The translations under genes were made by a program, and so were the position numbers. Below, in pieces: positions 1-64,000 of a stretch of DNA of 64,000 nucleotides. The notes under the pieces were generated by a model. The model saw nothing but the letters and a program-made list of their open reading frames with translations. It was not told where the DNA came from and searched no databases. How positions within the stretch are numbered: the first letter of the stretch is position 1; the number at the start of each line of letters is the position of its first letter. The stretch covers positions 124,001-188,000 of IMG/VR virus record IMGVR_UViG_3300034158_000023. One strand, written 5' to 3'.

Positions 1-819
1 GTACAGATGACTAGAAACTTTGGTTGTGCTGATAGACACATACGCGAATTCCAAATGAAGAACGAATTCTTGTTTAAGTTCTTCTCGTTGACCACGATGG
101 CTAAACATTATTTTGCGGCTAAGCACACCTGTGAAGGTATCGTGTATGACGTACCAGACTGGGAGATTAAAGGTTCTAACTTAAAGAACACGAAAGCTAC
201 AGCTGAGTTAATGGAAAGGTCTGATGGTCTCATTAAAGAAATAGCCCACAAAGTTATGGCTGGTGAGAAGATTCAACTGATTCCTATCCTTAAGGAGATT
301 GCAGATAAAGAAACTGAGATCATCAACAGTATCAGGTCAGGTAGTACAGAGTTCTTTGCTACAGGACAGATTAAAGACTTTAACAGTTATAAGCAGAAAG
401 AGAATGCTCCAGCTTGGCATAATTACTTACTGTGGTTAGAAGTCTTTGCTCCTAAGTATGGACAGACTCCTCCTCCAGCTTATACTGCTATTAAGGTTAA
501 CATCGAGTGTGATACTGGCGGTAAGATGAGAGCGTGGTTTGATGACATGCCTGATCAAGAGTTAGCTACTCGTTTCCGTGAGTTTATGCTTAGGTATAAG
601 AAAACTGCAATGACTGCGATTTGGTTACCTTCTGATCACGTTGGTGCTCACGGTATGCCAGATGAAATCATGATGGTTGTAAACGTACGTAAGATGATTA
701 TCGGAATGATGAAGAGCTACTACTTGATCTTAGAGTCTCTAGGGTTCCATATCCTTAACTCTAACGATACAAGATTGATCTCTGATGACTTAGCTGGGTT
801 TACTAAGAAAGCGGCATAA
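1..819 (+). CDS. C-terminal part of B-family DNA polymerase catalytic subunit (phiKZ gp50-like); 5'-truncated by window edge
   Basis: Frame is open to the window start (gta cag atg). Contains a K(H)Y...EIKG pattern resembling the PolB KxY/E-x-KG thumb region. Lies upstream of chimallin as in phiKZ. Confidence 0.7.
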   Translation, partial: VQMTRNFGCADRHIREFQMKNEFLFKFFSLTTMAKHYFAAKHTCEGIVYDVPDWEIKGSNLKNTKATAELMERSDGLIKEIAHKVMAGEKIQLIPILKEIADKETEIINSIRSGSTEFFATGQIKDFNSYKQKENAPAWHNYLLWLEVFAPKYGQTPPPAYTAIKVNIECDTGGKMRAWFDDMPDQELATRFREFMLRYKKTAMTAIWLPSDHVGAHGMPDEIMMVVNVRKMIIGMMKSYYLILESLGFHILNSNDTRLISDDLAGFTKKAA

Positions 820-841
820 AAGGAGCTCCTAGGAGCTCCTT
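820..841. terminator. Perfect 22-bp palindrome between convergent genes (bidirectional terminator)
   Basis: AAGGAGCTCCTAGGAGCTCCTT is its own reverse complement. The minus strand continues TTTATGCC. Confidence 0.75.
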
Positions 842-843
842 GT

Positions 844-1908
844 TTATGAAAACAATCTGTTGTAGATGAAGTCCATCTTCATGTTTACTAATGTAGATAG
901 GACAGAATCACTATACCAGTTCTCATTGTTTAGTCGTTTAAAGACACGCTCAAATTCTACTAAGTGTTTGGAGTTCTCTGGGTTAGGTTTACATGTCCCT
1001 AACAGAATCAGATAATCCATAGTAGTTAAGCAGGCCATTGCTTTACCTAACCTAGTCGGTGCAAAGTATGGAGTTTGTGCGTAAGCCAATCCAGTCGTGC
1101 CACTAGGTAAAGGTACAGAACTCAATACGTCTGCCCACTCGTAACTTTGCTCAGTGAACCTGTCTCGCATAGCTGTGAGAACGTCATGAGTAAAGGTCTC
1201 AGATGAGGATAAAGAAAATGGAATACGTTTTAAAGTATCAGCTGGTTTGGGATATGTACCTTCCAGTATTCTTGACAACCTGTTCAACCACGCTACGTCA
1301 TTGTGACTACGTATCATGTTTGGCAATACCCAGTTAGCTATAAACTGTCCAGTTGTTTGTGGGTTATCAGGATAAACTTTAAGTTGATACTGACGCCAGC
1401 AAATAAACATGTACATTAACATTGCTGCATCTATACCGATTACGGAGAAGCTCTCTTCGTTGGTATTAGGAACACCGTTCAACAAAGTGTAAGTGATGTC
1501 AGTTCTACCATGAGAGAAAACTTTTAATGGTTCTAACTCATACCAAGGTTTATTGCTAGTACGATCTAACTCTACGGAAAGTAATACTTCCTCGTAGCCA
1601 TAAAACCATCCTTTGCGAGCAAGTTTAGCGGAATGGATGGCTCCACCAATCTTAAGTGCGTTACATACGCTAGGAGATACGGAATCACAAATATCGAAGA
1701 ACCTTTCTTTATCACCTGACCATACCACGTTCATGGTGTTAATTAAAGTAACAAGAGGATGGTTAGATCGAACAGTCTCTCCACTAGCCCTATAATAGTC
1801 AATGGCTCGAATGGTGTTCTCGTTAATCCGTTTTTGCACATAAGACATTTTAGGAAACACTAGCGAGCGACGATTGGCATCTAGCTTAGTTTTAAATAGT
1901 TTAATCAC
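844..1908 (-). CDS. Conserved chimallivirus protein (phiKZ gp52-like, possibly virion-associated)
   Basis: 354-aa ORF with GTG start and GAGG SD. Syntenic position between DNA polymerase and chimallin, on the opposite strand. Confidence 0.55.
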   Translation of the reverse strand: MIKLFKTKLDANRRSLVFPKMSYVQKRINENTIRAIDYYRASGETVRSNHPLVTLINTMNVVWSGDKERFFDICDSVSPSVCNALKIGGAIHSAKLARKGWFYGYEEVLLSVELDRTSNKPWYELEPLKVFSHGRTDITYTLLNGVPNTNEESFSVIGIDAAMLMYMFICWRQYQLKVYPDNPQTTGQFIANWVLPNMIRSHNDVAWLNRLSRILEGTYPKPADTLKRIPFSLSSSETFTHDVLTAMRDRFTEQSYEWADVLSSVPLPSGTTGLAYAQTPYFAPTRLGKAMACLTTMDYLILLGTCKPNPENSKHLVEFERVFKRLNNENWYSDSVLSTLVNMKMDFIYNRLFS

Positions 1909-2068
1909 GCTAATGTCCTCGAGGTTTAATGAATCTACATACGATAGCTTTAACCTGTAATAATTTACACAGAGTATCTATTATATGTAACTAAACGAAT
2001 TTTATAATTCGTTATCTAATCCATATGCTGTTATGATCGAAAATTTACGTTTTCGAACTAATCGTGCG

Positions 2069-2078
2069 TATATATTAC
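2069..2078 (+). promoter_or_regulatory. Putative early (virion RNAP) promoter of chimallin
   Basis: Exact TATATTAC (2071-2078), the published phiKZ early consensus, about 55 nt upstream of the chimallin ATG. Confidence 0.6.
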
Positions 2079-2133
2079 CTATGTGAATCGCTACCATAAT
2101 AAAGCGATTTAGTCGACTATTTAATAAAAGGAA

Positions 2134-3972
2134 ATGCGTAACATGGCTTATAACGAAAAACCACAATCAAATTCTCACGCAACTGGTTACGGCGCACATG
2201 CACCTAAACCAAATGAAACTCCAGTTGGTGGTGGTAAATCTACTGCGCAAATGTTAAGTGGTATCTCTGCACCAATGGCCCACAATGGCAGCGGTGAAGC
2301 TCTTACCACAGTTTATGAAAACATGAAGTTGGTAATGGCTAAAGAAACTCAGCTGGCCAATTTTAAACTTCTGCCAATTGACGGCCAAGCTAATGGCTTG
2401 AACGTTAGTTCTGTTTTGATGTACGCTAAAAATCCACATGTCGATAACTCTTACGTGGTATACACGTTCCTGGTTGGCGCATCTGTTGGTGTCCTGCGTC
2501 CACGTGTCGCGAAGTTCCAAGAAGGTCAATACGACATTCCTGTTGTACTGTCTGACTTGTACGGTCCTACTTTACGTGAAGCCAACTTTGCAATCTTAGC
2601 CACTGCTATCGGTGCTAACGATGAAACTGCGATGACTGATGCGGGCGGTAATGCGTTCCCACGTAGTATGGCTCTGGATGACATGATCAGTTTCCGTACT
2701 TGTATCTATCATGGCGTTTACGCAATGAACAGTATCTTCGTAGACGATGCTGAAGAGCCACAAGTTTACGACCTGACTGACAAAGCAACAAACGTTTATT
2801 TCCATGGCGATCTAGACTTCCGTCCAGGTATTTTACAAAATGGCGCAGGTTCTCCTGTACGTCGTGATGTAACTATTGCAATCACTGCGGTAGATGGTGT
2901 AAACGGGCAAGACGTTGCTGACCAAACTTACGCAACAAGTCACTTACTGTCAAACTGTTCTGCTTATTTTGACATGGTGTTCACTGGTAAGAAACCACCA
3001 GTGCAAGCGTATTATGGCGGCCCAGTTGTAGAACCAACTCAGATGTTCACTCCTAAGTGCTGCATCGTTGACACTACAACAATGGCTGGTGTTACTCCAG
3101 AACTGCAAATCATGACTTTGGCATCAGCTACCAAGCTGTCAAGCGGTCAGTACACTCAGGCTTGGACTAACATGTTCAATCCAGCAGTAGGTGGCGCAAA
3201 CACCATGCATGACATCAGTGCCTTAGGTATTGAGTTAGGCTTCGGTGCTATCGATACCAATGCTCCTGATTGGAACCCACTTGAGTTCTGTAAGTTGTAT
3301 GTTGACGAACAGTTAGTTTACGCTCTACATGTTGAAGACGTGGGCGATTTAAGCTGGATGCACAAAATGCTGAAAGCTGCTGCGGAAAACAACACGCAAT
3401 CACGTCGCGATGATGCTAAAGCATACATCTGGGATGCCGCGGATAACTTGACTGGTAACAAAACTCTTAGCCAGTTTGTGAAGCCAACTGATGCGATCTG
3501 CTACATTGAAGATGACCGTATTTTCTTAGGTCACTACTTTGATAGCACTGGCGCTAAACGCGACCTGCGTGAAATCGATTACCTATATGCGTTAAAGCAT
3601 TTCGGTACCACTGATTTACCAATGGTAGTTGACTTCGGTTCTACGTTCAACCCAGAAACTGGTCCACTGGACTTACGTCTAGGTAAACGTAAACTGTTGA
3701 TCGAAGCTATGGTTTCTCAAAGCATCGTGATCGAAGGTTATGCAACACCACTGATTCTTGATCCAGTGTGGTTGACTGGCGTACAGAAAGCTATCGCAGC
3801 TGTTGGCGGCGAGCCTAAGTTCGAACACCTGTTACAAGGTCAACATACTCAACAACGCGAGTACAGTGCTCTGCGTCAATACGGTATGCAGGCGATTGCT
3901 CCAGTTGCTCAACAGTACGCTGCAAGCGGTTACTACGGCAATGGTTACTACGATCCACGCTTCGCTCGTTAA
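2134..3972 (+). CDS. chmA: Chimallin, major phage-nucleus shell protein (phiKZ gp54-like)
   Basis: 612 aa with highly expressed codon usage and a disordered N-terminus. Extended Gln/Tyr/Gly C-terminal segment. Immediately upstream of the nvRNAP beta' N-subunit, the invariant chmA position. Confidence 0.85.
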   Translation: MRNMAYNEKPQSNSHATGYGAHAPKPNETPVGGGKSTAQMLSGISAPMAHNGSGEALTTVYENMKLVMAKETQLANFKLLPIDGQANGLNVSSVLMYAKNPHVDNSYVVYTFLVGASVGVLRPRVAKFQEGQYDIPVVLSDLYGPTLREANFAILATAIGANDETAMTDAGGNAFPRSMALDDMISFRTCIYHGVYAMNSIFVDDAEEPQVYDLTDKATNVYFHGDLDFRPGILQNGAGSPVRRDVTIAITAVDGVNGQDVADQTYATSHLLSNCSAYFDMVFTGKKPPVQAYYGGPVVEPTQMFTPKCCIVDTTTMAGVTPELQIMTLASATKLSSGQYTQAWTNMFNPAVGGANTMHDISALGIELGFGAIDTNAPDWNPLEFCKLYVDEQLVYALHVEDVGDLSWMHKMLKAAAENNTQSRRDDAKAYIWDAADNLTGNKTLSQFVKPTDAICYIEDDRIFLGHYFDSTGAKRDLREIDYLYALKHFGTTDLPMVVDFGSTFNPETGPLDLRLGKRKLLIEAMVSQSIVIEGYATPLILDPVWLTGVQKAIAAVGGEPKFEHLLQGQHTQQREYSALRQYGMQAIAPVAQQYAASGYYGNGYYDPRFAR

Positions 3973-3986
3973 TTATTAAGTGTTAT

Positions 3987-4022
3987 AAAAAGAAGAGCTT
4001 TCGGGCTCTTCTTTTTTTGCCC
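3987..4022 (+). terminator. Intrinsic terminator after chmA
   Basis: AGAAGAGCT-TTCG-GGCTCTTCT followed by T-tract and GCCC. Confidence 0.85.
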
Positions 4023-4048
4023 AGTACATTACAATAAAAGGAAGCTGT

Positions 4049-5587
4049 ATGATACCAGATTCATATGGAAAAAAGCGGGTAAATCAGATGTTATCGGATT
4101 TATCTTATTTCCTTGAACAGCTAAGAATGTACAGAGAACAAAACTACTCTGGGATTAATCTCGAGTTCGTAGACTTCAGACGCACGTTAGAGTCTATGGA
4201 TCCACCACCGTTAATCTTAAACGATCGACCGCCATGCGTTACTAAAGAAGACCGCGAAGCTTTAGTGAAGTTAATACGTACGGATGTAGAGGGTGATACT
4301 CTTAACATCGTCCCTCGTTGCGGATGTGGTTTTAGATCTGGGGTAGAGTGGAAAAACACTCGATGTCCAGAATGTACAGACTTAGTTACTGCTATCACTG
4401 AACAACCGATTGAGTCACGCGTATGGTTACGCAGCCCTACTGGTGTAGCTCCACTGATAAACCCAACGTTCTGGTTGATCTTAAGCAGAGCGTTTACGAC
4501 ATCTAAGTTCTCTCCGCTAGAGTGGTTAGCTGATCGTAACTATGTAGGTAAGGACGTTAACACAGCTAAGTTTGCAACTGAGTCTCAGCGTTTAATAGAT
4601 GCTGGTTTTCAGCGGGGTTATAATAACCTGTATGAGCATTTCCCTGAGTACATGGGTAAGCTTATGGCTATGGGTTATACTAACCGAGCAGTATCTGAGA
4701 AGTTACGTACACTGTTAGAAAAATATGGGCATTTAGTTTATTCGGAGTATTTACCTTTACCTAATAAACTGGTGTTCCTAACAGAGAAAACTAGTGTACA
4801 CATCTATGCTGATAGTAACATCAAACATGCTTTAGAAGCAGCGGTGATTATTAGCAGTATCGATGAATCAGATCCCAACCTTACCTTACGTGTAAAAGAA
4901 ACTCGTGCTATTAAAGTGGTAACTTGTTTGTCTGGTTATGCTAGCTTACAATTTGCTAAAACGTTAGGCGGGAAACCTGGGTTATTCCGTAAGGAAATCT
5001 TAGGCTCTCGTATGAAGTGGGCTGGACGTTCTGTAATTGCATCTATCTCTGGTGTGCATGATTACGAAGAACTCCATCTGCCGTGGGGATATGCAATTGG
5101 GTTATTTAAGACTCATCTAACTAACAAACTGAAACGACGCGGTTGGTCGTCAGTGGAAATTGATAACTTCCTAGTTAGACACAGTACTAAGTATCACCCA
5201 TTGTTAGACAAGATATTCGTCGAGTTAATTAAAGAAACAGAGTTACCTGGGATACCTTGTATTCTACAACGAAATCCATCGTTGGCTAGAGGTAGTTCGC
5301 AATGCTTCTTTATTACTAAGATTAAGCATGATGTTGCAGACGTTACTATCGGCATGTCGGTATTGACGTTGGTAGCACCTAACGCGGACTTCGATGGCGA
5401 TAGCTTGAATAACTGGATTGTTCTTGATAAGACAATGTATAAGTATATTTCTCGTTTGGCACCACATACAAACGTGTTTGATTTGAATAGTGTAAGAACC
5501 ACGTCTAACACAGCTAAGTTGCAAACACCAACAACGGAAACTATAGCTAACTATATTAGACATGGTGACGCTAGATTTGTACCTTAG
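4049..5587 (+). CDS. Non-virion RNA polymerase beta' N-terminal/catalytic subunit (phiKZ gp55-like), uninterrupted
   Basis: Catalytic NADFDGD motif. Zn finger C-x-C...CPEC. GLFRKEILGSR...GRSVI and LQRNPSL correspond to beta' conserved regions. Confidence 0.92.
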   Translation: MIPDSYGKKRVNQMLSDLSYFLEQLRMYREQNYSGINLEFVDFRRTLESMDPPPLILNDRPPCVTKEDREALVKLIRTDVEGDTLNIVPRCGCGFRSGVEWKNTRCPECTDLVTAITEQPIESRVWLRSPTGVAPLINPTFWLILSRAFTTSKFSPLEWLADRNYVGKDVNTAKFATESQRLIDAGFQRGYNNLYEHFPEYMGKLMAMGYTNRAVSEKLRTLLEKYGHLVYSEYLPLPNKLVFLTEKTSVHIYADSNIKHALEAAVIISSIDESDPNLTLRVKETRAIKVVTCLSGYASLQFAKTLGGKPGLFRKEILGSRMKWAGRSVIASISGVHDYEELHLPWGYAIGLFKTHLTNKLKRRGWSSVEIDNFLVRHSTKYHPLLDKIFVELIKETELPGIPCILQRNPSLARGSSQCFFITKIKHDVADVTIGMSVLTLVAPNADFDGDSLNNWIVLDKTMYKYISRLAPHTNVFDLNSVRTTSNTAKLQTPTTETIANYIRHGDARFVP

Positions 5588-5599
5588 AATGGAGGAATA

Positions 5600-6229
5600 A
5601 TGGCTAGACTAATTGTTGGCAACGACGCAGTATTTGAAGCAATGCGTCCGGTTAATTTCACTGCACAGTTGTATGACTTTGTAGCGGAACAACAACAACG
5701 GTACCATCAAGCATTTGGTAACGTGCAAAATGCGCTTACTGATAAAATCCATCATTGGCAACAAGCGTTTGTAGCAACTGATGCAGCTCGAGTAGCTGGT
5801 GCAATCATGCGACAAGCGGAATCGTATTTCAACCCTGAAGGTTTCCGGTATTTAACCAACATGTGGGATATACAGAATGCTCCAAGCGATATGATACGTG
5901 GTCTTATGGCAATGCCTGAGGCTCGGAATCTAGCTAACAAGCAAATGTGTAACGCGTATGAAGGTCAGTACTTCGATGCTTTCCCTGCTGCTACTCCACA
6001 AGAACATCGTGATTACAAACTGGTGTATGACGGTATAATTGTAGACTCCGAAGATGATGACATCGATTACACGATGGTGTTATACGGAGATGACTTGGTA
6101 GTTGATGATCCTTATCAGTATCTACAAGTCGAGCAGAAGTATAATGTTATTGAAGCTCGCTCTTTGATGTGTAAAGCTTTAGCTGAGGACATAGACTTTA
6201 CTGATCCTATGAACAATAAGTTAAGGTAA
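5600..6229 (+). CDS. Conserved hypothetical protein of the chimallivirus core block
   Basis: 209-aa ORF with GGAGG SD and good codon usage. Function not recognised. Confidence 0.6.
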   Translation: MARLIVGNDAVFEAMRPVNFTAQLYDFVAEQQQRYHQAFGNVQNALTDKIHHWQQAFVATDAARVAGAIMRQAESYFNPEGFRYLTNMWDIQNAPSDMIRGLMAMPEARNLANKQMCNAYEGQYFDAFPAATPQEHRDYKLVYDGIIVDSEDDDIDYTMVLYGDDLVVDDPYQYLQVEQKYNVIEARSLMCKALAEDIDFTDPMNNKLR

Positions 6230-6239
6230 AATGAAATGA

Positions 6240-6267
6240 GGGGAGTTTCGGCTCCCTTTATTTTTTT
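6240..6267 (+). terminator. Intrinsic terminator
   Basis: GGGAGT-TTCG-GCTCCC followed by TTTATTTTTTT. Confidence 0.75.
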
Positions 6268-6283
6268 ACATATCGGAGTTAGT

Positions 6284-6700
6284 ATGAGCGATGATAACAA
6301 AATATGGATGCCTACACTAACCGTCAAAGGGTGGCTTAAAAGCTTAGAGGAAGTAATAGATACAGCACTAGCACATATGTTTGTATCAGATTACTCGCAA
6401 TCAAACTCTCACTACGGTAAAGTTACTTCATTCAGTTGGTTGGTAGCTAAGTGGGGACACAACCCTGCTGATATGGCGTCTGAGACAGAGCACACGATCC
6501 GTACGTATTTGTCTAAGTATGCTGATAAGGTGGATGTAACTGTTACTTACACTTATCCTGACAACGCCCAGAGTAGTAAGACGTATGACTTACAGATTGC
6601 TCTGAAGGTTTACAAAGATGGTGTGGCGTATGCGTTAGCTGAAAAGTTAGAGATTATTGATAGTAAGTTCAAAAGAGTTGCGGAGGTAGCAAATGGCTGA
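6284..6700 (+). CDS. Conserved small protein, possibly T4 gp25-like baseplate/sheath-initiator fold
   Basis: Start moved from 6236 (which would overlap the terminator) to ATG 6284, preceded by GGAG. The beta-rich C-terminus (VDVTVTY...YDLQIALKV) loosely resembles gp25-type folds. Confidence 0.45.
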   Translation: MSDDNKIWMPTLTVKGWLKSLEEVIDTALAHMFVSDYSQSNSHYGKVTSFSWLVAKWGHNPADMASETEHTIRTYLSKYADKVDVTVTYTYPDNAQSSKTYDLQIALKVYKDGVAYALAEKLEIIDSKFKRVAEVANG

Positions 6701-7283
6701 GATAGACTTAGACGTATTTAGGCAGAACTCTACGAGAGAGATTCGTCAACTAGAAAACGGTATGCGTAAACTATTAGACGATCTTGATAAAGAAGTTCCC
6801 ACTATACGTGAGAGCTTATTCGTGAATCGTTATTTGCCTCACATGGCTAACTGGAAGATACCTTTCCCTTGGGCAGCTTGGGTAAATGAAATTTCTTTCA
6901 TGTCAGCGAACCCAGTGCATGTTATTGATGACAACGGCAACATAGTCTGTACTGTGCCTCCTCTATGCGACACAGACGGTTTAATGTTAGTTAAATATAC
7001 CAATGAGACTAGCATTAATTATCAAGCCGCTGAAGCGTTCTCTGAAGCTGTCCGGTTACAACACATTGGCCAGCAGGTAATTTACAACAAACTAGGTCCT
7101 TATATCCCTAAGGGTAAACCTAGTACTAAATGGGCTGGCGTTTGGGATTCTGTGTTAGCACGGTATGGCTACCCTACCACAGTCGAAGTCTTGGCCAAGC
7201 TTAATAAATCAAAAAAAACTGGTGCCAGTAATGTTATAGACTTACCTATAACGGATTATTACGAAGATGGCGAGCTTATTTAA
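6693..7283 (+). CDS. Conserved hypothetical protein
   Basis: 196-aa ORF with GGAGG SD. Overlaps neighbours in operon fashion. Confidence 0.6.
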   Translation: MAEIDLDVFRQNSTREIRQLENGMRKLLDDLDKEVPTIRESLFVNRYLPHMANWKIPFPWAAWVNEISFMSANPVHVIDDNGNIVCTVPPLCDTDGLMLVKYTNETSINYQAAEAFSEAVRLQHIGQQVIYNKLGPYIPKGKPSTKWAGVWDSVLARYGYPTTVEVLAKLNKSKKTGASNVIDLPITDYYEDGELI

Positions 7284-8406
7284 TTTAACTAAGAATCCAG
7301 GTACGTTAAACTTAGCTGTGTTCGGTGATGTTCACTTAGGTAACCGCCGAACACTAGCTCCTGACGTAATCCGTGGGTTAGATTCTTTTTTCCCTAACGA
7401 TCCTGAAACTAAAGCTTTAGACATGATCGTGATAGAGGGAGATTTATTCGATGAAGGGTTAACCTTCTACTCTGAATTCCTAGGTAGAATTCAGAACTGG
7501 ATGTTACGCTTACTAAAGACATGCAAAGATAACGATATTGCTTTGCGTGTATTAGAAGGTACTCCTAGTCACGACATGCATCAGTCTAGACAGTTTGCAG
7601 TGTTGTTAGAAGCTACTAAGTGGGACATCGACTTTAAGTATGTAGAAGACTTAGAGTTAGAAAGACATCCTAAGTTTGGTGATATACTGTATGTACCAGA
7701 CGAATGGGGTGATAGCAATGAACATTGTTACACATCAGCTAGAAATTTGTTATCCTTACATGGATTAACTAAAGTTGACTACTGTATATTCCACGGAGCT
7801 TTCGAGCATCAATTACCACCAATAAAAGGTATTCCTACCCACGACTCAAAAGCGTGGCAGGAATTGGTGACGTATGCCCTCTTTGCTGGACATATCCATC
7901 AGTATTCTAAACATGGTCTTATATTAGCAGCAGGTAGTGCGGATAGGTTTACTCAAGGCGATGAAGCTCCTAAAGGGCACATCAGAGCGTCTTTAAGTCC
8001 TAATGGTAGTAAGTTTACCTTTAGAGAAAATAAGTTCGCTAAGAAGTATCTGACGATCGACTGTAGGCATCTATCAGTGGATGAAGCACTAGAGAAGATT
8101 AGAAAGTCAGTTAAAGTACCTAAGGGTAGTTTCTTAAGACTCAGGTATACAACCACCGATAACCTAATGCCGATGAAGCCTTATTTAAGGGCTGAGTATC
8201 CTGATTACTATTGGGATGACATTATTGAAGATGCTGGAACTGAAAAGCTAGAACAGAAACTGCTACCTGAAACTATTTATCAGAGTGTGCATCTGAACGC
8301 ATCCAACTTAGTCAGCCTTATGCAGAAGCGTATGGAGGCAGCTGGAAGTCCCGCAGAGAAAATAAAAGCTGCTATAGCTAAATTGGAGGCGCTATGTACA
8401 ACCTAG
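7267..8406 (+). CDS. Calcineurin-like metallophosphoesterase / SbcD-Mre11-like nuclease (phiKZ gp65-like)
   Basis: Motifs DVHLG, GDLFD, GTPSHD, FHG and GHIH occur in the correct order. Confidence 0.85.
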   Translation: MASLFNLTKNPGTLNLAVFGDVHLGNRRTLAPDVIRGLDSFFPNDPETKALDMIVIEGDLFDEGLTFYSEFLGRIQNWMLRLLKTCKDNDIALRVLEGTPSHDMHQSRQFAVLLEATKWDIDFKYVEDLELERHPKFGDILYVPDEWGDSNEHCYTSARNLLSLHGLTKVDYCIFHGAFEHQLPPIKGIPTHDSKAWQELVTYALFAGHIHQYSKHGLILAAGSADRFTQGDEAPKGHIRASLSPNGSKFTFRENKFAKKYLTIDCRHLSVDEALEKIRKSVKVPKGSFLRLRYTTTDNLMPMKPYLRAEYPDYYWDDIIEDAGTEKLEQKLLPETIYQSVHLNASNLVSLMQKRMEAAGSPAEKIKAAIAKLEALCTT

Positions 8407-9224
8407 ATAAAGTTATCTCTACTAGGGAGATAGGTGAGTTAGGCATTAGTATTGCTACCTCAGTAGCATTGGAGTCTTTGTTTAAAAAGACAGACATTAA
8501 TGAAACTGAGATATGGATTAACGTACGTACGTTGTTTCGTAACCTGCATGGTGCGATAGATGGAGACTATCGTAAGTTCCTATCAGCTGAGGCGTTAGTT
8601 CCTACGTTGATTGGAGAAATGGGTGTAATTACACGCAACATAGAAGCTAGTCCAGTAGGACATTTAGAAGTGCACTTCTATAGTTGTAGCTACAGTGATT
8701 TAACTCGTAAGTTACCTAATGCCATATTAAGGGAGGCACACACACCACTACAATTAATCTATACGGATTTAGAACAACAAACACTAGATCAGGTTAAAAA
8801 TAAACGTAACAGTTTAGAACAGCCGATGCATCTTTTCCAAACAACCATAAAAGGTCGCGCTACTCGAGCTAGAGCTGTGTTGTTGACACACAGTCCAATT
8901 GATTTACTGTTTAACGACTTCTCTAATGTTAGGTTATTAGAATCCCATACAGGAGCTTTAAAGAGCAAAACTGAATGGAACACTAAACTAACTAATGCCA
9001 AACTACTACCTCCGTTACCATTCAACGCTTTTACGGTGCAGGTGTTTGGTGATAACAACACGTACTTATCTGGGATGCCGATTAAGATTAAAGAAGCCGT
9101 TGTTAAGATGGCTGAAACTGATCGTTGGAATCCTATCTCCACGAATGATCGTATCTCGGCTAGCATTGCAAAAATGCCAGATAAGTTTGGTGCTCAGTTC
9201 TTAAAACGAGTGCTAAGATCATAA
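8394..9224 (+). CDS. Conserved protein, possibly degenerate PIN/FEN-like 5'-3' nuclease fold
   Basis: WINVRTLFRN, LTHSPIDLL and FGDN...SG loosely match FEN strand 1, SxDxDL and GDxxD motifs. Confidence 0.4.
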   Translation: MYNLDKVISTREIGELGISIATSVALESLFKKTDINETEIWINVRTLFRNLHGAIDGDYRKFLSAEALVPTLIGEMGVITRNIEASPVGHLEVHFYSCSYSDLTRKLPNAILREAHTPLQLIYTDLEQQTLDQVKNKRNSLEQPMHLFQTTIKGRATRARAVLLTHSPIDLLFNDFSNVRLLESHTGALKSKTEWNTKLTNAKLLPPLPFNAFTVQVFGDNNTYLSGMPIKIKEAVVKMAETDRWNPISTNDRISASIAKMPDKFGAQFLKRVLRS

Positions 9225-9275
9225 ATTATTCAACTTAGTTATATATGAAGAACTATTTTTTTTAAGGAAATCCCC

Positions 9276-9992
9276 ATGTCCTCTGGTAACCTGTTAGAAG
9301 AATTTAAAATGCGTTTAAGTGCCGACCCTTTACCTAACTGTAAAGTGTACGGTGATCGCAAAGCTGCTCCACAATTAGCTATTCGCATTAAAGACAACCA
9401 ACCACGTTTCGTTGTGTACACTAACGTGGAAAATGATAAAAACAATGGTATCATTGAAGCACCTATGGATTCTGTGGTGTTCATGACTGTAATGCAAATC
9501 ATCCGTGACGTTGCAGATGGGCGTAGTAAAGGTAATAAAATTCACAACCGTGGACACTACTTTAGTGCTCAAGGTCGTAGTGCAGAGCCAGGCGTATTGT
9601 CGGTTACTAGCATTGGTGTTAACGACAATGGTATCATCTGCATGTCAGTTGTGGCTAAAGGTCGTCCAGAAGCGGTGTTTAAGTTTGGTCCACATGAATG
9701 GCACCCAATGATGGATGCTAGCGGTAACGCTGTTACTGTGCAAGAGCAGTCACGTTTGTTTGCTTTAGGTTATGTTAACCTAATGGAAAAATGTGTAGTC
9801 CGTGTATTAGGCGATGAGTTCATTAATTATACTGACCTTAAAGCCCGTAAAGAAGCTAACCGTGCTGCACGTAGTGGTGGTAATGGTGGTAGCGGTGCTC
9901 GTCAGCAGTATGGTAACAATGGCGGCGGCGGGTATAACGCCAACCCTGCTCCTAAACCAAGTGACTCAGAAGGCGATGGGATGCCTTGGTAA
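9276..9992 (+). CDS. chmC: Probable ChmC, nucleus-associated Whirly-fold RNA-binding protein
   Basis: 238 aa: folded alpha/beta N-domain plus a Gly/Asn/Arg-rich disordered tail. Directly upstream of the sigma-like subunit and PicA, the known chmC position. Confidence 0.65.
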   Translation: MSSGNLLEEFKMRLSADPLPNCKVYGDRKAAPQLAIRIKDNQPRFVVYTNVENDKNNGIIEAPMDSVVFMTVMQIIRDVADGRSKGNKIHNRGHYFSAQGRSAEPGVLSVTSIGVNDNGIICMSVVAKGRPEAVFKFGPHEWHPMMDASGNAVTVQEQSRLFALGYVNLMEKCVVRVLGDEFINYTDLKARKEANRAARSGGNGGSGARQQYGNNGGGGYNANPAPKPSDSEGDGMPW

Positions 9993-10014
9993 TTAGTTAA
10001 GTAAAAGGCAAACG

Positions 10015-10036
10015 TGGGAGGGCTAACGCCCTCCCA
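10015..10036 (+). terminator. Hairpin terminator after chmC
   Basis: TGGGAGGGC-TAAC-GCCCTCCCA. No classical U-tract; followed by TCTATGTCG. Confidence 0.6.
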
Positions 10037-10057
10037 TCTATGTCGATCGAAATAAAA

Positions 10058-10076
10058 GTAGACATATATTATCCTA
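10058..10076 (+). promoter_or_regulatory. Putative early promoter, GTAGACATATATTATCCTA
   Basis: TATATTAT core close to the phiKZ early TATATTAC. The 19-mer is identical to 58951-58969. Confidence 0.65.
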
Positions 10077-10106
10077 GTAGCGTAACCACAATAAAAGGTA
10101 ACAACA

Positions 10107-11804
10107 ATGGAAATAATTGCTGGTGAGGTAATTGCTGGGAATAAAAAGTCTGTGCGTGTACGACACCAAGGTAACACTATAGACTTCGTAACTGTTAACC
10201 TAACCATCCCGGATCCACGGGAAGATTTCACAGCAGTCGTTGGTGCTATTAATGCTTTCTGGGGAACCCTACCCCTAGAATCGCAAAACAAACTCTTTGA
10301 GCTTTATCAAGAAGCGCATGAGATCATGGAATACGTAGGGGAGCATTTAATCCTACATGAACAGTTATCTAAAGTAAGTTGTGCCATAGTTGACTTCTAT
10401 ACGTACGAGTCTGTGCATTATTACATGCTTAAGAATCGACCTGTACATATCCCAGACGACTTAAAAATGTTCTATGATGAATTAAGCCCTGATAATTCAA
10501 GGACTTATTTACTAGATGATTATTTACATCTGGTAACATTCTCCGTTATTCTGAAATCCATGATTCCTATCTGGGGTGAATACATCCAGATTATTGCAAA
10601 CTCAGTGGGTAGTGAGTTTAAGGAATCACGTGCAGCTGCAATGATTAAATCATCTGCACTGATGCGCAGTAGTCCAGCTAAACGTTTAGAGCGTTATGTA
10701 GAAGCGTATGCTGATACAGATACTTTAAATCTACCTGCTGTGTTAGGTAACATGTCCAGTGTGGATTTCCCAGACTATCTGAGAACTCTAACTATTGTAC
10801 GTCGTTTAGCTACATGTAGACTTCCAGGTAATGCCGCATGTCCGAGTGATGCCCCTACGCATTTAATCCGTGACATCTACGGTTTCCTGAAAAGTAAAGT
10901 AAATAATGCCGATACTTTGTTCACTAAAAGTACTGTGCGTGATAAGTCCCCTGAAAGTGGTGACCGTAGTGGTGGGGATGAAGATAACACTTCTAAGATT
11001 GAATTAATAAAACTAAGGGAGGAAGTAGACAAAGGTGCTGTAGAAAGATATCGGTTAGATGCATTAAACGCTGAATGGTTATATCATCGCATTGACCATA
11101 CTGCGCCGTTAGACTTATTACAGTTGTGCCAAACTGAGATAAGTTCTAAGTTGCATTTAGCAAGTGATGCTTTTCGTATCTGGATAGTACGAAGAGTTAT
11201 ATGTGGTTTCCGTGTTATGAACCCACATCCTGATATCCGCTTAGATTTACTGGAACATGGATTAGCTACTGCGTTTGGCGATACCATGATTAAAAGTAAA
11301 ATCTTTGGTGCAATAGTTACGGATTATTTAGAACTACCTGAACGTATAAGTTTGATGGCTGTTACTCAAGCCTTACTGTTTCATTGGGGGTACCCTGACA
11401 TAGCTGCGTTGATAAGTTCAACTAGAACTGTCCAACCAGTTGGCTCATTCATGAGTGTACAAGTAGCACCAATCGACGGTAAGTTAGTTGAGTTATGTTT
11501 CGAGACTTATCCTTACTTAGCTTTATCTCCAGCAGCTAAAGTTGAATACGGTAAGTTACAAATCGAAGCGCAACGGAGTCAAAAAGGTCAGTCACAGTTC
11601 TATAGGCTTAAAGTGGCTAATAACCCTTTAATCACTAACGTGAATGCCTATGTCTTAGACTTAAATAAATACACTTGGGTATTACACGTACCTCAACAAT
11701 TAAGGTCTAGAATTAATTTCCGTAAGCAAGAAAATAAATGGGTAATACCAGAAGATCTAAAAAATCAATTGGTATCATTAGTACTAAAATCTAAAAGAGG
11801 TTAA
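10107..11804 (+). CDS. nvRNAP promoter-specificity (sigma-like) subunit (phiKZ gp68-like)
   Basis: 565-aa helical protein with a KSMIPIWGEYI segment. Located between ChmC and PicA. Confidence 0.65.
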   Translation: MEIIAGEVIAGNKKSVRVRHQGNTIDFVTVNLTIPDPREDFTAVVGAINAFWGTLPLESQNKLFELYQEAHEIMEYVGEHLILHEQLSKVSCAIVDFYTYESVHYYMLKNRPVHIPDDLKMFYDELSPDNSRTYLLDDYLHLVTFSVILKSMIPIWGEYIQIIANSVGSEFKESRAAAMIKSSALMRSSPAKRLERYVEAYADTDTLNLPAVLGNMSSVDFPDYLRTLTIVRRLATCRLPGNAACPSDAPTHLIRDIYGFLKSKVNNADTLFTKSTVRDKSPESGDRSGGDEDNTSKIELIKLREEVDKGAVERYRLDALNAEWLYHRIDHTAPLDLLQLCQTEISSKLHLASDAFRIWIVRRVICGFRVMNPHPDIRLDLLEHGLATAFGDTMIKSKIFGAIVTDYLELPERISLMAVTQALLFHWGYPDIAALISSTRTVQPVGSFMSVQVAPIDGKLVELCFETYPYLALSPAAKVEYGKLQIEAQRSQKGQSQFYRLKVANNPLITNVNAYVLDLNKYTWVLHVPQQLRSRINFRKQENKWVIPEDLKNQLVSLVLKSKRG

Positions 11805-11806
11805 CG

Positions 11807-13417
11807 ATGGTAGGTTCTAACGCGCCGATTCAAGTGGTGAAGATGGAATTGTTCCAAGCTGGAACATACAACCCACAATACAGACGGCCGATAGTGATGA
11901 ATGTTAATTTGTCTGACTGTAGCGCTTTCTCTGAAGCGACACAGAACGGTACACAATTCACACCTGGTCGTATAAGTAAAATTGTTAACAACATTGTTGG
12001 TATCTCTGCTACACCTGAACGCAATGCTCACACAACTGATGGTTCTGTACCCATCGTCAACGAATGGAGTAACGAACGTTGCCGCTTTACATTAGAGTTA
12101 TTGGAAACCCTTACAGCTACATCAAGGACTAGACATTTCTACATTGGTTATACTGATGCGGTAGGTTTTAGTCAGCAAGGTACTCGCGATGCTCTAATCG
12201 ACAGACGTATGCAGTTCTACGTCAATGCGGTAGTGTCAGTGATTGAGACTGATGTGTGGCAATCAGGTGCATTAACTACTATTACTCGTGTAAGTAGAAG
12301 TGATACGTACCTGACAGGCCAATGGGCACCTAATGTGCACATAGGGTTTAACGATTACTCTTGTCGCCCGCAAGAAGTAGTTGACCACATGCGAGCAGGT
12401 GTGATTATCAACCAAGCTGGCATACAAGCTCCAATCAACAACACTGGTGCAACTTTCTCTACAATGAAAGTTAAAACCTCGTTAGCGGCTAACTCAAGAC
12501 CTACTCAGTACCTGACGAATATTTTAGAGTGTTACACTAAAGCTTCGGCAGAACAGGAAGGGGGGTATCTCGACGAGCAGGTGCTATTCGAAAATGCTAG
12601 CGGTTATGGTACAGAGTCTCTGTTAAGCCATGAACCTCTGTTCCGTATTATCTCTATCGATCCAGTAATGCAATATGGCTTCTTTACGTTTGGTCAGTTA
12701 GAAGCTGGAGCGCCACACTTAGATAAAATTACCGATGTTCATCAATACGATGGTAGCGGTATGTTTGGTGCTGCGCAAGCTGGTACGACAGAGTTCATGC
12801 ATAATGCTACAATGGAGACACACATAACTTCAATGATTAACACGTCATTGCCAAGTTTGTTGATGGAGTCGTTGTTCCGTTCTATGCATATCCACGTTAG
12901 TAACAATAACGTCACAGCTACCCCGTTCTGTGAGTTAGTACCGCAACCTATATTACCAGGGGAAAACATGCCAAGACCGTCTTACACCACGTTATCTGCT
13001 AACATGGATGTAGGGTTCTGGTGGAGTCGATTCCGTCAAAGATTCTTAGACGAAGTCTTTAATGTGATTACTCAAAACAATATCAATATCGTTGATATGG
13101 TGATTAACATCAGTATCACAGGTGATATTTTAGTTTCATGTAGCGTGAATGGTTCACCTTTAACCGATTATCGAAATCCATGTTTCTGTAATCAGTTAAC
13201 TAGTTCACTAACTACAAACAACCCTGGTATGGTTGATGGCATTGCTAATGACATTTTCAGTCTAACCAACCACGCTGCCAATGTGTTAGGAGAAGCTATG
13301 ACTAACAGTCCATTTGCTCCAGCTAACCCATTTGAAGCACAAGCTGTACCTCTTTACACTCCGTCCAAACACGGTGCGCTAAGTGCCCCCGTTAAAACGT
13401 CCTCTCGTTGGGACTAA
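11807..13417 (+). CDS. picA: PicA/Imp1 nuclear protein-import factor (phiKZ gp69-like)
   Basis: 536 aa with an N-terminal GTYNPQYRRP segment typical of this family as I recall it. Follows the gp68-like gene. Confidence 0.7.
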   Translation: MVGSNAPIQVVKMELFQAGTYNPQYRRPIVMNVNLSDCSAFSEATQNGTQFTPGRISKIVNNIVGISATPERNAHTTDGSVPIVNEWSNERCRFTLELLETLTATSRTRHFYIGYTDAVGFSQQGTRDALIDRRMQFYVNAVVSVIETDVWQSGALTTITRVSRSDTYLTGQWAPNVHIGFNDYSCRPQEVVDHMRAGVIINQAGIQAPINNTGATFSTMKVKTSLAANSRPTQYLTNILECYTKASAEQEGGYLDEQVLFENASGYGTESLLSHEPLFRIISIDPVMQYGFFTFGQLEAGAPHLDKITDVHQYDGSGMFGAAQAGTTEFMHNATMETHITSMINTSLPSLLMESLFRSMHIHVSNNNVTATPFCELVPQPILPGENMPRPSYTTLSANMDVGFWWSRFRQRFLDEVFNVITQNNINIVDMVINISITGDILVSCSVNGSPLTDYRNPCFCNQLTSSLTTNNPGMVDGIANDIFSLTNHAANVLGEAMTNSPFAPANPFEAQAVPLYTPSKHGALSAPVKTSSRWD

Positions 13418-13433
13418 TAATAAAAGGTAAGTT

Positions 13434-15122
13434 ATGAACAATCCGAATGTAAATACATTATACACTGGCATCTTAACGGCGCTAGGTTATGAGGTGTTAC
13501 CCTCAGGTATGGTGATGGTTAAAACCGCTGATGCCCAACAGGTGTTACGCATAGATTCAAAAGCTGTGTATATTCCTACACAGGAAGTATTGAAAGACGC
13601 AGATTGGGATAACACTATTGTGTTCCATCCATGTGCTGAGAATGCGATTCGTAATGAATCTGTAATTCAACGCCGTCTGCGTACTTGGGTAAATACCAAT
13701 CTGTATTACAAGATACATTTTGCACTGAATCTGATTATGGAACTCAACGTAGATGTTGATAACCATAAGAACTTCAGTCCAGCCCAACGTGAGATGTTGA
13801 AAGTAATTGCTGAGACTGGCAATGTGACTAAGAAGCATCACAAGAAACTGGAAACTATTCTTAATAAGACAAGTGTAAATGGGGATACCCGTTTAATTAC
13901 TATCTTCATTAAGCGCAATGGGGTGCTGAATAACCAAGAGTATCGTCGTTGTGCTATGGTTAACTTCCCGTTCTTAGAGCCAGGTGATGGTGAAAAGAAA
14001 TCTATCTTTGGTGTTACTTTAACTAACCCAGAGTATAACATTTTGCGCTCGGTGTTTGAGTACGTCTTACCTAATTCATTTGGGGTAGACAATGCTTACA
14101 GTGCTGGTAGCTTAGATACAACTGCGCCTTCATTTGAAGCTTTGATGTTAGCATACGTTAACGTTACTGATCGTTTAAATGAAGTGTTCCGTTTGTTCTA
14201 CGATACTGGTCATGGTGCTGAAGACTTCATCAGTGACTTGAGTTGGGTAGAGTTACTAACCAGTGAAAACTTACTGCGCTTTAAGGCAGCGGTACCCGTT
14301 ACTCCAGGCAATGAAGGTGAAGCTATTACCACACGTACAGGAAACCCTGTAGGTAAAGGTAGTGTACAAACTGTAGCTCCAGTACCAGCAGCGGCGGCAC
14401 CATCGTGGCAGCAAGCTGTACCTAGTAGTGGAGTTCCAGCTCCAGTTGCTGCACCAGCTCCTACTGCTAGTGGTAAACAATCTTGGTCTGATATTAAGAA
14501 AGCTAACAACACCGGAGCACCAGCTGTAAATTTTCCGGTAGCGCCGGGGCCAGTTGGCTACGCTCCAGCGCCGCAACCCCAGTATCAGCCAACACCACAG
14601 TACGCACCGCAACCGCAGTATCAGGCCGCGCCAGCATTGCCGCAATACGCGCAGCCGCAAGCCCATATAACTCATCTGACAGTAAGAAGTGAGTTAAACG
14701 GGATATTAGAACTTGCTGATCCTGCTGGTAACATTGTTTCAATGCCTGTATGGGCATATGACCAAGCAATGGCACCGTTTAGAGCTCCACCGGGACAGCC
14801 ACCTGCGCATCCTGGATATGTTCCACCTGGTAGTAGTCCTGCTAGACAAGCTGTTGCGGCAGCGCGTGCAGCAGCAACATCCTATCAGTACGCATATCCA
14901 CAACCGCAGTACGGCGCACCAGTAGGTTATGCTGCACCACCTCCACAATACGGTGCACCGCAACCCCAGTATGGAGCTCCTCAATATGCTGTGGCTCCGC
15001 CTCAGTATGGAGCACCTGTACCACAATACGGTGCACCACCACCGCAGTATGGAGCTCCTGTGCCAGCTTATGGCGCACCTGCTCCACATTACCAACAACA
15101 CCCTGCCCACCAAAGACGATAA
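13434..15122 (+). CDS. Conserved protein downstream of PicA (phiKZ gp70-like) with long Pro/Gln/Tyr/Ala low-complexity tail
   Basis: Folded N-terminal ~290 aa followed by ~270 aa of low complexity with repeated PQYGAP. Synteny supports the assignment. Confidence 0.6.
   Translation: MNNPNVNTLYTGILTALGYEVLPSGMVMVKTADAQQVLRIDSKAVYIPTQEVLKDADWDNTIVFHPCAENAIRNESVIQRRLRTWVNTNLYYKIHFALNLIMELNVDVDNHKNFSPAQREMLKVIAETGNVTKKHHKKLETILNKTSVNGDTRLITIFIKRNGVLNNQEYRRCAMVNFPFLEPGDGEKKSIFGVTLTNPEYNILRSVFEYVLPNSFGVDNAYSAGSLDTTAPSFEALMLAYVNVTDRLNEVFRLFYDTGHGAEDFISDLSWVELLTSENLLRFKAAVPVTPGNEGEAITTRTGNPVGKGSVQTVAPVPAAAAPSWQQAVPSSGVPAPVAAPAPTASGKQSWSDIKKANNTGAPAVNFPVAPGPVGYAPAPQPQYQPTPQYAPQPQYQAAPALPQYAQPQAHITHLTVRSELNGILELADPAGNIVSMPVWAYDQAMAPFRAPPGQPPAHPGYVPPGSSPARQAVAAARAAATSYQYAYPQPQYGAPVGYAAPPPQYGAPQPQYGAPQYAVAPPQYGAPVPQYGAPPPQYGAPVPAYGAPAPHYQQHPAHQRR
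14890..15090 (+). repeat. Coding tandem repeats of (P)QYGAP(V/P/Q)
   Basis: Seven YGAP units in the last ~75 aa, with degenerate codons (cagtacggcgca, caatacggtgca, cagtatggagct). Confidence 0.85.
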
Positions 15123-15128
15123 GTCTTA

Positions 15129-15165
15129 GGGGCAAAAAGAGAGAGCTTCGGCTCTCTCTTTTTTT
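15129..15165. terminator. Bidirectional terminator
   Basis: AAAAAGAGAGAGC-TTCG-GCTCTCTCTTTTT between convergent genes. Minus strand continues TTTTTGCCC. Confidence 0.88.
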
Positions 15166-15490
15166 AGAATGTTTTACCGTATATCTCTAAGAGTACATCT
15201 TCGCTAGGTAACAATAGTCTAGTGAAATCACTATTAAAAGCTTGTGGGTTATCAATGCCATTTATAATCATAAACGCGACATGGTACTGAGGTGGTATCT
15301 GAATTACTTTAAATAGACTGAAGATATCATTTCTGTACTTAATTGTTTCTACTTCAGATAGATTTTTAATCTGAGTGTCAGGCCTATTTAAGATATAGTC
15401 TTTATGTGCTTTAATAGCTAACAACCATTTCTCCGTATAGAAGTTATCTGACCCTACGCTAGGTAGCTCTTTGGTTATGCTAAACGCCAT
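15164..15490 (-). CDS. Small conserved protein, possibly LysM-like/T4 gp53-type baseplate wedge component
   Basis: 108 aa with GAGG SD. KYRNDIFSLF...YHVAFMIINGIDNP resembles the gp53/gpX Y...W.I...N.I.DP pattern. Confidence 0.45.
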   Translation of the reverse strand: MAFSITKELPSVGSDNFYTEKWLLAIKAHKDYILNRPDTQIKNLSEVETIKYRNDIFSLFKVIQIPPQYHVAFMIINGIDNPQAFNSDFTRLLLPSEDVLLEIYGKTF

Positions 15491-15515
15491 TTTGGTATCC
15501 TCAATATAATCTAAG

Positions 15516-15526
15516 TATATATTATC
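15516..15526 (+). promoter_or_regulatory. Putative early promoter of nvRNAP beta operon
   Basis: TATATATTATC, followed by an ACAATAAAAGG leader and ATG at 15554. Confidence 0.55.
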
Positions 15527-15553
15527 ATTTAGTAAGTACTACAATAAAAGGAG

Positions 15554-17647
15554 ATGTCGGTGTCTTATATACAATATAAATACCCAGAACTTACGCAATG
15601 GGTATTGGATATAATAGCAAATTCACCTAACGAACACACCCCTGAAGTTCTAGGGTTAGCCACAGGATTAAATCAATACGCACATTGTAACAGCTCCCCA
15701 CGTATGGTTATGTTGGGATCACATCTATCACAAACACCAGTTATCTATGGTGCTGCTCCTAGACGTATTTATTCCGGTCTGGAAACTAAATACGGGGAAG
15801 GTACTTGGAAGCAGAAGTTAAATGAAGATGCGGTTATTAAGAAAGTAATTCCTAAATACCCAACTGCTGCCAACATGTTTAAATTAAACCCTAGCAGTTA
15901 TGTTATCTATCAAACTAAAGGACAATTAAAAACATTCAACCTGATGCAGTTAGATTTATATCACTCTACGCATCAGTCATTTGGTTATAAGAACGTAATG
16001 GTAAACCACCATCTATTACGGGAAAATCAACCAGTACTAAAAGACACAGTGTTCTCACAAAGTCCTAACATCCGTTTACATGCTGAGTGGGTAATCGGTA
16101 GAGACTTAGTGATTGCAAACATCTCTTTAGATGGGGTAATTGAAGATGGCGTGATTGTCTGTGATGATATCTTAGATGATCTAACCACAGTGCAAGTCGG
16201 TAAACGTAGTGCCTCTAGTGGTAAAGCTTATTACTTGTTAAACACGTATGGCACTAAAACGTTCTTTAAAGGTTTCCCTGATATAGGCGAGCATGTTAGA
16301 GAATGTGGTTTGTTGTTCGCTATGCGTAAGTTTGATTCTGATACAGCTGACATCGATATGGATATTGATAGCATGCAGTATGACGCTGTAGACACAGTAT
16401 TAGACAGATGTGTTTATGCAGTCGCTGGTGCTAAGATTACAGATATTCACATCATGCACTCTCATCTGTATAAAGGTAAGTCGATGAACTGTACTCCAGT
16501 TAACACTGAAGCGCAGATAGTTCGTTACTATGAAGCAGAAGGTAGAGCGTACAAAGCGTTGTTGGATACTGAAGCTGCTTTACGTCGTGAGTTTAAACAC
16601 ATCGAGTTAAGTCCTGGCTTAGAACGTTTGTGTGTAGAAGCTGAAGATTATCATTGGGCACCACATGCTGGGGCGTTAAAACGTACCTATCGTGCTACGC
16701 CGTTAGATGAATGGAATATAGACATCACGTTTGCGCATGACTATAAACCTAACATCGGCAGTAAAATCTCTGGATTACATGGGGATAAATCGGTTATCTG
16801 TGGTATCTGGCCAAGAGCTAACATGCCTACGGATGAATGGGGACGTTCCTCTGATCTCATATCAGCAGGCGGCACAACCATTAACCGGATGAACGTAGGG
16901 CGTTTGATTGAGCAGTATCTAGATGCAAGTGCATGGCATTTTGAAAGACACTTACGTGTATCTAAAGATCCAGAGCGTGACTTTTTAGAGTACTTAGCTT
17001 TAGCTAGTCCTATCTCATACAGCTGGTTGTTAGATTTACCTGAGGAGAAACTGAAAGAACAAGTTGCTCAAGCTCAAGAGTACTTGCGTTATTGTCTACC
17101 TCCTCACAGTCCTAACTTGAATGCCTTATTACCTTACGAGATGCAAAAGAGATTCCCTGTACCTAAGGGACATTTACGATACATCGATCCGCAAGGTAAG
17201 GTTAACATAACCGAAGACAAAATCATGTTGGGCTGTCAACACATAATCGTATCTGAAAAGAACGGTTATGATTGGGCGTCTGTAGCTGATGATGCTAAGT
17301 GTCAAATTTATGGCCCTCCTGCTAAGCTGTCTAATGCTGACAAATATAGTTCTCCTCGTAGACGTCAAACTACAAGGGGTTTAGGAGAAGCTGAATCTCG
17401 CAACCTTAACGCTGTTTGTGGGCCTGTGTTCGCTGCTCGTATCTTAGAGTATCAGAACAACCCGGATGCTGCTAGAGTGATGTCTAGGACGGTACTAACG
17501 CATCCTACACCTACTAACATTGATTGTATTATTAGCGATGCAATAGTGAAGCCTGGATTCTCTAGACCTTCTTTGTTAGCTAACCACATAATCAACGTAG
17601 CTGGTGTGCAGTACAGTACTCGGCGACCACGTAGTGTAGGAGTGTAA
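15554..17647 (+). CDS. nvRNAP beta C-terminal subunit (phiKZ gp71-73-like), uninterrupted
   Basis: IEDGVIV (beta region F/G) and GSKISGLHGDKSVI (GDK...RHGNKG equivalent). RMNVGRLIE and GLGEAE also match beta motifs. Confidence 0.9.
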   Translation: MSVSYIQYKYPELTQWVLDIIANSPNEHTPEVLGLATGLNQYAHCNSSPRMVMLGSHLSQTPVIYGAAPRRIYSGLETKYGEGTWKQKLNEDAVIKKVIPKYPTAANMFKLNPSSYVIYQTKGQLKTFNLMQLDLYHSTHQSFGYKNVMVNHHLLRENQPVLKDTVFSQSPNIRLHAEWVIGRDLVIANISLDGVIEDGVIVCDDILDDLTTVQVGKRSASSGKAYYLLNTYGTKTFFKGFPDIGEHVRECGLLFAMRKFDSDTADIDMDIDSMQYDAVDTVLDRCVYAVAGAKITDIHIMHSHLYKGKSMNCTPVNTEAQIVRYYEAEGRAYKALLDTEAALRREFKHIELSPGLERLCVEAEDYHWAPHAGALKRTYRATPLDEWNIDITFAHDYKPNIGSKISGLHGDKSVICGIWPRANMPTDEWGRSSDLISAGGTTINRMNVGRLIEQYLDASAWHFERHLRVSKDPERDFLEYLALASPISYSWLLDLPEEKLKEQVAQAQEYLRYCLPPHSPNLNALLPYEMQKRFPVPKGHLRYIDPQGKVNITEDKIMLGCQHIIVSEKNGYDWASVADDAKCQIYGPPAKLSNADKYSSPRRRQTTRGLGEAESRNLNAVCGPVFAARILEYQNNPDAARVMSRTVLTHPTPTNIDCIISDAIVKPGFSRPSLLANHIINVAGVQYSTRRPRSVGV

Positions 17648-17650
17648 GAT

Positions 17651-19660
17651 ATGGAAGTATTGTTAGCCCGTGATGTCGCAAATATGTCCGAACATGACAT
17701 TTGGACTATATTACCACCTAGATTCATTATGCGGTTTGATGATGGAGATATGGTGGTAGATGATCGACGCACTCAAATGTGTTACTACCTGTGGTGGCCA
17801 CTACGAGATTATCCTGATACCAAGATCTATAAATACCATCACATGGGTGCTGCTGGTTGGACATCTAAGTCAGTTTTGGAACTGAACGATGCAATGTGGT
17901 GGGATTGTTTTGATCAACACGGTAAATCCATCAACCCTGAATTAGGGGCGATGCGTAGTAAGCAGGAGATTAACCGTTTACACAACAGCGTATCTGTTAA
18001 CTTAGGTGCGCATGTGGCCAGTTTAGATATTCTGGATTTTGCTGAAGTAATGATGCATCCAGAGATCAAAGCTATTAACGATCATCTGCAATCGTTAGAT
18101 CAAACGGATTTAAGTGTACTGGTAATGATGGATGTTGAGATTGCTAAAGCTCACGCTGAAGTAACTCGCATTATGATGACCTGTCCTACACTTAAAGACA
18201 ACCGATTAGTTTGTGCTGTGCGTGCTAAGACGTCAGACATAAACCCAGTGTTGCAGATTATCTGTTGTCGTGGTAAGCCTACAGACATCGATAGTACAGT
18301 TTTCACTACTGCTATCGTGCGTGGGTTAGGTCATGGGTTATTCTCTCTTTACGATGTGTTAGCGGAGTCTAGAACTGCTGCTAAGGCACTAGAGTTACAG
18401 AAAGATCCATTAGCTGATACTGAGTACTTTAACCGTCAGATGCAATTGATCTGTGCTACCTTAGCGCATTTAGATGCTTACTGGCAACGCAACGTGGAAG
18501 GTCCTTATGAACTCCACGATTGTGGCACCAAACGTTATATCACTTGGCAAGTAGATAAACAAAACTTCCAAGATTTAGTGGGTAGTTACCGCGTAGATGA
18601 AAACGATCAATTGCACGTTATCCGTAAGGATGATGTACATCTGATTGGTACAGTGATTCAAATACGTAATGGTTTAACTTGTGCACATAAAGAAGAGAAC
18701 CATATATGCGCCGCTTGTTATGGCGAGTTGGAATTCTCTTTACCTGCTGGAACCAACGTAGCACACTTTGCATGTATTGTACTGTGCGCTATTATCTCGC
18801 AGAAAGTGTTATCAGTTAAGCATAACGAAACCTCTGCAACTGTAGCTGGTGCCGAAGTCCCTAGAGAGTATAGAAGACAATTACGTGCGTTGGGTAACTC
18901 TTATGGGTTCTCATTGGACTTAGATTTAAGTACGTCATGCTTGGCGATTAACAAAGATGATGTGCCTAGATTAAGTGATATCTATGAGACTAAGAACATC
19001 CATGATCTCCCCCTACGCAAAATAGGGACTATGCAGGATGTCACCATCATATCGGAAATACCAGGGTTGGGACTAACGTCGTCGTACGTACCAGTACGCT
19101 CAGGAACTACAGGAAGTAGTTTCACTTATGAATTCTTAGAATACATAAAAGCTACTGGGTTTGAGGTTGAACGTGAGACAATCATAATCAACCTTAAAGA
19201 TTGGGATATCATGAAACCAGTGTGGGAAATGTCGCGTAAGCACGCTAACATGCTGGACTTTATGGAAGCTATTAAGAAACTAGTTAAAGTTAGTGATGAC
19301 GATAAAACTACTAAACTCACCATGGACTTGGATGAGGAAGGTAACGTCTCTTTAGCGTTAAGTGGTTTCTATGATTTAGTTAGATCTAAGTTCCCATTTA
19401 ACCTTTCTTTATTAGGGGTTATAATGCGGTCTACTCTAGTAGTAGATAAAGAGCTAGGTGATTATCGAATCCCATGTGGAGATCAGATTGGTCAATTCGA
19501 ACAATTTGGTAAGACCATGGAAAAACGTTCGTTAGGTGGTGGTCTAGCCAACGAACGACATGAGGGGATATTTGTTAACCCTGATTCGTATATACTAACT
19601 GAACGTGGTGGACATCCTTTAGACGAAACTATACAACCAACTATGTCTTATTTCCCTTAG
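17651..19660 (+). CDS. nvRNAP beta' C-terminal subunit (phiKZ gp74-like)
   Basis: SRTAAKAL...LADTEYFNR (bridge-helix equivalent). Zn ligands CGT...C...ICAACYG. ISQKVLSVKH matches the trigger loop. Confidence 0.88.
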   Translation: MEVLLARDVANMSEHDIWTILPPRFIMRFDDGDMVVDDRRTQMCYYLWWPLRDYPDTKIYKYHHMGAAGWTSKSVLELNDAMWWDCFDQHGKSINPELGAMRSKQEINRLHNSVSVNLGAHVASLDILDFAEVMMHPEIKAINDHLQSLDQTDLSVLVMMDVEIAKAHAEVTRIMMTCPTLKDNRLVCAVRAKTSDINPVLQIICCRGKPTDIDSTVFTTAIVRGLGHGLFSLYDVLAESRTAAKALELQKDPLADTEYFNRQMQLICATLAHLDAYWQRNVEGPYELHDCGTKRYITWQVDKQNFQDLVGSYRVDENDQLHVIRKDDVHLIGTVIQIRNGLTCAHKEENHICAACYGELEFSLPAGTNVAHFACIVLCAIISQKVLSVKHNETSATVAGAEVPREYRRQLRALGNSYGFSLDLDLSTSCLAINKDDVPRLSDIYETKNIHDLPLRKIGTMQDVTIISEIPGLGLTSSYVPVRSGTTGSSFTYEFLEYIKATGFEVERETIIINLKDWDIMKPVWEMSRKHANMLDFMEAIKKLVKVSDDDKTTKLTMDLDEEGNVSLALSGFYDLVRSKFPFNLSLLGVIMRSTLVVDKELGDYRIPCGDQIGQFEQFGKTMEKRSLGGGLANERHEGIFVNPDSYILTERGGHPLDETIQPTMSYFP

Positions 19661-19665
19661 TAGAA

Positions 19666-19683
19666 GTGGGGGTTCGCCCCCAC
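19666..19683 (+). other. GC-rich UUCG hairpin without U-tract between beta' and helicase genes
   Basis: GTGGGGG-TTCG-CCCCCAC. Confidence 0.6.
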
Positions 19684-19700
19684 CCTTACAGGAGACAAGA

Positions 19701-21209
19701 ATGCCATGTTGTAAAATGGAAGTACTTACCCACGCATTTATTTTAACGGAGATTGACTCCAGGTTTAAATGGGTTATACACGCTTACGGTAAACGCTTTA
19801 TTGTAATGAAACGTGAGCGTGTAGGTCGTCAGATGATTGTGGTACCTGACAAAATGTATTGTTGGGCTAACGAATCTAGAACCGAGTTTAGGTTCCATCG
19901 TAATCAAAAGGATGAGTTTTTAGAGCACGCGGCTAGATGTGGGTTCAATGACATTCAGGTAACTGAGCGTCCCCTATATAAAGCTGCTAAAGTTAATGTG
20001 AGTTTGGTGGCAGCTTGGACACCTCGCCCTAACCAAGTGCCTATCATTGAGCATGTGTTAGCTCCTGGACACACTAAAGTTATTGCATTGCAGACAGGAC
20101 AAGGTAAAACTAGTACTAGTCTTAAATGTGGGGAATTAATAGGTGAAAGGATATTAGTATTAGCTTTAGGACGTTACCATGATAAATGGAAGTCTGACGT
20201 TATAAAGCAATACCGATTGAAGCCAGGGGAGATTATGACTGTTCGTGGTTCAGATCAGTTATACAACCTAATGCAAACGATAGACACTGACAAATGTATC
20301 CCTAGGGTAATCAACATCACCCTAGGTACGCTACGTGGATATATTGCGGAGTATAGTAGTCCTGGTCCTAAACCTGACTGGTTTGTTTCTCCTTGTAGGT
20401 TATGGGAGAAGTTAAAGATAGGCGTACGTATTACGGATGAAGTACATCAGCATTTCCACGCTAACTACATAATCGATTTGTTTACACACGTACCTAAAGC
20501 TATTTATCTGAGTGCTACGATAGAAACAGATAACCCTTTAACCAACGAGATGTCTAAGGTTAGTTTTCCTTTTAACACTCGTATGGGCGGTGGTGCATAC
20601 ATTAAGATTGCTAACGTTGTCTGTATCAGATACGCGTTAGAGAAGCGTGGTAGTATTCAATGTAGTGGGTTTGGTGGTAGTTATAACCACGGTAACTTTG
20701 AAACTAGTATGATGAAAAAGGAAAAGATCAAGCTGAACTATTTTGCTATGATTCTTACCTTGATCAATGAGTTTCATATACCCTACGCTAAACCTGGACA
20801 AAGGTTGCTAATCTTTGCTTACCGCGTAGATTTCTGCGTAGAGTTAGTAGAGTACCTGAAGATACATTTACCGCACCTAAAGATCTGTAAGTATACCTCA
20901 GATGATGCTACTGAGATTATCGAGCAACACGATGTCACAGTTACTACTTTAGGTTCTGCTGGTACAGCGCTAGATATAGATGGGTTATTGACATGTATGT
21001 TAACTATAGCTGTAGATAGCAGACAAGCAAACTTACAAGCATTGGGTAGACTAAGGGACATAATGTCTCCAGGACAAACTCCAATGTTCCTTTACTTGTG
21101 TTGTGAAGATATACCTAAACACGTGTCCTATCATCAAAGAAAAGAAACTGATATCTTTGCTGGGAAAACATTAAGCTACAGAACCATTAGTTACGCTAAC
21201 AAAATTTAG
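19701..21209 (+). CDS. Superfamily 2 helicase (phiKZ gp75-like)
   Basis: Walker A LQTGQGKT, DEVH, SAT and QALGRLR motifs. Confidence 0.9.
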   Translation: MPCCKMEVLTHAFILTEIDSRFKWVIHAYGKRFIVMKRERVGRQMIVVPDKMYCWANESRTEFRFHRNQKDEFLEHAARCGFNDIQVTERPLYKAAKVNVSLVAAWTPRPNQVPIIEHVLAPGHTKVIALQTGQGKTSTSLKCGELIGERILVLALGRYHDKWKSDVIKQYRLKPGEIMTVRGSDQLYNLMQTIDTDKCIPRVINITLGTLRGYIAEYSSPGPKPDWFVSPCRLWEKLKIGVRITDEVHQHFHANYIIDLFTHVPKAIYLSATIETDNPLTNEMSKVSFPFNTRMGGGAYIKIANVVCIRYALEKRGSIQCSGFGGSYNHGNFETSMMKKEKIKLNYFAMILTLINEFHIPYAKPGQRLLIFAYRVDFCVELVEYLKIHLPHLKICKYTSDDATEIIEQHDVTVTTLGSAGTALDIDGLLTCMLTIAVDSRQANLQALGRLRDIMSPGQTPMFLYLCCEDIPKHVSYHQRKETDIFAGKTLSYRTISYANKI

Positions 21210-21234
21210 GAGGCTTAGGCCTCCTTTTTTGCCC
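21208..21234 (+). terminator. Intrinsic terminator
   Basis: AGGAGGC-TTAG-GCCTCCT followed by TTTTTGCCC. Confidence 0.8.
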
Positions 21235-21255
21235 CTAAAATAAAAGGAATACAAA

Positions 21256-22038
21256 ATGCAATTAGATAAACTAAACTCACTTTTCCCCAATGCTTTAATC
21301 GTGGGGAAATTATATACTTTCAGCTCTTGGTCTAGCACAGATCATTGTTACCACACTACCGCGGTTGCTGTGTGTATAGAAAGTTGCGATCTTAATAAGC
21401 AAATGGAACTCTTTAATGACATATCTGATCTCCAAGATACCCCAGAGGATTACCGCAACACCAATTGGAATACCTGTGAAACTTTTGTGGGGTTCTTAAT
21501 CCGTGAGAAATATTTAGTTCCAATTGAATTAGAGGAGGTCATATTTGCTGGCGTAGAGGTTAAAGGTCCAGTAGGACTAGAATGTATTGCTGCCGACTAC
21601 GCTAAGTACAAAGCTGAGCAAACCAGCAAAAAAGTAAACCTGTTGACAGCGGCCGATATTATAAAACCTAACGAAGACATTCCAGAGGTGGGGACGATGC
21701 GAACCGATGGGAAATTCACTATAACAACCAAAAGAAAGTCTGAGAGTCAATTGATAACAGAAGGACAAGTTTGCACTTTTACTTCTTGGGTATTTGAAAC
21801 TGATAGTTACGACCCCTATAAAACGTGCGTATGTTTAAAGGATTTTGACATAAGCCAACTACGCGCCGAGTGGGAAGCACATCGTTTAAATGTTGCTAAC
21901 GACAGGGAAATGCATTGGGAAACTTGTGTAGCATTTGCTGACTATGTAATTGAAGCTGGTTATCTGAAAGAGATCCCAGTAACTGAAATGGTTGTTTACC
22001 ATCAAACCACCGAAATTATTACTACAATAAAAGGATAA
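21256..22038 (+). CDS. Hypothetical protein with two internally duplicated domains
   Basis: GKLYTFSSW...NWNTCETFVGFLIREKYL aligns by eye with GQVCTFTSW...HWETCVAFADYVIEAGYL. Confidence 0.65.
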   Translation: MQLDKLNSLFPNALIVGKLYTFSSWSSTDHCYHTTAVAVCIESCDLNKQMELFNDISDLQDTPEDYRNTNWNTCETFVGFLIREKYLVPIELEEVIFAGVEVKGPVGLECIAADYAKYKAEQTSKKVNLLTAADIIKPNEDIPEVGTMRTDGKFTITTKRKSESQLITEGQVCTFTSWVFETDSYDPYKTCVCLKDFDISQLRAEWEAHRLNVANDREMHWETCVAFADYVIEAGYLKEIPVTEMVVYHQTTEIITTIKG

Positions 22039-22045
22039 CGCCGTA

Positions 22046-22651
22046 ATGAAAATCTATCTTATACCAATAGGCTCTCTAGAAGATTTAAAACCTCCAGTAA
22101 CAAATGCTGAAATTCTTAAAATGTCTAAAACCGACATAATGGCGTTAGAGTTGCGTGCCGCAGCTAATCCCTTAGCATTCATCAATAAATACTTGTTTGC
22201 TACATACATGCCATCTAACTGGAATTATGACTACTTTAAAGAGGTGTGTGCATCTGTCGACTACATTTTGGCTAACCAGCAGGCCTACAATTTTAACTCA
22301 GTGGATATAGAAAAACTTAACGACATTAGTATTTACTTTAATACCCTTAAAGACTACTGGACTAACTACGTTTCTTACATCGAGCAAGAATCCGGCGTAT
22401 CGGTTGAAATAGCATATTCACTAGCCTTTAAAATGCATGTAGCTGTACTAGATGATGGCGGAGATACTGAAGTTATCAAAATCTTAGCAGATGATAGGGT
22501 GCAACAAAGTACTTCACATATGTTAGCGGCAGCAGTCCCACTTATTTTATCCTTCCATTCATTGCACGCCGATTGTTTGGAAAGGCTGCAAAAAGCTTGG
22601 CCAAAATACGGTTATGCTTTAGCAGATGTAATAAACCTTAAACGACACTAA
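22046..22651 (+). CDS. Hypothetical protein
   Basis: 201-aa ORF with an ACAATAAAAGG leader. Confidence 0.6.
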   Translation: MKIYLIPIGSLEDLKPPVTNAEILKMSKTDIMALELRAAANPLAFINKYLFATYMPSNWNYDYFKEVCASVDYILANQQAYNFNSVDIEKLNDISIYFNTLKDYWTNYVSYIEQESGVSVEIAYSLAFKMHVAVLDDGGDTEVIKILADDRVQQSTSHMLAAAVPLILSFHSLHADCLERLQKAWPKYGYALADVINLKRH

Positions 22652-22657
22652 CACAAA

Positions 22658-22694
22658 CGGCAAAAGAAGAGAGTTTTACCTCTCTTCTTTTTTT
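22658..22694. terminator. Bidirectional terminator
   Basis: AAAAGAAGAGAG...CTCTCTTCTTTT between convergent genes. Minus strand continues TTTTGCCG. Confidence 0.8.
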
Positions 22695-22705
22695 GTGGTT
22701 TTTAC

Positions 22706-23359
22706 TTACTTGTTGCACTTAAGGTTAAGTTTGTAAATGTTCCCAATGTCGCTGGCTGGACGTACGAAAGCAACGCGCATCTGTGGGTTATAAACAATAC
22801 AATCGTCTAAGGTACACTTAAACTGTGTAGCTACAGCTTTACCGCTATCTAAACGCACCATAGCGTAACCATCTTCATTGATGCCCACTACACGCTTAAT
22901 GGTAAGGTCAGTAGTAAGTACGTGTTGTACTTTCTCTGTCTCCCAGAACTCTTCAGGGGCAGCGTTCCACGAATGGTCGTTTACATAAGATTGCTGAATT
23001 GCTTTAACTGTAGAGATTGGATCTGGATCATCAGGATCTAACTTAACCTCTATAGAAGCGCTATGTTGGTCAACTAATGCATAACCTTCTTCAAAGGCTT
23101 TAGCTGGGCTTAGAGATACGTAGCCGTCTTCGTAAACTACATAGTAACACCCAGGTACAAACACAGGTTTACTGATGCAATCTGCTGGTAATGGTAAACG
23201 CAGACGTTGTCTATAACCATCAACACTTACTACGGTTACTAGCGGTAAGTTATCACTATCGCCATCTGCACCTAAATCATGAATTTCTAACACCTTAACT
23301 GCTTTTACAACTTTGTGGCAAGTGTAGAGGGCCAGTAGTTCATCTAATGTCTTACCCAT
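22706..23359 (-). CDS. Small-phage-domain protein (Y.CHK.V.A.K...YYVVYEDGY.S.SP..AFEEGY family) with a probable second degenerate copy
   Basis: The motif is read directly from the translation. The family link is from memory of widespread phage proteins. Confidence 0.55.
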   Translation of the reverse strand: MGKTLDELLALYTCHKVVKAVKVLEIHDLGADGDSDNLPLVTVVSVDGYRQRLRLPLPADCISKPVFVPGCYYVVYEDGYVSLSPAKAFEEGYALVDQHSASIEVKLDPDDPDPISTVKAIQQSYVNDHSWNAAPEEFWETEKVQHVLTTDLTIKRVVGINEDGYAMVRLDSGKAVATQFKCTLDDCIVYNPQMRVAFVRPASDIGNIYKLNLKCNK

Positions 23360-23368
23360 TTCAATTCC

Positions 23369-23809
23369 TTATAAACAAATGTGTATTTTATTTTTAATGG
23401 ACTCTAGGTATTTATAGAGTAGTGGTTTTACTTCAGTTGGGTAATCTAAACCACCGTTACCACAACCTAAAGGAGGGATAGCTATATCGCAGTCTCCTAA
23501 CTTATCAAGATTGTCAACTAACTTAGTACAGATAGTTTCAACCCATTCTAACTTAGAACCATTAGACCAATGGTCTTTTGTTGCAACCAATAAAATAAGC
23601 TCCTTAGAGGTAATGTAATAAGGTAGTATACTTCCAGGTTTCATTATACCTAGGCGACACTTCTCTTTATAGTTGCGTAAGATACTTGGGTATCTTTTTT
23701 TCGCTTCTAATGCTATCCCTTTACCCATGACGCCTACACAGTTAACTGTTACCAGTTTAATAGGCGCTGGATGTTCGAATATATTACTTACCCCTTCGGA
23801 AACTATCAT
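23369..23809 (-). CDS. Macrodomain ADP-ribosylhydrolase, DarG-like
   Basis: VNCVGVMGKGIAL, ATKDHW (DarG PTKxHW with catalytic Lys) and IAIPPLGCGNGGLD. Confidence 0.88.
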   Translation of the reverse strand: MIVSEGVSNIFEHPAPIKLVTVNCVGVMGKGIALEAKKRYPSILRNYKEKCRLGIMKPGSILPYYITSKELILLVATKDHWSNGSKLEWVETICTKLVDNLDKLGDCDIAIPPLGCGNGGLDYPTEVKPLLYKYLESIKNKIHICL

Positions 23810-24135
23810 CGGTTAAGTTCCTTCTCCAAATCATTCAATGCAGAATTTGGATTTGGTTTAGTTAAATCAATGGCGCACAATCGCAGCATTTCATCTGCTG
23901 AGGCTCTACTTTGCTTTAAGAACGTAGGGAAATCTACACCGAATGCATCTTTCACTTTTAGATTCTTAAATCTAAGCATATACTGAAACTCTAAGGAGTC
24001 AGACATTACGTCTTCCTTAGGATGGAAACCAACCCTACTTAAAGGATCGACTCGTTCAGCTAAGTCATGGTCGCATATGCCGTAGAGTTTATCATAGGTT
24101 TCATTTATGATAACTCTACTAGCTAAAGCTGACAC
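23806..24135 (-). CDS. Conserved ORF, probably the -1 frameshift extension of the upstream 526-aa gene (chaperone gpT-like)
   Basis: The only start is a GTG without SD. The frame stays open upstream past the T7 run at 24261-24267. C-terminal KDAFGVDFPTFLKQSR resembles the helical tails of tail-chaperone extensions. Confidence 0.55.
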   Translation of the reverse strand: MSALASRVIINETYDKLYGICDHDLAERVDPLSRVGFHPKEDVMSDSLEFQYMLRFKNLKVKDAFGVDFPTFLKQSRASADEMLRLCAIDLTKPNPNSALNDLEKELNR

Positions 24136-24210
24136 TGGAACTTTAATGGCAGCGAATAATGTCTTCGCTACCTGACCCTCAGCAACATGACGTCCAAACT
24201 GTTGACTTCG

Positions 24211-24267
24211 TACCGTATCTGCTACGGTAGTTTGGTCAGCAGATAAGACTGCTGCATTAGAAAAAAA
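24211..24267 (-). promoter_or_regulatory. Candidate programmed -1 frameshift signal
   Basis: Slippery U UUU UUU in correct phase, 6-nt spacer, CAGCAG-UCUUAU-CUGCUG hairpin, then UACCGUA-GCAGA-UACGGUA hairpin. Confidence 0.6.
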
Positions 24268-25802
24268 GTGCTGACTCCATCGATAGGATGAACTACACGA
24301 GTTTCTCCATTCTCTGTTACTAACCAGTCATGGCAGTTAGGGCATTCGTAGTTAGGGATACCCACAAACGAAACTAAAGACTCGTTCATGAATTTCTCAA
24401 TGCCTTCTACGATAGCATTAACGAAGTCATCGTTTTCTGACCAGATACCTAACTGCTCTTCGATTGCTTCATCGTCAGATACCTCTAACAGATGATCACC
24501 TACGGTCATTTCAATACGATCAATCCAGTGACCATAGTTACGCAGGATAGTAGCAATACGCATGTCTGTATAGTGCTTAATGCGCTCTGCTTCAGACAAC
24601 ACTGTACCAAACGCCGTTTCTGTACGATGTTCTAACTCAGTCGCCCATCGCGCACCAGAATGGATGTGCTTAGCCACACTAGGTACACTAAAGAACACTT
24701 TAACCGTATCAGTCAAAACGATATGGTTGTTAGCGTAGTAGAACTCATCTTGATACGATTTAAGATCAGCATCACTAACCTTACCTGGTCTAGTAATGAT
24801 CTTAAGTTGGTTAGAGTTCAACATGTTGTGATCTACAACAACCATCTTAGCTACCAGCACTTGACGTCTTGCCACGTGTGTACATTTGTTAGGATCACTA
24901 GTACAAGGTTGTGCAAATGGGAAACCTGCACTGTGGATACAGTGAGCCATATACGCAGCAAGGATTTGCATGTCTGGTAAACGAACTGCTTCCAAGAACT
25001 TCTCGTAGTCGTTACCTGATTCAATACCTACTGAAACACAGTGATCGTAAATGAAACGAATCAAGTTACGGTTAATGGCAAAAGAGTCATTAGAGAAAAT
25101 AGCACCGCGTGTGTTGCGCCCTAACAAGTTACGATCAGATGCAATCAAACGATCCAACTCTACCTGTTCAGATAGCGGAGGCGTACGCAGCGTTACAGAG
25201 AAACCAGAACCCCACAGAGGGAACGAGTTAGCTCCGCCCATGCTAGTCATAGCACTCATTTGCAGAACAGCTTCACGACCTTTTAAAGTACCACTACCGC
25301 TAGGAGCACCAGGCACTAGTTTACGTGGTCCAAAGATAGTACCAGCATAACCAACAGAGTTAACCCAATTAGCTGTAGGTCTAAATGCCGCAGCGTTTAA
25401 ACCATCACTAACAACGTTAGAATAGCTAGCAGCGTTAGATAAATGACGTGACCACTCGGTAGTCTCAGCAGTGGCGTCTAATTTATCCCAATCTGTAGAG
25501 ATATGCTCTAGGACGTTTAATGAGGTACCTAGAATACTTACTGGTGGTACGTCTTCATATGAGTCAAACGTTTTACCATTAGCATCTGTACGAGCAACAA
25601 TAAAGTTAGCAGCAACCGCTACTTTTGCACCAGGAGGTTGAGTAGGCACATATGGAGCTTTAGGAGCGATCTCTTCTTTAGGTGCTTCAGGTTCCTCAGG
25701 GATAACAACAGCTGTCTCCTCTTCAGTAACTGGCACACTAACAACTTCTTGTTCATCTACTGGGATACCAGTAGTTCCAGTGGTAGTTGGATTATTTTCC
25801 AT
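24222..25802 (-). CDS. Conserved morphogenesis protein, possible tail/baseplate-hub assembly chaperone (T4 gp26/gp51- or gpG-like)
   Basis: 526 aa with an acidic Pro-rich N-terminus. Cys pairs CTSDPNKC and CPNC, as in hub-assembly chaperones. Confidence 0.5.
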   Translation of the reverse strand: MENNPTTTGTTGIPVDEQEVVSVPVTEEETAVVIPEEPEAPKEEIAPKAPYVPTQPPGAKVAVAANFIVARTDANGKTFDSYEDVPPVSILGTSLNVLEHISTDWDKLDATAETTEWSRHLSNAASYSNVVSDGLNAAAFRPTANWVNSVGYAGTIFGPRKLVPGAPSGSGTLKGREAVLQMSAMTSMGGANSFPLWGSGFSVTLRTPPLSEQVELDRLIASDRNLLGRNTRGAIFSNDSFAINRNLIRFIYDHCVSVGIESGNDYEKFLEAVRLPDMQILAAYMAHCIHSAGFPFAQPCTSDPNKCTHVARRQVLVAKMVVVDHNMLNSNQLKIITRPGKVSDADLKSYQDEFYYANNHIVLTDTVKVFFSVPSVAKHIHSGARWATELEHRTETAFGTVLSEAERIKHYTDMRIATILRNYGHWIDRIEMTVGDHLLEVSDDEAIEEQLGIWSENDDFVNAIVEGIEKFMNESLVSFVGIPNYECPNCHDWLVTENGETRVVHPIDGVSTFFLMQQSYLLTKLP

Positions 25803-26274
25803 CTTCTTTAACCTCTAACGCCATAGCGTAATCAGTGATTTGCGCTGCTAATGGTAATGCAGTGTTTTGATAATTCTCGATCCAGCTCACATACTGCTGG
25901 GATAGTTCTAAGCAGTTGAGTTGATATGTCTCTGCTGAGTTAGTTTTTTCTATCTCAGGAAGAGCTAAGTGGATCTTTGCTAGTTCAGCTGAAGCAACTT
26001 TAACTACTTGGGCATACTGAGGTGCCAGCTTTAACACTTCAGGGATAGCTGCCATCCCAGGCACAGTAATGATAGGGGCTATCTCTCTGGCTGATACCAA
26101 TAATTGTTCAGCAGTGGAAGCAAATACTTTTAACTCGCGTTTAGCGCGCTTAGTAGTTTTATTGTGTACGAAGTTAGAGCCACTTACTTTAATGGCATCT
26201 CGTAACGCAACAGCAGCGTTTTTATTTTGTTTGTTCATTTTTCCAGATTCCCGTAAATTGGCAATTGTATACAT
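25792..26274 (-). CDS. Conserved hypothetical helical protein (true start may be ATG at 26238)
   Basis: 160-aa ORF overlapping the next gene's start in operon fashion. Confidence 0.55.
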   Translation of the reverse strand: MYTIANLRESGKMNKQNKNAAVALRDAIKVSGSNFVHNKTTKRAKRELKVFASTAEQLLVSAREIAPIITVPGMAAIPEVLKLAPQYAQVVKVASAELAKIHLALPEIEKTNSAETYQLNCLELSQQYVSWIENYQNTALPLAAQITDYAMALEVKEDGK

Positions 26275-26320
26275 ATGGTAAGTAGATTGAATAATTTATA
26301 ACACATTAAAGGAGTACCTC

Positions 26321-27166
26321 ATGTCTCAGAAATTCCTAACTTGGGCAACACTTTCGCTAGGTCCTGTTAAAGCTACACAATTACACGATAGTTTTGAATT
26401 AGCGTCTTTAGTATTAGAAGATGATGTTTGGGAGGTTGCTGAACAACCGTACTTCAGAAGCAATATCGATAGTCCAGGTGAGTTACAGACTTGGATCCAG
26501 AGTCAAGCTTACATGTACATCGTCAGAGCTTGTCAGGCGTTCGGTGTAACGATAGATGAATCTGTCGGTATAGAAGCTATAGGCAACATCAATAGCATCT
26601 TACGTACGCTTATAGAGCTTACTGGTGACTTCCAACTACCTGAAGAGGTTATCTCATTAGAAGATATGGATTGCTCTGATTCTGAGAAGTTGACTAAGAT
26701 GGTTACCATCGTAGAAACATGGGTAGAGGAAGAAGATGTCCTAGGACTAATCTCTGATATGAGTTTGAAGGTAATTCCTCGTATCCTCAACAACTGTAAG
26801 TCGTTAATGCCTCCAGAGACGGATGAGATTGATGAACCAGTAACTCCTAAATACTTAGCTCAAGTTAGTGCTTTGATTAAAAGCCTTGAGCGCTCTTCTA
26901 TGGTGTCTGAATACTTCAGTGAGGGCAATGCCTTAGGTTATAGCTTAGCGCAGTATATGACTGTGTTTGGGGGCTTCCTGGCTACCTTGGAAGAACCTAA
27001 AGAGTTAGCTATCAACTTGATGTTAGTTTTGTATTACACTGAGGACTTATCTGAACCTCAGCAGAAAGACCTGTTACGTATCTTAGATAAAATTGTCCCA
27101 GACATCCACTTAGCTGCTGATGTAGGGGTTATGTTAACGCGGATGTTTAAGGAACTGTCACTATGA
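26321..27166 (+). CDS. Conserved acidic protein (phiKZ gp79-like) co-transcribed with vRNAP subunit
   Basis: 281 aa with GGAG SD and ATGA overlap with the RNAP subunit gene. Confidence 0.55.
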   Translation: MSQKFLTWATLSLGPVKATQLHDSFELASLVLEDDVWEVAEQPYFRSNIDSPGELQTWIQSQAYMYIVRACQAFGVTIDESVGIEAIGNINSILRTLIELTGDFQLPEEVISLEDMDCSDSEKLTKMVTIVETWVEEEDVLGLISDMSLKVIPRILNNCKSLMPPETDEIDEPVTPKYLAQVSALIKSLERSSMVSEYFSEGNALGYSLAQYMTVFGGFLATLEEPKELAINLMLVLYYTEDLSEPQQKDLLRILDKIVPDIHLAADVGVMLTRMFKELSL

Positions 27167-28455
27167 CGCCGTTTACGTATTTACTAGAAGCTATTAACGC
27201 TGGAGCTCATTTAAGATCAGAATGGGTAACTAGAGCGTTCTGTGTTTCTAACATCGGTAATGAGATTACTGATGAGTCTTACGACTACCAGTTGTTGAAC
27301 GTCGATGGAGTTTATGGTTTTGTAAAAGGGGCTGAAGTTATAGTAATCCCTGACACTGATGTCACTAAACCACTACTGCACAAAAACGCACCGATTGAAC
27401 TTAAGAAAGGTTGGTTACCTAACGTAAACCAAGACGTTATTACTTTGGTGGGTAACGTGATAGCAAACGCTATTATGTTCATCTATCCGTTTGAACACAA
27501 GTTCCCTTTCTTACTAGGTAAGTTTAACTTAGGTAAGATTGAAAAGCAGATCATCCAAAACCTTTATGATGATGTTGGAGAAGGGGAGTCAGAAGAGGCT
27601 GATAAGTTCTACGTACGTGAGCTGGTTAAGTTCATCGATGCTACAGTTTCTCTAACTGGCTTTAACGACCTGTTTGTGCCTGGTGCTACCGAGTATACCT
27701 TAGGACCTGCTCCAAAGGCTCTAGCACGCATGAAGGAGCTTCTAGCGGAACATAAAGATCATCTAGACGATCCTGTTGTAATTGCCGACATTCAGAAGGA
27801 GATCGAAGTTCTAGATAGAGAGTACATAGCAAGCGATCCAGATGCTGGATTCTATTTTAAAGATAAATCCTTTAAAGTAGTCCGTATGAAAATGTACTAC
27901 ATGTACGGTATCGAGAAGAACTTTGCTAACGATGGCACTTATACGTTTATCGAGAAGCCTCTCAACGATGGATGGGATCTATCTAAATTACCGGAGATGT
28001 CTAACACAGCACGTGATGGTTCGTTTAAGCGTGGTGCTGAAACTGCATTAGCTGGTGAGAAGGTTAAGATAGCTTTCCGTGCAATGACTGGTGTAGTTGT
28101 AAACGTTGAGGACTGTGGTAGCATGGTAGGGGAACCTATTCACATGTACTCTGACAAATACCTTAACTTTGTAGGTAGCACCTTTATCATAAACGGTAAG
28201 CTAGTGAAGGTAGATGAGTCTAACGTAGAGTCTTTCAAAGATCAAACGATGTTAGTGAGATCTCCTACTACCTGTAACGTGATCGATGGTAACCTCTGCG
28301 TTGTGTGCGTTGGTGATTTCATTAGGTCTCGTGAGAACACTCTAGGAGCTAGGGTAGCTGAGATCCCATCTACGATGATGGGACTCTCCATGGGTGCTAT
28401 GCATGGTAAGGCTTTGAAGACTGTGCAGATAGATATAGCTAGAGCGTTAACATAA
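27163..28455 (+). CDS. Virion RNA polymerase beta' middle subunit (phiKZ gp80-like)
   Basis: RGAETALAGEKVK (bridge helix), Zn ligands DCGS...C...LCVVCVG, and MMGLSMGAMH (trigger loop). Confidence 0.85.
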   Translation: MTPFTYLLEAINAGAHLRSEWVTRAFCVSNIGNEITDESYDYQLLNVDGVYGFVKGAEVIVIPDTDVTKPLLHKNAPIELKKGWLPNVNQDVITLVGNVIANAIMFIYPFEHKFPFLLGKFNLGKIEKQIIQNLYDDVGEGESEEADKFYVRELVKFIDATVSLTGFNDLFVPGATEYTLGPAPKALARMKELLAEHKDHLDDPVVIADIQKEIEVLDREYIASDPDAGFYFKDKSFKVVRMKMYYMYGIEKNFANDGTYTFIEKPLNDGWDLSKLPEMSNTARDGSFKRGAETALAGEKVKIAFRAMTGVVVNVEDCGSMVGEPIHMYSDKYLNFVGSTFIINGKLVKVDESNVESFKDQTMLVRSPTTCNVIDGNLCVVCVGDFIRSRENTLGARVAEIPSTMMGLSMGAMHGKALKTVQIDIARALT

Positions 28456-28458
28456 TCA

Positions 28459-28487
28459 GGGGAGGGGTAAAACCCTCCCTTATGCCC
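28459..28487 (+). terminator. Hairpin terminator followed by TATGCCC
   Basis: GGGGAGGG-GTAAAA-CCCTCCCT then TATGCCC. Confidence 0.7.
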
Positions 28488-28499
28488 AGTTAAATGGAG

Positions 28500-28511
28500 A
28501 TATATATCATC
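28500..28511 (+). promoter_or_regulatory. Putative early promoter ATATATATCATC
   Basis: Variant of the ATATATYATC motif at 10064, 15517, 30577 and 58957. Confidence 0.5.
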
Positions 28512-28714
28512 TATTTGTAACAAGCCGACATATAATACTTAAGACAAATCTTATTTTATTACACCTATCTTATTATATGTTTAAACGCCCTTGACGTTGC
28601 TCTGCACGCCCCTGGCGTCTATGCTGTTTATATATATAAGGAAATCTAAGAAAGTATAAGAAACACGTATAAACAGCATACACAGGAGAGGGTACAAAGC
28701 CCTCTCCGTATGCC
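28512..28714 (+). ncRNA. Candidate structured non-coding RNA (or DNA cis element)
   Basis: No credible + strand ORF. Three inverted-repeat stems (10, 5 and 13 bp) between a promoter motif and a terminator hairpin. Confidence 0.4.
28685..28714 (+). terminator. Hairpin terminator followed by GTATGCC
   Basis: GGAGAGGG-TACAAAG-CCCTCTCC then GTATGCC. Confidence 0.7.
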
Positions 28715-28740
28715 TATATAAAACCATAAAAGGAAAACCA

Positions 28741-29190
28741 ATGAGTAAACGTAAAGCTAAAGCTAAAAGCAAACCTGAGGTAACTGATCACTCCAGGATC
28801 TTAGAAACTATCCTAGGAGATAAACTCCACTGGTTACACAGAGGAATGGCAAAGCAAACCTTAGAAGATGCAGCAGGAGATCCTATCTATCGATACAGCC
28901 TATACAGAGGCAACGTAGTGATAGACTTCTACCCATCTACACCAGAAGCTATCACCTTGAGAGATACTATCCCATTCGCAGCTGATATGGCTATCTTACT
29001 AAAGAATCAACTTTGTATCAACACAGTTGATAACTTCCGTAATACATTGCTAGACGTATGCTTACATAAAGCTAAAAGCCGTAAGTTACACATAGAAGGT
29101 TTTGTTAAACAGGTTTATTACTCCATGCAGATAAACCCTGAGCTATTTGCAACCAACGCATTTACAACTAACACATTTGAAGGTAAGTAA
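28741..29190 (+). CDS. Hypothetical protein with basic N-terminus
   Basis: 149 aa with an ATAAAAGG leader. Confidence 0.6.
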   Translation: MSKRKAKAKSKPEVTDHSRILETILGDKLHWLHRGMAKQTLEDAAGDPIYRYSLYRGNVVIDFYPSTPEAITLRDTIPFAADMAILLKNQLCINTVDNFRNTLLDVCLHKAKSRKLHIEGFVKQVYYSMQINPELFATNAFTTNTFEGK

Positions 29191-29537
29191 TGGAAGAGTT
29201 CTATCAGTTACGTAACATCGGCGTGCATTCAGCATTAGTTTATTTACTATACGTCTACATTAGCAGTTACCATATGTTAGACGATTCACCACTAGCACCC
29301 AAGCCCCCTTTAAGTGTAGTCTTAGTTACTATTATGATGATAGTGGCTAGCAACTCTACCGTTATCTTCAGTATGTTAATCGGGGTATTGTTTGTAGTGA
29401 GCGTAGCAGCTGGCATACGTAAAGCTAAGGTTAATAATTCCAACTTCGTCGACTTAGGTTGGATGATGACTGGTATGCTATACCTTACGTTATTGATCAA
29501 TGCTGGACTAGATGTTTTAAATAACTTACAGTCCTAA
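29190..29537 (+). CDS. Small multi-pass membrane protein
   Basis: 115 aa with three to four hydrophobic segments. TAATG overlap with the upstream gene. Confidence 0.6.
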   Translation: MEEFYQLRNIGVHSALVYLLYVYISSYHMLDDSPLAPKPPLSVVLVTIMMIVASNSTVIFSMLIGVLFVVSVAAGIRKAKVNNSNFVDLGWMMTGMLYLTLLINAGLDVLNNLQS

Positions 29538-29584
29538 TTATTATGTATACTTTGACTTACCGAGTATAACGAACGGAGCAACCC

Positions 29585-30514
29585 ATGACTAAGAAACGAA
29601 CTAACCAATCTAAAGGTACCGCTATGGAACAGAAAGATACTGCACCAGTTGTTGACACTAATGTTGAAACCTCAGTAGAAGAAGGTGTTGCTACTGAACT
29701 TGATACCAGCGTAGCCCAAGAAGGCGAAGCTACAGGCGAAATCAATACACCTGTAGAATCTGATACTTTAGTTGAAGGTGAAACTGCCACTACTGACAAA
29801 GTTGCTAAGCTTGTAGGTTTGAACGCTGACCATGAGGGCGAATATGATTCATCCGTCTTGCATACTCCTAAAATTGTTAGTGAGATCGATGCAGCTTCAT
29901 TGGAGCAAGCATCTGGCGATGCTACAGATGGTATCACTGAAGGTAGTGTTGCTACTGCTACTGAAGAAACTCCCGCTAGTACAGCTGTAGGTCTAGAAGA
30001 TCTAGATCCTCAACCTAAGCTAGACGAAGAAGAGCAAGAACCTGGTCACTATTATGATCCAGTTGATGACTATTCCGTCTTTGCTCGTAGCCTTCGTGAA
30101 ACCCTGCGTAGCTACACAGTTACTATGGCTCCTAACTACCCAGTAACTCCATCTGAGATGTTGGCGCAACAAGCATCACTGGCACGTAGCTTAAACCGTG
30201 TGTTCAATCACCCTAACGTAGTTGAGTTCCAAGAAGCTATGGACGTATTAGTACGTTCTATGAAAGCGAACCCAGAAACGTTCTCTGTCCGTTATATCAA
30301 TCGCGGTATGGATAATGTAACTCTGAGCGCTGATGCACGTAAGCAATTTGAAACTGTTATGTTCATCCTCCCGATTTCTGTATTAAGTGCGGATGGTCGT
30401 ACACATTACCTCAACTACGGCAGCAAGCTAAGTAGCCTCTTCCCTGAAGACAAAACTGGCGCTGTAGGTAATCGCTTACAATCTTGGATCAAGCGTTATT
30501 TAAGTATTGAATAA
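29585..30514 (+). CDS. Conserved protein with long acidic disordered N-terminus and helical C-domain (phiKZ gp81-like position)
   Basis: About 150 aa of E/T/D-rich region, highly expressed codon usage and a GGAG SD. TATG (late-promoter motif) at 29542. Confidence 0.6.
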   Translation: MTKKRTNQSKGTAMEQKDTAPVVDTNVETSVEEGVATELDTSVAQEGEATGEINTPVESDTLVEGETATTDKVAKLVGLNADHEGEYDSSVLHTPKIVSEIDAASLEQASGDATDGITEGSVATATEETPASTAVGLEDLDPQPKLDEEEQEPGHYYDPVDDYSVFARSLRETLRSYTVTMAPNYPVTPSEMLAQQASLARSLNRVFNHPNVVEFQEAMDVLVRSMKANPETFSVRYINRGMDNVTLSADARKQFETVMFILPISVLSADGRTHYLNYGSKLSSLFPEDKTGAVGNRLQSWIKRYLSIE

Positions 30515-30528
30515 TCTTATCCATATTA

Positions 30529-30557
30529 GGGAGAGCTACGGCTCTCCCGTTATGCCG
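30529..30557 (+). terminator. Hairpin terminator followed by TTATGCCG
   Basis: GGGAGAGC-TACG-GCTCTCCC then GTTATGCCG. Confidence 0.75.
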
Positions 30558-30575
30558 TTTCGAAAATAACCTACG

Positions 30576-30587
30576 GATATATCATCC
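30576..30587 (+). promoter_or_regulatory. Putative early promoter GATATATCATCC
   Basis: Same motif family as other early promoters. Followed by ACAATAAAAGG and ATG at 30622. Confidence 0.55.
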
Positions 30588-30621
30588 ACGTGTATACACC
30601 TTACAATAAAAGGAAAGTTCA

Positions 30622-31413
30622 ATGCATTTGCCAGATGAGTGTACAGAAAGTAAAAAACCTAATTACCTTGAAATAGCTAATATCCTAGCTACAGAGTTAC
30701 AAGTGGAACTTAAACCGTATTACAGTAAAAATGATAAAGCGCATCAGTGGGATCATGTGCTCCAGGTGTTAGATAACGTGACTTACATTTTCTATCATTT
30801 AGATCGATCTCCTAAGTTGGCGCAGTGGGCTAGTGAGCTAGGTGAAGACATAGTAGTTAGTTTTACAAAAACTGCTATAGCCGCGTTGTATCACGATATG
30901 TTCTCTACGGAGAATCGTAAGGAACATCACGAGCTAGCTAAAGCATTTATCATCAAAGGTGATGATTACCTACTTGCGATAGACAAAGCAGCGCGAGTAC
31001 ACATAGGTCAGATCGCTTCTGAGCACCGTGCAAGCTTTAAAGATGAGTACTCTAGCATCGAGTGTGAAATCTTAGCAGCGGCTGATAGAGGAGCTCCTGA
31101 TGTAGATGCGTACATCATGCGAAGTATTCTCTATGCCCACACTAAACGTAAGTACTCTAAACTGGATAGTCTGGTGCATGGACTAATCCACATCGGACAG
31201 AAGTTTGGTAGCAACAAGAATGCCAAAGTTCCTGACTGGTACGACGATTTCTACAAAGAACAAATTCGTCGTTCTAAAGGTATGTTTGAGTTATGTGGCA
31301 ACACTCAGTTTGATGCTGAGATGGCTATAGGGTTTGTAAGAACATATTTCGATCTAGATACTAAAGTTCGTCAATGGGCAGAAGAAATCGTGTTAGATGG
31401 TTTGCCATGGTAG
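30622..31413 (+). CDS. HD-domain metal-dependent phosphohydrolase
   Basis: H...H (AHQWDH), ALYHD, EHR and AAAD motifs in HD-family order. Confidence 0.8.
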   Translation: MHLPDECTESKKPNYLEIANILATELQVELKPYYSKNDKAHQWDHVLQVLDNVTYIFYHLDRSPKLAQWASELGEDIVVSFTKTAIAALYHDMFSTENRKEHHELAKAFIIKGDDYLLAIDKAARVHIGQIASEHRASFKDEYSSIECEILAAADRGAPDVDAYIMRSILYAHTKRKYSKLDSLVHGLIHIGQKFGSNKNAKVPDWYDDFYKEQIRRSKGMFELCGNTQFDAEMAIGFVRTYFDLDTKVRQWAEEIVLDGLPW

Positions 31414-31441
31414 TATGTAGCGCTTAGCCGTTAATTATTGA

Positions 31442-31478
31442 CGGCATATGAGAGAGTGTCCCCACTCTCTCTTTTTTT
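31442..31478 (+). terminator. Intrinsic terminator
   Basis: CGGCATAT, then GAGAGAGTG-TCCC-CACTCTCTC and a T-tract. Confidence 0.8.
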
Positions 31479-31497
31479 ATTATAAAAGGATTTCCAC

Positions 31498-32169
31498 ATG
31501 AAACAAGATGAAGTAGGTAACCCAATAGTTAAAGCGTTGGTAGGTACTGAATATTGTACTCGCCAAATAAATATGCATGAAGTTCTAGAACTTGAAGCGT
31601 CGGCAGACACTAGTACCGTAGCTGAGGATAAGTTTGTCGAATCTATCAAAGCTATACGAGAAGAGTTAAAGTCTGCACCAAACTTATCTTTAGATGCAGC
31701 CAAGAACTCATTACGAGAAATTATGCATAGCGTTAAGATAACTGCTTTACCAAATGTTACCCCAGTACAAAGTGTGGTATTCAGCTGTAAAGAATATGGG
31801 GAGCAAAGTTGGTCCTTAGCCGTTATTCGAGCAGTGTCAACCAATAACGAACTATTTAATTCTTTAGTAGATGATGAGTTACTAGAGCGGGTATCTAATG
31901 ACCAAAGTCTGCTTTATAAACTACTGAAAATGTTAACCCTAGATAACATAGATTTAAAACATGTTGGTTTTTCAACGATTCAAATTCTTACCATAGAAGC
32001 AATCGTTAGCGCTAACTTGAACCAATATCTGCATGGGGATCGTCTCATTACAGAAAAGGTATTCACCTGTGAAATAGAACAGGTGGTACCTATAATTGGA
32101 CGACCAGGCATTGATGCAATTAAAAGGCGTTTAGCATTGATCGTTAAAATATTGTCAGACTACCTGTAA
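31498..32169 (+). CDS. Hypothetical protein
   Basis: 223 aa with a TAAAAGG leader. Confidence 0.55.
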   Translation: MKQDEVGNPIVKALVGTEYCTRQINMHEVLELEASADTSTVAEDKFVESIKAIREELKSAPNLSLDAAKNSLREIMHSVKITALPNVTPVQSVVFSCKEYGEQSWSLAVIRAVSTNNELFNSLVDDELLERVSNDQSLLYKLLKMLTLDNIDLKHVGFSTIQILTIEAIVSANLNQYLHGDRLITEKVFTCEIEQVVPIIGRPGIDAIKRRLALIVKILSDYL

Positions 32170-32177
32170 GCACACCT

Positions 32178-32217
32178 GGCATAAAGGGAGAGTGTAAGCT
32201 CTCCCTTATTTTTTTTT
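32178..32217. terminator. Bidirectional terminator
   Basis: AAGGGAGAG-TGTAAG-CTCTCCCTT plus T-tract on +. TTTATGCC follows on -. Confidence 0.8.
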
Positions 32218-32220
32218 GTT

Positions 32221-33957
32221 TTATGCTACTTCTTTCTGTGTCTCTTCTACCCCTAGGATAGAATCGTTACTAGCTCCTTGGTTTAGATAAGCGCTGTAGA
32301 TAGCAGTAAGTGCAGGGAACGCATGAATAGTTTCACAATAGTTAATGGCATTAGTTACACCACCACTTAAGTTCAATCCCACTCTACGGCGATCTTCCTC
32401 ACTCACACCTTCGATTTTAACTAACTCTAAAGTTGTAGTACCCTTAGAAGCGTTCATAACGATCTCACCCCATGGGTAAGCTGAACGGATGTCTAAGTCA
32501 GATACATACAAACGAATCAGAGTTTGTAAATCTTCTACGTCTTCAATACACTTAAGACCATTCACTTCGACTAAGTGAGTAGCTAGTGTAATGATCCAAT
32601 CTTCTGTGCCGATAACCAGATCATCTAACTCATCTGCCATCTTATCGGAAACGCAGCAAATAACCCTACCATGTTTCAAGAAGAAGAAATGTAAGTCCTC
32701 TGCTAGCTGTTTAGGTGTAGAGGAGAATAACCTGTAGGGACTAGCACCTACTAGTTCAGATAGAGAAATACTTAAGTCTTTAGTTTTCTCATCTAACAAC
32801 TCCACACCGATACAGTCGAATAAGTTATAGATTAGGTATTCAATCTTATACTTCTTCTGCATGAACTCATGCCAAGCTAACTTAACGTAACCATCAGCAA
32901 AATTAAAGTTCAGCTTACGTTTACCTAAGATCTTCTCTAGGATTGCATCTAACGCATAAGACTTCTCGTTACCTTTAGCCTTACGTAGGAATGCATATGT
33001 GCCCATAGCACAAATCCAGTAAGACTTAGAAGGTGTAATTAACGTATGCCATCTTTCATGCATAGAGAATGTCATTACGCCGCCATCTGCTTTAATGCGG
33101 TTGGCTGGACCTTCAATGTAATTACATTCACGGAACTCTGGATCCACTCCAGGATCACTAAAGTGTATAGCTGGATCAATCCCATCACGTTCTAAGGTTT
33201 GAATCATCTTAGGTACGTCGAAGTTCATGTTCCATGTAGCTACGAAATCAGCACCATATTCGTGTACACGTTTCAGCAACTCAATTACTATCTGAGTGTC
33301 TGATTCTACTTCAACTATCTCTAGTTTGATACCACGAGACTTTTCATACTGACCTAAATGCTCAGAGAACGCTGCACGAATCTTTTCTTCAGCTTTAACG
33401 ATACTACCCATAAACCTTTTAGAATAACAAAGGAATGCTTTATCTTTAAATGTGATAGAGCCTGAAATGATGTCACCCATTTCTTTATGATCACGTCTAC
33501 CACCTAACACGTTGGTCTCTAAGTCGAGTACCGCTATGCTATTAGGACTTACGATATCTTTCCAGGTAGTTAGATACTTAGTTTTAACTAATGCTTCTGG
33601 AGTAATGTCAGTACCGTAGATGTACTGACTTCTACCTAACTGACGCATGTTCAGATTGCTAGTAGGTAGGTTTAAAGCTTTAGCTATCTTCAAAGGCATA
33701 GTAGCGGTGTTGCTGCTACGCTTCTGTAGTCTGGTTAGTGACTCACTTTCTTTTTTGTCTTTATGTTTACGATAACCTTCTTTTGTAATATACCAATCGC
33801 GTTCAAAGTTAACAATCTTTCTAAGATTGGGTTCTCTAGTACCATCAGGTAAATGTTTATACTCTTTTACAAACACAGCATCATTAGAAGGATTATGTTT
33901 AGATTTAACGTAAACTATATGCTTCGCCTCTAACTTAAAATCTTTATCGGTGCTCAC
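32221..33957 (-). CDS. Split B-family DNA polymerase, N-terminal subunit with 3'-5' exonuclease and motif A (phiKZ gp82-like)
   Basis: ExoI DLET, ExoII WNMNFD, ExoIII YNLFD and polymerase motif A DLDIRSAYP. Start reassigned to GTG 33957 (GGGAG SD) to avoid overlap with the divergent gene. Confidence 0.85.
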   Translation of the reverse strand: MSTDKDFKLEAKHIVYVKSKHNPSNDAVFVKEYKHLPDGTREPNLRKIVNFERDWYITKEGYRKHKDKKESESLTRLQKRSSNTATMPLKIAKALNLPTSNLNMRQLGRSQYIYGTDITPEALVKTKYLTTWKDIVSPNSIAVLDLETNVLGGRRDHKEMGDIISGSITFKDKAFLCYSKRFMGSIVKAEEKIRAAFSEHLGQYEKSRGIKLEIVEVESDTQIVIELLKRVHEYGADFVATWNMNFDVPKMIQTLERDGIDPAIHFSDPGVDPEFRECNYIEGPANRIKADGGVMTFSMHERWHTLITPSKSYWICAMGTYAFLRKAKGNEKSYALDAILEKILGKRKLNFNFADGYVKLAWHEFMQKKYKIEYLIYNLFDCIGVELLDEKTKDLSISLSELVGASPYRLFSSTPKQLAEDLHFFFLKHGRVICCVSDKMADELDDLVIGTEDWIITLATHLVEVNGLKCIEDVEDLQTLIRLYVSDLDIRSAYPWGEIVMNASKGTTTLELVKIEGVSEEDRRRVGLNLSGGVTNAINYCETIHAFPALTAIYSAYLNQGASNDSILGVEETQKEVA

Positions 33958-34031
33958 AGTTGTTCTCTCCCTGTCGGTCCGTATATGATGTACATACTGT
34001 GTAAAGTAAAACTTTTTTATGGAGTTATCCC

Positions 34032-35306
34032 ATGTTTCCAGAGAATGTATTTGTCGGCATAGAAGCAATGGCGTATAAAGCCAGAGAAAACTTCTACCCT
34101 CAGTTAGTTACTAAATTCCAGCACGTTTTAGACCATATAGACCTATCTATTCCTCGTCGCATACTGGATTGCAATATCCCTAAATTGGTAGGCGATGAGT
34201 TTAACATGAACGTTACCGTAACTGTAGAGAAGTCCACTCAGTATGGTGCGTACATGATTGCTCCTGATTTAAAAACAAACCACGCCTTATTATCTTCCTG
34301 GCGCAACACCTATTCAGAAGCTGGTGCATCTTTAAAGTATCTAAAGAGTTCTAAACTGAAATCTATCAATGGTTCTGTGTCTAGAGCTACTGGTAAGGTG
34401 TTTGGTGATTTCTCTAAAATACAAGCTCCTATCGTAATGTCAGAAGCTTTATTCGATGGTACGTTTACAGCCAGAGAGCTAGCTTCTATGTTCAGTCATG
34501 AGTTAGGTCACTTCTGGACTTACTTAGAATGTTTAGCCAGAACAGTAACAGCTAACTTAGCCTTAGCAGCAGTGTTACAAGAGTTGACTGGTACGCAAGA
34601 TGTTAAAATGAACTTCCAGTTAATCACAGAACTAGAAAACGTAACTGGTACGAAAATCCCTAACGCCAAGCAAGTAGCTAACTACAGATCAACTGAAAAG
34701 TTACACACCGTAGTAGTGAACGAAGTTTATAAACAAACTGTATCGTCAACTGAATATGGTAGCCTTTATGACCAAGCTGGTTGGGAATCTCAATCGGATA
34801 TGTTTGTTAATCGTCTAGGTGGTGGTAAAGACCTAACCACGGCACTGCACAAAATCCATAAGAAATATGGTGACGCTGCATACTGGGGAGCAACAGGTTG
34901 GTACATCTGGCAAATCCTGTCAGTAGCACTAACTCTGGTAGTGACATGGCCGATCTTATTAGCTGTCTTTTTCGTATTGGCGTTGTCTGGAACTCACCCA
35001 GAGACAAATGAGTATGATACGATTGCCGCTAGATGTAACAGAATCAAGTTGGATATCGTTGGTTCATTGCGCAATAAAGGGCTAGCAAAAGAAGAAGTAA
35101 AACAAACTCTGGCTGACATAGACGAGATTGAAGTAGCTTTAGAAAATGCCGTAGATAGACAACCATGGTTAACAGGTTTAATGGTGGTAGTCTGGAATCC
35201 CTTTAGAAAACAAGCCAAAGAAAAACAGATGCAACAACTTCTGGAAGAACTAGCTAACAACCCACTGTTAATAACCGCAGCTCGCTTTAAAACAGCTGAT
35301 TATTAA
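34032..35306 (+). CDS. Putative internal head protein with M48 (HtpX/Ste24-like) zinc metalloprotease signature and TM segments
   Basis: SHELGH (HExxH) and downstream ESQSDMFV...ALHKI (ExxAD-like). Hydrophobic helices. N-terminal GIE|A resembles the head-protease site. Confidence 0.7.
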   Translation: MFPENVFVGIEAMAYKARENFYPQLVTKFQHVLDHIDLSIPRRILDCNIPKLVGDEFNMNVTVTVEKSTQYGAYMIAPDLKTNHALLSSWRNTYSEAGASLKYLKSSKLKSINGSVSRATGKVFGDFSKIQAPIVMSEALFDGTFTARELASMFSHELGHFWTYLECLARTVTANLALAAVLQELTGTQDVKMNFQLITELENVTGTKIPNAKQVANYRSTEKLHTVVVNEVYKQTVSSTEYGSLYDQAGWESQSDMFVNRLGGGKDLTTALHKIHKKYGDAAYWGATGWYIWQILSVALTLVVTWPILLAVFFVLALSGTHPETNEYDTIAARCNRIKLDIVGSLRNKGLAKEEVKQTLADIDEIEVALENAVDRQPWLTGLMVVVWNPFRKQAKEKQMQQLLEELANNPLLITAARFKTADY

Positions 35307-35317
35307 GGATCATTCCG

Positions 35318-36439
35318 ATGAGATTAAAAATTACTACTAACCGTAATCACGATACGGGGATTGAGGCGTTAGAACAAGAGCTGTCACCTCAAGAGCAACG
35401 CGCTGATGAGTATTTGAAGTTAAATGATACCATTGGTGCCTTAAGAGCTGAACCCTCTGTAAACACACCTACGGAAGGCACAGAGAGCTTCCAGCATAAG
35501 ACAGCATCTACTGAGTCTTTAGTAATTGCTGGTATCATTGCAGCGTCAGCTTTAGTGATGGCGGCTATCTACAAAATCTACAAACACTTTGCAGATAAGC
35601 CAGCCTCAGACAACGCTATCCGTGTAGCTCAAGATCTAGAAGATCTGAAAGACTCCACAGATTTAAATGGTGGTGCTACATCCATTACCTCAAGTGCTGC
35701 TAACAGCGGACATTTGCGTAAAGTGATGGCCTTGTATTTAGCTAGTGTTAAACTCACTACTGATAAGCAAGGTATGTTAATCGGTTTTAAACCAGTGCAC
35801 GAGTTCCTTAACTCAGTACAAGTATTGGTAGCTAAACTAGGTGTACTAGCAGCCGAGAAAACTGGTACGGTTTCAGGTACTCTAAGTAAAGAAGACTTAG
35901 ATACTACTAAATTTGAAACCACATACAACAACGTGATTCGTTTGTTGAATGAATTACAGTGGAAGATGCCAGAAGACTTTAAGAAGTCCTTTGCTATCTC
36001 AGAACCTAAGCTCTTTGTTTTTGGTGGAGAGTATAACTACATCAAAGGTATTGATCTAGCGTTCAGTGAACTTCAAACCCACTTAGCTAAGACTAATGAT
36101 AAAGATGTGGTTACAGCGGCTGAACTGTCTAAGTTGATGTTAAGTCCATCTCTGCGTGAGACTATAGTGCAGTGTGGCAACATCTCTAAAACGTTAGAGT
36201 CAGAAGGTGAAGCTATCTCTAAAGCCGCTGAGAAAGCAGAGACCACCATCAAAGGTTTAGGTCATGACTTAGCTACTACTCAAGATGATATCGAGTTAAA
36301 GAAATTAGCTCTGTATGTTGAGATCGTTAAAGCTACGGCTAACATCTACAAGAAACAAAATTTAATTACCATTGCCGCCGTTAAGTACGTGGAAGAAGTA
36401 GCCAAAGTAATGAAAGCTGCATCTAACACCATCGATTAA
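35318..36439 (+). CDS. Putative internal head/ejection protein
   Basis: Propeptide motifs GIE|A, GTE|S and STE|S, followed by hydrophobic LVIAGIIAASALVMAAIY. Confidence 0.65.
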   Translation: MRLKITTNRNHDTGIEALEQELSPQEQRADEYLKLNDTIGALRAEPSVNTPTEGTESFQHKTASTESLVIAGIIAASALVMAAIYKIYKHFADKPASDNAIRVAQDLEDLKDSTDLNGGATSITSSAANSGHLRKVMALYLASVKLTTDKQGMLIGFKPVHEFLNSVQVLVAKLGVLAAEKTGTVSGTLSKEDLDTTKFETTYNNVIRLLNELQWKMPEDFKKSFAISEPKLFVFGGEYNYIKGIDLAFSELQTHLAKTNDKDVVTAAELSKLMLSPSLRETIVQCGNISKTLESEGEAISKAAEKAETTIKGLGHDLATTQDDIELKKLALYVEIVKATANIYKKQNLITIAAVKYVEEVAKVMKAASNTID

Positions 36440-36450
36440 GGATTTCTACA

Positions 36451-36816
36451 ATGATCACCCAAGACCAGATTAACATGCTCGTTAGTTTTCTTCGCAACGG
36501 AGAAAAGAAGTCATCTCGTGGTAAGTTGTTAACTATTGCCATCGCGTATTCTATCCCTGTAGCGCAGACTAGCGAAGATAGTCTTAAGAGTTTCCCAGGC
36601 TATTTCACTACTGCCTGTGAAGCGTTGAGCAAAATCAATGAAGAACACATCATCCCGATTAAACAAATCACGGAAGACATCCGTAAGACGTTTTTCTATC
36701 GCATCACGGCGTTTGATCTACCTCAGGTTGAAATCCCCGCAGTGTTATCCGATTTAGATGGTGACGACATTTTTGATTTGTCGACATTGAAGCGCAACTT
36801 AAAAGACATTTTCTAG
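36451..36816 (+). CDS. Small conserved protein in head-protein operon
   Basis: 121 aa with TAAGGA SD. Confidence 0.6.
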   Translation: MITQDQINMLVSFLRNGEKKSSRGKLLTIAIAYSIPVAQTSEDSLKSFPGYFTTACEALSKINEEHIIPIKQITEDIRKTFFYRITAFDLPQVEIPAVLSDLDGDDIFDLSTLKRNLKDIF

Positions 36817-36870
36817 CATAACCTTGATCCATGGGTAGCGCCATGGATCATTTGCCTTAAGGAATTTATT

Positions 36871-38274
36871 ATGTTCGATTATGCTGAATACGATAAAGCG
36901 CAAAAAGCCTTAACCGTTTTACGCGATATCCAAGAGAACGTTAAAGTAAACGGTGTGTCTAGAGCCGATATCACATATGCTCTAGAAGCCGCCGAGATTT
37001 TCAAACTCCCTAATCGGTACCCAGTTAACTCATTCACTGCTGAAGCTAGTAGCACTAATTTAGACGTGGCTCTAGAAAGTCTATCTGAAGGTCAACGCCT
37101 AGGTTACTCTATTTTAACTGGTGTGATCGTAGGTCTCTTAGCTAAGATCATTTCTTATTTTTTCACTGGTGGTAGTAGCGGTGGTTCTGGTAGTTCGGCT
37201 CCGTACATTGCAAAGCAGAACCACACTCTGGAACAATTCGCAAATCTTAAAAAGATTGCTGTGTTGGAAAGAGAGAGAGCTGACGAGATAGCATCTATGG
37301 GTGTTAGACGTAAAGCTATGCGTAAAGTGCTAGGAGATGTAGAGATCTCTGAGTACATGTTGCAACATCCCTATACACGGATTGCATTTGAAACCTTGTG
37401 TTCTCATAACGCTAAGTTTAGAAAATGTACTTCGTTTTTAGGTGAGCTCCAGAAACGTGAAAACCTTCGAAGCATTTATGTCTTCATTATGCAAGAGCTA
37501 AATGATTCTTTGTTAGAGATGATCGAAACTGCTGATGCCATTAAAGAGTGGGTGTACGCTCGTCGTCGTGGTGGCAACAGAGAAAAAGTAATCGAGCCAC
37601 GTTTGCAGATCCCTGGCCCAATGTTAGATCGCTTTATTGCACGTGGTACTAAATCAGTCCATGGCTGGTTAGCAGCTAACAATATCGTTGGCCCTGGCAT
37701 GATGATTGATGTTACGCCACCAGATGAGTACAAAGGGGTACCTATCCCAACGGAAGATATCCCGTTGTTCTTACTGATCGAAACATTTAAGTTTATGAAT
37801 CAGATGAGCAGTGATCCTACAGGCATCAAGTTTGCGGAACCTACTGACTATCTAGATCGTTTAATCACAGCAAAAGAAAAACTGTTGCTGCGGGTTACTA
37901 GTTCTACGGTGTTAGAAGAATGGGAACCTTTACCTAATGCTACGCCTAAAGACTACGATCCAATGGACAGAGCTACTTTACTTAACAAACGTGTAAGTAA
38001 AGCGTACGATAAGACTGAGTGGAATACTCTTTTCTCTAAGCCTAAACCTGATGGTAAGGATGGCGATGAAGAGAGCGATTGGTTTGTAGGGGAAAGTTGG
38101 AAGTTAGTGGATATCTATTTTGACGGAGTACAGAGTCTCTATAAAGAATCTGCAATTCTGTTGAAGATGGCTAACGATATTATTTCTGGTATGCATGACG
38201 CTTTGCGCATCGTGGACAAGTATCAGAAAGAACTCAAAACTGAAACTAAAGAAACTGAACCTGCTGCTGAGTAG
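36871..38274 (+). CDS. Putative internal head/ejection protein
   Basis: ALE|A and ALE|S motifs, then hydrophobic ILTGVIVGLLAKIISYFF and a Gly/Ser linker. Confidence 0.65.
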   Translation: MFDYAEYDKAQKALTVLRDIQENVKVNGVSRADITYALEAAEIFKLPNRYPVNSFTAEASSTNLDVALESLSEGQRLGYSILTGVIVGLLAKIISYFFTGGSSGGSGSSAPYIAKQNHTLEQFANLKKIAVLERERADEIASMGVRRKAMRKVLGDVEISEYMLQHPYTRIAFETLCSHNAKFRKCTSFLGELQKRENLRSIYVFIMQELNDSLLEMIETADAIKEWVYARRRGGNREKVIEPRLQIPGPMLDRFIARGTKSVHGWLAANNIVGPGMMIDVTPPDEYKGVPIPTEDIPLFLLIETFKFMNQMSSDPTGIKFAEPTDYLDRLITAKEKLLLRVTSSTVLEEWEPLPNATPKDYDPMDRATLLNKRVSKAYDKTEWNTLFSKPKPDGKDGDEESDWFVGESWKLVDIYFDGVQSLYKESAILLKMANDIISGMHDALRIVDKYQKELKTETKETEPAAE

Positions 38275-38284
38275 ACAACATAGA

Positions 38285-38315
38285 AGAGGAGCTCCTAGGA
38301 GCTCCTCTATGCCGT
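38285..38315. terminator. Perfect 24-bp palindrome between convergent genes, followed by ATGCCG
   Basis: AGAGGAGCTCCTAGGAGCTCCTCT. Same 20-bp core as 821-840. Confidence 0.75.
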
Positions 38316-41213
38316 TTATTCCTTGTGGGCTATGAAGTCTACCAAGATAGCTTCTTCTATGCCTAGGGATGCGTTTGACAGCACCTTAAGGTTACGTCTA
38401 ACACTACAGCGAGTAGCTTCATCCACAGCAGTGAATGTAGAGATATCTCTATCTGGGCCCATAGGATCCATTTCAATACTCAACACGTCACCCTTGATAG
38501 CCACTTTAAGCATATCTGTAATACCAGCAATACTTACCGTAGCTTCTTTCAAAGCTTCGTTAATAACTCGCTTAGTAGTTTTAGTTATGCTTTCACGCAA
38601 TAGTAGATTACCGTAGTTAAGTCTAGTCATGTAGTAAGTAACCACAAAACTTAATCTAGCAGGAATCTCCACAACCACGTTACTACCTACAATTACTTTG
38701 TTCTGTCCTAAAGACTTCTTAGGATAGTAGTAAAGTTCAGTCTTAGCATGGAGTTGTGGTTTAATCGAGTTTAACTTACCAGATAAGAACTCTAATACAG
38801 TATCAGCAATAGTGTTTCTGTAAGCCACATCAGTTACACTGTTACTAAAGTAATAAGCTCCATCTACTAAAAACAAATCTATTTGACGATCTGTTTTCCT
38901 AGGTTTAACTACGATAGGTAAACCACTTTCATCATAAACCACGTCAGAGGCTTTAGCTTTGTAAACTACCTGCCCGTCGTCGTCTAATAAAGGATCACCC
39001 TTATGGATTAGCACGTTGTACTTAGCTTCTCCGTTCTCTATCCAGATTTTAGGTAACCCAGTTATTGGATCAGTTTCTAAAATGGTGTCTGGGTAAGTGT
39101 AAGGTACATCCACCCCGTATGTGGCATACTGCACGCTACTATCAACGGTTCTGCCATTACTCCACAAGTTAGTAAGAGCCTCACCAAACTTCAGCTCCAC
39201 AGACTCCTGTACAATCCCCACAACTTCATCAGGCAACAAGTGTCTACCTAATCGTAAGTCGATGTCACTCTTACTTAAGCCGTAGATAGAGTAATCAGAA
39301 ACCCCATAGATCAAACTGAACTTCTCAGTTAACCCACAACCGAAGTTACGTACTTGGTCAGAGAACATACTGAAGTTATTCAACATTATTAAATCTCTAC
39401 TATCGATATCTAAAGTAGTTTTAATAGTGAATTCCCAAATAGCGTTACCTTCCTCAGTAACTGCTTTAAGTACCCCATTTAAAAACGCTGGGTTGTTTTC
39501 TTTATCTGGAATGAAACTTAATTGACAGAACAGTTTCTCCATAGGCAAGTCTTGGTAGTTATCACCAGACAGAACCTCGATCGTCAATACCCAGTTGTCG
39601 CCTTTTCTAACAAACGAAAGTTTATTAGTGGCTACGTTAAGTTGAGTAGTGTCGTTCTCTAAGATAAACTGTCTGCTAGTTACGTTAGCATTACCTAAGT
39701 AATAAGCACGGCAATCGAAAGAGTTACCAGTTGCATCCAGTACATAGTGGAATGGCGAATACATAAACTCAGTAGAGTTCACAGCAGTAGCCAAAGCATC
39801 ATTAGACAACCCTAGATAGAAAGGGTGTTCCAAGTTTGACACCACAGTTACAATACCGTTCTCACTTTTATAGAGAGTATCGGGAGTTACAGTTAAACGT
39901 AATCCGTTGTCTCTAGTGTTAGATGAGGTAGCCAGATCATCCATGTTGGTTTGTAACGTACCAATCATACAAGCTGCCCCTGAAGTAAACTCAGAGTTAG
40001 CAACCGCAGGTAGATGTCGAGTAGCTTGATAAACACGACGCATCAAGTTGTCGATACTAAGAATGATAGTAAACCCATCAATTTCAAAGTTAGTACGTAG
40101 CTGCGCTTCAGTGATTGGGTTAGTAGTGCGGTTAGCATTCTCAATAGAACGTTTACGCGCTTCCTCAAAGGTTAGTCCACTACGACCACCGTTAACCTTA
40201 CCGTCACCAGCAATACCCATCACACTCCAAGATTCCAAAGGAGTATAATAAATAGAATCAGTGATGTCAGTAAACCCTTTACCATACTCTAGCGAGAACG
40301 CATTAGATACGTACTCACCCATATCTAAATTAACTGGGCCTTTAGAGGTGTAGATAATGATCTTAATCTGAGGAGGCAACTTACCTTCACTGAAATAGAT
40401 TCTAGGGATAGTTACCCGTAAAGAATTACCAGAGTAACGTAATAAAGCAGTATTGACCCGCTTGTCGTAAATTAACTCACTGTGAGTAGTTACGAACGGT
40501 GTCTCTACTCCAGATGCACTAATACCAATCACTTCACAGTGGTAGAAGTTATCAGAAAGAGCATACGCTTTATTAAAACCTACAGATGGGTTTAGAGTAT
40601 CGAAAAACTCTTTTCTATCTAACTGCACTAGCTGGATTGGTAAGTTGATCATCTCAACTTCACTTAACACACCTTGTTTCCATTCCACGATGTTTGTTTC
40701 TAGTGGACGGATTACGCTTTGTACAGTACTGTCGTAAACTACTTGAATGCCACCGTGAGACATTACCCGGATCTCAATTGGGTAGAGAGTCATAAACGGG
40801 ATACCAGTTACGGTAATTTTAGTGTACTTAGGAATAATTAATTTACGTACTCCAGTATCACCTACCTTAACTGCTTTAGCGTAGATCTCATCCTTACTAA
40901 AGTAAACGTTAAAGTTACCGACAGCATAAGTGCAGAACAGGTTAAGGTAATCCACATCAGCCATATGGCGATACAGATCTTCCCATGACTCTACAGTAGA
41001 CTTCTCTACCTTAGTCAATGCAGTCTCCATGCGAATCAAAGCAGCAGCCGCTAATTCACTACCCATCTCTAACGTAAACACAAATGGGTTAGTAGCATCA
41101 ACTAAGTCAGTAGCTCCTGCCATAATGGATTCTAAACGCTCAAACTGGTAACGCTGAAATGTTGCTGGGGAATAACCAGTCTTTAGTAGCGTATCAATAA
41201 TTCCAGTCATCAT
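38316..41213 (-). CDS. Large baseplate wedge protein (phiKZ gp87-like; T4 gp6-like)
   Basis: 965 aa. IIPKYTKIT and GGRSGLTFEEAR...AN...ITEAQL resemble baseplate-J/gp6 GG.d.Es.e..R...a....vT..D. Synteny supports this. Confidence 0.7.
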   Translation of the reverse strand: MMTGIIDTLLKTGYSPATFQRYQFERLESIMAGATDLVDATNPFVFTLEMGSELAAAALIRMETALTKVEKSTVESWEDLYRHMADVDYLNLFCTYAVGNFNVYFSKDEIYAKAVKVGDTGVRKLIIPKYTKITVTGIPFMTLYPIEIRVMSHGGIQVVYDSTVQSVIRPLETNIVEWKQGVLSEVEMINLPIQLVQLDRKEFFDTLNPSVGFNKAYALSDNFYHCEVIGISASGVETPFVTTHSELIYDKRVNTALLRYSGNSLRVTIPRIYFSEGKLPPQIKIIIYTSKGPVNLDMGEYVSNAFSLEYGKGFTDITDSIYYTPLESWSVMGIAGDGKVNGGRSGLTFEEARKRSIENANRTTNPITEAQLRTNFEIDGFTIILSIDNLMRRVYQATRHLPAVANSEFTSGAACMIGTLQTNMDDLATSSNTRDNGLRLTVTPDTLYKSENGIVTVVSNLEHPFYLGLSNDALATAVNSTEFMYSPFHYVLDATGNSFDCRAYYLGNANVTSRQFILENDTTQLNVATNKLSFVRKGDNWVLTIEVLSGDNYQDLPMEKLFCQLSFIPDKENNPAFLNGVLKAVTEEGNAIWEFTIKTTLDIDSRDLIMLNNFSMFSDQVRNFGCGLTEKFSLIYGVSDYSIYGLSKSDIDLRLGRHLLPDEVVGIVQESVELKFGEALTNLWSNGRTVDSSVQYATYGVDVPYTYPDTILETDPITGLPKIWIENGEAKYNVLIHKGDPLLDDDGQVVYKAKASDVVYDESGLPIVVKPRKTDRQIDLFLVDGAYYFSNSVTDVAYRNTIADTVLEFLSGKLNSIKPQLHAKTELYYYPKKSLGQNKVIVGSNVVVEIPARLSFVVTYYMTRLNYGNLLLRESITKTTKRVINEALKEATVSIAGITDMLKVAIKGDVLSIEMDPMGPDRDISTFTAVDEATRCSVRRNLKVLSNASLGIEEAILVDFIAHKE

Positions 41214-42300
41214 TACCTCCTAACAATTTTAGATAGTTCTCAATAGAACAATACCAGAAAAGTTCCCCAGTATCTTCATGGATTAATGGAGTGCCTAAAT
41301 AGTTAGCACCTTTTAATAAGTTTCTAGGTATTTTAACCCATGTTTCACTTTGCTCACCTACAGTAGTCAGACTGCCATTGGAGTTCATATCTACGATTAG
41401 TAAGGCTGGGTTGAATCTAGCCACCAAACGGTTGAACTCTCTGAAGTTGATTGGATCATTGTACTCAGCTACGTTACATTTAAAAGTAACTGGTAATTGT
41501 TCCTGTGATCTTTGCATGGTGTCACCACCAGTAAAGTTAAACAAAGAACCGATTGGGAACGTCGTAGGGAATCCACCCATACCAGTTACAGCTGAGTGTT
41601 GAATGTACTGACGACCTGGATCTAAAATAAAATGGTAGATACGGGTTTTAGAATCAATGGCGATATTAATCTGATTGATTAGATATGGTTCCATGTTTTC
41701 AAACCGTACCCCGTACATGTAGTACAACCACGTTAAGATAAGTAAAGCTATCGGACTACCTTGAGTGTTTCTAAACGACGCGGTTAAATCAAACTCACCG
41801 TTGTGTTTAGCAATACCAGTCAACATACTCCAAGACTCACGCATCACCCCTTCCTTACTACTGTAAGTTTCTGGGTTGATATCAGGCCATCCAGATAAGC
41901 TCACTAAGTTGTTAGTCAACACAGCCATGAATGGATTGAGTTCATCTATCAATGGAGATGTTATGCCCCTATCGTTAGACATTGGATCTAATAATGTGCG
42001 AATGGCTCTCTGAATAGTAGGTGGTTCATCTTGCTGCGTAGCTAATGGCATTAGTACCCGTTGCTTCGCAAGGTTATCGTATGACAAATTTAAATCCGGT
42101 CTGGTAAAGAAGATAATACCAGTGTTATCTTGTGTTGATGCCACTGGGTTACCGAGCCCACGATGGTTGATGCCCCGCATCATGTTCAGATATGCATCAT
42201 TAAGCTGCCCTATACCACTCTTACGTGATATCAGGTCAAGGAGTTCTTCCATATTTTGAAAATAGGGAGACTCAGCAGATGACGTACTTTTTTCGGCCAT
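41194..42300 (-). CDS. Baseplate/tail-tube-fold structural protein (phiKZ gp88-like)
   Basis: 368 aa. FFTRPDLN, SLSGWPD and FDLTASFRN...W..YM pattern of tube-like folds. Synteny. Confidence 0.6.
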   Translation of the reverse strand: MAEKSTSSAESPYFQNMEELLDLISRKSGIGQLNDAYLNMMRGINHRGLGNPVASTQDNTGIIFFTRPDLNLSYDNLAKQRVLMPLATQQDEPPTIQRAIRTLLDPMSNDRGITSPLIDELNPFMAVLTNNLVSLSGWPDINPETYSSKEGVMRESWSMLTGIAKHNGEFDLTASFRNTQGSPIALLILTWLYYMYGVRFENMEPYLINQINIAIDSKTRIYHFILDPGRQYIQHSAVTGMGGFPTTFPIGSLFNFTGGDTMQRSQEQLPVTFKCNVAEYNDPINFREFNRLVARFNPALLIVDMNSNGSLTTVGEQSETWVKIPRNLLKGANYLGTPLIHEDTGELFWYCSIENYLKLLGGNDDWNY

Positions 42301-42327
42301 TTTTAACTCCTACTAAAGGAAAATAAC

Positions 42328-43434
42328 ATGTTTGAAGATAAAATTGTAGATAGTGTTACAAAGTTTGCGGGCAACATCCCGGATCTCTTTAAAGGAGTGA
42401 CAAGTGACTCGTACGTAGACTACACTAAGAACCTACGCATCGAACCAATCGTTCTCGTAGACACCACCATTCAGAACCAAGAAGTAGCTTCTAATTTATT
42501 GTCAGTGCTAACTAACGTGTTCTCTGGTTATGTGCTACAAGCGTTTACTGTTAGCGCCACTATCGGTAATATTCAAGTTGCTCGGCATTTAGACAAACTG
42601 AATCCTAATCGTAGTATTGGCGATTCATTGGTTGGCACTTTTGCTGATGCGGTTAGTACAGAATCGCATATGTTCCGTCTGCCAAACTACAAACAACCAA
42701 ATAAAGCATATCATCATGGCTTAGAAGCTTCTTATGCCGATGATAAAGCTAACGTCACAAAACATGTGACAAAAGATGCAATCGGTATGTTGAATGACAT
42801 CCCTTCATTAGCTGTTGGTAAGATGTTAGAGGTTACCTTAGTTAAAGATGGTGAGTCTATCAACTTCCCAATTTCGATTCGTTTAGCTCCTGTTGGTGTA
42901 AGTCCTAGTATCTTCCGTACTGTGTTTGGTATCGGCGGTAATAAGAACAAACCAATGGAACGCTGGCACAGATGGCGTAGCGGTGAGTTAACTTTCATTG
43001 GCGATATGATTTGGTGTAATGATTTAATCGACCAACATCGTGAAGCGTTACGTCAAGATCGTTCTGGCTTCTATAAGCAAGTTTTAGATAGCCGACGTAA
43101 AAACCGTATTTCTGCGATCTTCTCTGGTCAACCTAGCGTAGCTTCAGCTTCCAACGTAGCATGTATCACATCTGCTACTGCTTTGGAAATCGAACAAGAG
43201 TTAGGCGGTCCGTTAAAGTCTCCTAAAGTGCGTGAAGGTTTGTTCAAAGTCGGTTCTCTCATGCTGCTAGCTGTGTTAGACCCTGAGTGGGAAACCGCAA
43301 CTATTTATCACCGCGGGATACCTTTACCTACAGAAGTGTCTTTCCGTGACTTAAAGCCACTGTCCAAAGGTAGTGGTCCAGACATCGCTGAGATTTTAAA
43401 AGCGTACACTGCGGCTAAAGCCCCAACATTCTAA
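42328..43434 (+). CDS. Virion head protein (phiKZ gp89-like)
   Basis: 368 aa with STE|S and GLE|A protease-type motifs. Synteny. Confidence 0.6.
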   Translation: MFEDKIVDSVTKFAGNIPDLFKGVTSDSYVDYTKNLRIEPIVLVDTTIQNQEVASNLLSVLTNVFSGYVLQAFTVSATIGNIQVARHLDKLNPNRSIGDSLVGTFADAVSTESHMFRLPNYKQPNKAYHHGLEASYADDKANVTKHVTKDAIGMLNDIPSLAVGKMLEVTLVKDGESINFPISIRLAPVGVSPSIFRTVFGIGGNKNKPMERWHRWRSGELTFIGDMIWCNDLIDQHREALRQDRSGFYKQVLDSRRKNRISAIFSGQPSVASASNVACITSATALEIEQELGGPLKSPKVREGLFKVGSLMLLAVLDPEWETATIYHRGIPLPTEVSFRDLKPLSKGSGPDIAEILKAYTAAKAPTF

Positions 43435-43444
43435 GAGGTTACTC

Positions 43445-44344
43445 ATGGGTATTGAAACATTCGTAAAAAGTCTTCTGCCTAGTATTGATAAAAGTACTAT
43501 TCTAGAAGACGCAGCGACCACAGTAGAAGAACTTAAGGAGTGTACTCTGCCTCCGTACATTGCTACGATTGATGCTAAGTTGTTCACTGGAGATTATCGT
43601 TTCCAGTCTGATTGGATGTTCCGTCGCAACCGTGATTTCAAGTCACGCTTCCGTGGTACTAACGGTAGTTTGATTGAAGTGATTGCTCTGACACTAGGTA
43701 CCGTTTTAAAGCGCACTGAGTTCATCCAGGACGCTTTAGAGAAAGACTTAGTACATGACCTAGCCCGCGATGGCATTAGTTACCCTAAGGCCACTCTGGT
43801 GCAGTTATTGGAACTTGCTTCATTCTACTCTCGTTATGCACGTCGTTTTCTTTTGATGTGTTATGCTTGTGAGATCCCTGAGTTTAACAAAGAGATATCT
43901 AAAGAGAGACCTTTCTCTAAGATTGAAGTTAAACAAATGGAAGAACAGTTCGGTGCTTTTATATCTGTAACTGAAATCTTCTCTCGCAACGAACGTGATT
44001 TTAATGCAGCCTTAACTAGCATTCCTGATATGTTAGTGGATTTAGCAGATGCTCAAGTTACTCATGCGGTAGCTGGCACTGGTAATCTGAATCCAATGGC
44101 GTTAGGCTTTATTAGCCATGTGTGGAACCCCATTTATCACATCCGTATGGCTGTGGCTAACTGGCAGAACACTCGTTGTTTAGCGGCTAAAGAAGAAGCG
44201 ACTGCTCTAGAGTATCGCTTAGCTCAAATGCGTTTAGCTTTAGAAGGCGAACAGAATGCCGCTTTAGAAAAGCGCATCGAATACACTGAGCGCCGTTTAA
44301 TGAACTTAAACGTGGAAATCGCTAAACTTGAAAAGGTGAAGTGA
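43445..44344 (+). CDS. Virion head protein (phiKZ gp90-like) with C-terminal coiled coil
   Basis: 299 aa with heptad-rich C-terminus. Synteny. Confidence 0.6.
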   Translation: MGIETFVKSLLPSIDKSTILEDAATTVEELKECTLPPYIATIDAKLFTGDYRFQSDWMFRRNRDFKSRFRGTNGSLIEVIALTLGTVLKRTEFIQDALEKDLVHDLARDGISYPKATLVQLLELASFYSRYARRFLLMCYACEIPEFNKEISKERPFSKIEVKQMEEQFGAFISVTEIFSRNERDFNAALTSIPDMLVDLADAQVTHAVAGTGNLNPMALGFISHVWNPIYHIRMAVANWQNTRCLAAKEEATALEYRLAQMRLALEGEQNAALEKRIEYTERRLMNLNVEIAKLEKVK

Positions 44345-44345
44345 T

Positions 44346-44855
44346 ATGAAACCGAGCAGTTATCAATCGTATCCAAGTTCTTTCCGTTCCCCAGTGTATT
44401 CCACTGAACGTATGACCATTACAGCTGACGAACAAATTAAACATTTGTATGCGCAGTATAAGTCACACTTAGTGTCAGTGGACACCTGGGAATTCCATGC
44501 TGAGTTGATTGCTAATGTCCGCCGTTTGTTCGGTGACTTCTTAGCATGGCTAGACGCACAAGACCATAATGTGTACATCTCTAAAACCGCTTATAATTTG
44601 ATAGTTGATACTATTCAATTTATAAAGGGTAAGCGGAGACCTATCGCATTACGTTCCGCTATGGGTCTAATCCAAATGGAAAGAGACTCTGGTGAGTTTC
44701 AAAACTTGAGCGCTGAACGTAGAAACACTAAACTTCGTGAGTTAGTTGACTTCGACGGACGTGACTTCATTTACCTATGGTTGAAGCAACCAAATGGGTT
44801 AGATGACATGTTATGTACAACGCATTTTATTTTTGGCAAAGAAGTGCAGCAATAG
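44346..44855 (+). CDS. Conserved protein in head operon (phiKZ gp91-like position)
   Basis: 169 aa, directly adjacent to the upstream gene. Confidence 0.55.
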   Translation: MKPSSYQSYPSSFRSPVYSTERMTITADEQIKHLYAQYKSHLVSVDTWEFHAELIANVRRLFGDFLAWLDAQDHNVYISKTAYNLIVDTIQFIKGKRRPIALRSAMGLIQMERDSGEFQNLSAERRNTKLRELVDFDGRDFIYLWLKQPNGLDDMLCTTHFIFGKEVQQ

Positions 44856-44877
44856 CACTTATTTTTAGGAGCTCTAT

Positions 44878-46284
44878 ATGAGACGTTTACCCCTCCGTGC
44901 AAAAGCAGGGTTAGAATCGGGCGACGGCGAGTTAGACTTGACATCTACAGACCCTGTAGACATGTCGGAGTTTGAATCTGAAGCTAGCGCTGTAGCCGAA
45001 CACACCCGTGAGGTAACTGATGCCAATGAAGCAGTGATGGGCTTAGAAGCCATTGCTATGGGCATTCAGTCTACTCTGAAAGGCCGTGGTTTAGATCGTA
45101 ATGCCGCTATGTTTGCTCACATCGCTACTGCTGCATATTGCGACCGTCTGCGTGTGAACAACCCATTGCCTTCTTTGGAAAACTTTGGTGCTACTACTTC
45201 ACAGCTCACGATGACTCGTGCTGGCCTAGAAGATGTTAAGCAAAAGATCAAAGATGCTTGGAAATGGATCATTGATCTGTTACAGTCCGGCATCCGTAAA
45301 GTAAATGAGTATTATCAGCGTGTTTGGGCTCAAGCTCCACGTTTGATTACTAAAGCGCAAGCTATCTCTAAACAGGTGTCTGAACTGAAAACAGGTAAGT
45401 CTAAAGATGGTAAAAACATCGACGTAGACAAATCTTCTTTCACTACTGTACACGTAGCCAAAGCCGTAGATGGTGCTGGCCTTGTAGGTGGCATGAAGCA
45501 GTTAGAAAGCATCAGTGGTGATATCTTTGTTGATTACGTCAAGAAAGTTACTGACTGGGGCGATCAAGTCGTAACCAGTACTACTGACATCGATTATGCT
45601 GATGACAACCGTTTCACTGAAACTGTCAATAAGCTGATGGAGCACAAGCTAGAAACTGATAAGTTAGTAGCTGCTGCAACTGTTGCTTCTCAAGCTGGTC
45701 CTAATGCAGGCGGTAAAGAAACTCCTGAAATTATGGGCGGCAAGAAAATCTTCGTTAAAATCGGTGCCGATGTATCTGCTGAGAAAGCTCCTGGTACTGA
45801 AGACGACCAAACTGGTACTGCTCCAGGCGCAGAAAAAACAGCTGGCGCTACTGTAGTCCTAGCCGATTGGCGTGGTTTCGTAAACCCATTATCTGATACA
45901 CGTGTGTATTTAGGTTCTGCTTATGAAACTGAACCAGAGCTAAGCGACAAATCAGTTGCAACCTTTGAAGCTCAACAAATTGGTAGTATCGCAGCTTCTG
46001 CTGAAGCATTGTGTACTATTATTATGAACTACAAAGCAGGTAATAAGCGCGCCAATGATTTACGTCAAAAGGCCATTACCGCAGCTAAGCGTGCTCAAAC
46101 TAACGCCGTCAAAGCTGACGACCTTAGCAAAGACAACGCGACAGTGGCTGGTCAGTTGAATAAAGTTGTTGCTGCTGTAAACACTTTGTTAACTCAGCCA
46201 AACCAAGAGTTCAGTGCGCACATGTTACGTGTCACTAACGTATGTCTGCAATTGTGTGAAAAGTCTTTAGCTAATTACAAATAA
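44878..46284 (+). CDS. Internal head (inner body/ejection) protein, phiKZ gp93-97 paralog family
   Basis: Acidic propeptide with GLE|S, GLE|A, SLE|N and GLE|D. WKWIIDLLQSGIRKVNEYYQRVW helix typical of the family. Confidence 0.7.
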   Translation: MRRLPLRAKAGLESGDGELDLTSTDPVDMSEFESEASAVAEHTREVTDANEAVMGLEAIAMGIQSTLKGRGLDRNAAMFAHIATAAYCDRLRVNNPLPSLENFGATTSQLTMTRAGLEDVKQKIKDAWKWIIDLLQSGIRKVNEYYQRVWAQAPRLITKAQAISKQVSELKTGKSKDGKNIDVDKSSFTTVHVAKAVDGAGLVGGMKQLESISGDIFVDYVKKVTDWGDQVVTSTTDIDYADDNRFTETVNKLMEHKLETDKLVAAATVASQAGPNAGGKETPEIMGGKKIFVKIGADVSAEKAPGTEDDQTGTAPGAEKTAGATVVLADWRGFVNPLSDTRVYLGSAYETEPELSDKSVATFEAQQIGSIAASAEALCTIIMNYKAGNKRANDLRQKAITAAKRAQTNAVKADDLSKDNATVAGQLNKVVAAVNTLLTQPNQEFSAHMLRVTNVCLQLCEKSLANYK

Positions 46285-46370
46285 GTAATAGTTTGAGTCT
46301 TGGCACGTTAAACCCTGTTATGAGGAACATTATCAGTTCCTCACTAATTCTTTTTTGAAGGATACAATGT

Positions 46371-47723
46371 ATGAAATTACGTATTAATGGCGCAAGCGGT
46401 TTTTCAGCTGGTTTAGAAGATGCAGAAGTTGAAGCTGGTATGTCAGAAGGCGAAGCTGCGATTGCTGCTGCTGAAACTGCTACTGACGTAGCTGAAATCG
46501 AAAGCGACCTTACCAACGCCACTCGTCTTGAAGATCAAGCCGAAGGTATGGAAGACGCTGCTGAAGTTATCGACGGCATCGAACGCGCTACTCCAGGTGA
46601 AGTTCAACTTGCAGACGTGGCTTCTAGCCTAGCAACTGCTGGTACTGACGCTGAAGTTGAAATCTTCGAAGATGCTCCAGAAGGCGAAGCAGTATCTGTG
46701 GAATCTTTCACTAATCGTAAGATTGGTACTGAAGGTCTGAAAGAAATGGCTCAGAAGTTCTGGGCTGAAGTTAAGCGCCTTGTTGCCAAAGCTTGGGAAG
46801 CTATTCTCAAATTCTGGCGTAAAGTGACTGACCAAGTTCCAGGTGTTGTTAAAGCTGCTCGTTCTCTGCGTACTCGCGCTGAAGATGCCGCTGGTAAATC
46901 ACTTAAGTCTGAAGACAAGAAACTCAAAGCTGGCTCTGCTGGTTTAGCGTTAGTCTTAGGCGACAGTTACCCAACTTCTGCTGGCGATGTTACTAAAGCC
47001 GTTGAAAACATGACTGCTGTAGCTAAAATCGTTTTAGATGCTGATGCTAAATCAGTACACGAAGGCGGCGAAGCTTTACAATCTGCTATCAACGATTTCG
47101 ATGTTGAGAAAGCAGAAGAGTCACTGAAGAAAGTAACTGACAAAGTTAAAGCTGGCGGTTTCGGTCAATCTGGCGCATGTAAAACTGCAATCGGTTCAGA
47201 CAGCCGTTACGGTAACGGTTTAACTGCAACTAAGTCTGTTGATCTTCCAGGCGGCGTGATCCTTGTTGCTTCTAAAGCACCAAATGAATCTAACGGTGGT
47301 CTGTTAGGTTGGGCTGCTGCGTTACGTTCACAATCAGTTGCCGTTGTACACCACAACGACAAAGACAAAAAGTCTATCACTGAGAAAGACGTAACTACCT
47401 TGTCTCTGCAAGAGATCAAGAAAGTTGCTGATCAAGCCGAAGATCTTGCACTGGTTGTTAAAGGTTTCCAAGAGAAGCATTTACGTAAACTGGAACAAGC
47501 ATCTAACAAGATGAAAGGCGCTGGTGACAAAGTTGCGAAACAAGTCACTGAAGAAACTCCAGCTCTTGCTCAAAAGCAATATCAAGCCGCTCTGCGTTTC
47601 GTTACTGCATACGCTGCATGGTCTGCTTCTCCATTCAACCGTATCGCACAGATGTCTCTGACAACTGCTCGCGCTGCTATTGAAGTGGGTAACAAGTCTG
47701 TTGGTAAATACTCAGCTGCTTAA
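46371..47723 (+). CDS. Internal head (inner body/ejection) protein, paralog of upstream gene
   Basis: GLE|D, SVE|S and GTE|G motifs. FWAEVKRLVAKAWEAILKFWRKV helix. Strong high-expression codon bias. Confidence 0.75.
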   Translation: MKLRINGASGFSAGLEDAEVEAGMSEGEAAIAAAETATDVAEIESDLTNATRLEDQAEGMEDAAEVIDGIERATPGEVQLADVASSLATAGTDAEVEIFEDAPEGEAVSVESFTNRKIGTEGLKEMAQKFWAEVKRLVAKAWEAILKFWRKVTDQVPGVVKAARSLRTRAEDAAGKSLKSEDKKLKAGSAGLALVLGDSYPTSAGDVTKAVENMTAVAKIVLDADAKSVHEGGEALQSAINDFDVEKAEESLKKVTDKVKAGGFGQSGACKTAIGSDSRYGNGLTATKSVDLPGGVILVASKAPNESNGGLLGWAAALRSQSVAVVHHNDKDKKSITEKDVTTLSLQEIKKVADQAEDLALVVKGFQEKHLRKLEQASNKMKGAGDKVAKQVTEETPALAQKQYQAALRFVTAYAAWSASPFNRIAQMSLTTARAAIEVGNKSVGKYSAA

Positions 47724-47746
47724 TCGCACTCGGGTATTGAAATGAG

Positions 47747-47776
47747 GAAGGGGGCTTCGGCTCCCTTCTTTTGCCG
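47747..47776 (+). terminator. Intrinsic terminator
   Basis: GAAGGGGGC-TTCG-GCTCCCTTC then TTTTGCCG. Confidence 0.85.
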
Positions 47777-47828
47777 TCAGTTATAAATTACCACAGAGCC
47801 TAATGGTGTAGGCAACTGAGGAGGCACT

Positions 47829-48110
47829 ATGCGCCAAATATACACCACTGATAAAATCCTAAAGTTATTTAAATGGTTAAATAGTCTACCTAAAGAAAGA
47901 TTACCATTTGTACCAGTGACAGATAATGAGTTGGAAGAACTACTTGTTCTAGGTACCAACTTCGATGTATTGGAACCAATTCCTGACACTTTTGCAGACG
48001 TACGCGTTAACATGCATGGGTTTACACTAAGGTGCCGACATGGAAGGCTATCTATTTTTACCTGTAAAGATGACGTATTAAAACTGTATGTATTGAAGGG
48101 GGCTAAGTGA
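47829..48110 (+). CDS. Small hypothetical protein
   Basis: 93 aa with GAGGAGG SD. Confidence 0.6.
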   Translation: MRQIYTTDKILKLFKWLNSLPKERLPFVPVTDNELEELLVLGTNFDVLEPIPDTFADVRVNMHGFTLRCRHGRLSIFTCKDDVLKLYVLKGAK

Positions 48111-48580
48111 TGTTGATATGGACTACAAGTGGGATGATGGAACATGACCATAATGCAGATGGGGTATTGTACCTTAACTGCTATAGCCAAGCCTCCACTC
48201 AGTTAGGTAGGGATCTATCTAACTTTGCTAGTTTAGGGTTTACTATTCCAGGCGTGGGAAGGTTTGCATCTATGGAAGGACTTTGGCATTGGGTAGCAAC
48301 TGGTAAGAAGTATCCTGAGTTCATGAGCATGAACGGATACAAAGCTAAGATGGCTAGTCGTAGCTACAAGAAAGTACATAACCCTAACTTTGAGCAGGAT
48401 ATCTGTGCTGGAGTAGAAGCTAAACTAACTCAGAACCCAACTCTACTTCAAGCTTTGATTGCTAATAAATTACCGTTAGCACATTTTCGTTTTAACCATC
48501 AGCAATTAATGGACATCCCTCCTGATCAAATGTTCTGGTTAGAGGCTATCGACAATGTTAGACGATGTTATGATTTCTAA
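48107..48580 (+). CDS. NADAR-like protein (T4 gp30.3-like putative ADP-ribosylhydrolase)
   Basis: YSQASTQLGRDLSNF...FASMEGLWH and KLTQNPTL match the NADAR LSNF...F.S.E..(Y/W) and K..Q.P.L pattern. Confidence 0.6.
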   Translation: MMLIWTTSGMMEHDHNADGVLYLNCYSQASTQLGRDLSNFASLGFTIPGVGRFASMEGLWHWVATGKKYPEFMSMNGYKAKMASRSYKKVHNPNFEQDICAGVEAKLTQNPTLLQALIANKLPLAHFRFNHQQLMDIPPDQMFWLEAIDNVRRCYDF

Positions 48581-48602
48581 TACCTGATTCAAAGGAGTTC
48601 CC

Positions 48603-50153
48603 ATGCCCGCATTAGCACTACCCGTGGTTGAGACGTACAACGCCATAGAAAGACCTGTAGCCGTAGATATCGCTAAACGCCTAGCAAGTATATCAGGGTT
48701 AGATGTACCGATCATTATAAGCTTCCCAGGAGCTAATGACGCCATGCCTCTTTTCGATAGCCGCTTACAGCAAGATAAGAATGCTGATAGTGCTGTCTAT
48801 AAGAACCGCAGTAAGTTTTCTATTACAGTAACTGAAAGTTATTTGGAAGGTACGGAACTCAACACTATCGTTAGATCACGTGATGCTCCAGTTTTATTTG
48901 CCGATGAAGCACTGGGTGTAGAAATGTATCCAGTGTACAGTGCTACTGAAGTAAGAATGTCATTTACCTATCGTGCTCAGGATAGACGTGAAGCTGAAAT
49001 CTTTAGAGACCAATACCGAATCAAACTAGCTGAAGGTGTGCGTGAGTTAGTAATGTCTGCTGCGTATGAAATACCTGTACCTAAAGAGTATCTAATGATA
49101 CTCAAGCAGATACACACTCTACGTGAAAAGCAAGGAGGGTACGGGGAGACTTGGGCTAAGTGGATGAACACTAACTTAAGTCCTAAAGCTACGGTTTTAA
49201 CCACCATGGCTGGTACTGAACCTTTGTTAGTTTTTAAAGAAAGACAAGAAGGGATTTTAGGTTACTGGGATTTTGATTTACCTCCAGAACATTCGAAGGG
49301 TGAAACTGGCAGTACTTACGAATTAACCATGGATTTCATTTACACTTATGAAAAGCCTATCAACTTTGTTTTACGTTATCCTCTGGTGGTACATAACCAG
49401 ATGTTGCCTAAGCGATTTGTGCCTGCAAGAAACTTAAAGTATTATTCTCGCATGGAAGGTACTAAAAGTGAAACTAATGCAGCGTATGACATGTTCCGTA
49501 AACTGTCAGGGTATTATTACAACACCTTAGATGGAATCTCTCAGCCTTTTGCAGACGAGTTCTCACCTAGAACAGTAATGCCTAATATGTTTAACGCTCT
49601 CACACAGCTTATACGCGTTGATTTACAAAACCCTAGGCAAGTTATCAACCTGAAGGAATTCTATCCTTACAGAGCTTCCCAAGGCGTTCTAGACGCACTA
49701 ACTCTGTTCCAGTCGACAGTGGCTGTACCTTACATGTCTCCTTTTACGTTATGTCTATTTGAAAACGGTGTTAGGGTACATGAATCTAAGGTTGTAATGG
49801 ATGCTGAGTTTAATGTTAGCACTAACTACGACATGGACATTCGCAAGACTTACCATTTAGGTATCTACTTGCTAATCAATCCAGCGTTGTTACAACCAGC
49901 AGCAGAATCTACCCTACTGAACAATCCAACTATTTGTTTAAACTATGCTGATACCCTAAGATGCCTATCAGATGAACCTAACTATGAAATAGAAGTATTA
50001 GCTGACCGATTAGTGAATCGTAACAGTTGGTGGTATTTTGTACGTACACTTAGAAGTGTGCATTCGGTTTATCGAAATAAGATTTGGCAATCTTGGAATT
50101 TAGTTGCTAGTTGTACAGTAGTCACTGAGGTAAAAACAAATGCCACCATTTGA
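48603..50153 (+). CDS. Virion structural protein (phiKZ gp98-like; neck/tail-junction candidate)
   Basis: 516 aa with GGAG SD. Synteny. Confidence 0.55.
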   Translation: MPALALPVVETYNAIERPVAVDIAKRLASISGLDVPIIISFPGANDAMPLFDSRLQQDKNADSAVYKNRSKFSITVTESYLEGTELNTIVRSRDAPVLFADEALGVEMYPVYSATEVRMSFTYRAQDRREAEIFRDQYRIKLAEGVRELVMSAAYEIPVPKEYLMILKQIHTLREKQGGYGETWAKWMNTNLSPKATVLTTMAGTEPLLVFKERQEGILGYWDFDLPPEHSKGETGSTYELTMDFIYTYEKPINFVLRYPLVVHNQMLPKRFVPARNLKYYSRMEGTKSETNAAYDMFRKLSGYYYNTLDGISQPFADEFSPRTVMPNMFNALTQLIRVDLQNPRQVINLKEFYPYRASQGVLDALTLFQSTVAVPYMSPFTLCLFENGVRVHESKVVMDAEFNVSTNYDMDIRKTYHLGIYLLINPALLQPAAESTLLNNPTICLNYADTLRCLSDEPNYEIEVLADRLVNRNSWWYFVRTLRSVHSVYRNKIWQSWNLVASCTVVTEVKTNATI

Positions 50154-51501
50154 ATTAGATAATGAAAGCGGGGTTGTTGATAACAAAAACCCTAATGATG
50201 CACCAGCTCCTTATCAGACGACGGCAGTAGATAACGCCTATAGTCCAGTGCGTAGTTTATTAACCCACGTAGAAGGTGCTAAGTGGGTACTGGACGATTA
50301 CTTTAGCCAATACTTAGGTATGGATCAAGCAGTCGATCAACAGAACGTTAACTCAGTTGCAGTTTACCAGCAGTACTTGCGCATTAAAGAATTTGAAATG
50401 CGGGTTAGCTCACCGCTAGACATTTCATCTGATACTAGTAGCCGTGAATTCCAATTAGTTGGTTCAGCCACTATGTACCCAGGTTTCATCCCCAACAAAG
50501 GCGATATGTTTGTTGCCATGATTGGAGATGGTCGTAAAATGTTGTTTACTCTAACCGACATAGAAAAGAAAACTATGTTGTTAGATGCGGTGTATGAAGT
50601 CAGTTACGAGAGTGTGGATTATCTAAGTCCAGACTTAGAACAAAACTTGCTGTCCAAAGTAGTTAAGACAGTAACTTTTGTAAAAGAGTTTATGGCGTTA
50701 GGTAATACCCCATTCCTAGTGGATAGTGAATACTCTACTCTAAAAGAGTTAAGAGAATGGATCCATAAATTACCATTGGAATATGTAAGAGAGTTCTTCG
50801 ATGAAGAGTTCTCTACCTTCTTGATCCCAGGACAAGATAAACCAATGTACGATCCATTTATTGTGAAGTTTGCTAAAGCTACGATGTCTACTCATCAAGA
50901 ACCTTTATGGGCTCGTGTGAGAGAACACAACTGCGATAACGGTAGAGACAGTGGATATACAACTATCCTAGACACTCTGTTGGAAACCAACGAACGTGGT
51001 TTAGATTTTGTGCAGCAGTTCTTTGCGGTGTTCTTTGTTCGCGGGCAACATCGAAACACTACGTTTGGAACAGTGACGTATTCTGGTATAGATAACGTCT
51101 ACTATCCTAAAGGTAATGATTCACTTGGTTACCTTAATGAGAACGTGCCATTTAAACCTTCCCCACCGCGTGAGTTTAATCGCCCGATAGATTTAAGTAT
51201 TGTTATCTCTGATACCACTCTGGAAGGGCTAACAGCACCAGACATGATTTCTGTAGACTCTATACGTCCTGTGACTGTAGATAACTATTACATACTTTCC
51301 AAAGCGTTCTATGAGAGTGATCAGGCTAACATGTCAGCATTAGAATTGTTGTTGCATGCTACGTATTACTCAAAACCTTTATGCCACTTCACGCTGTTGA
51401 ATTTATGTAAGAAGTCGGTGTACTGGGGAGTGTTAGAACGATTCTATTACTTACCACTGTTGCAGTTCTTATTGGTGGTTTCTAAGAAGGATGTAAACTA
51501 A
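50140..51501 (+). CDS. Virion structural protein (phiKZ gp99-like; neck/head-closure candidate)
   Basis: 453 aa. YPGFIPNKGDMF resembles the P..GD.I of head-closure proteins. Synteny. Confidence 0.55.
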   Translation: MPPFELDNESGVVDNKNPNDAPAPYQTTAVDNAYSPVRSLLTHVEGAKWVLDDYFSQYLGMDQAVDQQNVNSVAVYQQYLRIKEFEMRVSSPLDISSDTSSREFQLVGSATMYPGFIPNKGDMFVAMIGDGRKMLFTLTDIEKKTMLLDAVYEVSYESVDYLSPDLEQNLLSKVVKTVTFVKEFMALGNTPFLVDSEYSTLKELREWIHKLPLEYVREFFDEEFSTFLIPGQDKPMYDPFIVKFAKATMSTHQEPLWARVREHNCDNGRDSGYTTILDTLLETNERGLDFVQQFFAVFFVRGQHRNTTFGTVTYSGIDNVYYPKGNDSLGYLNENVPFKPSPPREFNRPIDLSIVISDTTLEGLTAPDMISVDSIRPVTVDNYYILSKAFYESDQANMSALELLLHATYYSKPLCHFTLLNLCKKSVYWGVLERFYYLPLLQFLLVVSKKDVN

Positions 51502-52089
51502 ATGGAATACAAATGCGAACAAGATACTCCAGCGTGGAAACTATTCCATACTGAATTTCTAGTTAGTATCCCTGCGGCTCACGTACGATCAGCCCATGAT
51601 CAAAAAGTGTTTGGCTTTGTTAGTACCGGAGATTCTGAGTACGATAAACAGTTAGCTCATGCACACACGAAAGTGTACCGGAAGATCCCCGAGTTAGCTG
51701 AACTGTTAGATGCTGGAGTAAACCCTAACATTCTTAACCCAGATAACCAGATCCCTCGGATGACTGAGTTGATCAAAGCGCATATCCAAGAGATTGATAA
51801 CTTACAAAGTGGTCGATACTCCAGGGTGCGTCCGGAGGATGAATTAGATCCTGAGGTATTGGAAGAACTCCAGTTATTGGAAAAGTTCTCTGCGTGGATG
51901 AATAAAGTCCCACGGGATGAAAAGCCTATCGACAACTCGCCAAAAGGTTACGCAGCTTATTTGCAGCGCTTCAAGCTTATGTCTATGGGTGGCTTAGAAG
52001 GTGCTCCACCATCTGTCCCTATTAAACCGTTCACAAACGCTGACAGCGGGTTTACTAAGAAAGGACTAAGGAGAATACCTAGATGGTAG
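51502..52089 (+). CDS. Conserved protein (phiKZ gp100-like)
   Basis: 195 aa, abutting the upstream stop codon. Confidence 0.55.
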   Translation: MEYKCEQDTPAWKLFHTEFLVSIPAAHVRSAHDQKVFGFVSTGDSEYDKQLAHAHTKVYRKIPELAELLDAGVNPNILNPDNQIPRMTELIKAHIQEIDNLQSGRYSRVRPEDELDPEVLEELQLLEKFSAWMNKVPRDEKPIDNSPKGYAAYLQRFKLMSMGGLEGAPPSVPIKPFTNADSGFTKKGLRRIPRW

Positions 52090-53402
52090 TAAAAAGCCTC
52101 ACAACGCATGCTGAGGTAGTTAAATCTATCCAGGCCGATACCTACCCAACTTACTTTGAATACAAGTGTCAGTTCACAGTCAATGGTTTAGTGATCGACA
52201 CTTTAAAAACTGTGGAGATAGATATAGCCGAAGACTATGCGAATGGTTATGGGGCTGCTATCATAATCTCTGTGGCCATGATTTTAGATGACTACATGCA
52301 GAAGGTTTATCCTAATCGGAATGCGTTAACCTGTACTCTGGTTAAAAAGGCGGTTACAACTGGAGTTACAGCTGTAACTCCTTTGATGTCTACTACGGTA
52401 GAGTATTCCGTGGTGCCATTAGACAACGTTGACATGGCTGCATCTGCTAAAGTTAACTTTGATGGTAAGTTAGGGATAGGAACATTTAAGTTCCAGTTGA
52501 TCCCATTACCTTTAGAGAAACTTAGACTAGAAACTGTCAGTGGGGTATATCCGGAAGCCGCAGCGATTGATGTACTTAAAGTGTTACTAGGTAATGCTAC
52601 CCGTAAACGAGCTACAAACAGTTCTAACGCGTTTACTGGGTTTGCCGCTACCGAGCCACCTAAAGAGATCAAAGTAAAGCCACAGCTGATAATTAAGCCC
52701 ACTAACGTGCTTGATCTACCTACGTACTTACAGAAACATTGTGGTGGTATCTACAACCATGGTATTGGTTGTTATTTCTACAATACTTTCTGGTATATAT
52801 ACCCACTGTACGATTGCACTAGATACGATAGAGCAAAACGCACTTTGGATATTGCAGTACTGCCCCAACAACAAACTATCGGCATAGATAAAACTTATGC
52901 TTACGTTAACAACCGAGCATTTATTTTAATCACTGCTGAGTTCCAAGAAACAGATAACCGAGATGTAAAAATGTTAAACAAGGGTAATGGCGTTAGGTTC
53001 TCTAATGCTACTATCATGTTTGATGAGTTTACTACTCGTGGTGGAAACAAAGCTACTACTGATATCACTAAGAACGTTTCACAGTTTGTTTTAAGTGAAC
53101 GTGAAACAGGTGACCAGTATGCTCCATTCAGTGATAATGAGATTACTGATAACGTAGCGCAGGAACTGTCTAAGCTAAGTGCTAGAATGGGGACGGAAGT
53201 AACTATGCGATGGAAGTATGCTAACCCTGATATCCTATATCCTGGGATGCCAGTCAAAGTACACTTCCCCGTAGAAGGTGGGGTTAAAGAAAGGTTAGGG
53301 GTATTGTTAGCTATACAAACATATGGCCGTACTTTACAACCAGAAATGACTGCAATGAAAGTAGGTATGGAAGTTGCATTAAAGTTATTCTTAGCTGACT
53401 AA
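52083..53402 (+). CDS. Virion structural protein, baseplate hub-like (phiKZ gp101-like)
   Basis: 439 aa, beta-rich, C-terminal LYPGMPVKV typical of hub (gp27/VgrG-like) proteins. Confidence 0.55.
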   Translation: MVVKSLTTHAEVVKSIQADTYPTYFEYKCQFTVNGLVIDTLKTVEIDIAEDYANGYGAAIIISVAMILDDYMQKVYPNRNALTCTLVKKAVTTGVTAVTPLMSTTVEYSVVPLDNVDMAASAKVNFDGKLGIGTFKFQLIPLPLEKLRLETVSGVYPEAAAIDVLKVLLGNATRKRATNSSNAFTGFAATEPPKEIKVKPQLIIKPTNVLDLPTYLQKHCGGIYNHGIGCYFYNTFWYIYPLYDCTRYDRAKRTLDIAVLPQQQTIGIDKTYAYVNNRAFILITAEFQETDNRDVKMLNKGNGVRFSNATIMFDEFTTRGGNKATTDITKNVSQFVLSERETGDQYAPFSDNEITDNVAQELSKLSARMGTEVTMRWKYANPDILYPGMPVKVHFPVEGGVKERLGVLLAIQTYGRTLQPEMTAMKVGMEVALKLFLAD

Positions 53403-53409
53403 CATAAAC

Positions 53410-53440
53410 TGGGAGGACTGCTAGTCCTCCCATTATGCCG
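53410..53440 (+). terminator. Hairpin terminator followed by TTATGCCG
   Basis: TGGGAGGACT-GCT-AGTCCTCCCA then TTATGCCG. Confidence 0.75.
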
Positions 53441-53526
53441 TGACTGGAAAACTTTCTAAATATATATTGTTTTAGTAGTAAGAAAGCATAAAGCTTTCTA
53501 TTCATAAAACAATAAAGGGTATTACC

Positions 53527-53616
53527 ATGAACAAATTCGAAAAGTTTGTTGAGCGCAACCAAGAAGTTCTACTGTTAATCTCTGCCGTGATTGGGTTGAT
53601 GTACAAATATATTTAG
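53527..53616 (+). CDS. Unannotated 29-aa small membrane-type peptide MNKFEKFVERNQEVLLLISAVIGLMYKYI
   Basis: ACAATAAAGGG leader, upstream ATATATATTG promoter-like motif, and downstream hairpin. Confidence 0.5.
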   Translation: MNKFEKFVERNQEVLLLISAVIGLMYKYI

Positions 53617-53628
53617 TTTAATTATATG

Positions 53629-53657
53629 GGAGGTAGTGCACTTAAGTGCGCACCTCC
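53629..53657 (+). terminator. Hairpin after small ORF
   Basis: GGAGGT-A-GTGCAC-TTAA-GTGCGC-ACCTCC. TTTTTTGCCG lies shortly downstream. Confidence 0.6.
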
Positions 53658-53687
53658 TAAACCTATATTTTTTGCCGGAGGTGTAAA

Positions 53688-53942
53688 ATGAGTAAACGTA
53701 AAGTTGAATTAAACTTCGATACTGAAGCAGGTATTCCAGATGCTGTTGCTACTGTACGCCCTATCAACGGACAAACAGAAACCGCAGTAAGAGTGTATGT
53801 CGTAGGTGAAGGTGAAGACCTAGCCGTAGAAGAATTAATAGAGGAAGTTAGACAGCAGTTATCCGCTGATGGCGTATACGTCATGACCTCCCTTAAAATT
53901 CCAACTACTGAGACACACGCATGGAAATCTATTACCCATTAA
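53688..53942 (+). CDS. Small acidic hypothetical protein
   Basis: 84 aa with GGAGG SD. Confidence 0.6.
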   Translation: MSKRKVELNFDTEAGIPDAVATVRPINGQTETAVRVYVVGEGEDLAVEELIEEVRQQLSADGVYVMTSLKIPTTETHAWKSITH

Positions 53943-54166
53943 TCGCTAGACTTAAGATGACTATGCTAATCGTTGGGTTAGTATGGTCATTGGCTTATGC
54001 CGCTGTAGCGGTAGAGAAGAAAAATAAAATGATGGTCATAGAGGATGTCGTGGTAGAAGCATCATATGAAAACCATCTGTATAATAAAAGGATTTCCAAT
54101 GATTCACAGCATAAATCTGACATGTACAAGAAGCAAAGAAGCAAGCCAGTATTCCATGTACATTGA
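53921..54166 (+). CDS. Small hypothetical protein with N-terminal hydrophobic segment
   Basis: 81 aa with hydrophobic LIVGLVWSLAYAAVAV. Overlaps the next gene by 68 nt, which lowers confidence. Confidence 0.4.
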   Translation: MEIYYPLIARLKMTMLIVGLVWSLAYAAVAVEKKNKMMVIEDVVVEASYENHLYNKRISNDSQHKSDMYKKQRSKPVFHVH

Positions 54167-54470
54167 GTTGCCACCACTCCCTAAGCAGATCTATGATCGA
54201 TCTACAAAGATGTGTATGGTAACTGTAAACGACGTTACATTCCCTTTCTCTGTCACACTACCACTAGAGAAAGATTATCTAAATCCAGAACTTGAAGCAA
54301 TGCCTAAAGTTGATCTGTGGAACTTCCAATCTAAACTTAGAGAACTCAAAATACTTGCTGATGATGAATTTCTCTGCACCGTGCAAACTGGCCTTAAGTT
54401 TAAGGAAAGGCACAAGGGTGCTAACGTTAGACCGGATGAAGCAGCTGCCATTAAATACGAATGGAACTAA
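54099..54470 (+). CDS. Hypothetical protein
   Basis: Start reassigned to ATG 54099 behind AATAAAAGG. Confidence 0.6.
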   Translation: MIHSINLTCTRSKEASQYSMYIELPPLPKQIYDRSTKMCMVTVNDVTFPFSVTLPLEKDYLNPELEAMPKVDLWNFQSKLRELKILADDEFLCTVQTGLKFKERHKGANVRPDEAAAIKYEWN

Positions 54471-54471
54471 A

Positions 54472-54522
54472 CGGCATAAAGAGAGAGCTTAGTGCTCTCT
54501 CTTATTTTTTTGTTTTATGCCG
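54472..54522. terminator. Bidirectional terminator flanked on both sides by CGGCATAA/TTATGCCG
   Basis: GAGAGAGC-TTAGT-GCTCTCTC with T-tract on +. TTTATGCCG follows on -. Confidence 0.82.
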
Positions 54523-56062
54523 CCATATCAAACCAGCTGTCATCACGATCGTCGTTTACGCTACGACCACCTGGCTTCTTAAGGGATAGATCTTCTCCTT
54601 TAAGATCATCTCGACAGCCCCCTGCATCAAAGAACGGCAGAACACAATAGAGATCTTTCTCTGGTGTCTGTGGCCCACTCTTACGATGCTTACCACGCTG
54701 TAGTGTAAGGTAACTTCGCCCATTAACTTTAACGATGTGGATAAGTATCTCAATGTCAACTTCTTGGTCGATCGTCTTACAGCTATCGTAATACCCTTTG
54801 TTGACGATTTCTTTTACAAAGTCGTCAGTACCATTACGCAACAGATATTTCGCCTCTGTTGAAATCTGATGCGGTGTAATGAAGGCTATCTTACGTGGGT
54901 TAGTAAAGTTACGTACACGACGGAACAAATCACGAGTATCTGAACCAGTTGGGCCTTGAGTACAACCTACCTTACTAAACATGTTCAGGTAGTCAACTGT
55001 GAGTAGATGGATTTCATAACCTTCTGACTCATAGAACATAATCAAGTTAAACAGTTTCTGATAGGTGAACTCAGACGGGTTAACACGCAACATCTTAAAC
55101 GCGTAACCATTGATACTAGTTTCTTCGTAAATGTACTTAGCGGCCTCCTCAGGAGTAACTGCGGTACAATCTGCCACCTCTCCTGTTCGGTTTTCTTTTA
55201 GGCTAGAATACGTTAACAGAATGTTATCTGTTAGTTGGTTCTCTGACGAGATGTGTAAGATAAGTGGTTTCTTATCTGGGTCTAACATATACGGTTTATT
55301 GTAAAGAGCTACCTGCTTAGTTAAGTTCAGAGTAAAACCAGTTTTATAGTTATGTTGTAGTGCACCAACAACCATAAAGTCACCACGACGAATACCAGCA
55401 TGTGATCCCAACATACGGTTCACAGCTTGATACCCAAACTGGAGCATACCTTCTAAACTCGTTTCATCTTGTGCTTCTTTAAAGAGGCCAGCTATTTCTT
55501 CCACATTAGAAAAGTCAACCTCGCCTAATACACCAGCCATACCCTTAGCACCTTGGGCATTACTTTCAACAGTGTACTTCTCAAGATTACTTTGCATCTC
55601 AGTAGCAAAGTTGGTTACATCGATTTGTTCTGTGGTGTATAAAGCACGTTGTACGCATGATCTAATGTAGGCTTGGAAATCTCGCTGTTTAATAAAGTTC
55701 TGTATGAGCTTTGAGTACTCAAGGATCTTTTTCTTAGTTAGTTCAGGAGAGATTTCATCACCAAGTGCATCTGTAATTGCTGTATAGATATGAGTATCAC
55801 TCATGCAGTTGATTTTAATTCTTTGCAATAGTGCTTGTTTATCTAATGGTTCCCCTTTGTCTAAGTCGCACATATGCAATACTGTATGACGTAGGCCGTA
55901 CAGTATTTCCTTATTGTCATCTGTCTCTAAAGTAGCCGCAGGCATTTCCATGGCCTCGACGATTTCTTTTATATGAGCTGAGCTATCGCCTGATTTACCT
56001 AGGGCCATGTTCTCCCAATATAGTAAAGTGATGGCATGCACTAATAATAATCTCGGTTCCAT
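54515..56062 (-). CDS. DnaB-like replicative helicase (phiKZ gp118-like)
   Basis: GIRRGDFMVVGALQHNYKT (variant Walker A), LLTVDYL (Walker B), PHQ and RGKHR. Confidence 0.9.
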   Translation of the reverse strand: MEPRLLLVHAITLLYWENMALGKSGDSSAHIKEIVEAMEMPAATLETDDNKEILYGLRHTVLHMCDLDKGEPLDKQALLQRIKINCMSDTHIYTAITDALGDEISPELTKKKILEYSKLIQNFIKQRDFQAYIRSCVQRALYTTEQIDVTNFATEMQSNLEKYTVESNAQGAKGMAGVLGEVDFSNVEEIAGLFKEAQDETSLEGMLQFGYQAVNRMLGSHAGIRRGDFMVVGALQHNYKTGFTLNLTKQVALYNKPYMLDPDKKPLILHISSENQLTDNILLTYSSLKENRTGEVADCTAVTPEEAAKYIYEETSINGYAFKMLRVNPSEFTYQKLFNLIMFYESEGYEIHLLTVDYLNMFSKVGCTQGPTGSDTRDLFRRVRNFTNPRKIAFITPHQISTEAKYLLRNGTDDFVKEIVNKGYYDSCKTIDQEVDIEILIHIVKVNGRSYLTLQRGKHRKSGPQTPEKDLYCVLPFFDAGGCRDDLKGEDLSLKKPGGRSVNDDRDDSWFDMAA

Positions 56063-56094
56063 ATATTTTTTTACCTAATTAAAAGGGAGTCATC

Positions 56095-56616
56095 ATGATC
56101 AATAAGAGTCATTACGTGACTATTGTACCCAAATGGTTAGCTGACCAGTTAGCGTTAGTTGGTGAAGATTTGAAGATAGTTGAAGACTTTCAAAAACTAT
56201 CCGCTATAATATCAGCAAGTGAAATAAGTTATTACTTTTTATCTATTCAAAAGCTCCGTGAATACCTTCCTGATGCGTTTGATGATATGCGATTGTTATC
56301 AGAAAAAAGTAATAATTTGCAATGGGTGTCTGAAAACGGTGATGTTATAGCTAAGGCAAAGTTAGAATTCGATAAAGCTTTTTATAAGGCCAAAGGAAAT
56401 TTAACTAAAGATGATGTAGATCTTATAGTGAGACGCACGTCTTATAAACCTAAAGCTATTGCTGATGATACTCTAGCATTAGTTGGATTTGATTGCGAAA
56501 CCGAATACCCCTATTCGAAGTTCTTACGTGATTGTTGCGCTGAATTAAATAAACAAATATTATTTGACCAGTATAGCAACATGGAAGTGTTTCGACAATA
56601 CACAAGACATGCTTAA
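56095..56616 (+). CDS. Conserved protein upstream of capsid gene (phiKZ gp119-like)
   Basis: 173 aa with GGGAG SD. Synteny. Confidence 0.55.
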   Translation: MINKSHYVTIVPKWLADQLALVGEDLKIVEDFQKLSAIISASEISYYFLSIQKLREYLPDAFDDMRLLSEKSNNLQWVSENGDVIAKAKLEFDKAFYKAKGNLTKDDVDLIVRRTSYKPKAIADDTLALVGFDCETEYPYSKFLRDCCAELNKQILFDQYSNMEVFRQYTRHA

Positions 56617-56660
56617 TAATAGTGTGTAATTTAATTCTGACGACTCCATCGGTCGTATAG

Positions 56661-56664
56661 TATG
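56661..56664 (+). promoter_or_regulatory. Possible late (nvRNAP) promoter TATG upstream of MCP
   Basis: The phiKZ late consensus is TATG at the start site. The motif is short, so support is weak. Confidence 0.3.
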
Positions 56665-56721
56665 CAGTAGTGGCCTCGGCCGTTATTATATTCCTTAAGA
56701 TTAACCTTCCAGAGGTACGTT

Positions 56722-58887
56722 ATGTCCCATTTTACACGAGTAGATCAAAGTTCAGGTCTTGGTGCTCTGTACGCAACCATTAATGCAACTCTTTCTAAAC
56801 AAGCTGCGGTTGTTGCAAACGACGTTACTGCTAGAGCTGTAGCTGGTTTAGAGTCTGCTGCTATTGGCGCTCACCGCGACACTCACAAAAACATTGAGAA
56901 CATGCTGTCACAGTGTGTTACTAGCGTTCCAAGCGTCGCTGCCCCAACTTGCCACGGCTTAGAAGCTGCTGCAATCCTTGTAGCTGCATCAAGCAATCCA
57001 TCTGTTTATCACGACGCCGTACGTGGTGCACAAAACATCCACGCTAAACTGCGTGAGTTCGGTCCTTTAGGTAGCGGTAACGCAGGTGCTTTAAGCTACT
57101 CTACTGGTACTGAGTCATTTGATACTCAAGAACTAGCCAAGCACACTGTACAGTCAATCACTTACACGATTGATGCCGTTCGTCAAGATGCATTAGGTGA
57201 ATTGTTCTTCCCAACAATCGTAGCAACTCCAGACCAAGCTTTCTATAAAGCTTCTGTAGTTCGTCCTACGATCTTCCGCGGTATTACTCACAGTCGTGAT
57301 GGTAATCCGACCAAGTGGGAAAAGTACAACCTGTTAGACGCGTATCGTGATGCTTCTTTACTGAAGAACGATTCAACTCGTCTGATTCCATATGCTTCAT
57401 CTGAAGCAGTTGACAACTTAGCGCCTGTTTCTGAAATCGCTACAGTTAACGTTAAAGTCGGCGACTGGACTGTTCCATCACGTCCTCTGAAAATGGGTAA
57501 GAAGATTAACCTTATCGGTATCTCCATGCACCCAGATTTAGTAGCTAACGGTGTTTGTGATCAAACTGACCACATTGACCGCGCTGCACGTGTTGAAGCG
57601 TTGTATGTTAAAGTTACCAAAACTGGTAACGCTGCGCCAGCTGAGATCATCAAGTTCAACGTTTTAGGCATGCCATCAAGCAACTTCTACAAGACGCAAG
57701 AAGGTAAAGGCTACGACGCAATGCTCAAGATGACTCTGCGTTCATTGCGCCTTGACAAAAACACCAAGTCTATCTCTGGTGCAGTTCCAGCTATGTTAGC
57801 TGATTTCGTAGCAGCCAACTTAGCAGTTGACTTAGAAACTGTTGTTGACGGTGAATTGAACTTCGAACAAGGTACTGCAAACGTTCGCGGTAGCCACCTG
57901 ACTCCACGTGCAATTTACGACGTGTCTTCTGATCTGGCTACTCAGTTAACTACGCATGCTTCTTTGGAAAATTTAGTATTCGAACCAGTTTACTGGGACA
58001 TCGATGCTCACCTGACTAACACCAACCGTCGTACTCGCGGTACCATGTTAGACAATGACGTCTTCGAAGAAATTTACACCATCGGTTTGTTAGCTCCTAT
58101 CAGCGTACAGAAGCCAGTGCACCTTACTGACAAATCTGCTGTCACTGAAGTTGAAACAGATACTCTGGTTAAAGCTACTCACGTGATCATCAGTAACAGC
58201 GCTGTAACAACTCTGCTGAACTACTGTGAACATTTGAAATCTTTCTACCACAAAAATATCAATCACCTGCGTGCTGCATCTATCGACGGTGAAGGTATTG
58301 AAGGTATCGGTCGTTTATTGGTAACTCCATTCTACGCCGAAGCTGAAATCGACTTAGTTGAAGTAATCAACTCATTGACTTCAACTGATAAGATGAGCGA
58401 CTTACGTGGTTACTTCACTGGTTTCATCACTGAACTCGGTTACCGTATGGCTCAACGTTCTGGTTACTTGCCTGTGTTACGTCAGTACACTAACAACCCA
58501 GAAGCTACGCCTACACTACTGATCGGTACTGACCAAGTGTTGCCACAGTTCATGATGATCAATGGCGATCCACGTGCTGTCGGTCCTACTCTGAAGCATG
58601 AGATCGCATCAAGCCCAGATGACCGTATGGTTGGTGAAATCATCCTTAGCTTCGGCAAGGTAGATGACAAGAACTTCTGTCCTCTGAACTCTGGTAACAT
58701 GATCTGGATTCCAGAGTGGATTTCTACAATCCCAGTAAACCGCGGTGGCGCTACTGTGAATGAAACTTGCGTACAACCACGTTTCCGTCACGTGATCAAC
58801 TTACCAATCTTCGCACGTATCAAAGTTACTAACCTTGATAAGTACTTAGGTACTAAGATGAACATCGCTTACAAAGAAGTCGTTTAA
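56722..58887 (+). CDS. Major capsid protein (phiKZ gp120-like)
   Basis: 721 aa with extreme codon bias. Propeptide with GLE|S, GLE|A and GTE|S (E131). QDALGELFFPTIV and C-terminal QPRFRHVINLPIFARI typical of phiKZ-like MCPs. Confidence 0.92.
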   Translation: MSHFTRVDQSSGLGALYATINATLSKQAAVVANDVTARAVAGLESAAIGAHRDTHKNIENMLSQCVTSVPSVAAPTCHGLEAAAILVAASSNPSVYHDAVRGAQNIHAKLREFGPLGSGNAGALSYSTGTESFDTQELAKHTVQSITYTIDAVRQDALGELFFPTIVATPDQAFYKASVVRPTIFRGITHSRDGNPTKWEKYNLLDAYRDASLLKNDSTRLIPYASSEAVDNLAPVSEIATVNVKVGDWTVPSRPLKMGKKINLIGISMHPDLVANGVCDQTDHIDRAARVEALYVKVTKTGNAAPAEIIKFNVLGMPSSNFYKTQEGKGYDAMLKMTLRSLRLDKNTKSISGAVPAMLADFVAANLAVDLETVVDGELNFEQGTANVRGSHLTPRAIYDVSSDLATQLTTHASLENLVFEPVYWDIDAHLTNTNRRTRGTMLDNDVFEEIYTIGLLAPISVQKPVHLTDKSAVTEVETDTLVKATHVIISNSAVTTLLNYCEHLKSFYHKNINHLRAASIDGEGIEGIGRLLVTPFYAEAEIDLVEVINSLTSTDKMSDLRGYFTGFITELGYRMAQRSGYLPVLRQYTNNPEATPTLLIGTDQVLPQFMMINGDPRAVGPTLKHEIASSPDDRMVGEIILSFGKVDDKNFCPLNSGNMIWIPEWISTIPVNRGGATVNETCVQPRFRHVINLPIFARIKVTNLDKYLGTKMNIAYKEVV

Positions 58888-58906
58888 CGATTACTTAGTA
58901 TGACTT

Positions 58907-58940
58907 AAAAGAGAGGGGCTTCGGCTCCTCTCTTTTGTCC
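58907..58940 (+). terminator. Intrinsic terminator after MCP
   Basis: AAAAGAGAGGGGC-TTCG-GCTCCTCTCTTTT then GTCC. Confidence 0.88.
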
Positions 58941-58950
58941 CGAACTTATC

Positions 58951-58969
58951 GTAGACATATATTATCCTA
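58951..58969 (+). promoter_or_regulatory. Putative early promoter, identical to 10058-10076
   Basis: GTAGACATATATTATCCTA. Confidence 0.65.
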
Positions 58970-59017
58970 CTGCACAACAATCAAAAATGGAATTATAATA
59001 AGCAGGATGGTCTAAGC

Positions 59018-60016
59018 ATGACAGACACATCAACTCCGATTACTATTCAGCCACCTAAATTAAACAAGGAGATAGCTCTACCTGAAGTGCCTGGATTCCA
59101 GATGAACATTTCAATATGGAATCTTACCAGTATTTCCATCTATGTTAAAGATGCGAATAACAGTGTTTATGAAATATTGTCCCAACAAGAGCCCGGAGGT
59201 CTCTTAGCGGTATACTACAATGTAAGAACTAAAGTTTCTGTTAAAAAATATCGGATACAACCATTGTGTAGGGAATGGGGTAACCGAGTACTTCTGGAAA
59301 GTGAGTTTAGTAATGATGATAGGGCATTTTATATCCCAGAGTTAAATTTAGTAATGGGAACTAAAGAAAGTGTGGAGCGTACTCCACACCCGTTATGCTG
59401 TATCAACCACTCTACAAGACATAAAGTTTTGAGTGACACAGTTGTTTGTGAGTACACGTTGGTAGATAATGATGGAGTGCTCCCACAAATCTGGTTGATG
59501 GATTGTGGCGAGATACGTACATTAACAGCTATCAAAGATGAGACCAGACTTCCTGGTATCTATGTATCCAGTAACAACATCGTTACAGAGGGTGAGTTAT
59601 TAAATAAAGCAAGCAGAGTGTTCCACCCCATGAACCAAGTTTTAGAAGCCATGACTGAAAGGAAATCTAGCGGATTGTTAGCTTATGTATTCCCGAATAG
59701 GTTAGATGCAATGACACACGGAGAGCCACATAAAGTGGCGGAACGTATGCACGCAGAACAGATGGCTACCTTAAAACGAGACAAAGAACTACAAGCACTA
59801 GAGTTAGATGACCTTAAACGGAACCATGAACTCAAGCTGATAGAGTTAGATCAAAAGCAGAAAGAGGTAGAGCACATAAGTAAACTCCAAAGTCTCCACA
59901 CTAAGGATTATTATGATGCTAAATCTTACGTACGTAAAGATTCCATCGAATGGTGGAAGATTGTGCCTGCGGCAATCTCTTCAGTAGTTCTAGTAGCAAC
60001 GGTTTTTAAAGCATGA
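59018..60016 (+). CDS. Conserved protein (phiKZ gp122-like) with C-terminal coiled coil and hydrophobic tail
   Basis: 332 aa with heptad region and terminal WWKIVPAAISSVVLVATVF. Confidence 0.55.
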   Translation: MTDTSTPITIQPPKLNKEIALPEVPGFQMNISIWNLTSISIYVKDANNSVYEILSQQEPGGLLAVYYNVRTKVSVKKYRIQPLCREWGNRVLLESEFSNDDRAFYIPELNLVMGTKESVERTPHPLCCINHSTRHKVLSDTVVCEYTLVDNDGVLPQIWLMDCGEIRTLTAIKDETRLPGIYVSSNNIVTEGELLNKASRVFHPMNQVLEAMTERKSSGLLAYVFPNRLDAMTHGEPHKVAERMHAEQMATLKRDKELQALELDDLKRNHELKLIELDQKQKEVEHISKLQSLHTKDYYDAKSYVRKDSIEWWKIVPAAISSVVLVATVFKA

Positions 60017-60023
60017 GGGTAAA

Positions 60024-61634
60024 ATGAGCGATCATTTGTTTGAAGCGGCTAAAAGGAACATACCTAACATTAACAAACGTTTTATCGAGGGGGTGCCAGT
60101 ACAGGAATTAGCTCATGCAAAAGAACACATAGATCGATACTTCAAGATTGCTTCTCAGAACTTTCCACCAGGTGTAGAGTATTTGCGAGTAGAACGTTGT
60201 ACTCCACAAGAAGCGCATGAAGCCTTAACGGGGAAAAAGCGGGGCTCTCAAAAGCCTACGGCCAATAGACCTAACTACGATTTAGCTAGAACAGATATGT
60301 TCATGTTAAAAGTATTTCTACGGTTTAATGGTGAAGACATCCCTCCTAAGTTTTTAGGTGTGCCGTTTGCAGAGCAAGCAGGTACTATCCATTTACGTGG
60401 GCCTTTAAACACCATCTCACCAGTGTTGGCAGATCCTATCTTATCTGTATCCAAGGACAGTATCTTTATTCCTTTCCTACGAGATAGAGTCACGTTTTAT
60501 CGCCACACTTACTACTACCGTAAAAATGGACTTACGGTTAATAAGTACATAGTCTGGTCTCCAATTCACAGCTATGCACCTAAAGCTACCGCTACAAACA
60601 GTATAAAAACAACAGTACCGCACTACCTATTTTGTAAACTCGGTCTACATGAGGCGTTTCGCCTTTATGCTGGCGCAGAGATTGCTGTAGGGTATGATGA
60701 GATAAATACTGATACCTACCCAGCTTCACAGGGATGGGATATCTATGAATCCAATGGACAACCTTTGAAAAGGAGATCTGTAGCTACGGCAAAATCGTTA
60801 GTACGTTTAGCGATGCGTAGCGAAGTGAGTAACAACTTAACACAAAGTATGTTGGCAGCATTTTTCTATTTAGTAGATGCGTTCCCAGAACGAGTACTAC
60901 CTAAATACTGTCACGACCCAGCGTTATGGAAAGTTCTTATGGGGTTATTGTTAGAGTATTCTGATAGGAATGAGGGACGATTGATTTCTGATATCGAAAC
61001 TCATTTAGCTTCACTTGACCAATACGTAGACACAATAGTAAAAGACGACTTATCGAAAGTTAATATATTCGTTAATGACATCTATGAGTTATTTGTCTAT
61101 ATGACTAAAAACATTTCCGCTCATTTGATTGGAGCCACACCAAACGACCTGTTCGAAAAGAAACTGATGGTAAACCGATATGTTCTCCTAGATTACATTA
61201 AGGCTATCTTTAACTTCAGTTATAAACTAAACAGTGGTAGTGGGAAACGTGATTTGTCATTAAAGGTTATTAACCAAGCAGCTGGGAAGTTCTTAAATCC
61301 CAACATCATTTACAATTTACCGAAGTCTCATGGTGAAGTGAATATTGTAAGCTCGCCTGGTGACTGCTATTTGTTCAAACATACCTGTAGATACATTTTA
61401 CAAGTGGATGCAACATCTCGCAGAGGTAGTGGTAAAAGAAGAGCAGAAGATAGTTCAAGGTCGCTACATGTGTCCTTAGCCTATGTCGCTAGTGCTCGTA
61501 ACTTACCTAAACCTGAACCAACTGGTCAAACGCAAGCAAATCCGTGGGTGGAGTTCACTCATGATTTACATATCAGAGCTAACCCTAAAACTCTGGCGCT
61601 AAGAACAGCTACACAGAAATTGATTGCTAGATAA
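60024..61634 (+). CDS. nvRNAP beta N-terminal subunit (phiKZ gp123-like)
   Basis: 536 aa. LGVPFAEQAGTIHLRG...ISPVL, LFEKKLMVNRYVL and PKPEPTGQ correspond to beta N-terminal regions. Synteny after MCP. Confidence 0.8.
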   Translation: MSDHLFEAAKRNIPNINKRFIEGVPVQELAHAKEHIDRYFKIASQNFPPGVEYLRVERCTPQEAHEALTGKKRGSQKPTANRPNYDLARTDMFMLKVFLRFNGEDIPPKFLGVPFAEQAGTIHLRGPLNTISPVLADPILSVSKDSIFIPFLRDRVTFYRHTYYYRKNGLTVNKYIVWSPIHSYAPKATATNSIKTTVPHYLFCKLGLHEAFRLYAGAEIAVGYDEINTDTYPASQGWDIYESNGQPLKRRSVATAKSLVRLAMRSEVSNNLTQSMLAAFFYLVDAFPERVLPKYCHDPALWKVLMGLLLEYSDRNEGRLISDIETHLASLDQYVDTIVKDDLSKVNIFVNDIYELFVYMTKNISAHLIGATPNDLFEKKLMVNRYVLLDYIKAIFNFSYKLNSGSGKRDLSLKVINQAAGKFLNPNIIYNLPKSHGEVNIVSSPGDCYLFKHTCRYILQVDATSRRGSGKRRAEDSSRSLHVSLAYVASARNLPKPEPTGQTQANPWVEFTHDLHIRANPKTLALRTATQKLIAR

Positions 61635-61655
61635 ATAATAAAAGGTAAAAGTACG

Positions 61656-63446
61656 ATGAACAACACCGTGAATGAAACACTTTTGATGGAAATGATTTGG
61701 CGTGAGTTAGAAAGCTTACGTCGGGTTAGAGCCGTTAACGAATATAATTCGTTCTTAGCGTCTCAGCAGTATCGTGGTCCTATGGTTGATAAGTTGTTTA
61801 ATAACACCTGTGAGTATTTGTTAGCCATGGCTTCAGTAGAAGGTGTCCCACCTGATGCAGTTATGGAGCAAGCAGTGCGTGACTCTATACAAGCGCATGT
61901 TGCTCACTTCATTGAAAAACAACCGCAGCTTATTAACACATTTAGCCCTACTGAGATAGCAGGGTTAAAGAACTACGCTATGCGTAAAGTAATGATGGAT
62001 GATTTAATCGGTTCTGTTATGGAAATCGAAATCCAAAACGCTCCTGCTCCTGGGGAACGTGACTTGGGTAGTAAACGCCGTCGTCGCCAACGCGCAGGGT
62101 CTTCTGACCAACCAGCTACAACAAACGCCCCAGAAGATAGAAACGATTCTGGTCCCAGACGTCGCAAAGGTAGTAGAACAGAGTTAGAACGTGCTCCTAC
62201 TCCACCACCTAAGCGCGCTAGTATCCGGGAATCCATCACCCCCACGGGAGCTAAGCCGATGCCTGCCAAAGCACAACCACAAAAAGTAGTAGAGGCACCT
62301 GTAGAAAACATCATGAAAACGGGCGTTATTATCAAGCGCTTAGAAGGACAAGAAATGGACTACCACAAACACCAGTCAGTAAAGATCTTTGATACATCTA
62401 AACCTGCGCCAGACCGCCCTAAGAACTTTGAAGCTCAAGTTCGTATGGCTCCTTTGGTGCGTCCGGTGTTAGCTGAAACCTTCGATGAACCTGATACGAT
62501 CGAAGTGTTGGATGCTGGCTCATCGGAAACTGAGTATGAAGCGATCCCGTTACTGAAGAATCAATCTCCAATGATCTTTAGTGTTACAGCGGCATGTGTA
62601 GCAGCTCGTAGTGAGATCCGTAACTCTGAGTTTAACGTGCCTGGTCGTCAGACTGGTATTGTGGAATTTGAAGTTCTTACTCCAGTGCAATACTTCGAAG
62701 ATCCTACCAGTGCTAACATTGCAATGAATGAACATTATCTGTTCCCATTGCTTAACTACAAAGACCAAAACGAATTTGGTATTGTGGAATGGCATGCGCG
62801 TTTAGAACATGCTGTGGAAATGTCTGACTGTGCTATGGCTACTGCACTGTTAACTCAGTTAGACCGTTTAGCTACTGTAGAGTTTAACAACTTCCTCAAG
62901 TACACCTTAGGGTTACAATCATCGATTGATAGTTTCATTGAAGACTTCCATGACTTCTATGCAGCTGTATCGAAATCTATGACTGTGCCAGTATTAGATG
63001 CATTGTTAGGTGAAGCGGTAGAAGGTGTACGTAACAATGATGTAGCTGGTGCTATGTTAGTGAAACGTATTGCTGATGTCCGTATATTACCACAATCGCT
63101 TTTATCTTCAGGTGTAACTGATACACAAGGCGTGACGCTATGTATCGTGCAACCAGTTAGTGTAATGACGTTAGGTGCTAACTCTTCTGAGTTGCAGTTC
63201 GCTACAACGTCTAGTGATTACAACAGCATTACTGCTAAGTATGTAAAAGATGAGCCACATGTCATCTCTGGCCTCCTGCGTATGTTTACTGCTGCATTAC
63301 TAAGTCGTAAAGAAAGTAGTGTGTACCTATGTACCAACGACAATGACATTTTCCATATCCGTGATATGACGCGTATTGAAGATGGCACACCTGTGTTGCA
63401 TTTAGGTATTAAGTATCTTACTAACCCATTTACTTTGGGTCTGTAA
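61656..63446 (+). CDS. Conserved chimallivirus protein with Arg-rich disordered linker
   Basis: 596 aa with an AATAAAAGG leader. Core-genome position after the nvRNAP beta N-subunit. Confidence 0.6.
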   Translation: MNNTVNETLLMEMIWRELESLRRVRAVNEYNSFLASQQYRGPMVDKLFNNTCEYLLAMASVEGVPPDAVMEQAVRDSIQAHVAHFIEKQPQLINTFSPTEIAGLKNYAMRKVMMDDLIGSVMEIEIQNAPAPGERDLGSKRRRRQRAGSSDQPATTNAPEDRNDSGPRRRKGSRTELERAPTPPPKRASIRESITPTGAKPMPAKAQPQKVVEAPVENIMKTGVIIKRLEGQEMDYHKHQSVKIFDTSKPAPDRPKNFEAQVRMAPLVRPVLAETFDEPDTIEVLDAGSSETEYEAIPLLKNQSPMIFSVTAACVAARSEIRNSEFNVPGRQTGIVEFEVLTPVQYFEDPTSANIAMNEHYLFPLLNYKDQNEFGIVEWHARLEHAVEMSDCAMATALLTQLDRLATVEFNNFLKYTLGLQSSIDSFIEDFHDFYAAVSKSMTVPVLDALLGEAVEGVRNNDVAGAMLVKRIADVRILPQSLLSSGVTDTQGVTLCIVQPVSVMTLGANSSELQFATTSSDYNSITAKYVKDEPHVISGLLRMFTAALLSRKESSVYLCTNDNDIFHIRDMTRIEDGTPVLHLGIKYLTNPFTLGL

Positions 63447-63460
63447 GGTAGTTAGGAATT

Positions 63461-63488
63461 AGAGGGCTTCGGCCCTCTTTTTTTGCTG
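63461..63488 (+). terminator. Intrinsic terminator
   Basis: AGAGGGC-TTCG-GCCCTCT then TTTTTTGCTG. Confidence 0.85.
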
Positions 63489-63520
63489 TATCGTATGGTG
63501 CAATTTAAGCAGGATGAGAT

Positions 63521-64000
63521 ATGGCTAAGTTAATACGCAGAACTGTTAGCGTAGAAGCAGAAGATGTTTCTGGAGCAACAGTAAAAGAAAAAGAACACGT
63601 ATGGTTATTACGTGGGGTAGACATAGAACAAATTAAAAAGTTAGCCACATCTAGTGAACTTCAAGAACAGTGGAGTTTCATGGGACCTAATGCTAACCTA
63701 CGAGTACGAGCGATAGATAACACTACGTTTATACAAACAGGTAAGTCTTGGGTAGATGGAGTAGACGGCAAAGATGAAACACAGCTAGAAACTAATCTAG
63801 CCATGTTTAAAGTCTTTAAGTCGTTAGCTACGTCAGGTATGGTTAAACGTCGTTACATAGTGCCGTATCGTGGACATACCTTAGAAGTGGATATCTTCTT
63901 TGAAGGTCATGTACCTGATGGTAGACCAGCTGAGTGGTGCAAGGTGGATCTAGAAGTTAAAGATCTTTCTTTACCTGTACCTGATTTGCCATTTACTGCT
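63521..64000 (+). CDS. CYTH-like (triphosphate tunnel metalloenzyme) protein, 3'-truncated; not in supplied ORF track
   Basis: Manually translated MAKLIRRTVSVEAEDVSGATVKEKEH...LRVRAID...KRRY...LEVDIF...KVDLEVK contains the CYTH ExE, LRxR, KxR and EvD elements. AGGA SD. Confidence 0.7.
   Translation, partial: MAKLIRRTVSVEAEDVSGATVKEKEHVWLLRGVDIEQIKKLATSSELQEQWSFMGPNANLRVRAIDNTTFIQTGKSWVDGVDGKDETQLETNLAMFKVFKSLATSGMVKRRYIVPYRGHTLEVDIFFEGHVPDGRPAEWCKVDLEVKDLSLPVPDLPFTA

What the first reader, a model, noticed from the sequence alone, without database searches (positions are those of the whole stretch)
34032..35306. M48 (HtpX/Oma1/Ste24-type) membrane zinc protease signature in an apparent capsid-packaged protein
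Seen: HELGH, then WESQSDMFVNRLGGGKDLTTALHKI (matches the M48 ExxAD...L..AL.KL pattern), hydrophobic helices (LALAAVL; QILSVALTLVVTWPILLAVFFVLALSG), and N-terminal GIE|A. Known: phiKZ-like head proteins are matured after S/A/G-x-E and many are ejected with the DNA; early infection proceeds in a membrane (EPI) vesicle. Inference: an ejected intramembrane protease that remodels the host inner membrane, processes EPI-vesicle proteins or destroys membrane-bound defence sensors.
Basis: partly seen in the sequence, partly recalled or inferred. Interest (0 to 1): 0.65.

Follow-up and report, generated by a model that had tools for sequence, protein, structure and literature searches.

The report
Packaged M48-like zinc protease, jumbo phage
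This gene encodes the chimallivirus (phiKZ-like) head protein known as phiKZ gp84 or SPN3US gp45, a divergent M48-type zinc protease with a greasy membrane-type segment; the protease prediction is real but already published, and what the enzyme cuts, and where, is still unknown.

Summary
It is the ortholog of phiKZ gp84, SPN3US gp45 and SEGD1 gp047.

Across 27 orthologs at 17-48% identity the HELGH motif, the distal Glu motif (E252, D256, R261) and the N-terminal E11 are invariant. A profile of the family best matches human ZMPSTE24 among solved structures, with both catalytic motifs in order. AlphaFold models have M48 proteases as their top three structural matches (Z 7.7-9.2).

SPN3US gp45 is a proven head protein, cut by the prohead protease after ASE-20. 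That site aligns with GIE-11 here, and this genome encodes the same type of protease.

"Intramembrane" is not supported. The catalytic residues lie in a soluble domain. The only membrane-type element is one conserved hydrophobic helix-break-helix downstream (residues 282-323). LALAAVL is not a transmembrane segment.

Ejection, and any role at the early-infection (EPI) vesicle, remain untested.

Iyer et al. (2021) already described this family as a conserved uncharacterised zincin metallopeptidase, and some GenBank records call it M48. It is therefore a new member of a known but biochemically uncharacterised family.

Its downstream neighbours have a protease cleavage motif placed directly before a transmembrane helix.

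The parts
34032..35306 (+). CDS of the M48-like head metallopeptidase (424 aa; ortholog of phiKZ gp84, SPN3US gp45, SEGD1 gp047; phrog_2767)
34032..34064 (+). Predicted 11-residue N-terminal propeptide (capsid-targeting-sequence-like), ending in GIE-11, the predicted prohead-protease site
   Evidence: E11 is invariant in 27 orthologs. It aligns to the MS-verified ASE-20 cleavage of SPN3US gp45 (PMC10052503 Table 2). A gp175-type protease is present in the genome.
34083..34883 (+). Predicted soluble catalytic region (residues 18-284): N-terminal alpha/beta part, active-site helix, a helical insert of about 90 residues, and the 'glutamate helix'
   Evidence: Domain model pLDDT 84.2, pTM 0.80. 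Structural matches: Ste24p Z 9.2, ZMPSTE24 Z 8.7, BepA Z 7.7. Foldseek top 10 are all ZMPSTE24/Ste24p.
34497..34511 (+). HELGH (residues 156-160): two zinc-binding His and the catalytic Glu
   Evidence: Invariant in all orthologs. Aligns to H335/E336/H339 of ZMPSTE24.
34785..34814 (+). Distal motif E252-x3-D256-x4-R261: predicted third zinc ligand, on the glutamate helix
   Evidence: E, D and R are invariant. Most orthologs read E-x-x-A-D-x-F-A-x-R. Aligns to ZMPSTE24 412-441, which includes E415.
34875..35000 (+). Uncharged hydrophobic helix-Pro-helix segment (residues 282-323; model helices 287-303 and 306-319; near-invariant P307): candidate membrane-inserting hairpin
   Evidence: KD maximum 2.62. 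A hydrophobic span is present in 27/27 orthologs, median 34 residues, with a central Pro/Gly; the sequence is not conserved. Secondary structure.
35013..35291 (+). C-terminal helical bundle (residues 328-420) with invariant R334 and E405 and near-invariant Y328, D329, N410, L412; role unknown
   Evidence: only generic helical-bundle fold matches
35318..36439 (+). Co-oriented 373-aa gene with no detectable homolog; GIE-16/ALE-19 motifs, and STE-66 placed directly before a transmembrane helix (65-88)
36451..36816 (+). 121-aa gene, weakly similar to phiKZ gp85 and the PCH45 154-aa protein (positional analog of SPN3US gp46)
   Evidence: E 0.003-0.004 only
36871..38274 (+). 467-aa gp47-like head protein: ALE-69, then 7 residues, then a transmembrane helix (77-99)
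   Evidence: N-terminal region is homologous to the PCH45 460-aa protein, including the ALE site and the TM (E 3e-7). Same architecture as SPN3US gp47, whose ALE-111 cleavage is MS-verified.
32221..33957 (-). Divergently transcribed phiKZ-type DNA polymerase (phrog_3011). The mechanical ORF runs to a TTG at 34068, but a GTG at 33957 fits where the family match begins.
   Evidence: synteny
38316..41213 (-). phiKZ gp87 homolog (baseplate wedge protein); convergent end of the conserved gene block
   Evidence: 33% identity, E 1e-167; gp87 role from PMC13250141

Best explanation
The gene encodes the chimallivirus core head protein of the phiKZ gp84 / SPN3US gp45 family. It is a divergent M48-like (gluzincin) zinc metallopeptidase.

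Proposed course of events:
1. It is made late in infection.
2. An 11-residue, T4-CTS-like N-terminal propeptide takes it into the prohead. The gp175-type prohead protease removes the propeptide after GIE-11.
3. The protein is stored inside the capsid.
4. Its catalytic domain is soluble, with H156/H160/E252 binding zinc and E157 as general base. It is followed by a hydrophobic helix-break-helix and a helical bundle.
5. Most likely it leaves the head with the DNA, as T4 CTS-bearing internal proteins do. The hydrophobic hairpin then anchors it from one side in the membrane of the entry compartment (inner membrane or EPI vesicle). There it cuts membrane-proximal protein substrates, as M48 enzymes generally do.

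Shown here or in orthologs: motif conservation, M48-like fold, head location and N-terminal cleavage of orthologs, the protease gene in this genome, and the conserved hydrophobic segment.

Inferred: zinc binding and activity, ejection, membrane insertion, and the substrates.

My confidence in the identity part (a packaged, processed M48-like metallopeptidase) is about 0.85. For the whole chain, including action at a membrane after ejection, it is about 0.4.
For: - HExGH, E252, D256 and R261 are invariant in 27 orthologs at 17-48% identity and in five annotated phages.
- The family profile's best PDB hit is ZMPSTE24 (E 2e-4), with both motifs colinear.
- PF01435 is the commonest Pfam hit among orthologs (12/27).
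- hhalign against a YcaL/LoiP/BepA alignment gives 85% probability.
- Structural matches are headed by Ste24p, ZMPSTE24 and BepA, followed by minigluzincins, SPRTN, 3c37 and BlaR1.
- SPN3US gp45 is a head protein cleaved at ASE-20, and is the only one with a T4-CTS-length propeptide (PMC5694885 and PMC10052503).
- phiKZ gp84 is annotated as a structural head protein.
- The genome encodes a gp175-type prohead protease.
- A hydrophobic span is present in 27/27 orthologs, with only its hydrophobicity conserved.
- Adjacent gp47-like genes carry a cleavage motif directly before a transmembrane helix, and SPN3US gp47 is an essential head protein.
- All in-head cleavages mapped in SPN3US fit the single AXE motif of the serine protease. 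This argues against a second protease being active inside heads.
Against: - No member reaches Pfam's M48 gathering score (13.4 vs 20.3 bits here; best ortholog E 0.0019).
- Fold-match Z scores of 8-9 are only moderately above the tool's stated noise range, and global TM-scores are low.
- I could not measure the zinc-site geometry, because model coordinates are not exposed.
- No paper I could read reports injection of gp84 or gp45. It is absent from the gp93 interactome text, the validated injected set and the phiKZ structural atlas.
- The hydrophobic span ranges from 19 to 49 residues, so the topology is unsettled. It could instead be a buried core or a protein-protein interface inside the capsid.
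Confidence: 0.4

Rival explanations
1. In-head maturation or clean-up peptidase. The enzyme acts inside the prohead alongside the serine prohead protease. It would degrade released propeptides and scaffold fragments, or make extra maturation cuts, and is not needed after ejection (the suggestion of Iyer et al. 2021).
For: - Iyer et al. proposed this for AMR59696.1, which I verified is the SEGD1 ortholog in the same syntenic slot.
- The protein is in heads.
- phiKZ-like heads lose very large propeptides.
- Minimal M48-like gluzincins act on unfolded peptides (established knowledge of the minigluzincin structures that appear).
Against: - All 14 cleavage sites mapped in SPN3US heads fit the AXE motif of gp245. 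Multiple cuts within propeptides are also AXE sites, so no second specificity is seen.
- It does not explain a hydrophobic membrane-type segment conserved in 27/27 orthologs.
Confidence: 0.2
2. Structural ejectosome or channel component. The hydrophobic hairpin, together with the gp47-like transmembrane proteins, builds a conduit or membrane-remodelling assembly at entry. The zincin fold would serve as a scaffold, or would only self-process.
For: - The gene is clustered with gp47-like genes whose transmembrane helix follows a protease site.
- gp47 is essential.
- By established knowledge, the ejection proteins of T7 and P22 use hydrophobic segments to span the envelope.
Against: Strict invariance of every catalytic residue (H, E, H, E) over very deep divergence is hard to explain without catalysis.
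Confidence: 0.12
3. Assembly tether. The hydrophobic segment places the newly made protein in the host inner membrane, where procapsids are initiated. The protease domain would release or process assembly factors there. The protein would be incorporated in heads only as a by-product.
For: - The conserved hydrophobic segment.
- From my own knowledge, earlier work places chimallivirus capsid assembly at the cell membrane. This is a lead rather than a test: the Goslar preprint says 'in the host cytoplasm'.
Against: - A CTS-like propeptide cleaved by the prohead protease indicates deliberate internal packaging.
- The protein is consistently detected in purified heads.
Confidence: 0.08
4. A chance HExxH in a non-enzymatic head protein.
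For: HExxH alone is common: a second one sits in the neighbouring polymerase ORF. Pfam scores are below threshold.
Against: Two-motif invariance in 27 or more orthologs, colinear alignment to ZMPSTE24, and M48 proteases topping two independent fold searches.
Confidence: 0.03

Closest known systems
phiKZ gp84 / SPN3US gp45 / SEGD1 gp047 (AMR59696.1) family, phrog_2767
   Same: - Orthologs: full-length match to phrog_2767 (E 5e-75).
- Same gene order: DNA polymerase (-), this gene, a gp85-like gene, (a gp47/gp86-position gene), gp87 (-).
- Same motifs, same hydrophobic segment, and the same N-terminal Glu cleavage position.
   Different: - Only 20-28% identical to any cultured phage.
- The closest relatives (81-93%) are uncultivated contigs.
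- The distal motif has Ser where most have Ala (E-S-Q-S-D), as in PCH45.
- An extra 373-aa gene is inserted directly downstream.
Ste24p / ZMPSTE24 (peptidase family M48A)
   Same: Best sequence-profile and fold matches. HExxH and the E-x-x-A-D-x-F-A...L..L.KL block align in order, with similar spacing of the ligands.
   Different: - Ste24 is a seven-helix membrane barrel with the active site in an intramembrane chamber.
- Here there are no transmembrane helices around the active site, only one hydrophobic hairpin after the domain.
- There is a soluble helical insert of about 90 residues between the motifs.
- Identity is 14-20%.
BepA, YcaL, LoiP (soluble or lipoprotein periplasmic M48 proteases of E. 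coli) and HtpX
   Same: - Soluble M48 catalytic domain acting next to membranes.
- BepA Z 7.7 with rmsd 3.7 A.
- hhalign 85% probability on the strand plus HExxH-helix block.
- Two GenBank records label orthologs 'M48 family lipoprotein protease' and 'beta-barrel assembly-enhancing protease'.
   Different: - No signal peptide, lipobox or TPR domain.
- HtpX has its hydrophobic hairpin between the two motifs, whereas here it follows both.
- The profile alignment does not extend to the Glu motif.
T4 internal head proteins with a capsid targeting sequence (IPI-III, Alt)
   Same: A short N-terminal propeptide ending in Glu is removed by the prohead protease. The SPN3US authors made this comparison for gp45 (PMC5694885). 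T4 examples are injected enzymes or inhibitors (established knowledge).
   Different: There is no sequence relationship. Injection has not been shown for this family.
Minigluzincins (proabylysin, projannalysin, selecase) and BlaR1/MecR1 (M56)
   Same: The same minimal gluzincin core: HExxH helix plus glutamate helix (Z 5.8-6.2).
   Different: They score lower than M48. Minigluzincins have about 100 residues and no extra domains. BlaR1 has four transmembrane helices and a sensor domain.

Membership tests
Peptidase family M48 (MEROPS) / Pfam PF01435 | HExxH zinc-binding and catalytic motif on the active-site helix, preceded by the strand-loop block typical of M48 | tested here: met
   HELGH at residues 156-160 is invariant. 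It aligns to PF01435 positions 47-78, to ZMPSTE24 325-339 and to YcaL/LoiP/BepA.
Peptidase family M48 (MEROPS) / Pfam PF01435 | Third zinc ligand: a Glu in an E-x-x-A-D type motif 60-100 residues downstream | tested here: met
   E252, D256 and R261 are invariant. Orthologs mostly read E-x-x-A-D-x-F-A-x-R; the window protein has Ser at the Ala position. The spacing of 95-96 residues is constant. It aligns to ZMPSTE24 E415.
Peptidase family M48 (MEROPS) / Pfam PF01435 | Score at or above the curated Pfam gathering threshold | tested here: not met
   13.4 bits against a 20.3-bit cut-off. 12 of 27 orthologs hit at E<=0.1, best 0.0019, none over the threshold. 15.2 bits in the genome scan. In the ESM Atlas, 15-18% of the members of two related viral clusters do carry PF01435.
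Peptidase family M48 (MEROPS) / Pfam PF01435 | M48/gluzincin catalytic fold | tested here: met
   In the Foldseek-independent search the top three of 48,161 chains are Ste24p (Z 9.2), ZMPSTE24 (8.7) and BepA (7.7). Nine of the top ten are zinc peptidases (whole model). The Foldseek top ten are all ZMPSTE24/Ste24p, with probability 0.7-0.99 but E about 0.01. The strength is moderate, not overwhelming.
Peptidase family M48 (MEROPS) / Pfam PF01435 | Zinc binding and proteolytic activity | not testable with these tools
   This needs purified protein.
   There is a single hydrophobic segment at 282-323, downstream of both motifs. No segment near HExxH reaches KD 1.5, and LALAAVL is part of a long soluble helix.
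SprT-like / Wss1 / SPRTN zincins (PF10263) | HExxH followed by a third His ligand a few residues downstream (HExxHx5H) | tested here: not met
   No His follows H160, and position 166 is a non-invariant Glu. There are weak Pfam hits in 5/27 orthologs (best E 1e-4), and SPRTN scores Z 6.5, below M48.
Prohead-protease-processed internal head proteins of phiKZ-like phages | N-terminal propeptide ending in S/A/G-x-E at a conserved position | tested here: met
   GIE-11. E11 is invariant in 27 orthologs and aligns to the MS-verified ASE-20 of SPN3US gp45 and to SNE-10 of phiKZ gp84.
Prohead-protease-processed internal head proteins of phiKZ-like phages | The cognate gp175/gp245-type prohead protease is encoded by the same genome | tested here: met
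   G000:C1:59693-60298, 41% identical to phiKZ gp175, E 3.6e-41.
Prohead-protease-processed internal head proteins of phiKZ-like phages | Physical presence in purified heads or virions | not testable with these tools
   This is an uncultivated phage (an IMG/VR record). Presence is shown only for orthologs: SPN3US gp45 in virions and tailless heads, and phiKZ gp84 annotated as a structural head protein.
Ejection (injected) proteins of chimalliviruses | Transfer into the host cell with the DNA, and co-localisation with the EPI vesicle | not testable with these tools
   No report was found for this family. The complement of injected proteins is stated to be unknown.

The most novel reading that the evidence does not exclude
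The gp84/gp45-family enzyme is an injected M48-like protease anchored in the membrane by its hydrophobic hairpin. Together with the neighbouring gp47-like proteins, it forms a membrane-active entry module. In the gp47-like proteins the prohead protease trims the propeptide to leave a transmembrane helix about 7 residues from the new N-terminus, a fusion-peptide-like unmasking. The module would shape, maintain or open the EPI vesicle, or clip host inner-membrane proteins, including membrane-bound defence sensors.
Probability: 0.25. Interest if true: 0.8.

Novelty: new member of a known kind. Interest (0 to 1): 0.4.

Why it matters
How chimalliviruses build the membrane-bound early-infection vesicle, and which packaged proteins are injected to do so, are stated open questions (Goslar structure preprint). 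This family is a conserved, apparently active protease inside the capsid that also carries a membrane-type segment. It sits next to an essential head protein whose transmembrane helix lies just after a maturation cleavage. That makes it one of the few packaged proteins with a predicted enzymatic activity and a plausible link to membranes, so it is a concrete candidate to test in phiKZ, SPN3US, PCH45 or Goslar. The experimental papers still list it as 'unknown function', although a comparative-genomics paper flagged the zincin fold in 2021. Connecting the two is useful but is not a discovery. If it acts only inside the head, it is an ordinary accessory maturation enzyme.

Tried and rejected
- Megablast of 4 kb around the gene against 50,697 phage records gave no match, so there is no close cultured relative.
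- The search for related loci with the 19-sequence alignment failed for lack of a conserved word. Two sub-alignments worked.
- NCBIfam gave nothing relevant.
- The Pfam T4-gp21 model (PF03420) rang nowhere, including the control genomes, so it was uninformative. I replaced it with a direct phiKZ gp175 query.
- hhalign against single HtpX and BepA sequences was underpowered (61% and 18% probability, HExxH block only). A three-sequence template gave 85%, but the alignment still did not reach the Glu motif.
- The SprT-like reading was rejected because there is no third His.
- Literature: no mention of gp84/PHIKZ084 function in the EPI-vesicle preprint, the phiKZ structural atlas, the interaction-proteomics paper or the Goslar structure preprint.
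- Not held: Thomas et al. 2012 (phiKZ head proteolysis), and the supplementary tables of Iyer 2021 and of the PCH45 Tn-seq preprint. The essentiality of the PCH45 ortholog (QFP93086.1) and virion copy numbers therefore could not be read.
- Model coordinates are not exposed, so zinc-ligand distances and the packing of the hydrophobic hairpin could not be measured.
- The 373-aa and 467-aa neighbours are not detectable paralogs of each other. The 467-aa protein shows no significant BLAST match to phiKZ gp86 or, on its own, to SPN3US gp47.
Full report
**1. What is there**

The window is bases 124001-188000 of a 215,386-bp uncultivated virus record with direct terminal repeats. It is a chimallivirus (phiKZ-like jumbo phage). 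The window holds:
- the phiKZ-type major capsid protein;
- two phiKZ_IP internal head proteins;
- head-tail joining proteins;
- the divergent DnaB-like helicase;
- the phiKZ-type DNA polymerase;
- a gp87 baseplate-wedge homolog.

The ORF at 34032-35306 (+) encodes 424 residues. It has a GGAG ribosome-binding site 7 nt upstream of the ATG.

**2. Which protein it is**

- It matches phrog_2767 over its full length (E 5e-75; function listed as unknown).
- tblastn finds it in 211 phage records, all below 60% identity and all phiKZ-like phages. These include phiKZ gp84, PhiPA3 gp086, a 201phi2-1 virion protein, an SPN3US virion structural protein (gp45) and PCH45.
- Gene order is conserved: DNA polymerase on the minus strand, this gene, a small gp85-like gene, one or two larger head-protein genes, then gp87 on the minus strand.
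- The closest relatives (81-93% identity) are unnamed metagenomic contigs.

**3. Is the protease signature real?**

HExxH alone is not beyond chance. A second HExxH lies in the neighbouring polymerase ORF. The two-motif pattern, however, occurs in only this ORF of the window and in 8 of 20,000 shuffles of the protein.

Conservation is the stronger evidence. I aligned 27 orthologs: 15 from the word-index search, including the window protein, and 12 from IMG/VR loci. They are 17-48% identical to the window protein outside its near relatives. The invariant residues are E11, G125, H156, E157, L158, G159, H160, E252, D256, R261, R334 and E405. Most orthologs read E-x-x-A-D-x-F-A-x-R at the distal motif. 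The window protein and PCH45 have Ser at the Ala position. The spacing between the two motifs is constant at 95-96 residues.

**4. Is it M48?**

Sequence evidence:
- Pfam gives only sub-threshold hits: PF01435 at 13.4 bits against a cut-off of 20.3, and SprT-like at 13.8 bits.
- PF01435 is the commonest hit among orthologs (12 of 27), but none passes the threshold.
- A profile of the family searched against all PDB sequences has human ZMPSTE24 as its best hit (E 2e-4). HELGH aligns onto H335-H339, and the distal block onto 412-441, which contains the third zinc ligand E415.
- hhalign against a YcaL/LoiP/BepA alignment gives 85% probability, but only over the strand plus HExxH-helix block. Single-sequence templates were underpowered.

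Structure evidence:
- The whole-protein AlphaFold model has pLDDT 76.6 and pTM 0.77.
- The catalytic region alone (residues 18-284) has pLDDT 84.2 and pTM 0.80.
- Foldseek ranks only ZMPSTE24 and Ste24p in its top ten (E about 0.01, probability up to 0.99).

The Foldseek-independent search of 48,161 chains, run on the domain model, gave this ranking (the whole-model search agrees):

| Chain | Z |
|---|---|
| Ste24p | 9.2 |
| ZMPSTE24 | 8.7 |
| BepA | 7.7 |
| SPRTN | 6.5 |
| M48 protein 3c37 | 6.3 |
| selecase | 6.2 |
| jannalysin | 6.1 |
| abylysin | 6.0 |
| BlaR1 | 5.8 |

These Z values are moderate. What carries weight is the consistent family ranking together with the colinear, invariant ligands.

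ESM Atlas neighbours are all viral, and 15-18% of the members of two related clusters carry PF01435.

My conclusion is that this is a divergent, phage-specific M48-like gluzincin. It works like an M48 enzyme by every testable criterion but falls below the curated family threshold. The SprT-like reading fails because there is no third His.

**5. Is it membrane-embedded?**

No. The only segment of transmembrane-level hydrophobicity is residues about 282-323 (KD maximum 2.62), which lies after both catalytic motifs. LALAAVL (176-182) is part of a long soluble helix.

The model shows two helices (287-303 and 306-319) separated by a near-invariant proline. All 27 orthologs have an uncharged hydrophobic span here, with a median of 34 residues and a range of 19-49, usually with a central Pro or Gly. 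The sequence itself is not conserved, as is typical of lipid-facing segments.

So the architecture has five parts:
- a short propeptide;
- a soluble catalytic domain with a helical insert of about 90 residues;
- a hydrophobic helix-break-helix;
- a C-terminal helical bundle;
- invariant R334 and E405 within that bundle, of unknown role.

A hairpin would keep both soluble parts on the same side of a membrane. It could therefore insert from one side without a translocon. The spread in length leaves the topology open.

**6. Is it capsid-packaged and N-terminally cleaved?**

For orthologs, yes:
- SPN3US gp45 is found in virions and in tailless heads.
- It is listed as 'Head, unknown function' (PMC10052503 Table 2).
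- Its 20-residue propeptide is the only one of T4 capsid-targeting-sequence length (PMC5694885).
- The phiKZ homologs of the conserved cleaved proteins are also cleaved.
- phiKZ gp84 is annotated as a structural head protein.

In my alignment the SPN3US cleavage Glu falls on the invariant E11 of the window protein, giving GIE-11 followed by Ala. The window's genome encodes a phiKZ gp175-type prohead protease (41% identity, E 3.6e-41). Packaging and cleavage in this phage are therefore well-founded inferences, not observations.

**7. Prior knowledge**

Iyer et al. [quoted passage not shown] I verified that AMR59696.1 is SEGD1 gp047. It sits in the same syntenic slot and is homologous to the window protein over 364 residues, including both motifs and the hydrophobic segment (E 2e-26).

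GenBank records already label orthologs 'putative M48 family lipoprotein protease', 'beta-barrel assembly-enhancing protease' and 'peptidase'.

No paper I could read reports activity, a substrate, injection or a mutant phenotype for this family.

**8. How it most likely works**

Shown or strongly inferred: it is a packaged, N-terminally trimmed M48-like zinc peptidase with a conserved membrane-type segment.

Beyond that there are two main readings.

(a) It is delivered with the DNA and anchors by its hairpin in the membrane of the entry compartment, where it cuts membrane-proximal substrates. The arguments for this are:
- the T4-CTS-like propeptide; T4 proteins with such a sequence are injected effectors (established knowledge);
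- the universal hydrophobic segment;
- the fact that characterised M48 enzymes work at or beside membranes;
- the neighbouring gp47-like genes (section 9);
- the observation that all in-head cleavages mapped in SPN3US fit the single AXE motif of the serine protease.

(b) It works inside the prohead as an accessory maturation or clean-up peptidase, as Iyer et al. suggested. This does not explain the hydrophobic segment or the absence of a second cleavage specificity.

I put (a) at about 0.4 and (b) at about 0.2. A structural ejectosome role is about 0.12, an assembly-tether role about 0.08, and a chance motif about 0.03. The remainder is unassigned.

**9. Neighbourhood observation**

The 467-aa gene (36871-38274) has ALE-69 followed 7 residues later by a transmembrane helix. 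Its N-terminal region, including that site and the helix, is homologous to the PCH45 460-aa protein (E 3e-7).

The same 'ALE, then 6-8 residues, then a transmembrane helix' layout occurs in SPN3US gp47 and in two IMG/VR phages, making 5 of 15 loci with downstream sequence. In SPN3US gp47 the ALE-111 cleavage is MS-verified, and the protein is an essential head protein.

The lineage-specific 373-aa gene (35318-36439) has STE-66 directly before a transmembrane helix.

Among the window's 48 ORFs of 150 aa or more, only these two show this layout.

This suggests that maturation cleavage leaves a hydrophobic helix near the new N-terminus of packaged proteins. It supports the idea of a membrane-active module around the protease gene, but does not prove it.

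**10. Verdict**

The M48-like and capsid-packaged parts of the interpretation are supported. 'Intramembrane' is not supported. Ejection and targets are open.

The family-level protease prediction is already in the literature and in database annotation. This is therefore a new, uncultivated member of a known but biochemically uncharacterised family. It is of moderate interest as an experimental candidate for early-infection membrane biology.

Noticed in passing
window 36871-38274 (+); also L002:7440-9173, L018:7762-9144, L006:7466-9100, L012:9449-10666: gp47-like head proteins share a conserved layout: ALE (a prohead-protease motif), then 6-8 residues, then a strong transmembrane helix. In SPN3US gp47 the ALE-111 cleavage is MS-verified and the gene is essential. 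Maturation would therefore leave a hydrophobic helix almost at the new N-terminus, which resembles the unmasking of a fusion peptide.
   Followed up: partly
window 35318-36439 (+): A 373-aa gene is inserted between the M48-like gene and the gp85-like gene. It has no PHROG or Pfam hit and no detectable homolog in PCH45 or in the 467-aa neighbour. It carries GIE-16/ALE-19 motifs, and STE-66 directly before a transmembrane helix (65-88). It may be a lineage-specific packaged membrane protein.
   Followed up: partly
window 33957-34068: The mechanical DNA-polymerase ORF (minus strand) starts at a TTG at 34068 and would overlap the start of the M48-like gene by 37 nt. The PHROG match begins at residue 39, and an in-frame GTG at 33957 would leave a 74-bp divergent intergenic region instead.
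   Followed up: partly
window 29585-30514 (+): A 309-aa protein (phrog_18957) has an acidic, low-complexity N-terminal third that carries at least seven S/A/G-x-E motifs. It looks like another head protein with a long, multiply cleaved propeptide.
   Followed up: no
window 30622-31413 (+): A 263-aa protein has a sub-threshold HD-domain match (PF01966, E 0.0017) and belongs to phrog_3921. It may be a phage phosphohydrolase.
   Followed up: no
window 44878-46284 and 46371-47723 (+): Two tandem phiKZ_IP (PF12699) internal head protein paralogs lie a few kb downstream. This is the family whose members are injected with the DNA in phiKZ and Goslar.
   Followed up: no
window 36825-36850 (+) and 38308-38285 (-): Two 10-bp-stem terminator-like hairpins. 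One follows the 121-aa gene, which suggests that the genes from 34032 to 36816 form one transcription unit. The other lies at the convergent junction between the 467-aa gene and the gp87 homolog.
   Followed up: no
residues 328-420 of the protein (window 35013-35291): The C-terminal helical bundle carries strictly or nearly invariant residues (Y328, D329, R334, E405, N410, L412; consensus Q-Q-L-L-E-E-L-A-N-N near the end). No known M48 feature explains them. They could mark an autoinhibitory or partner-binding element.
   Followed up: no
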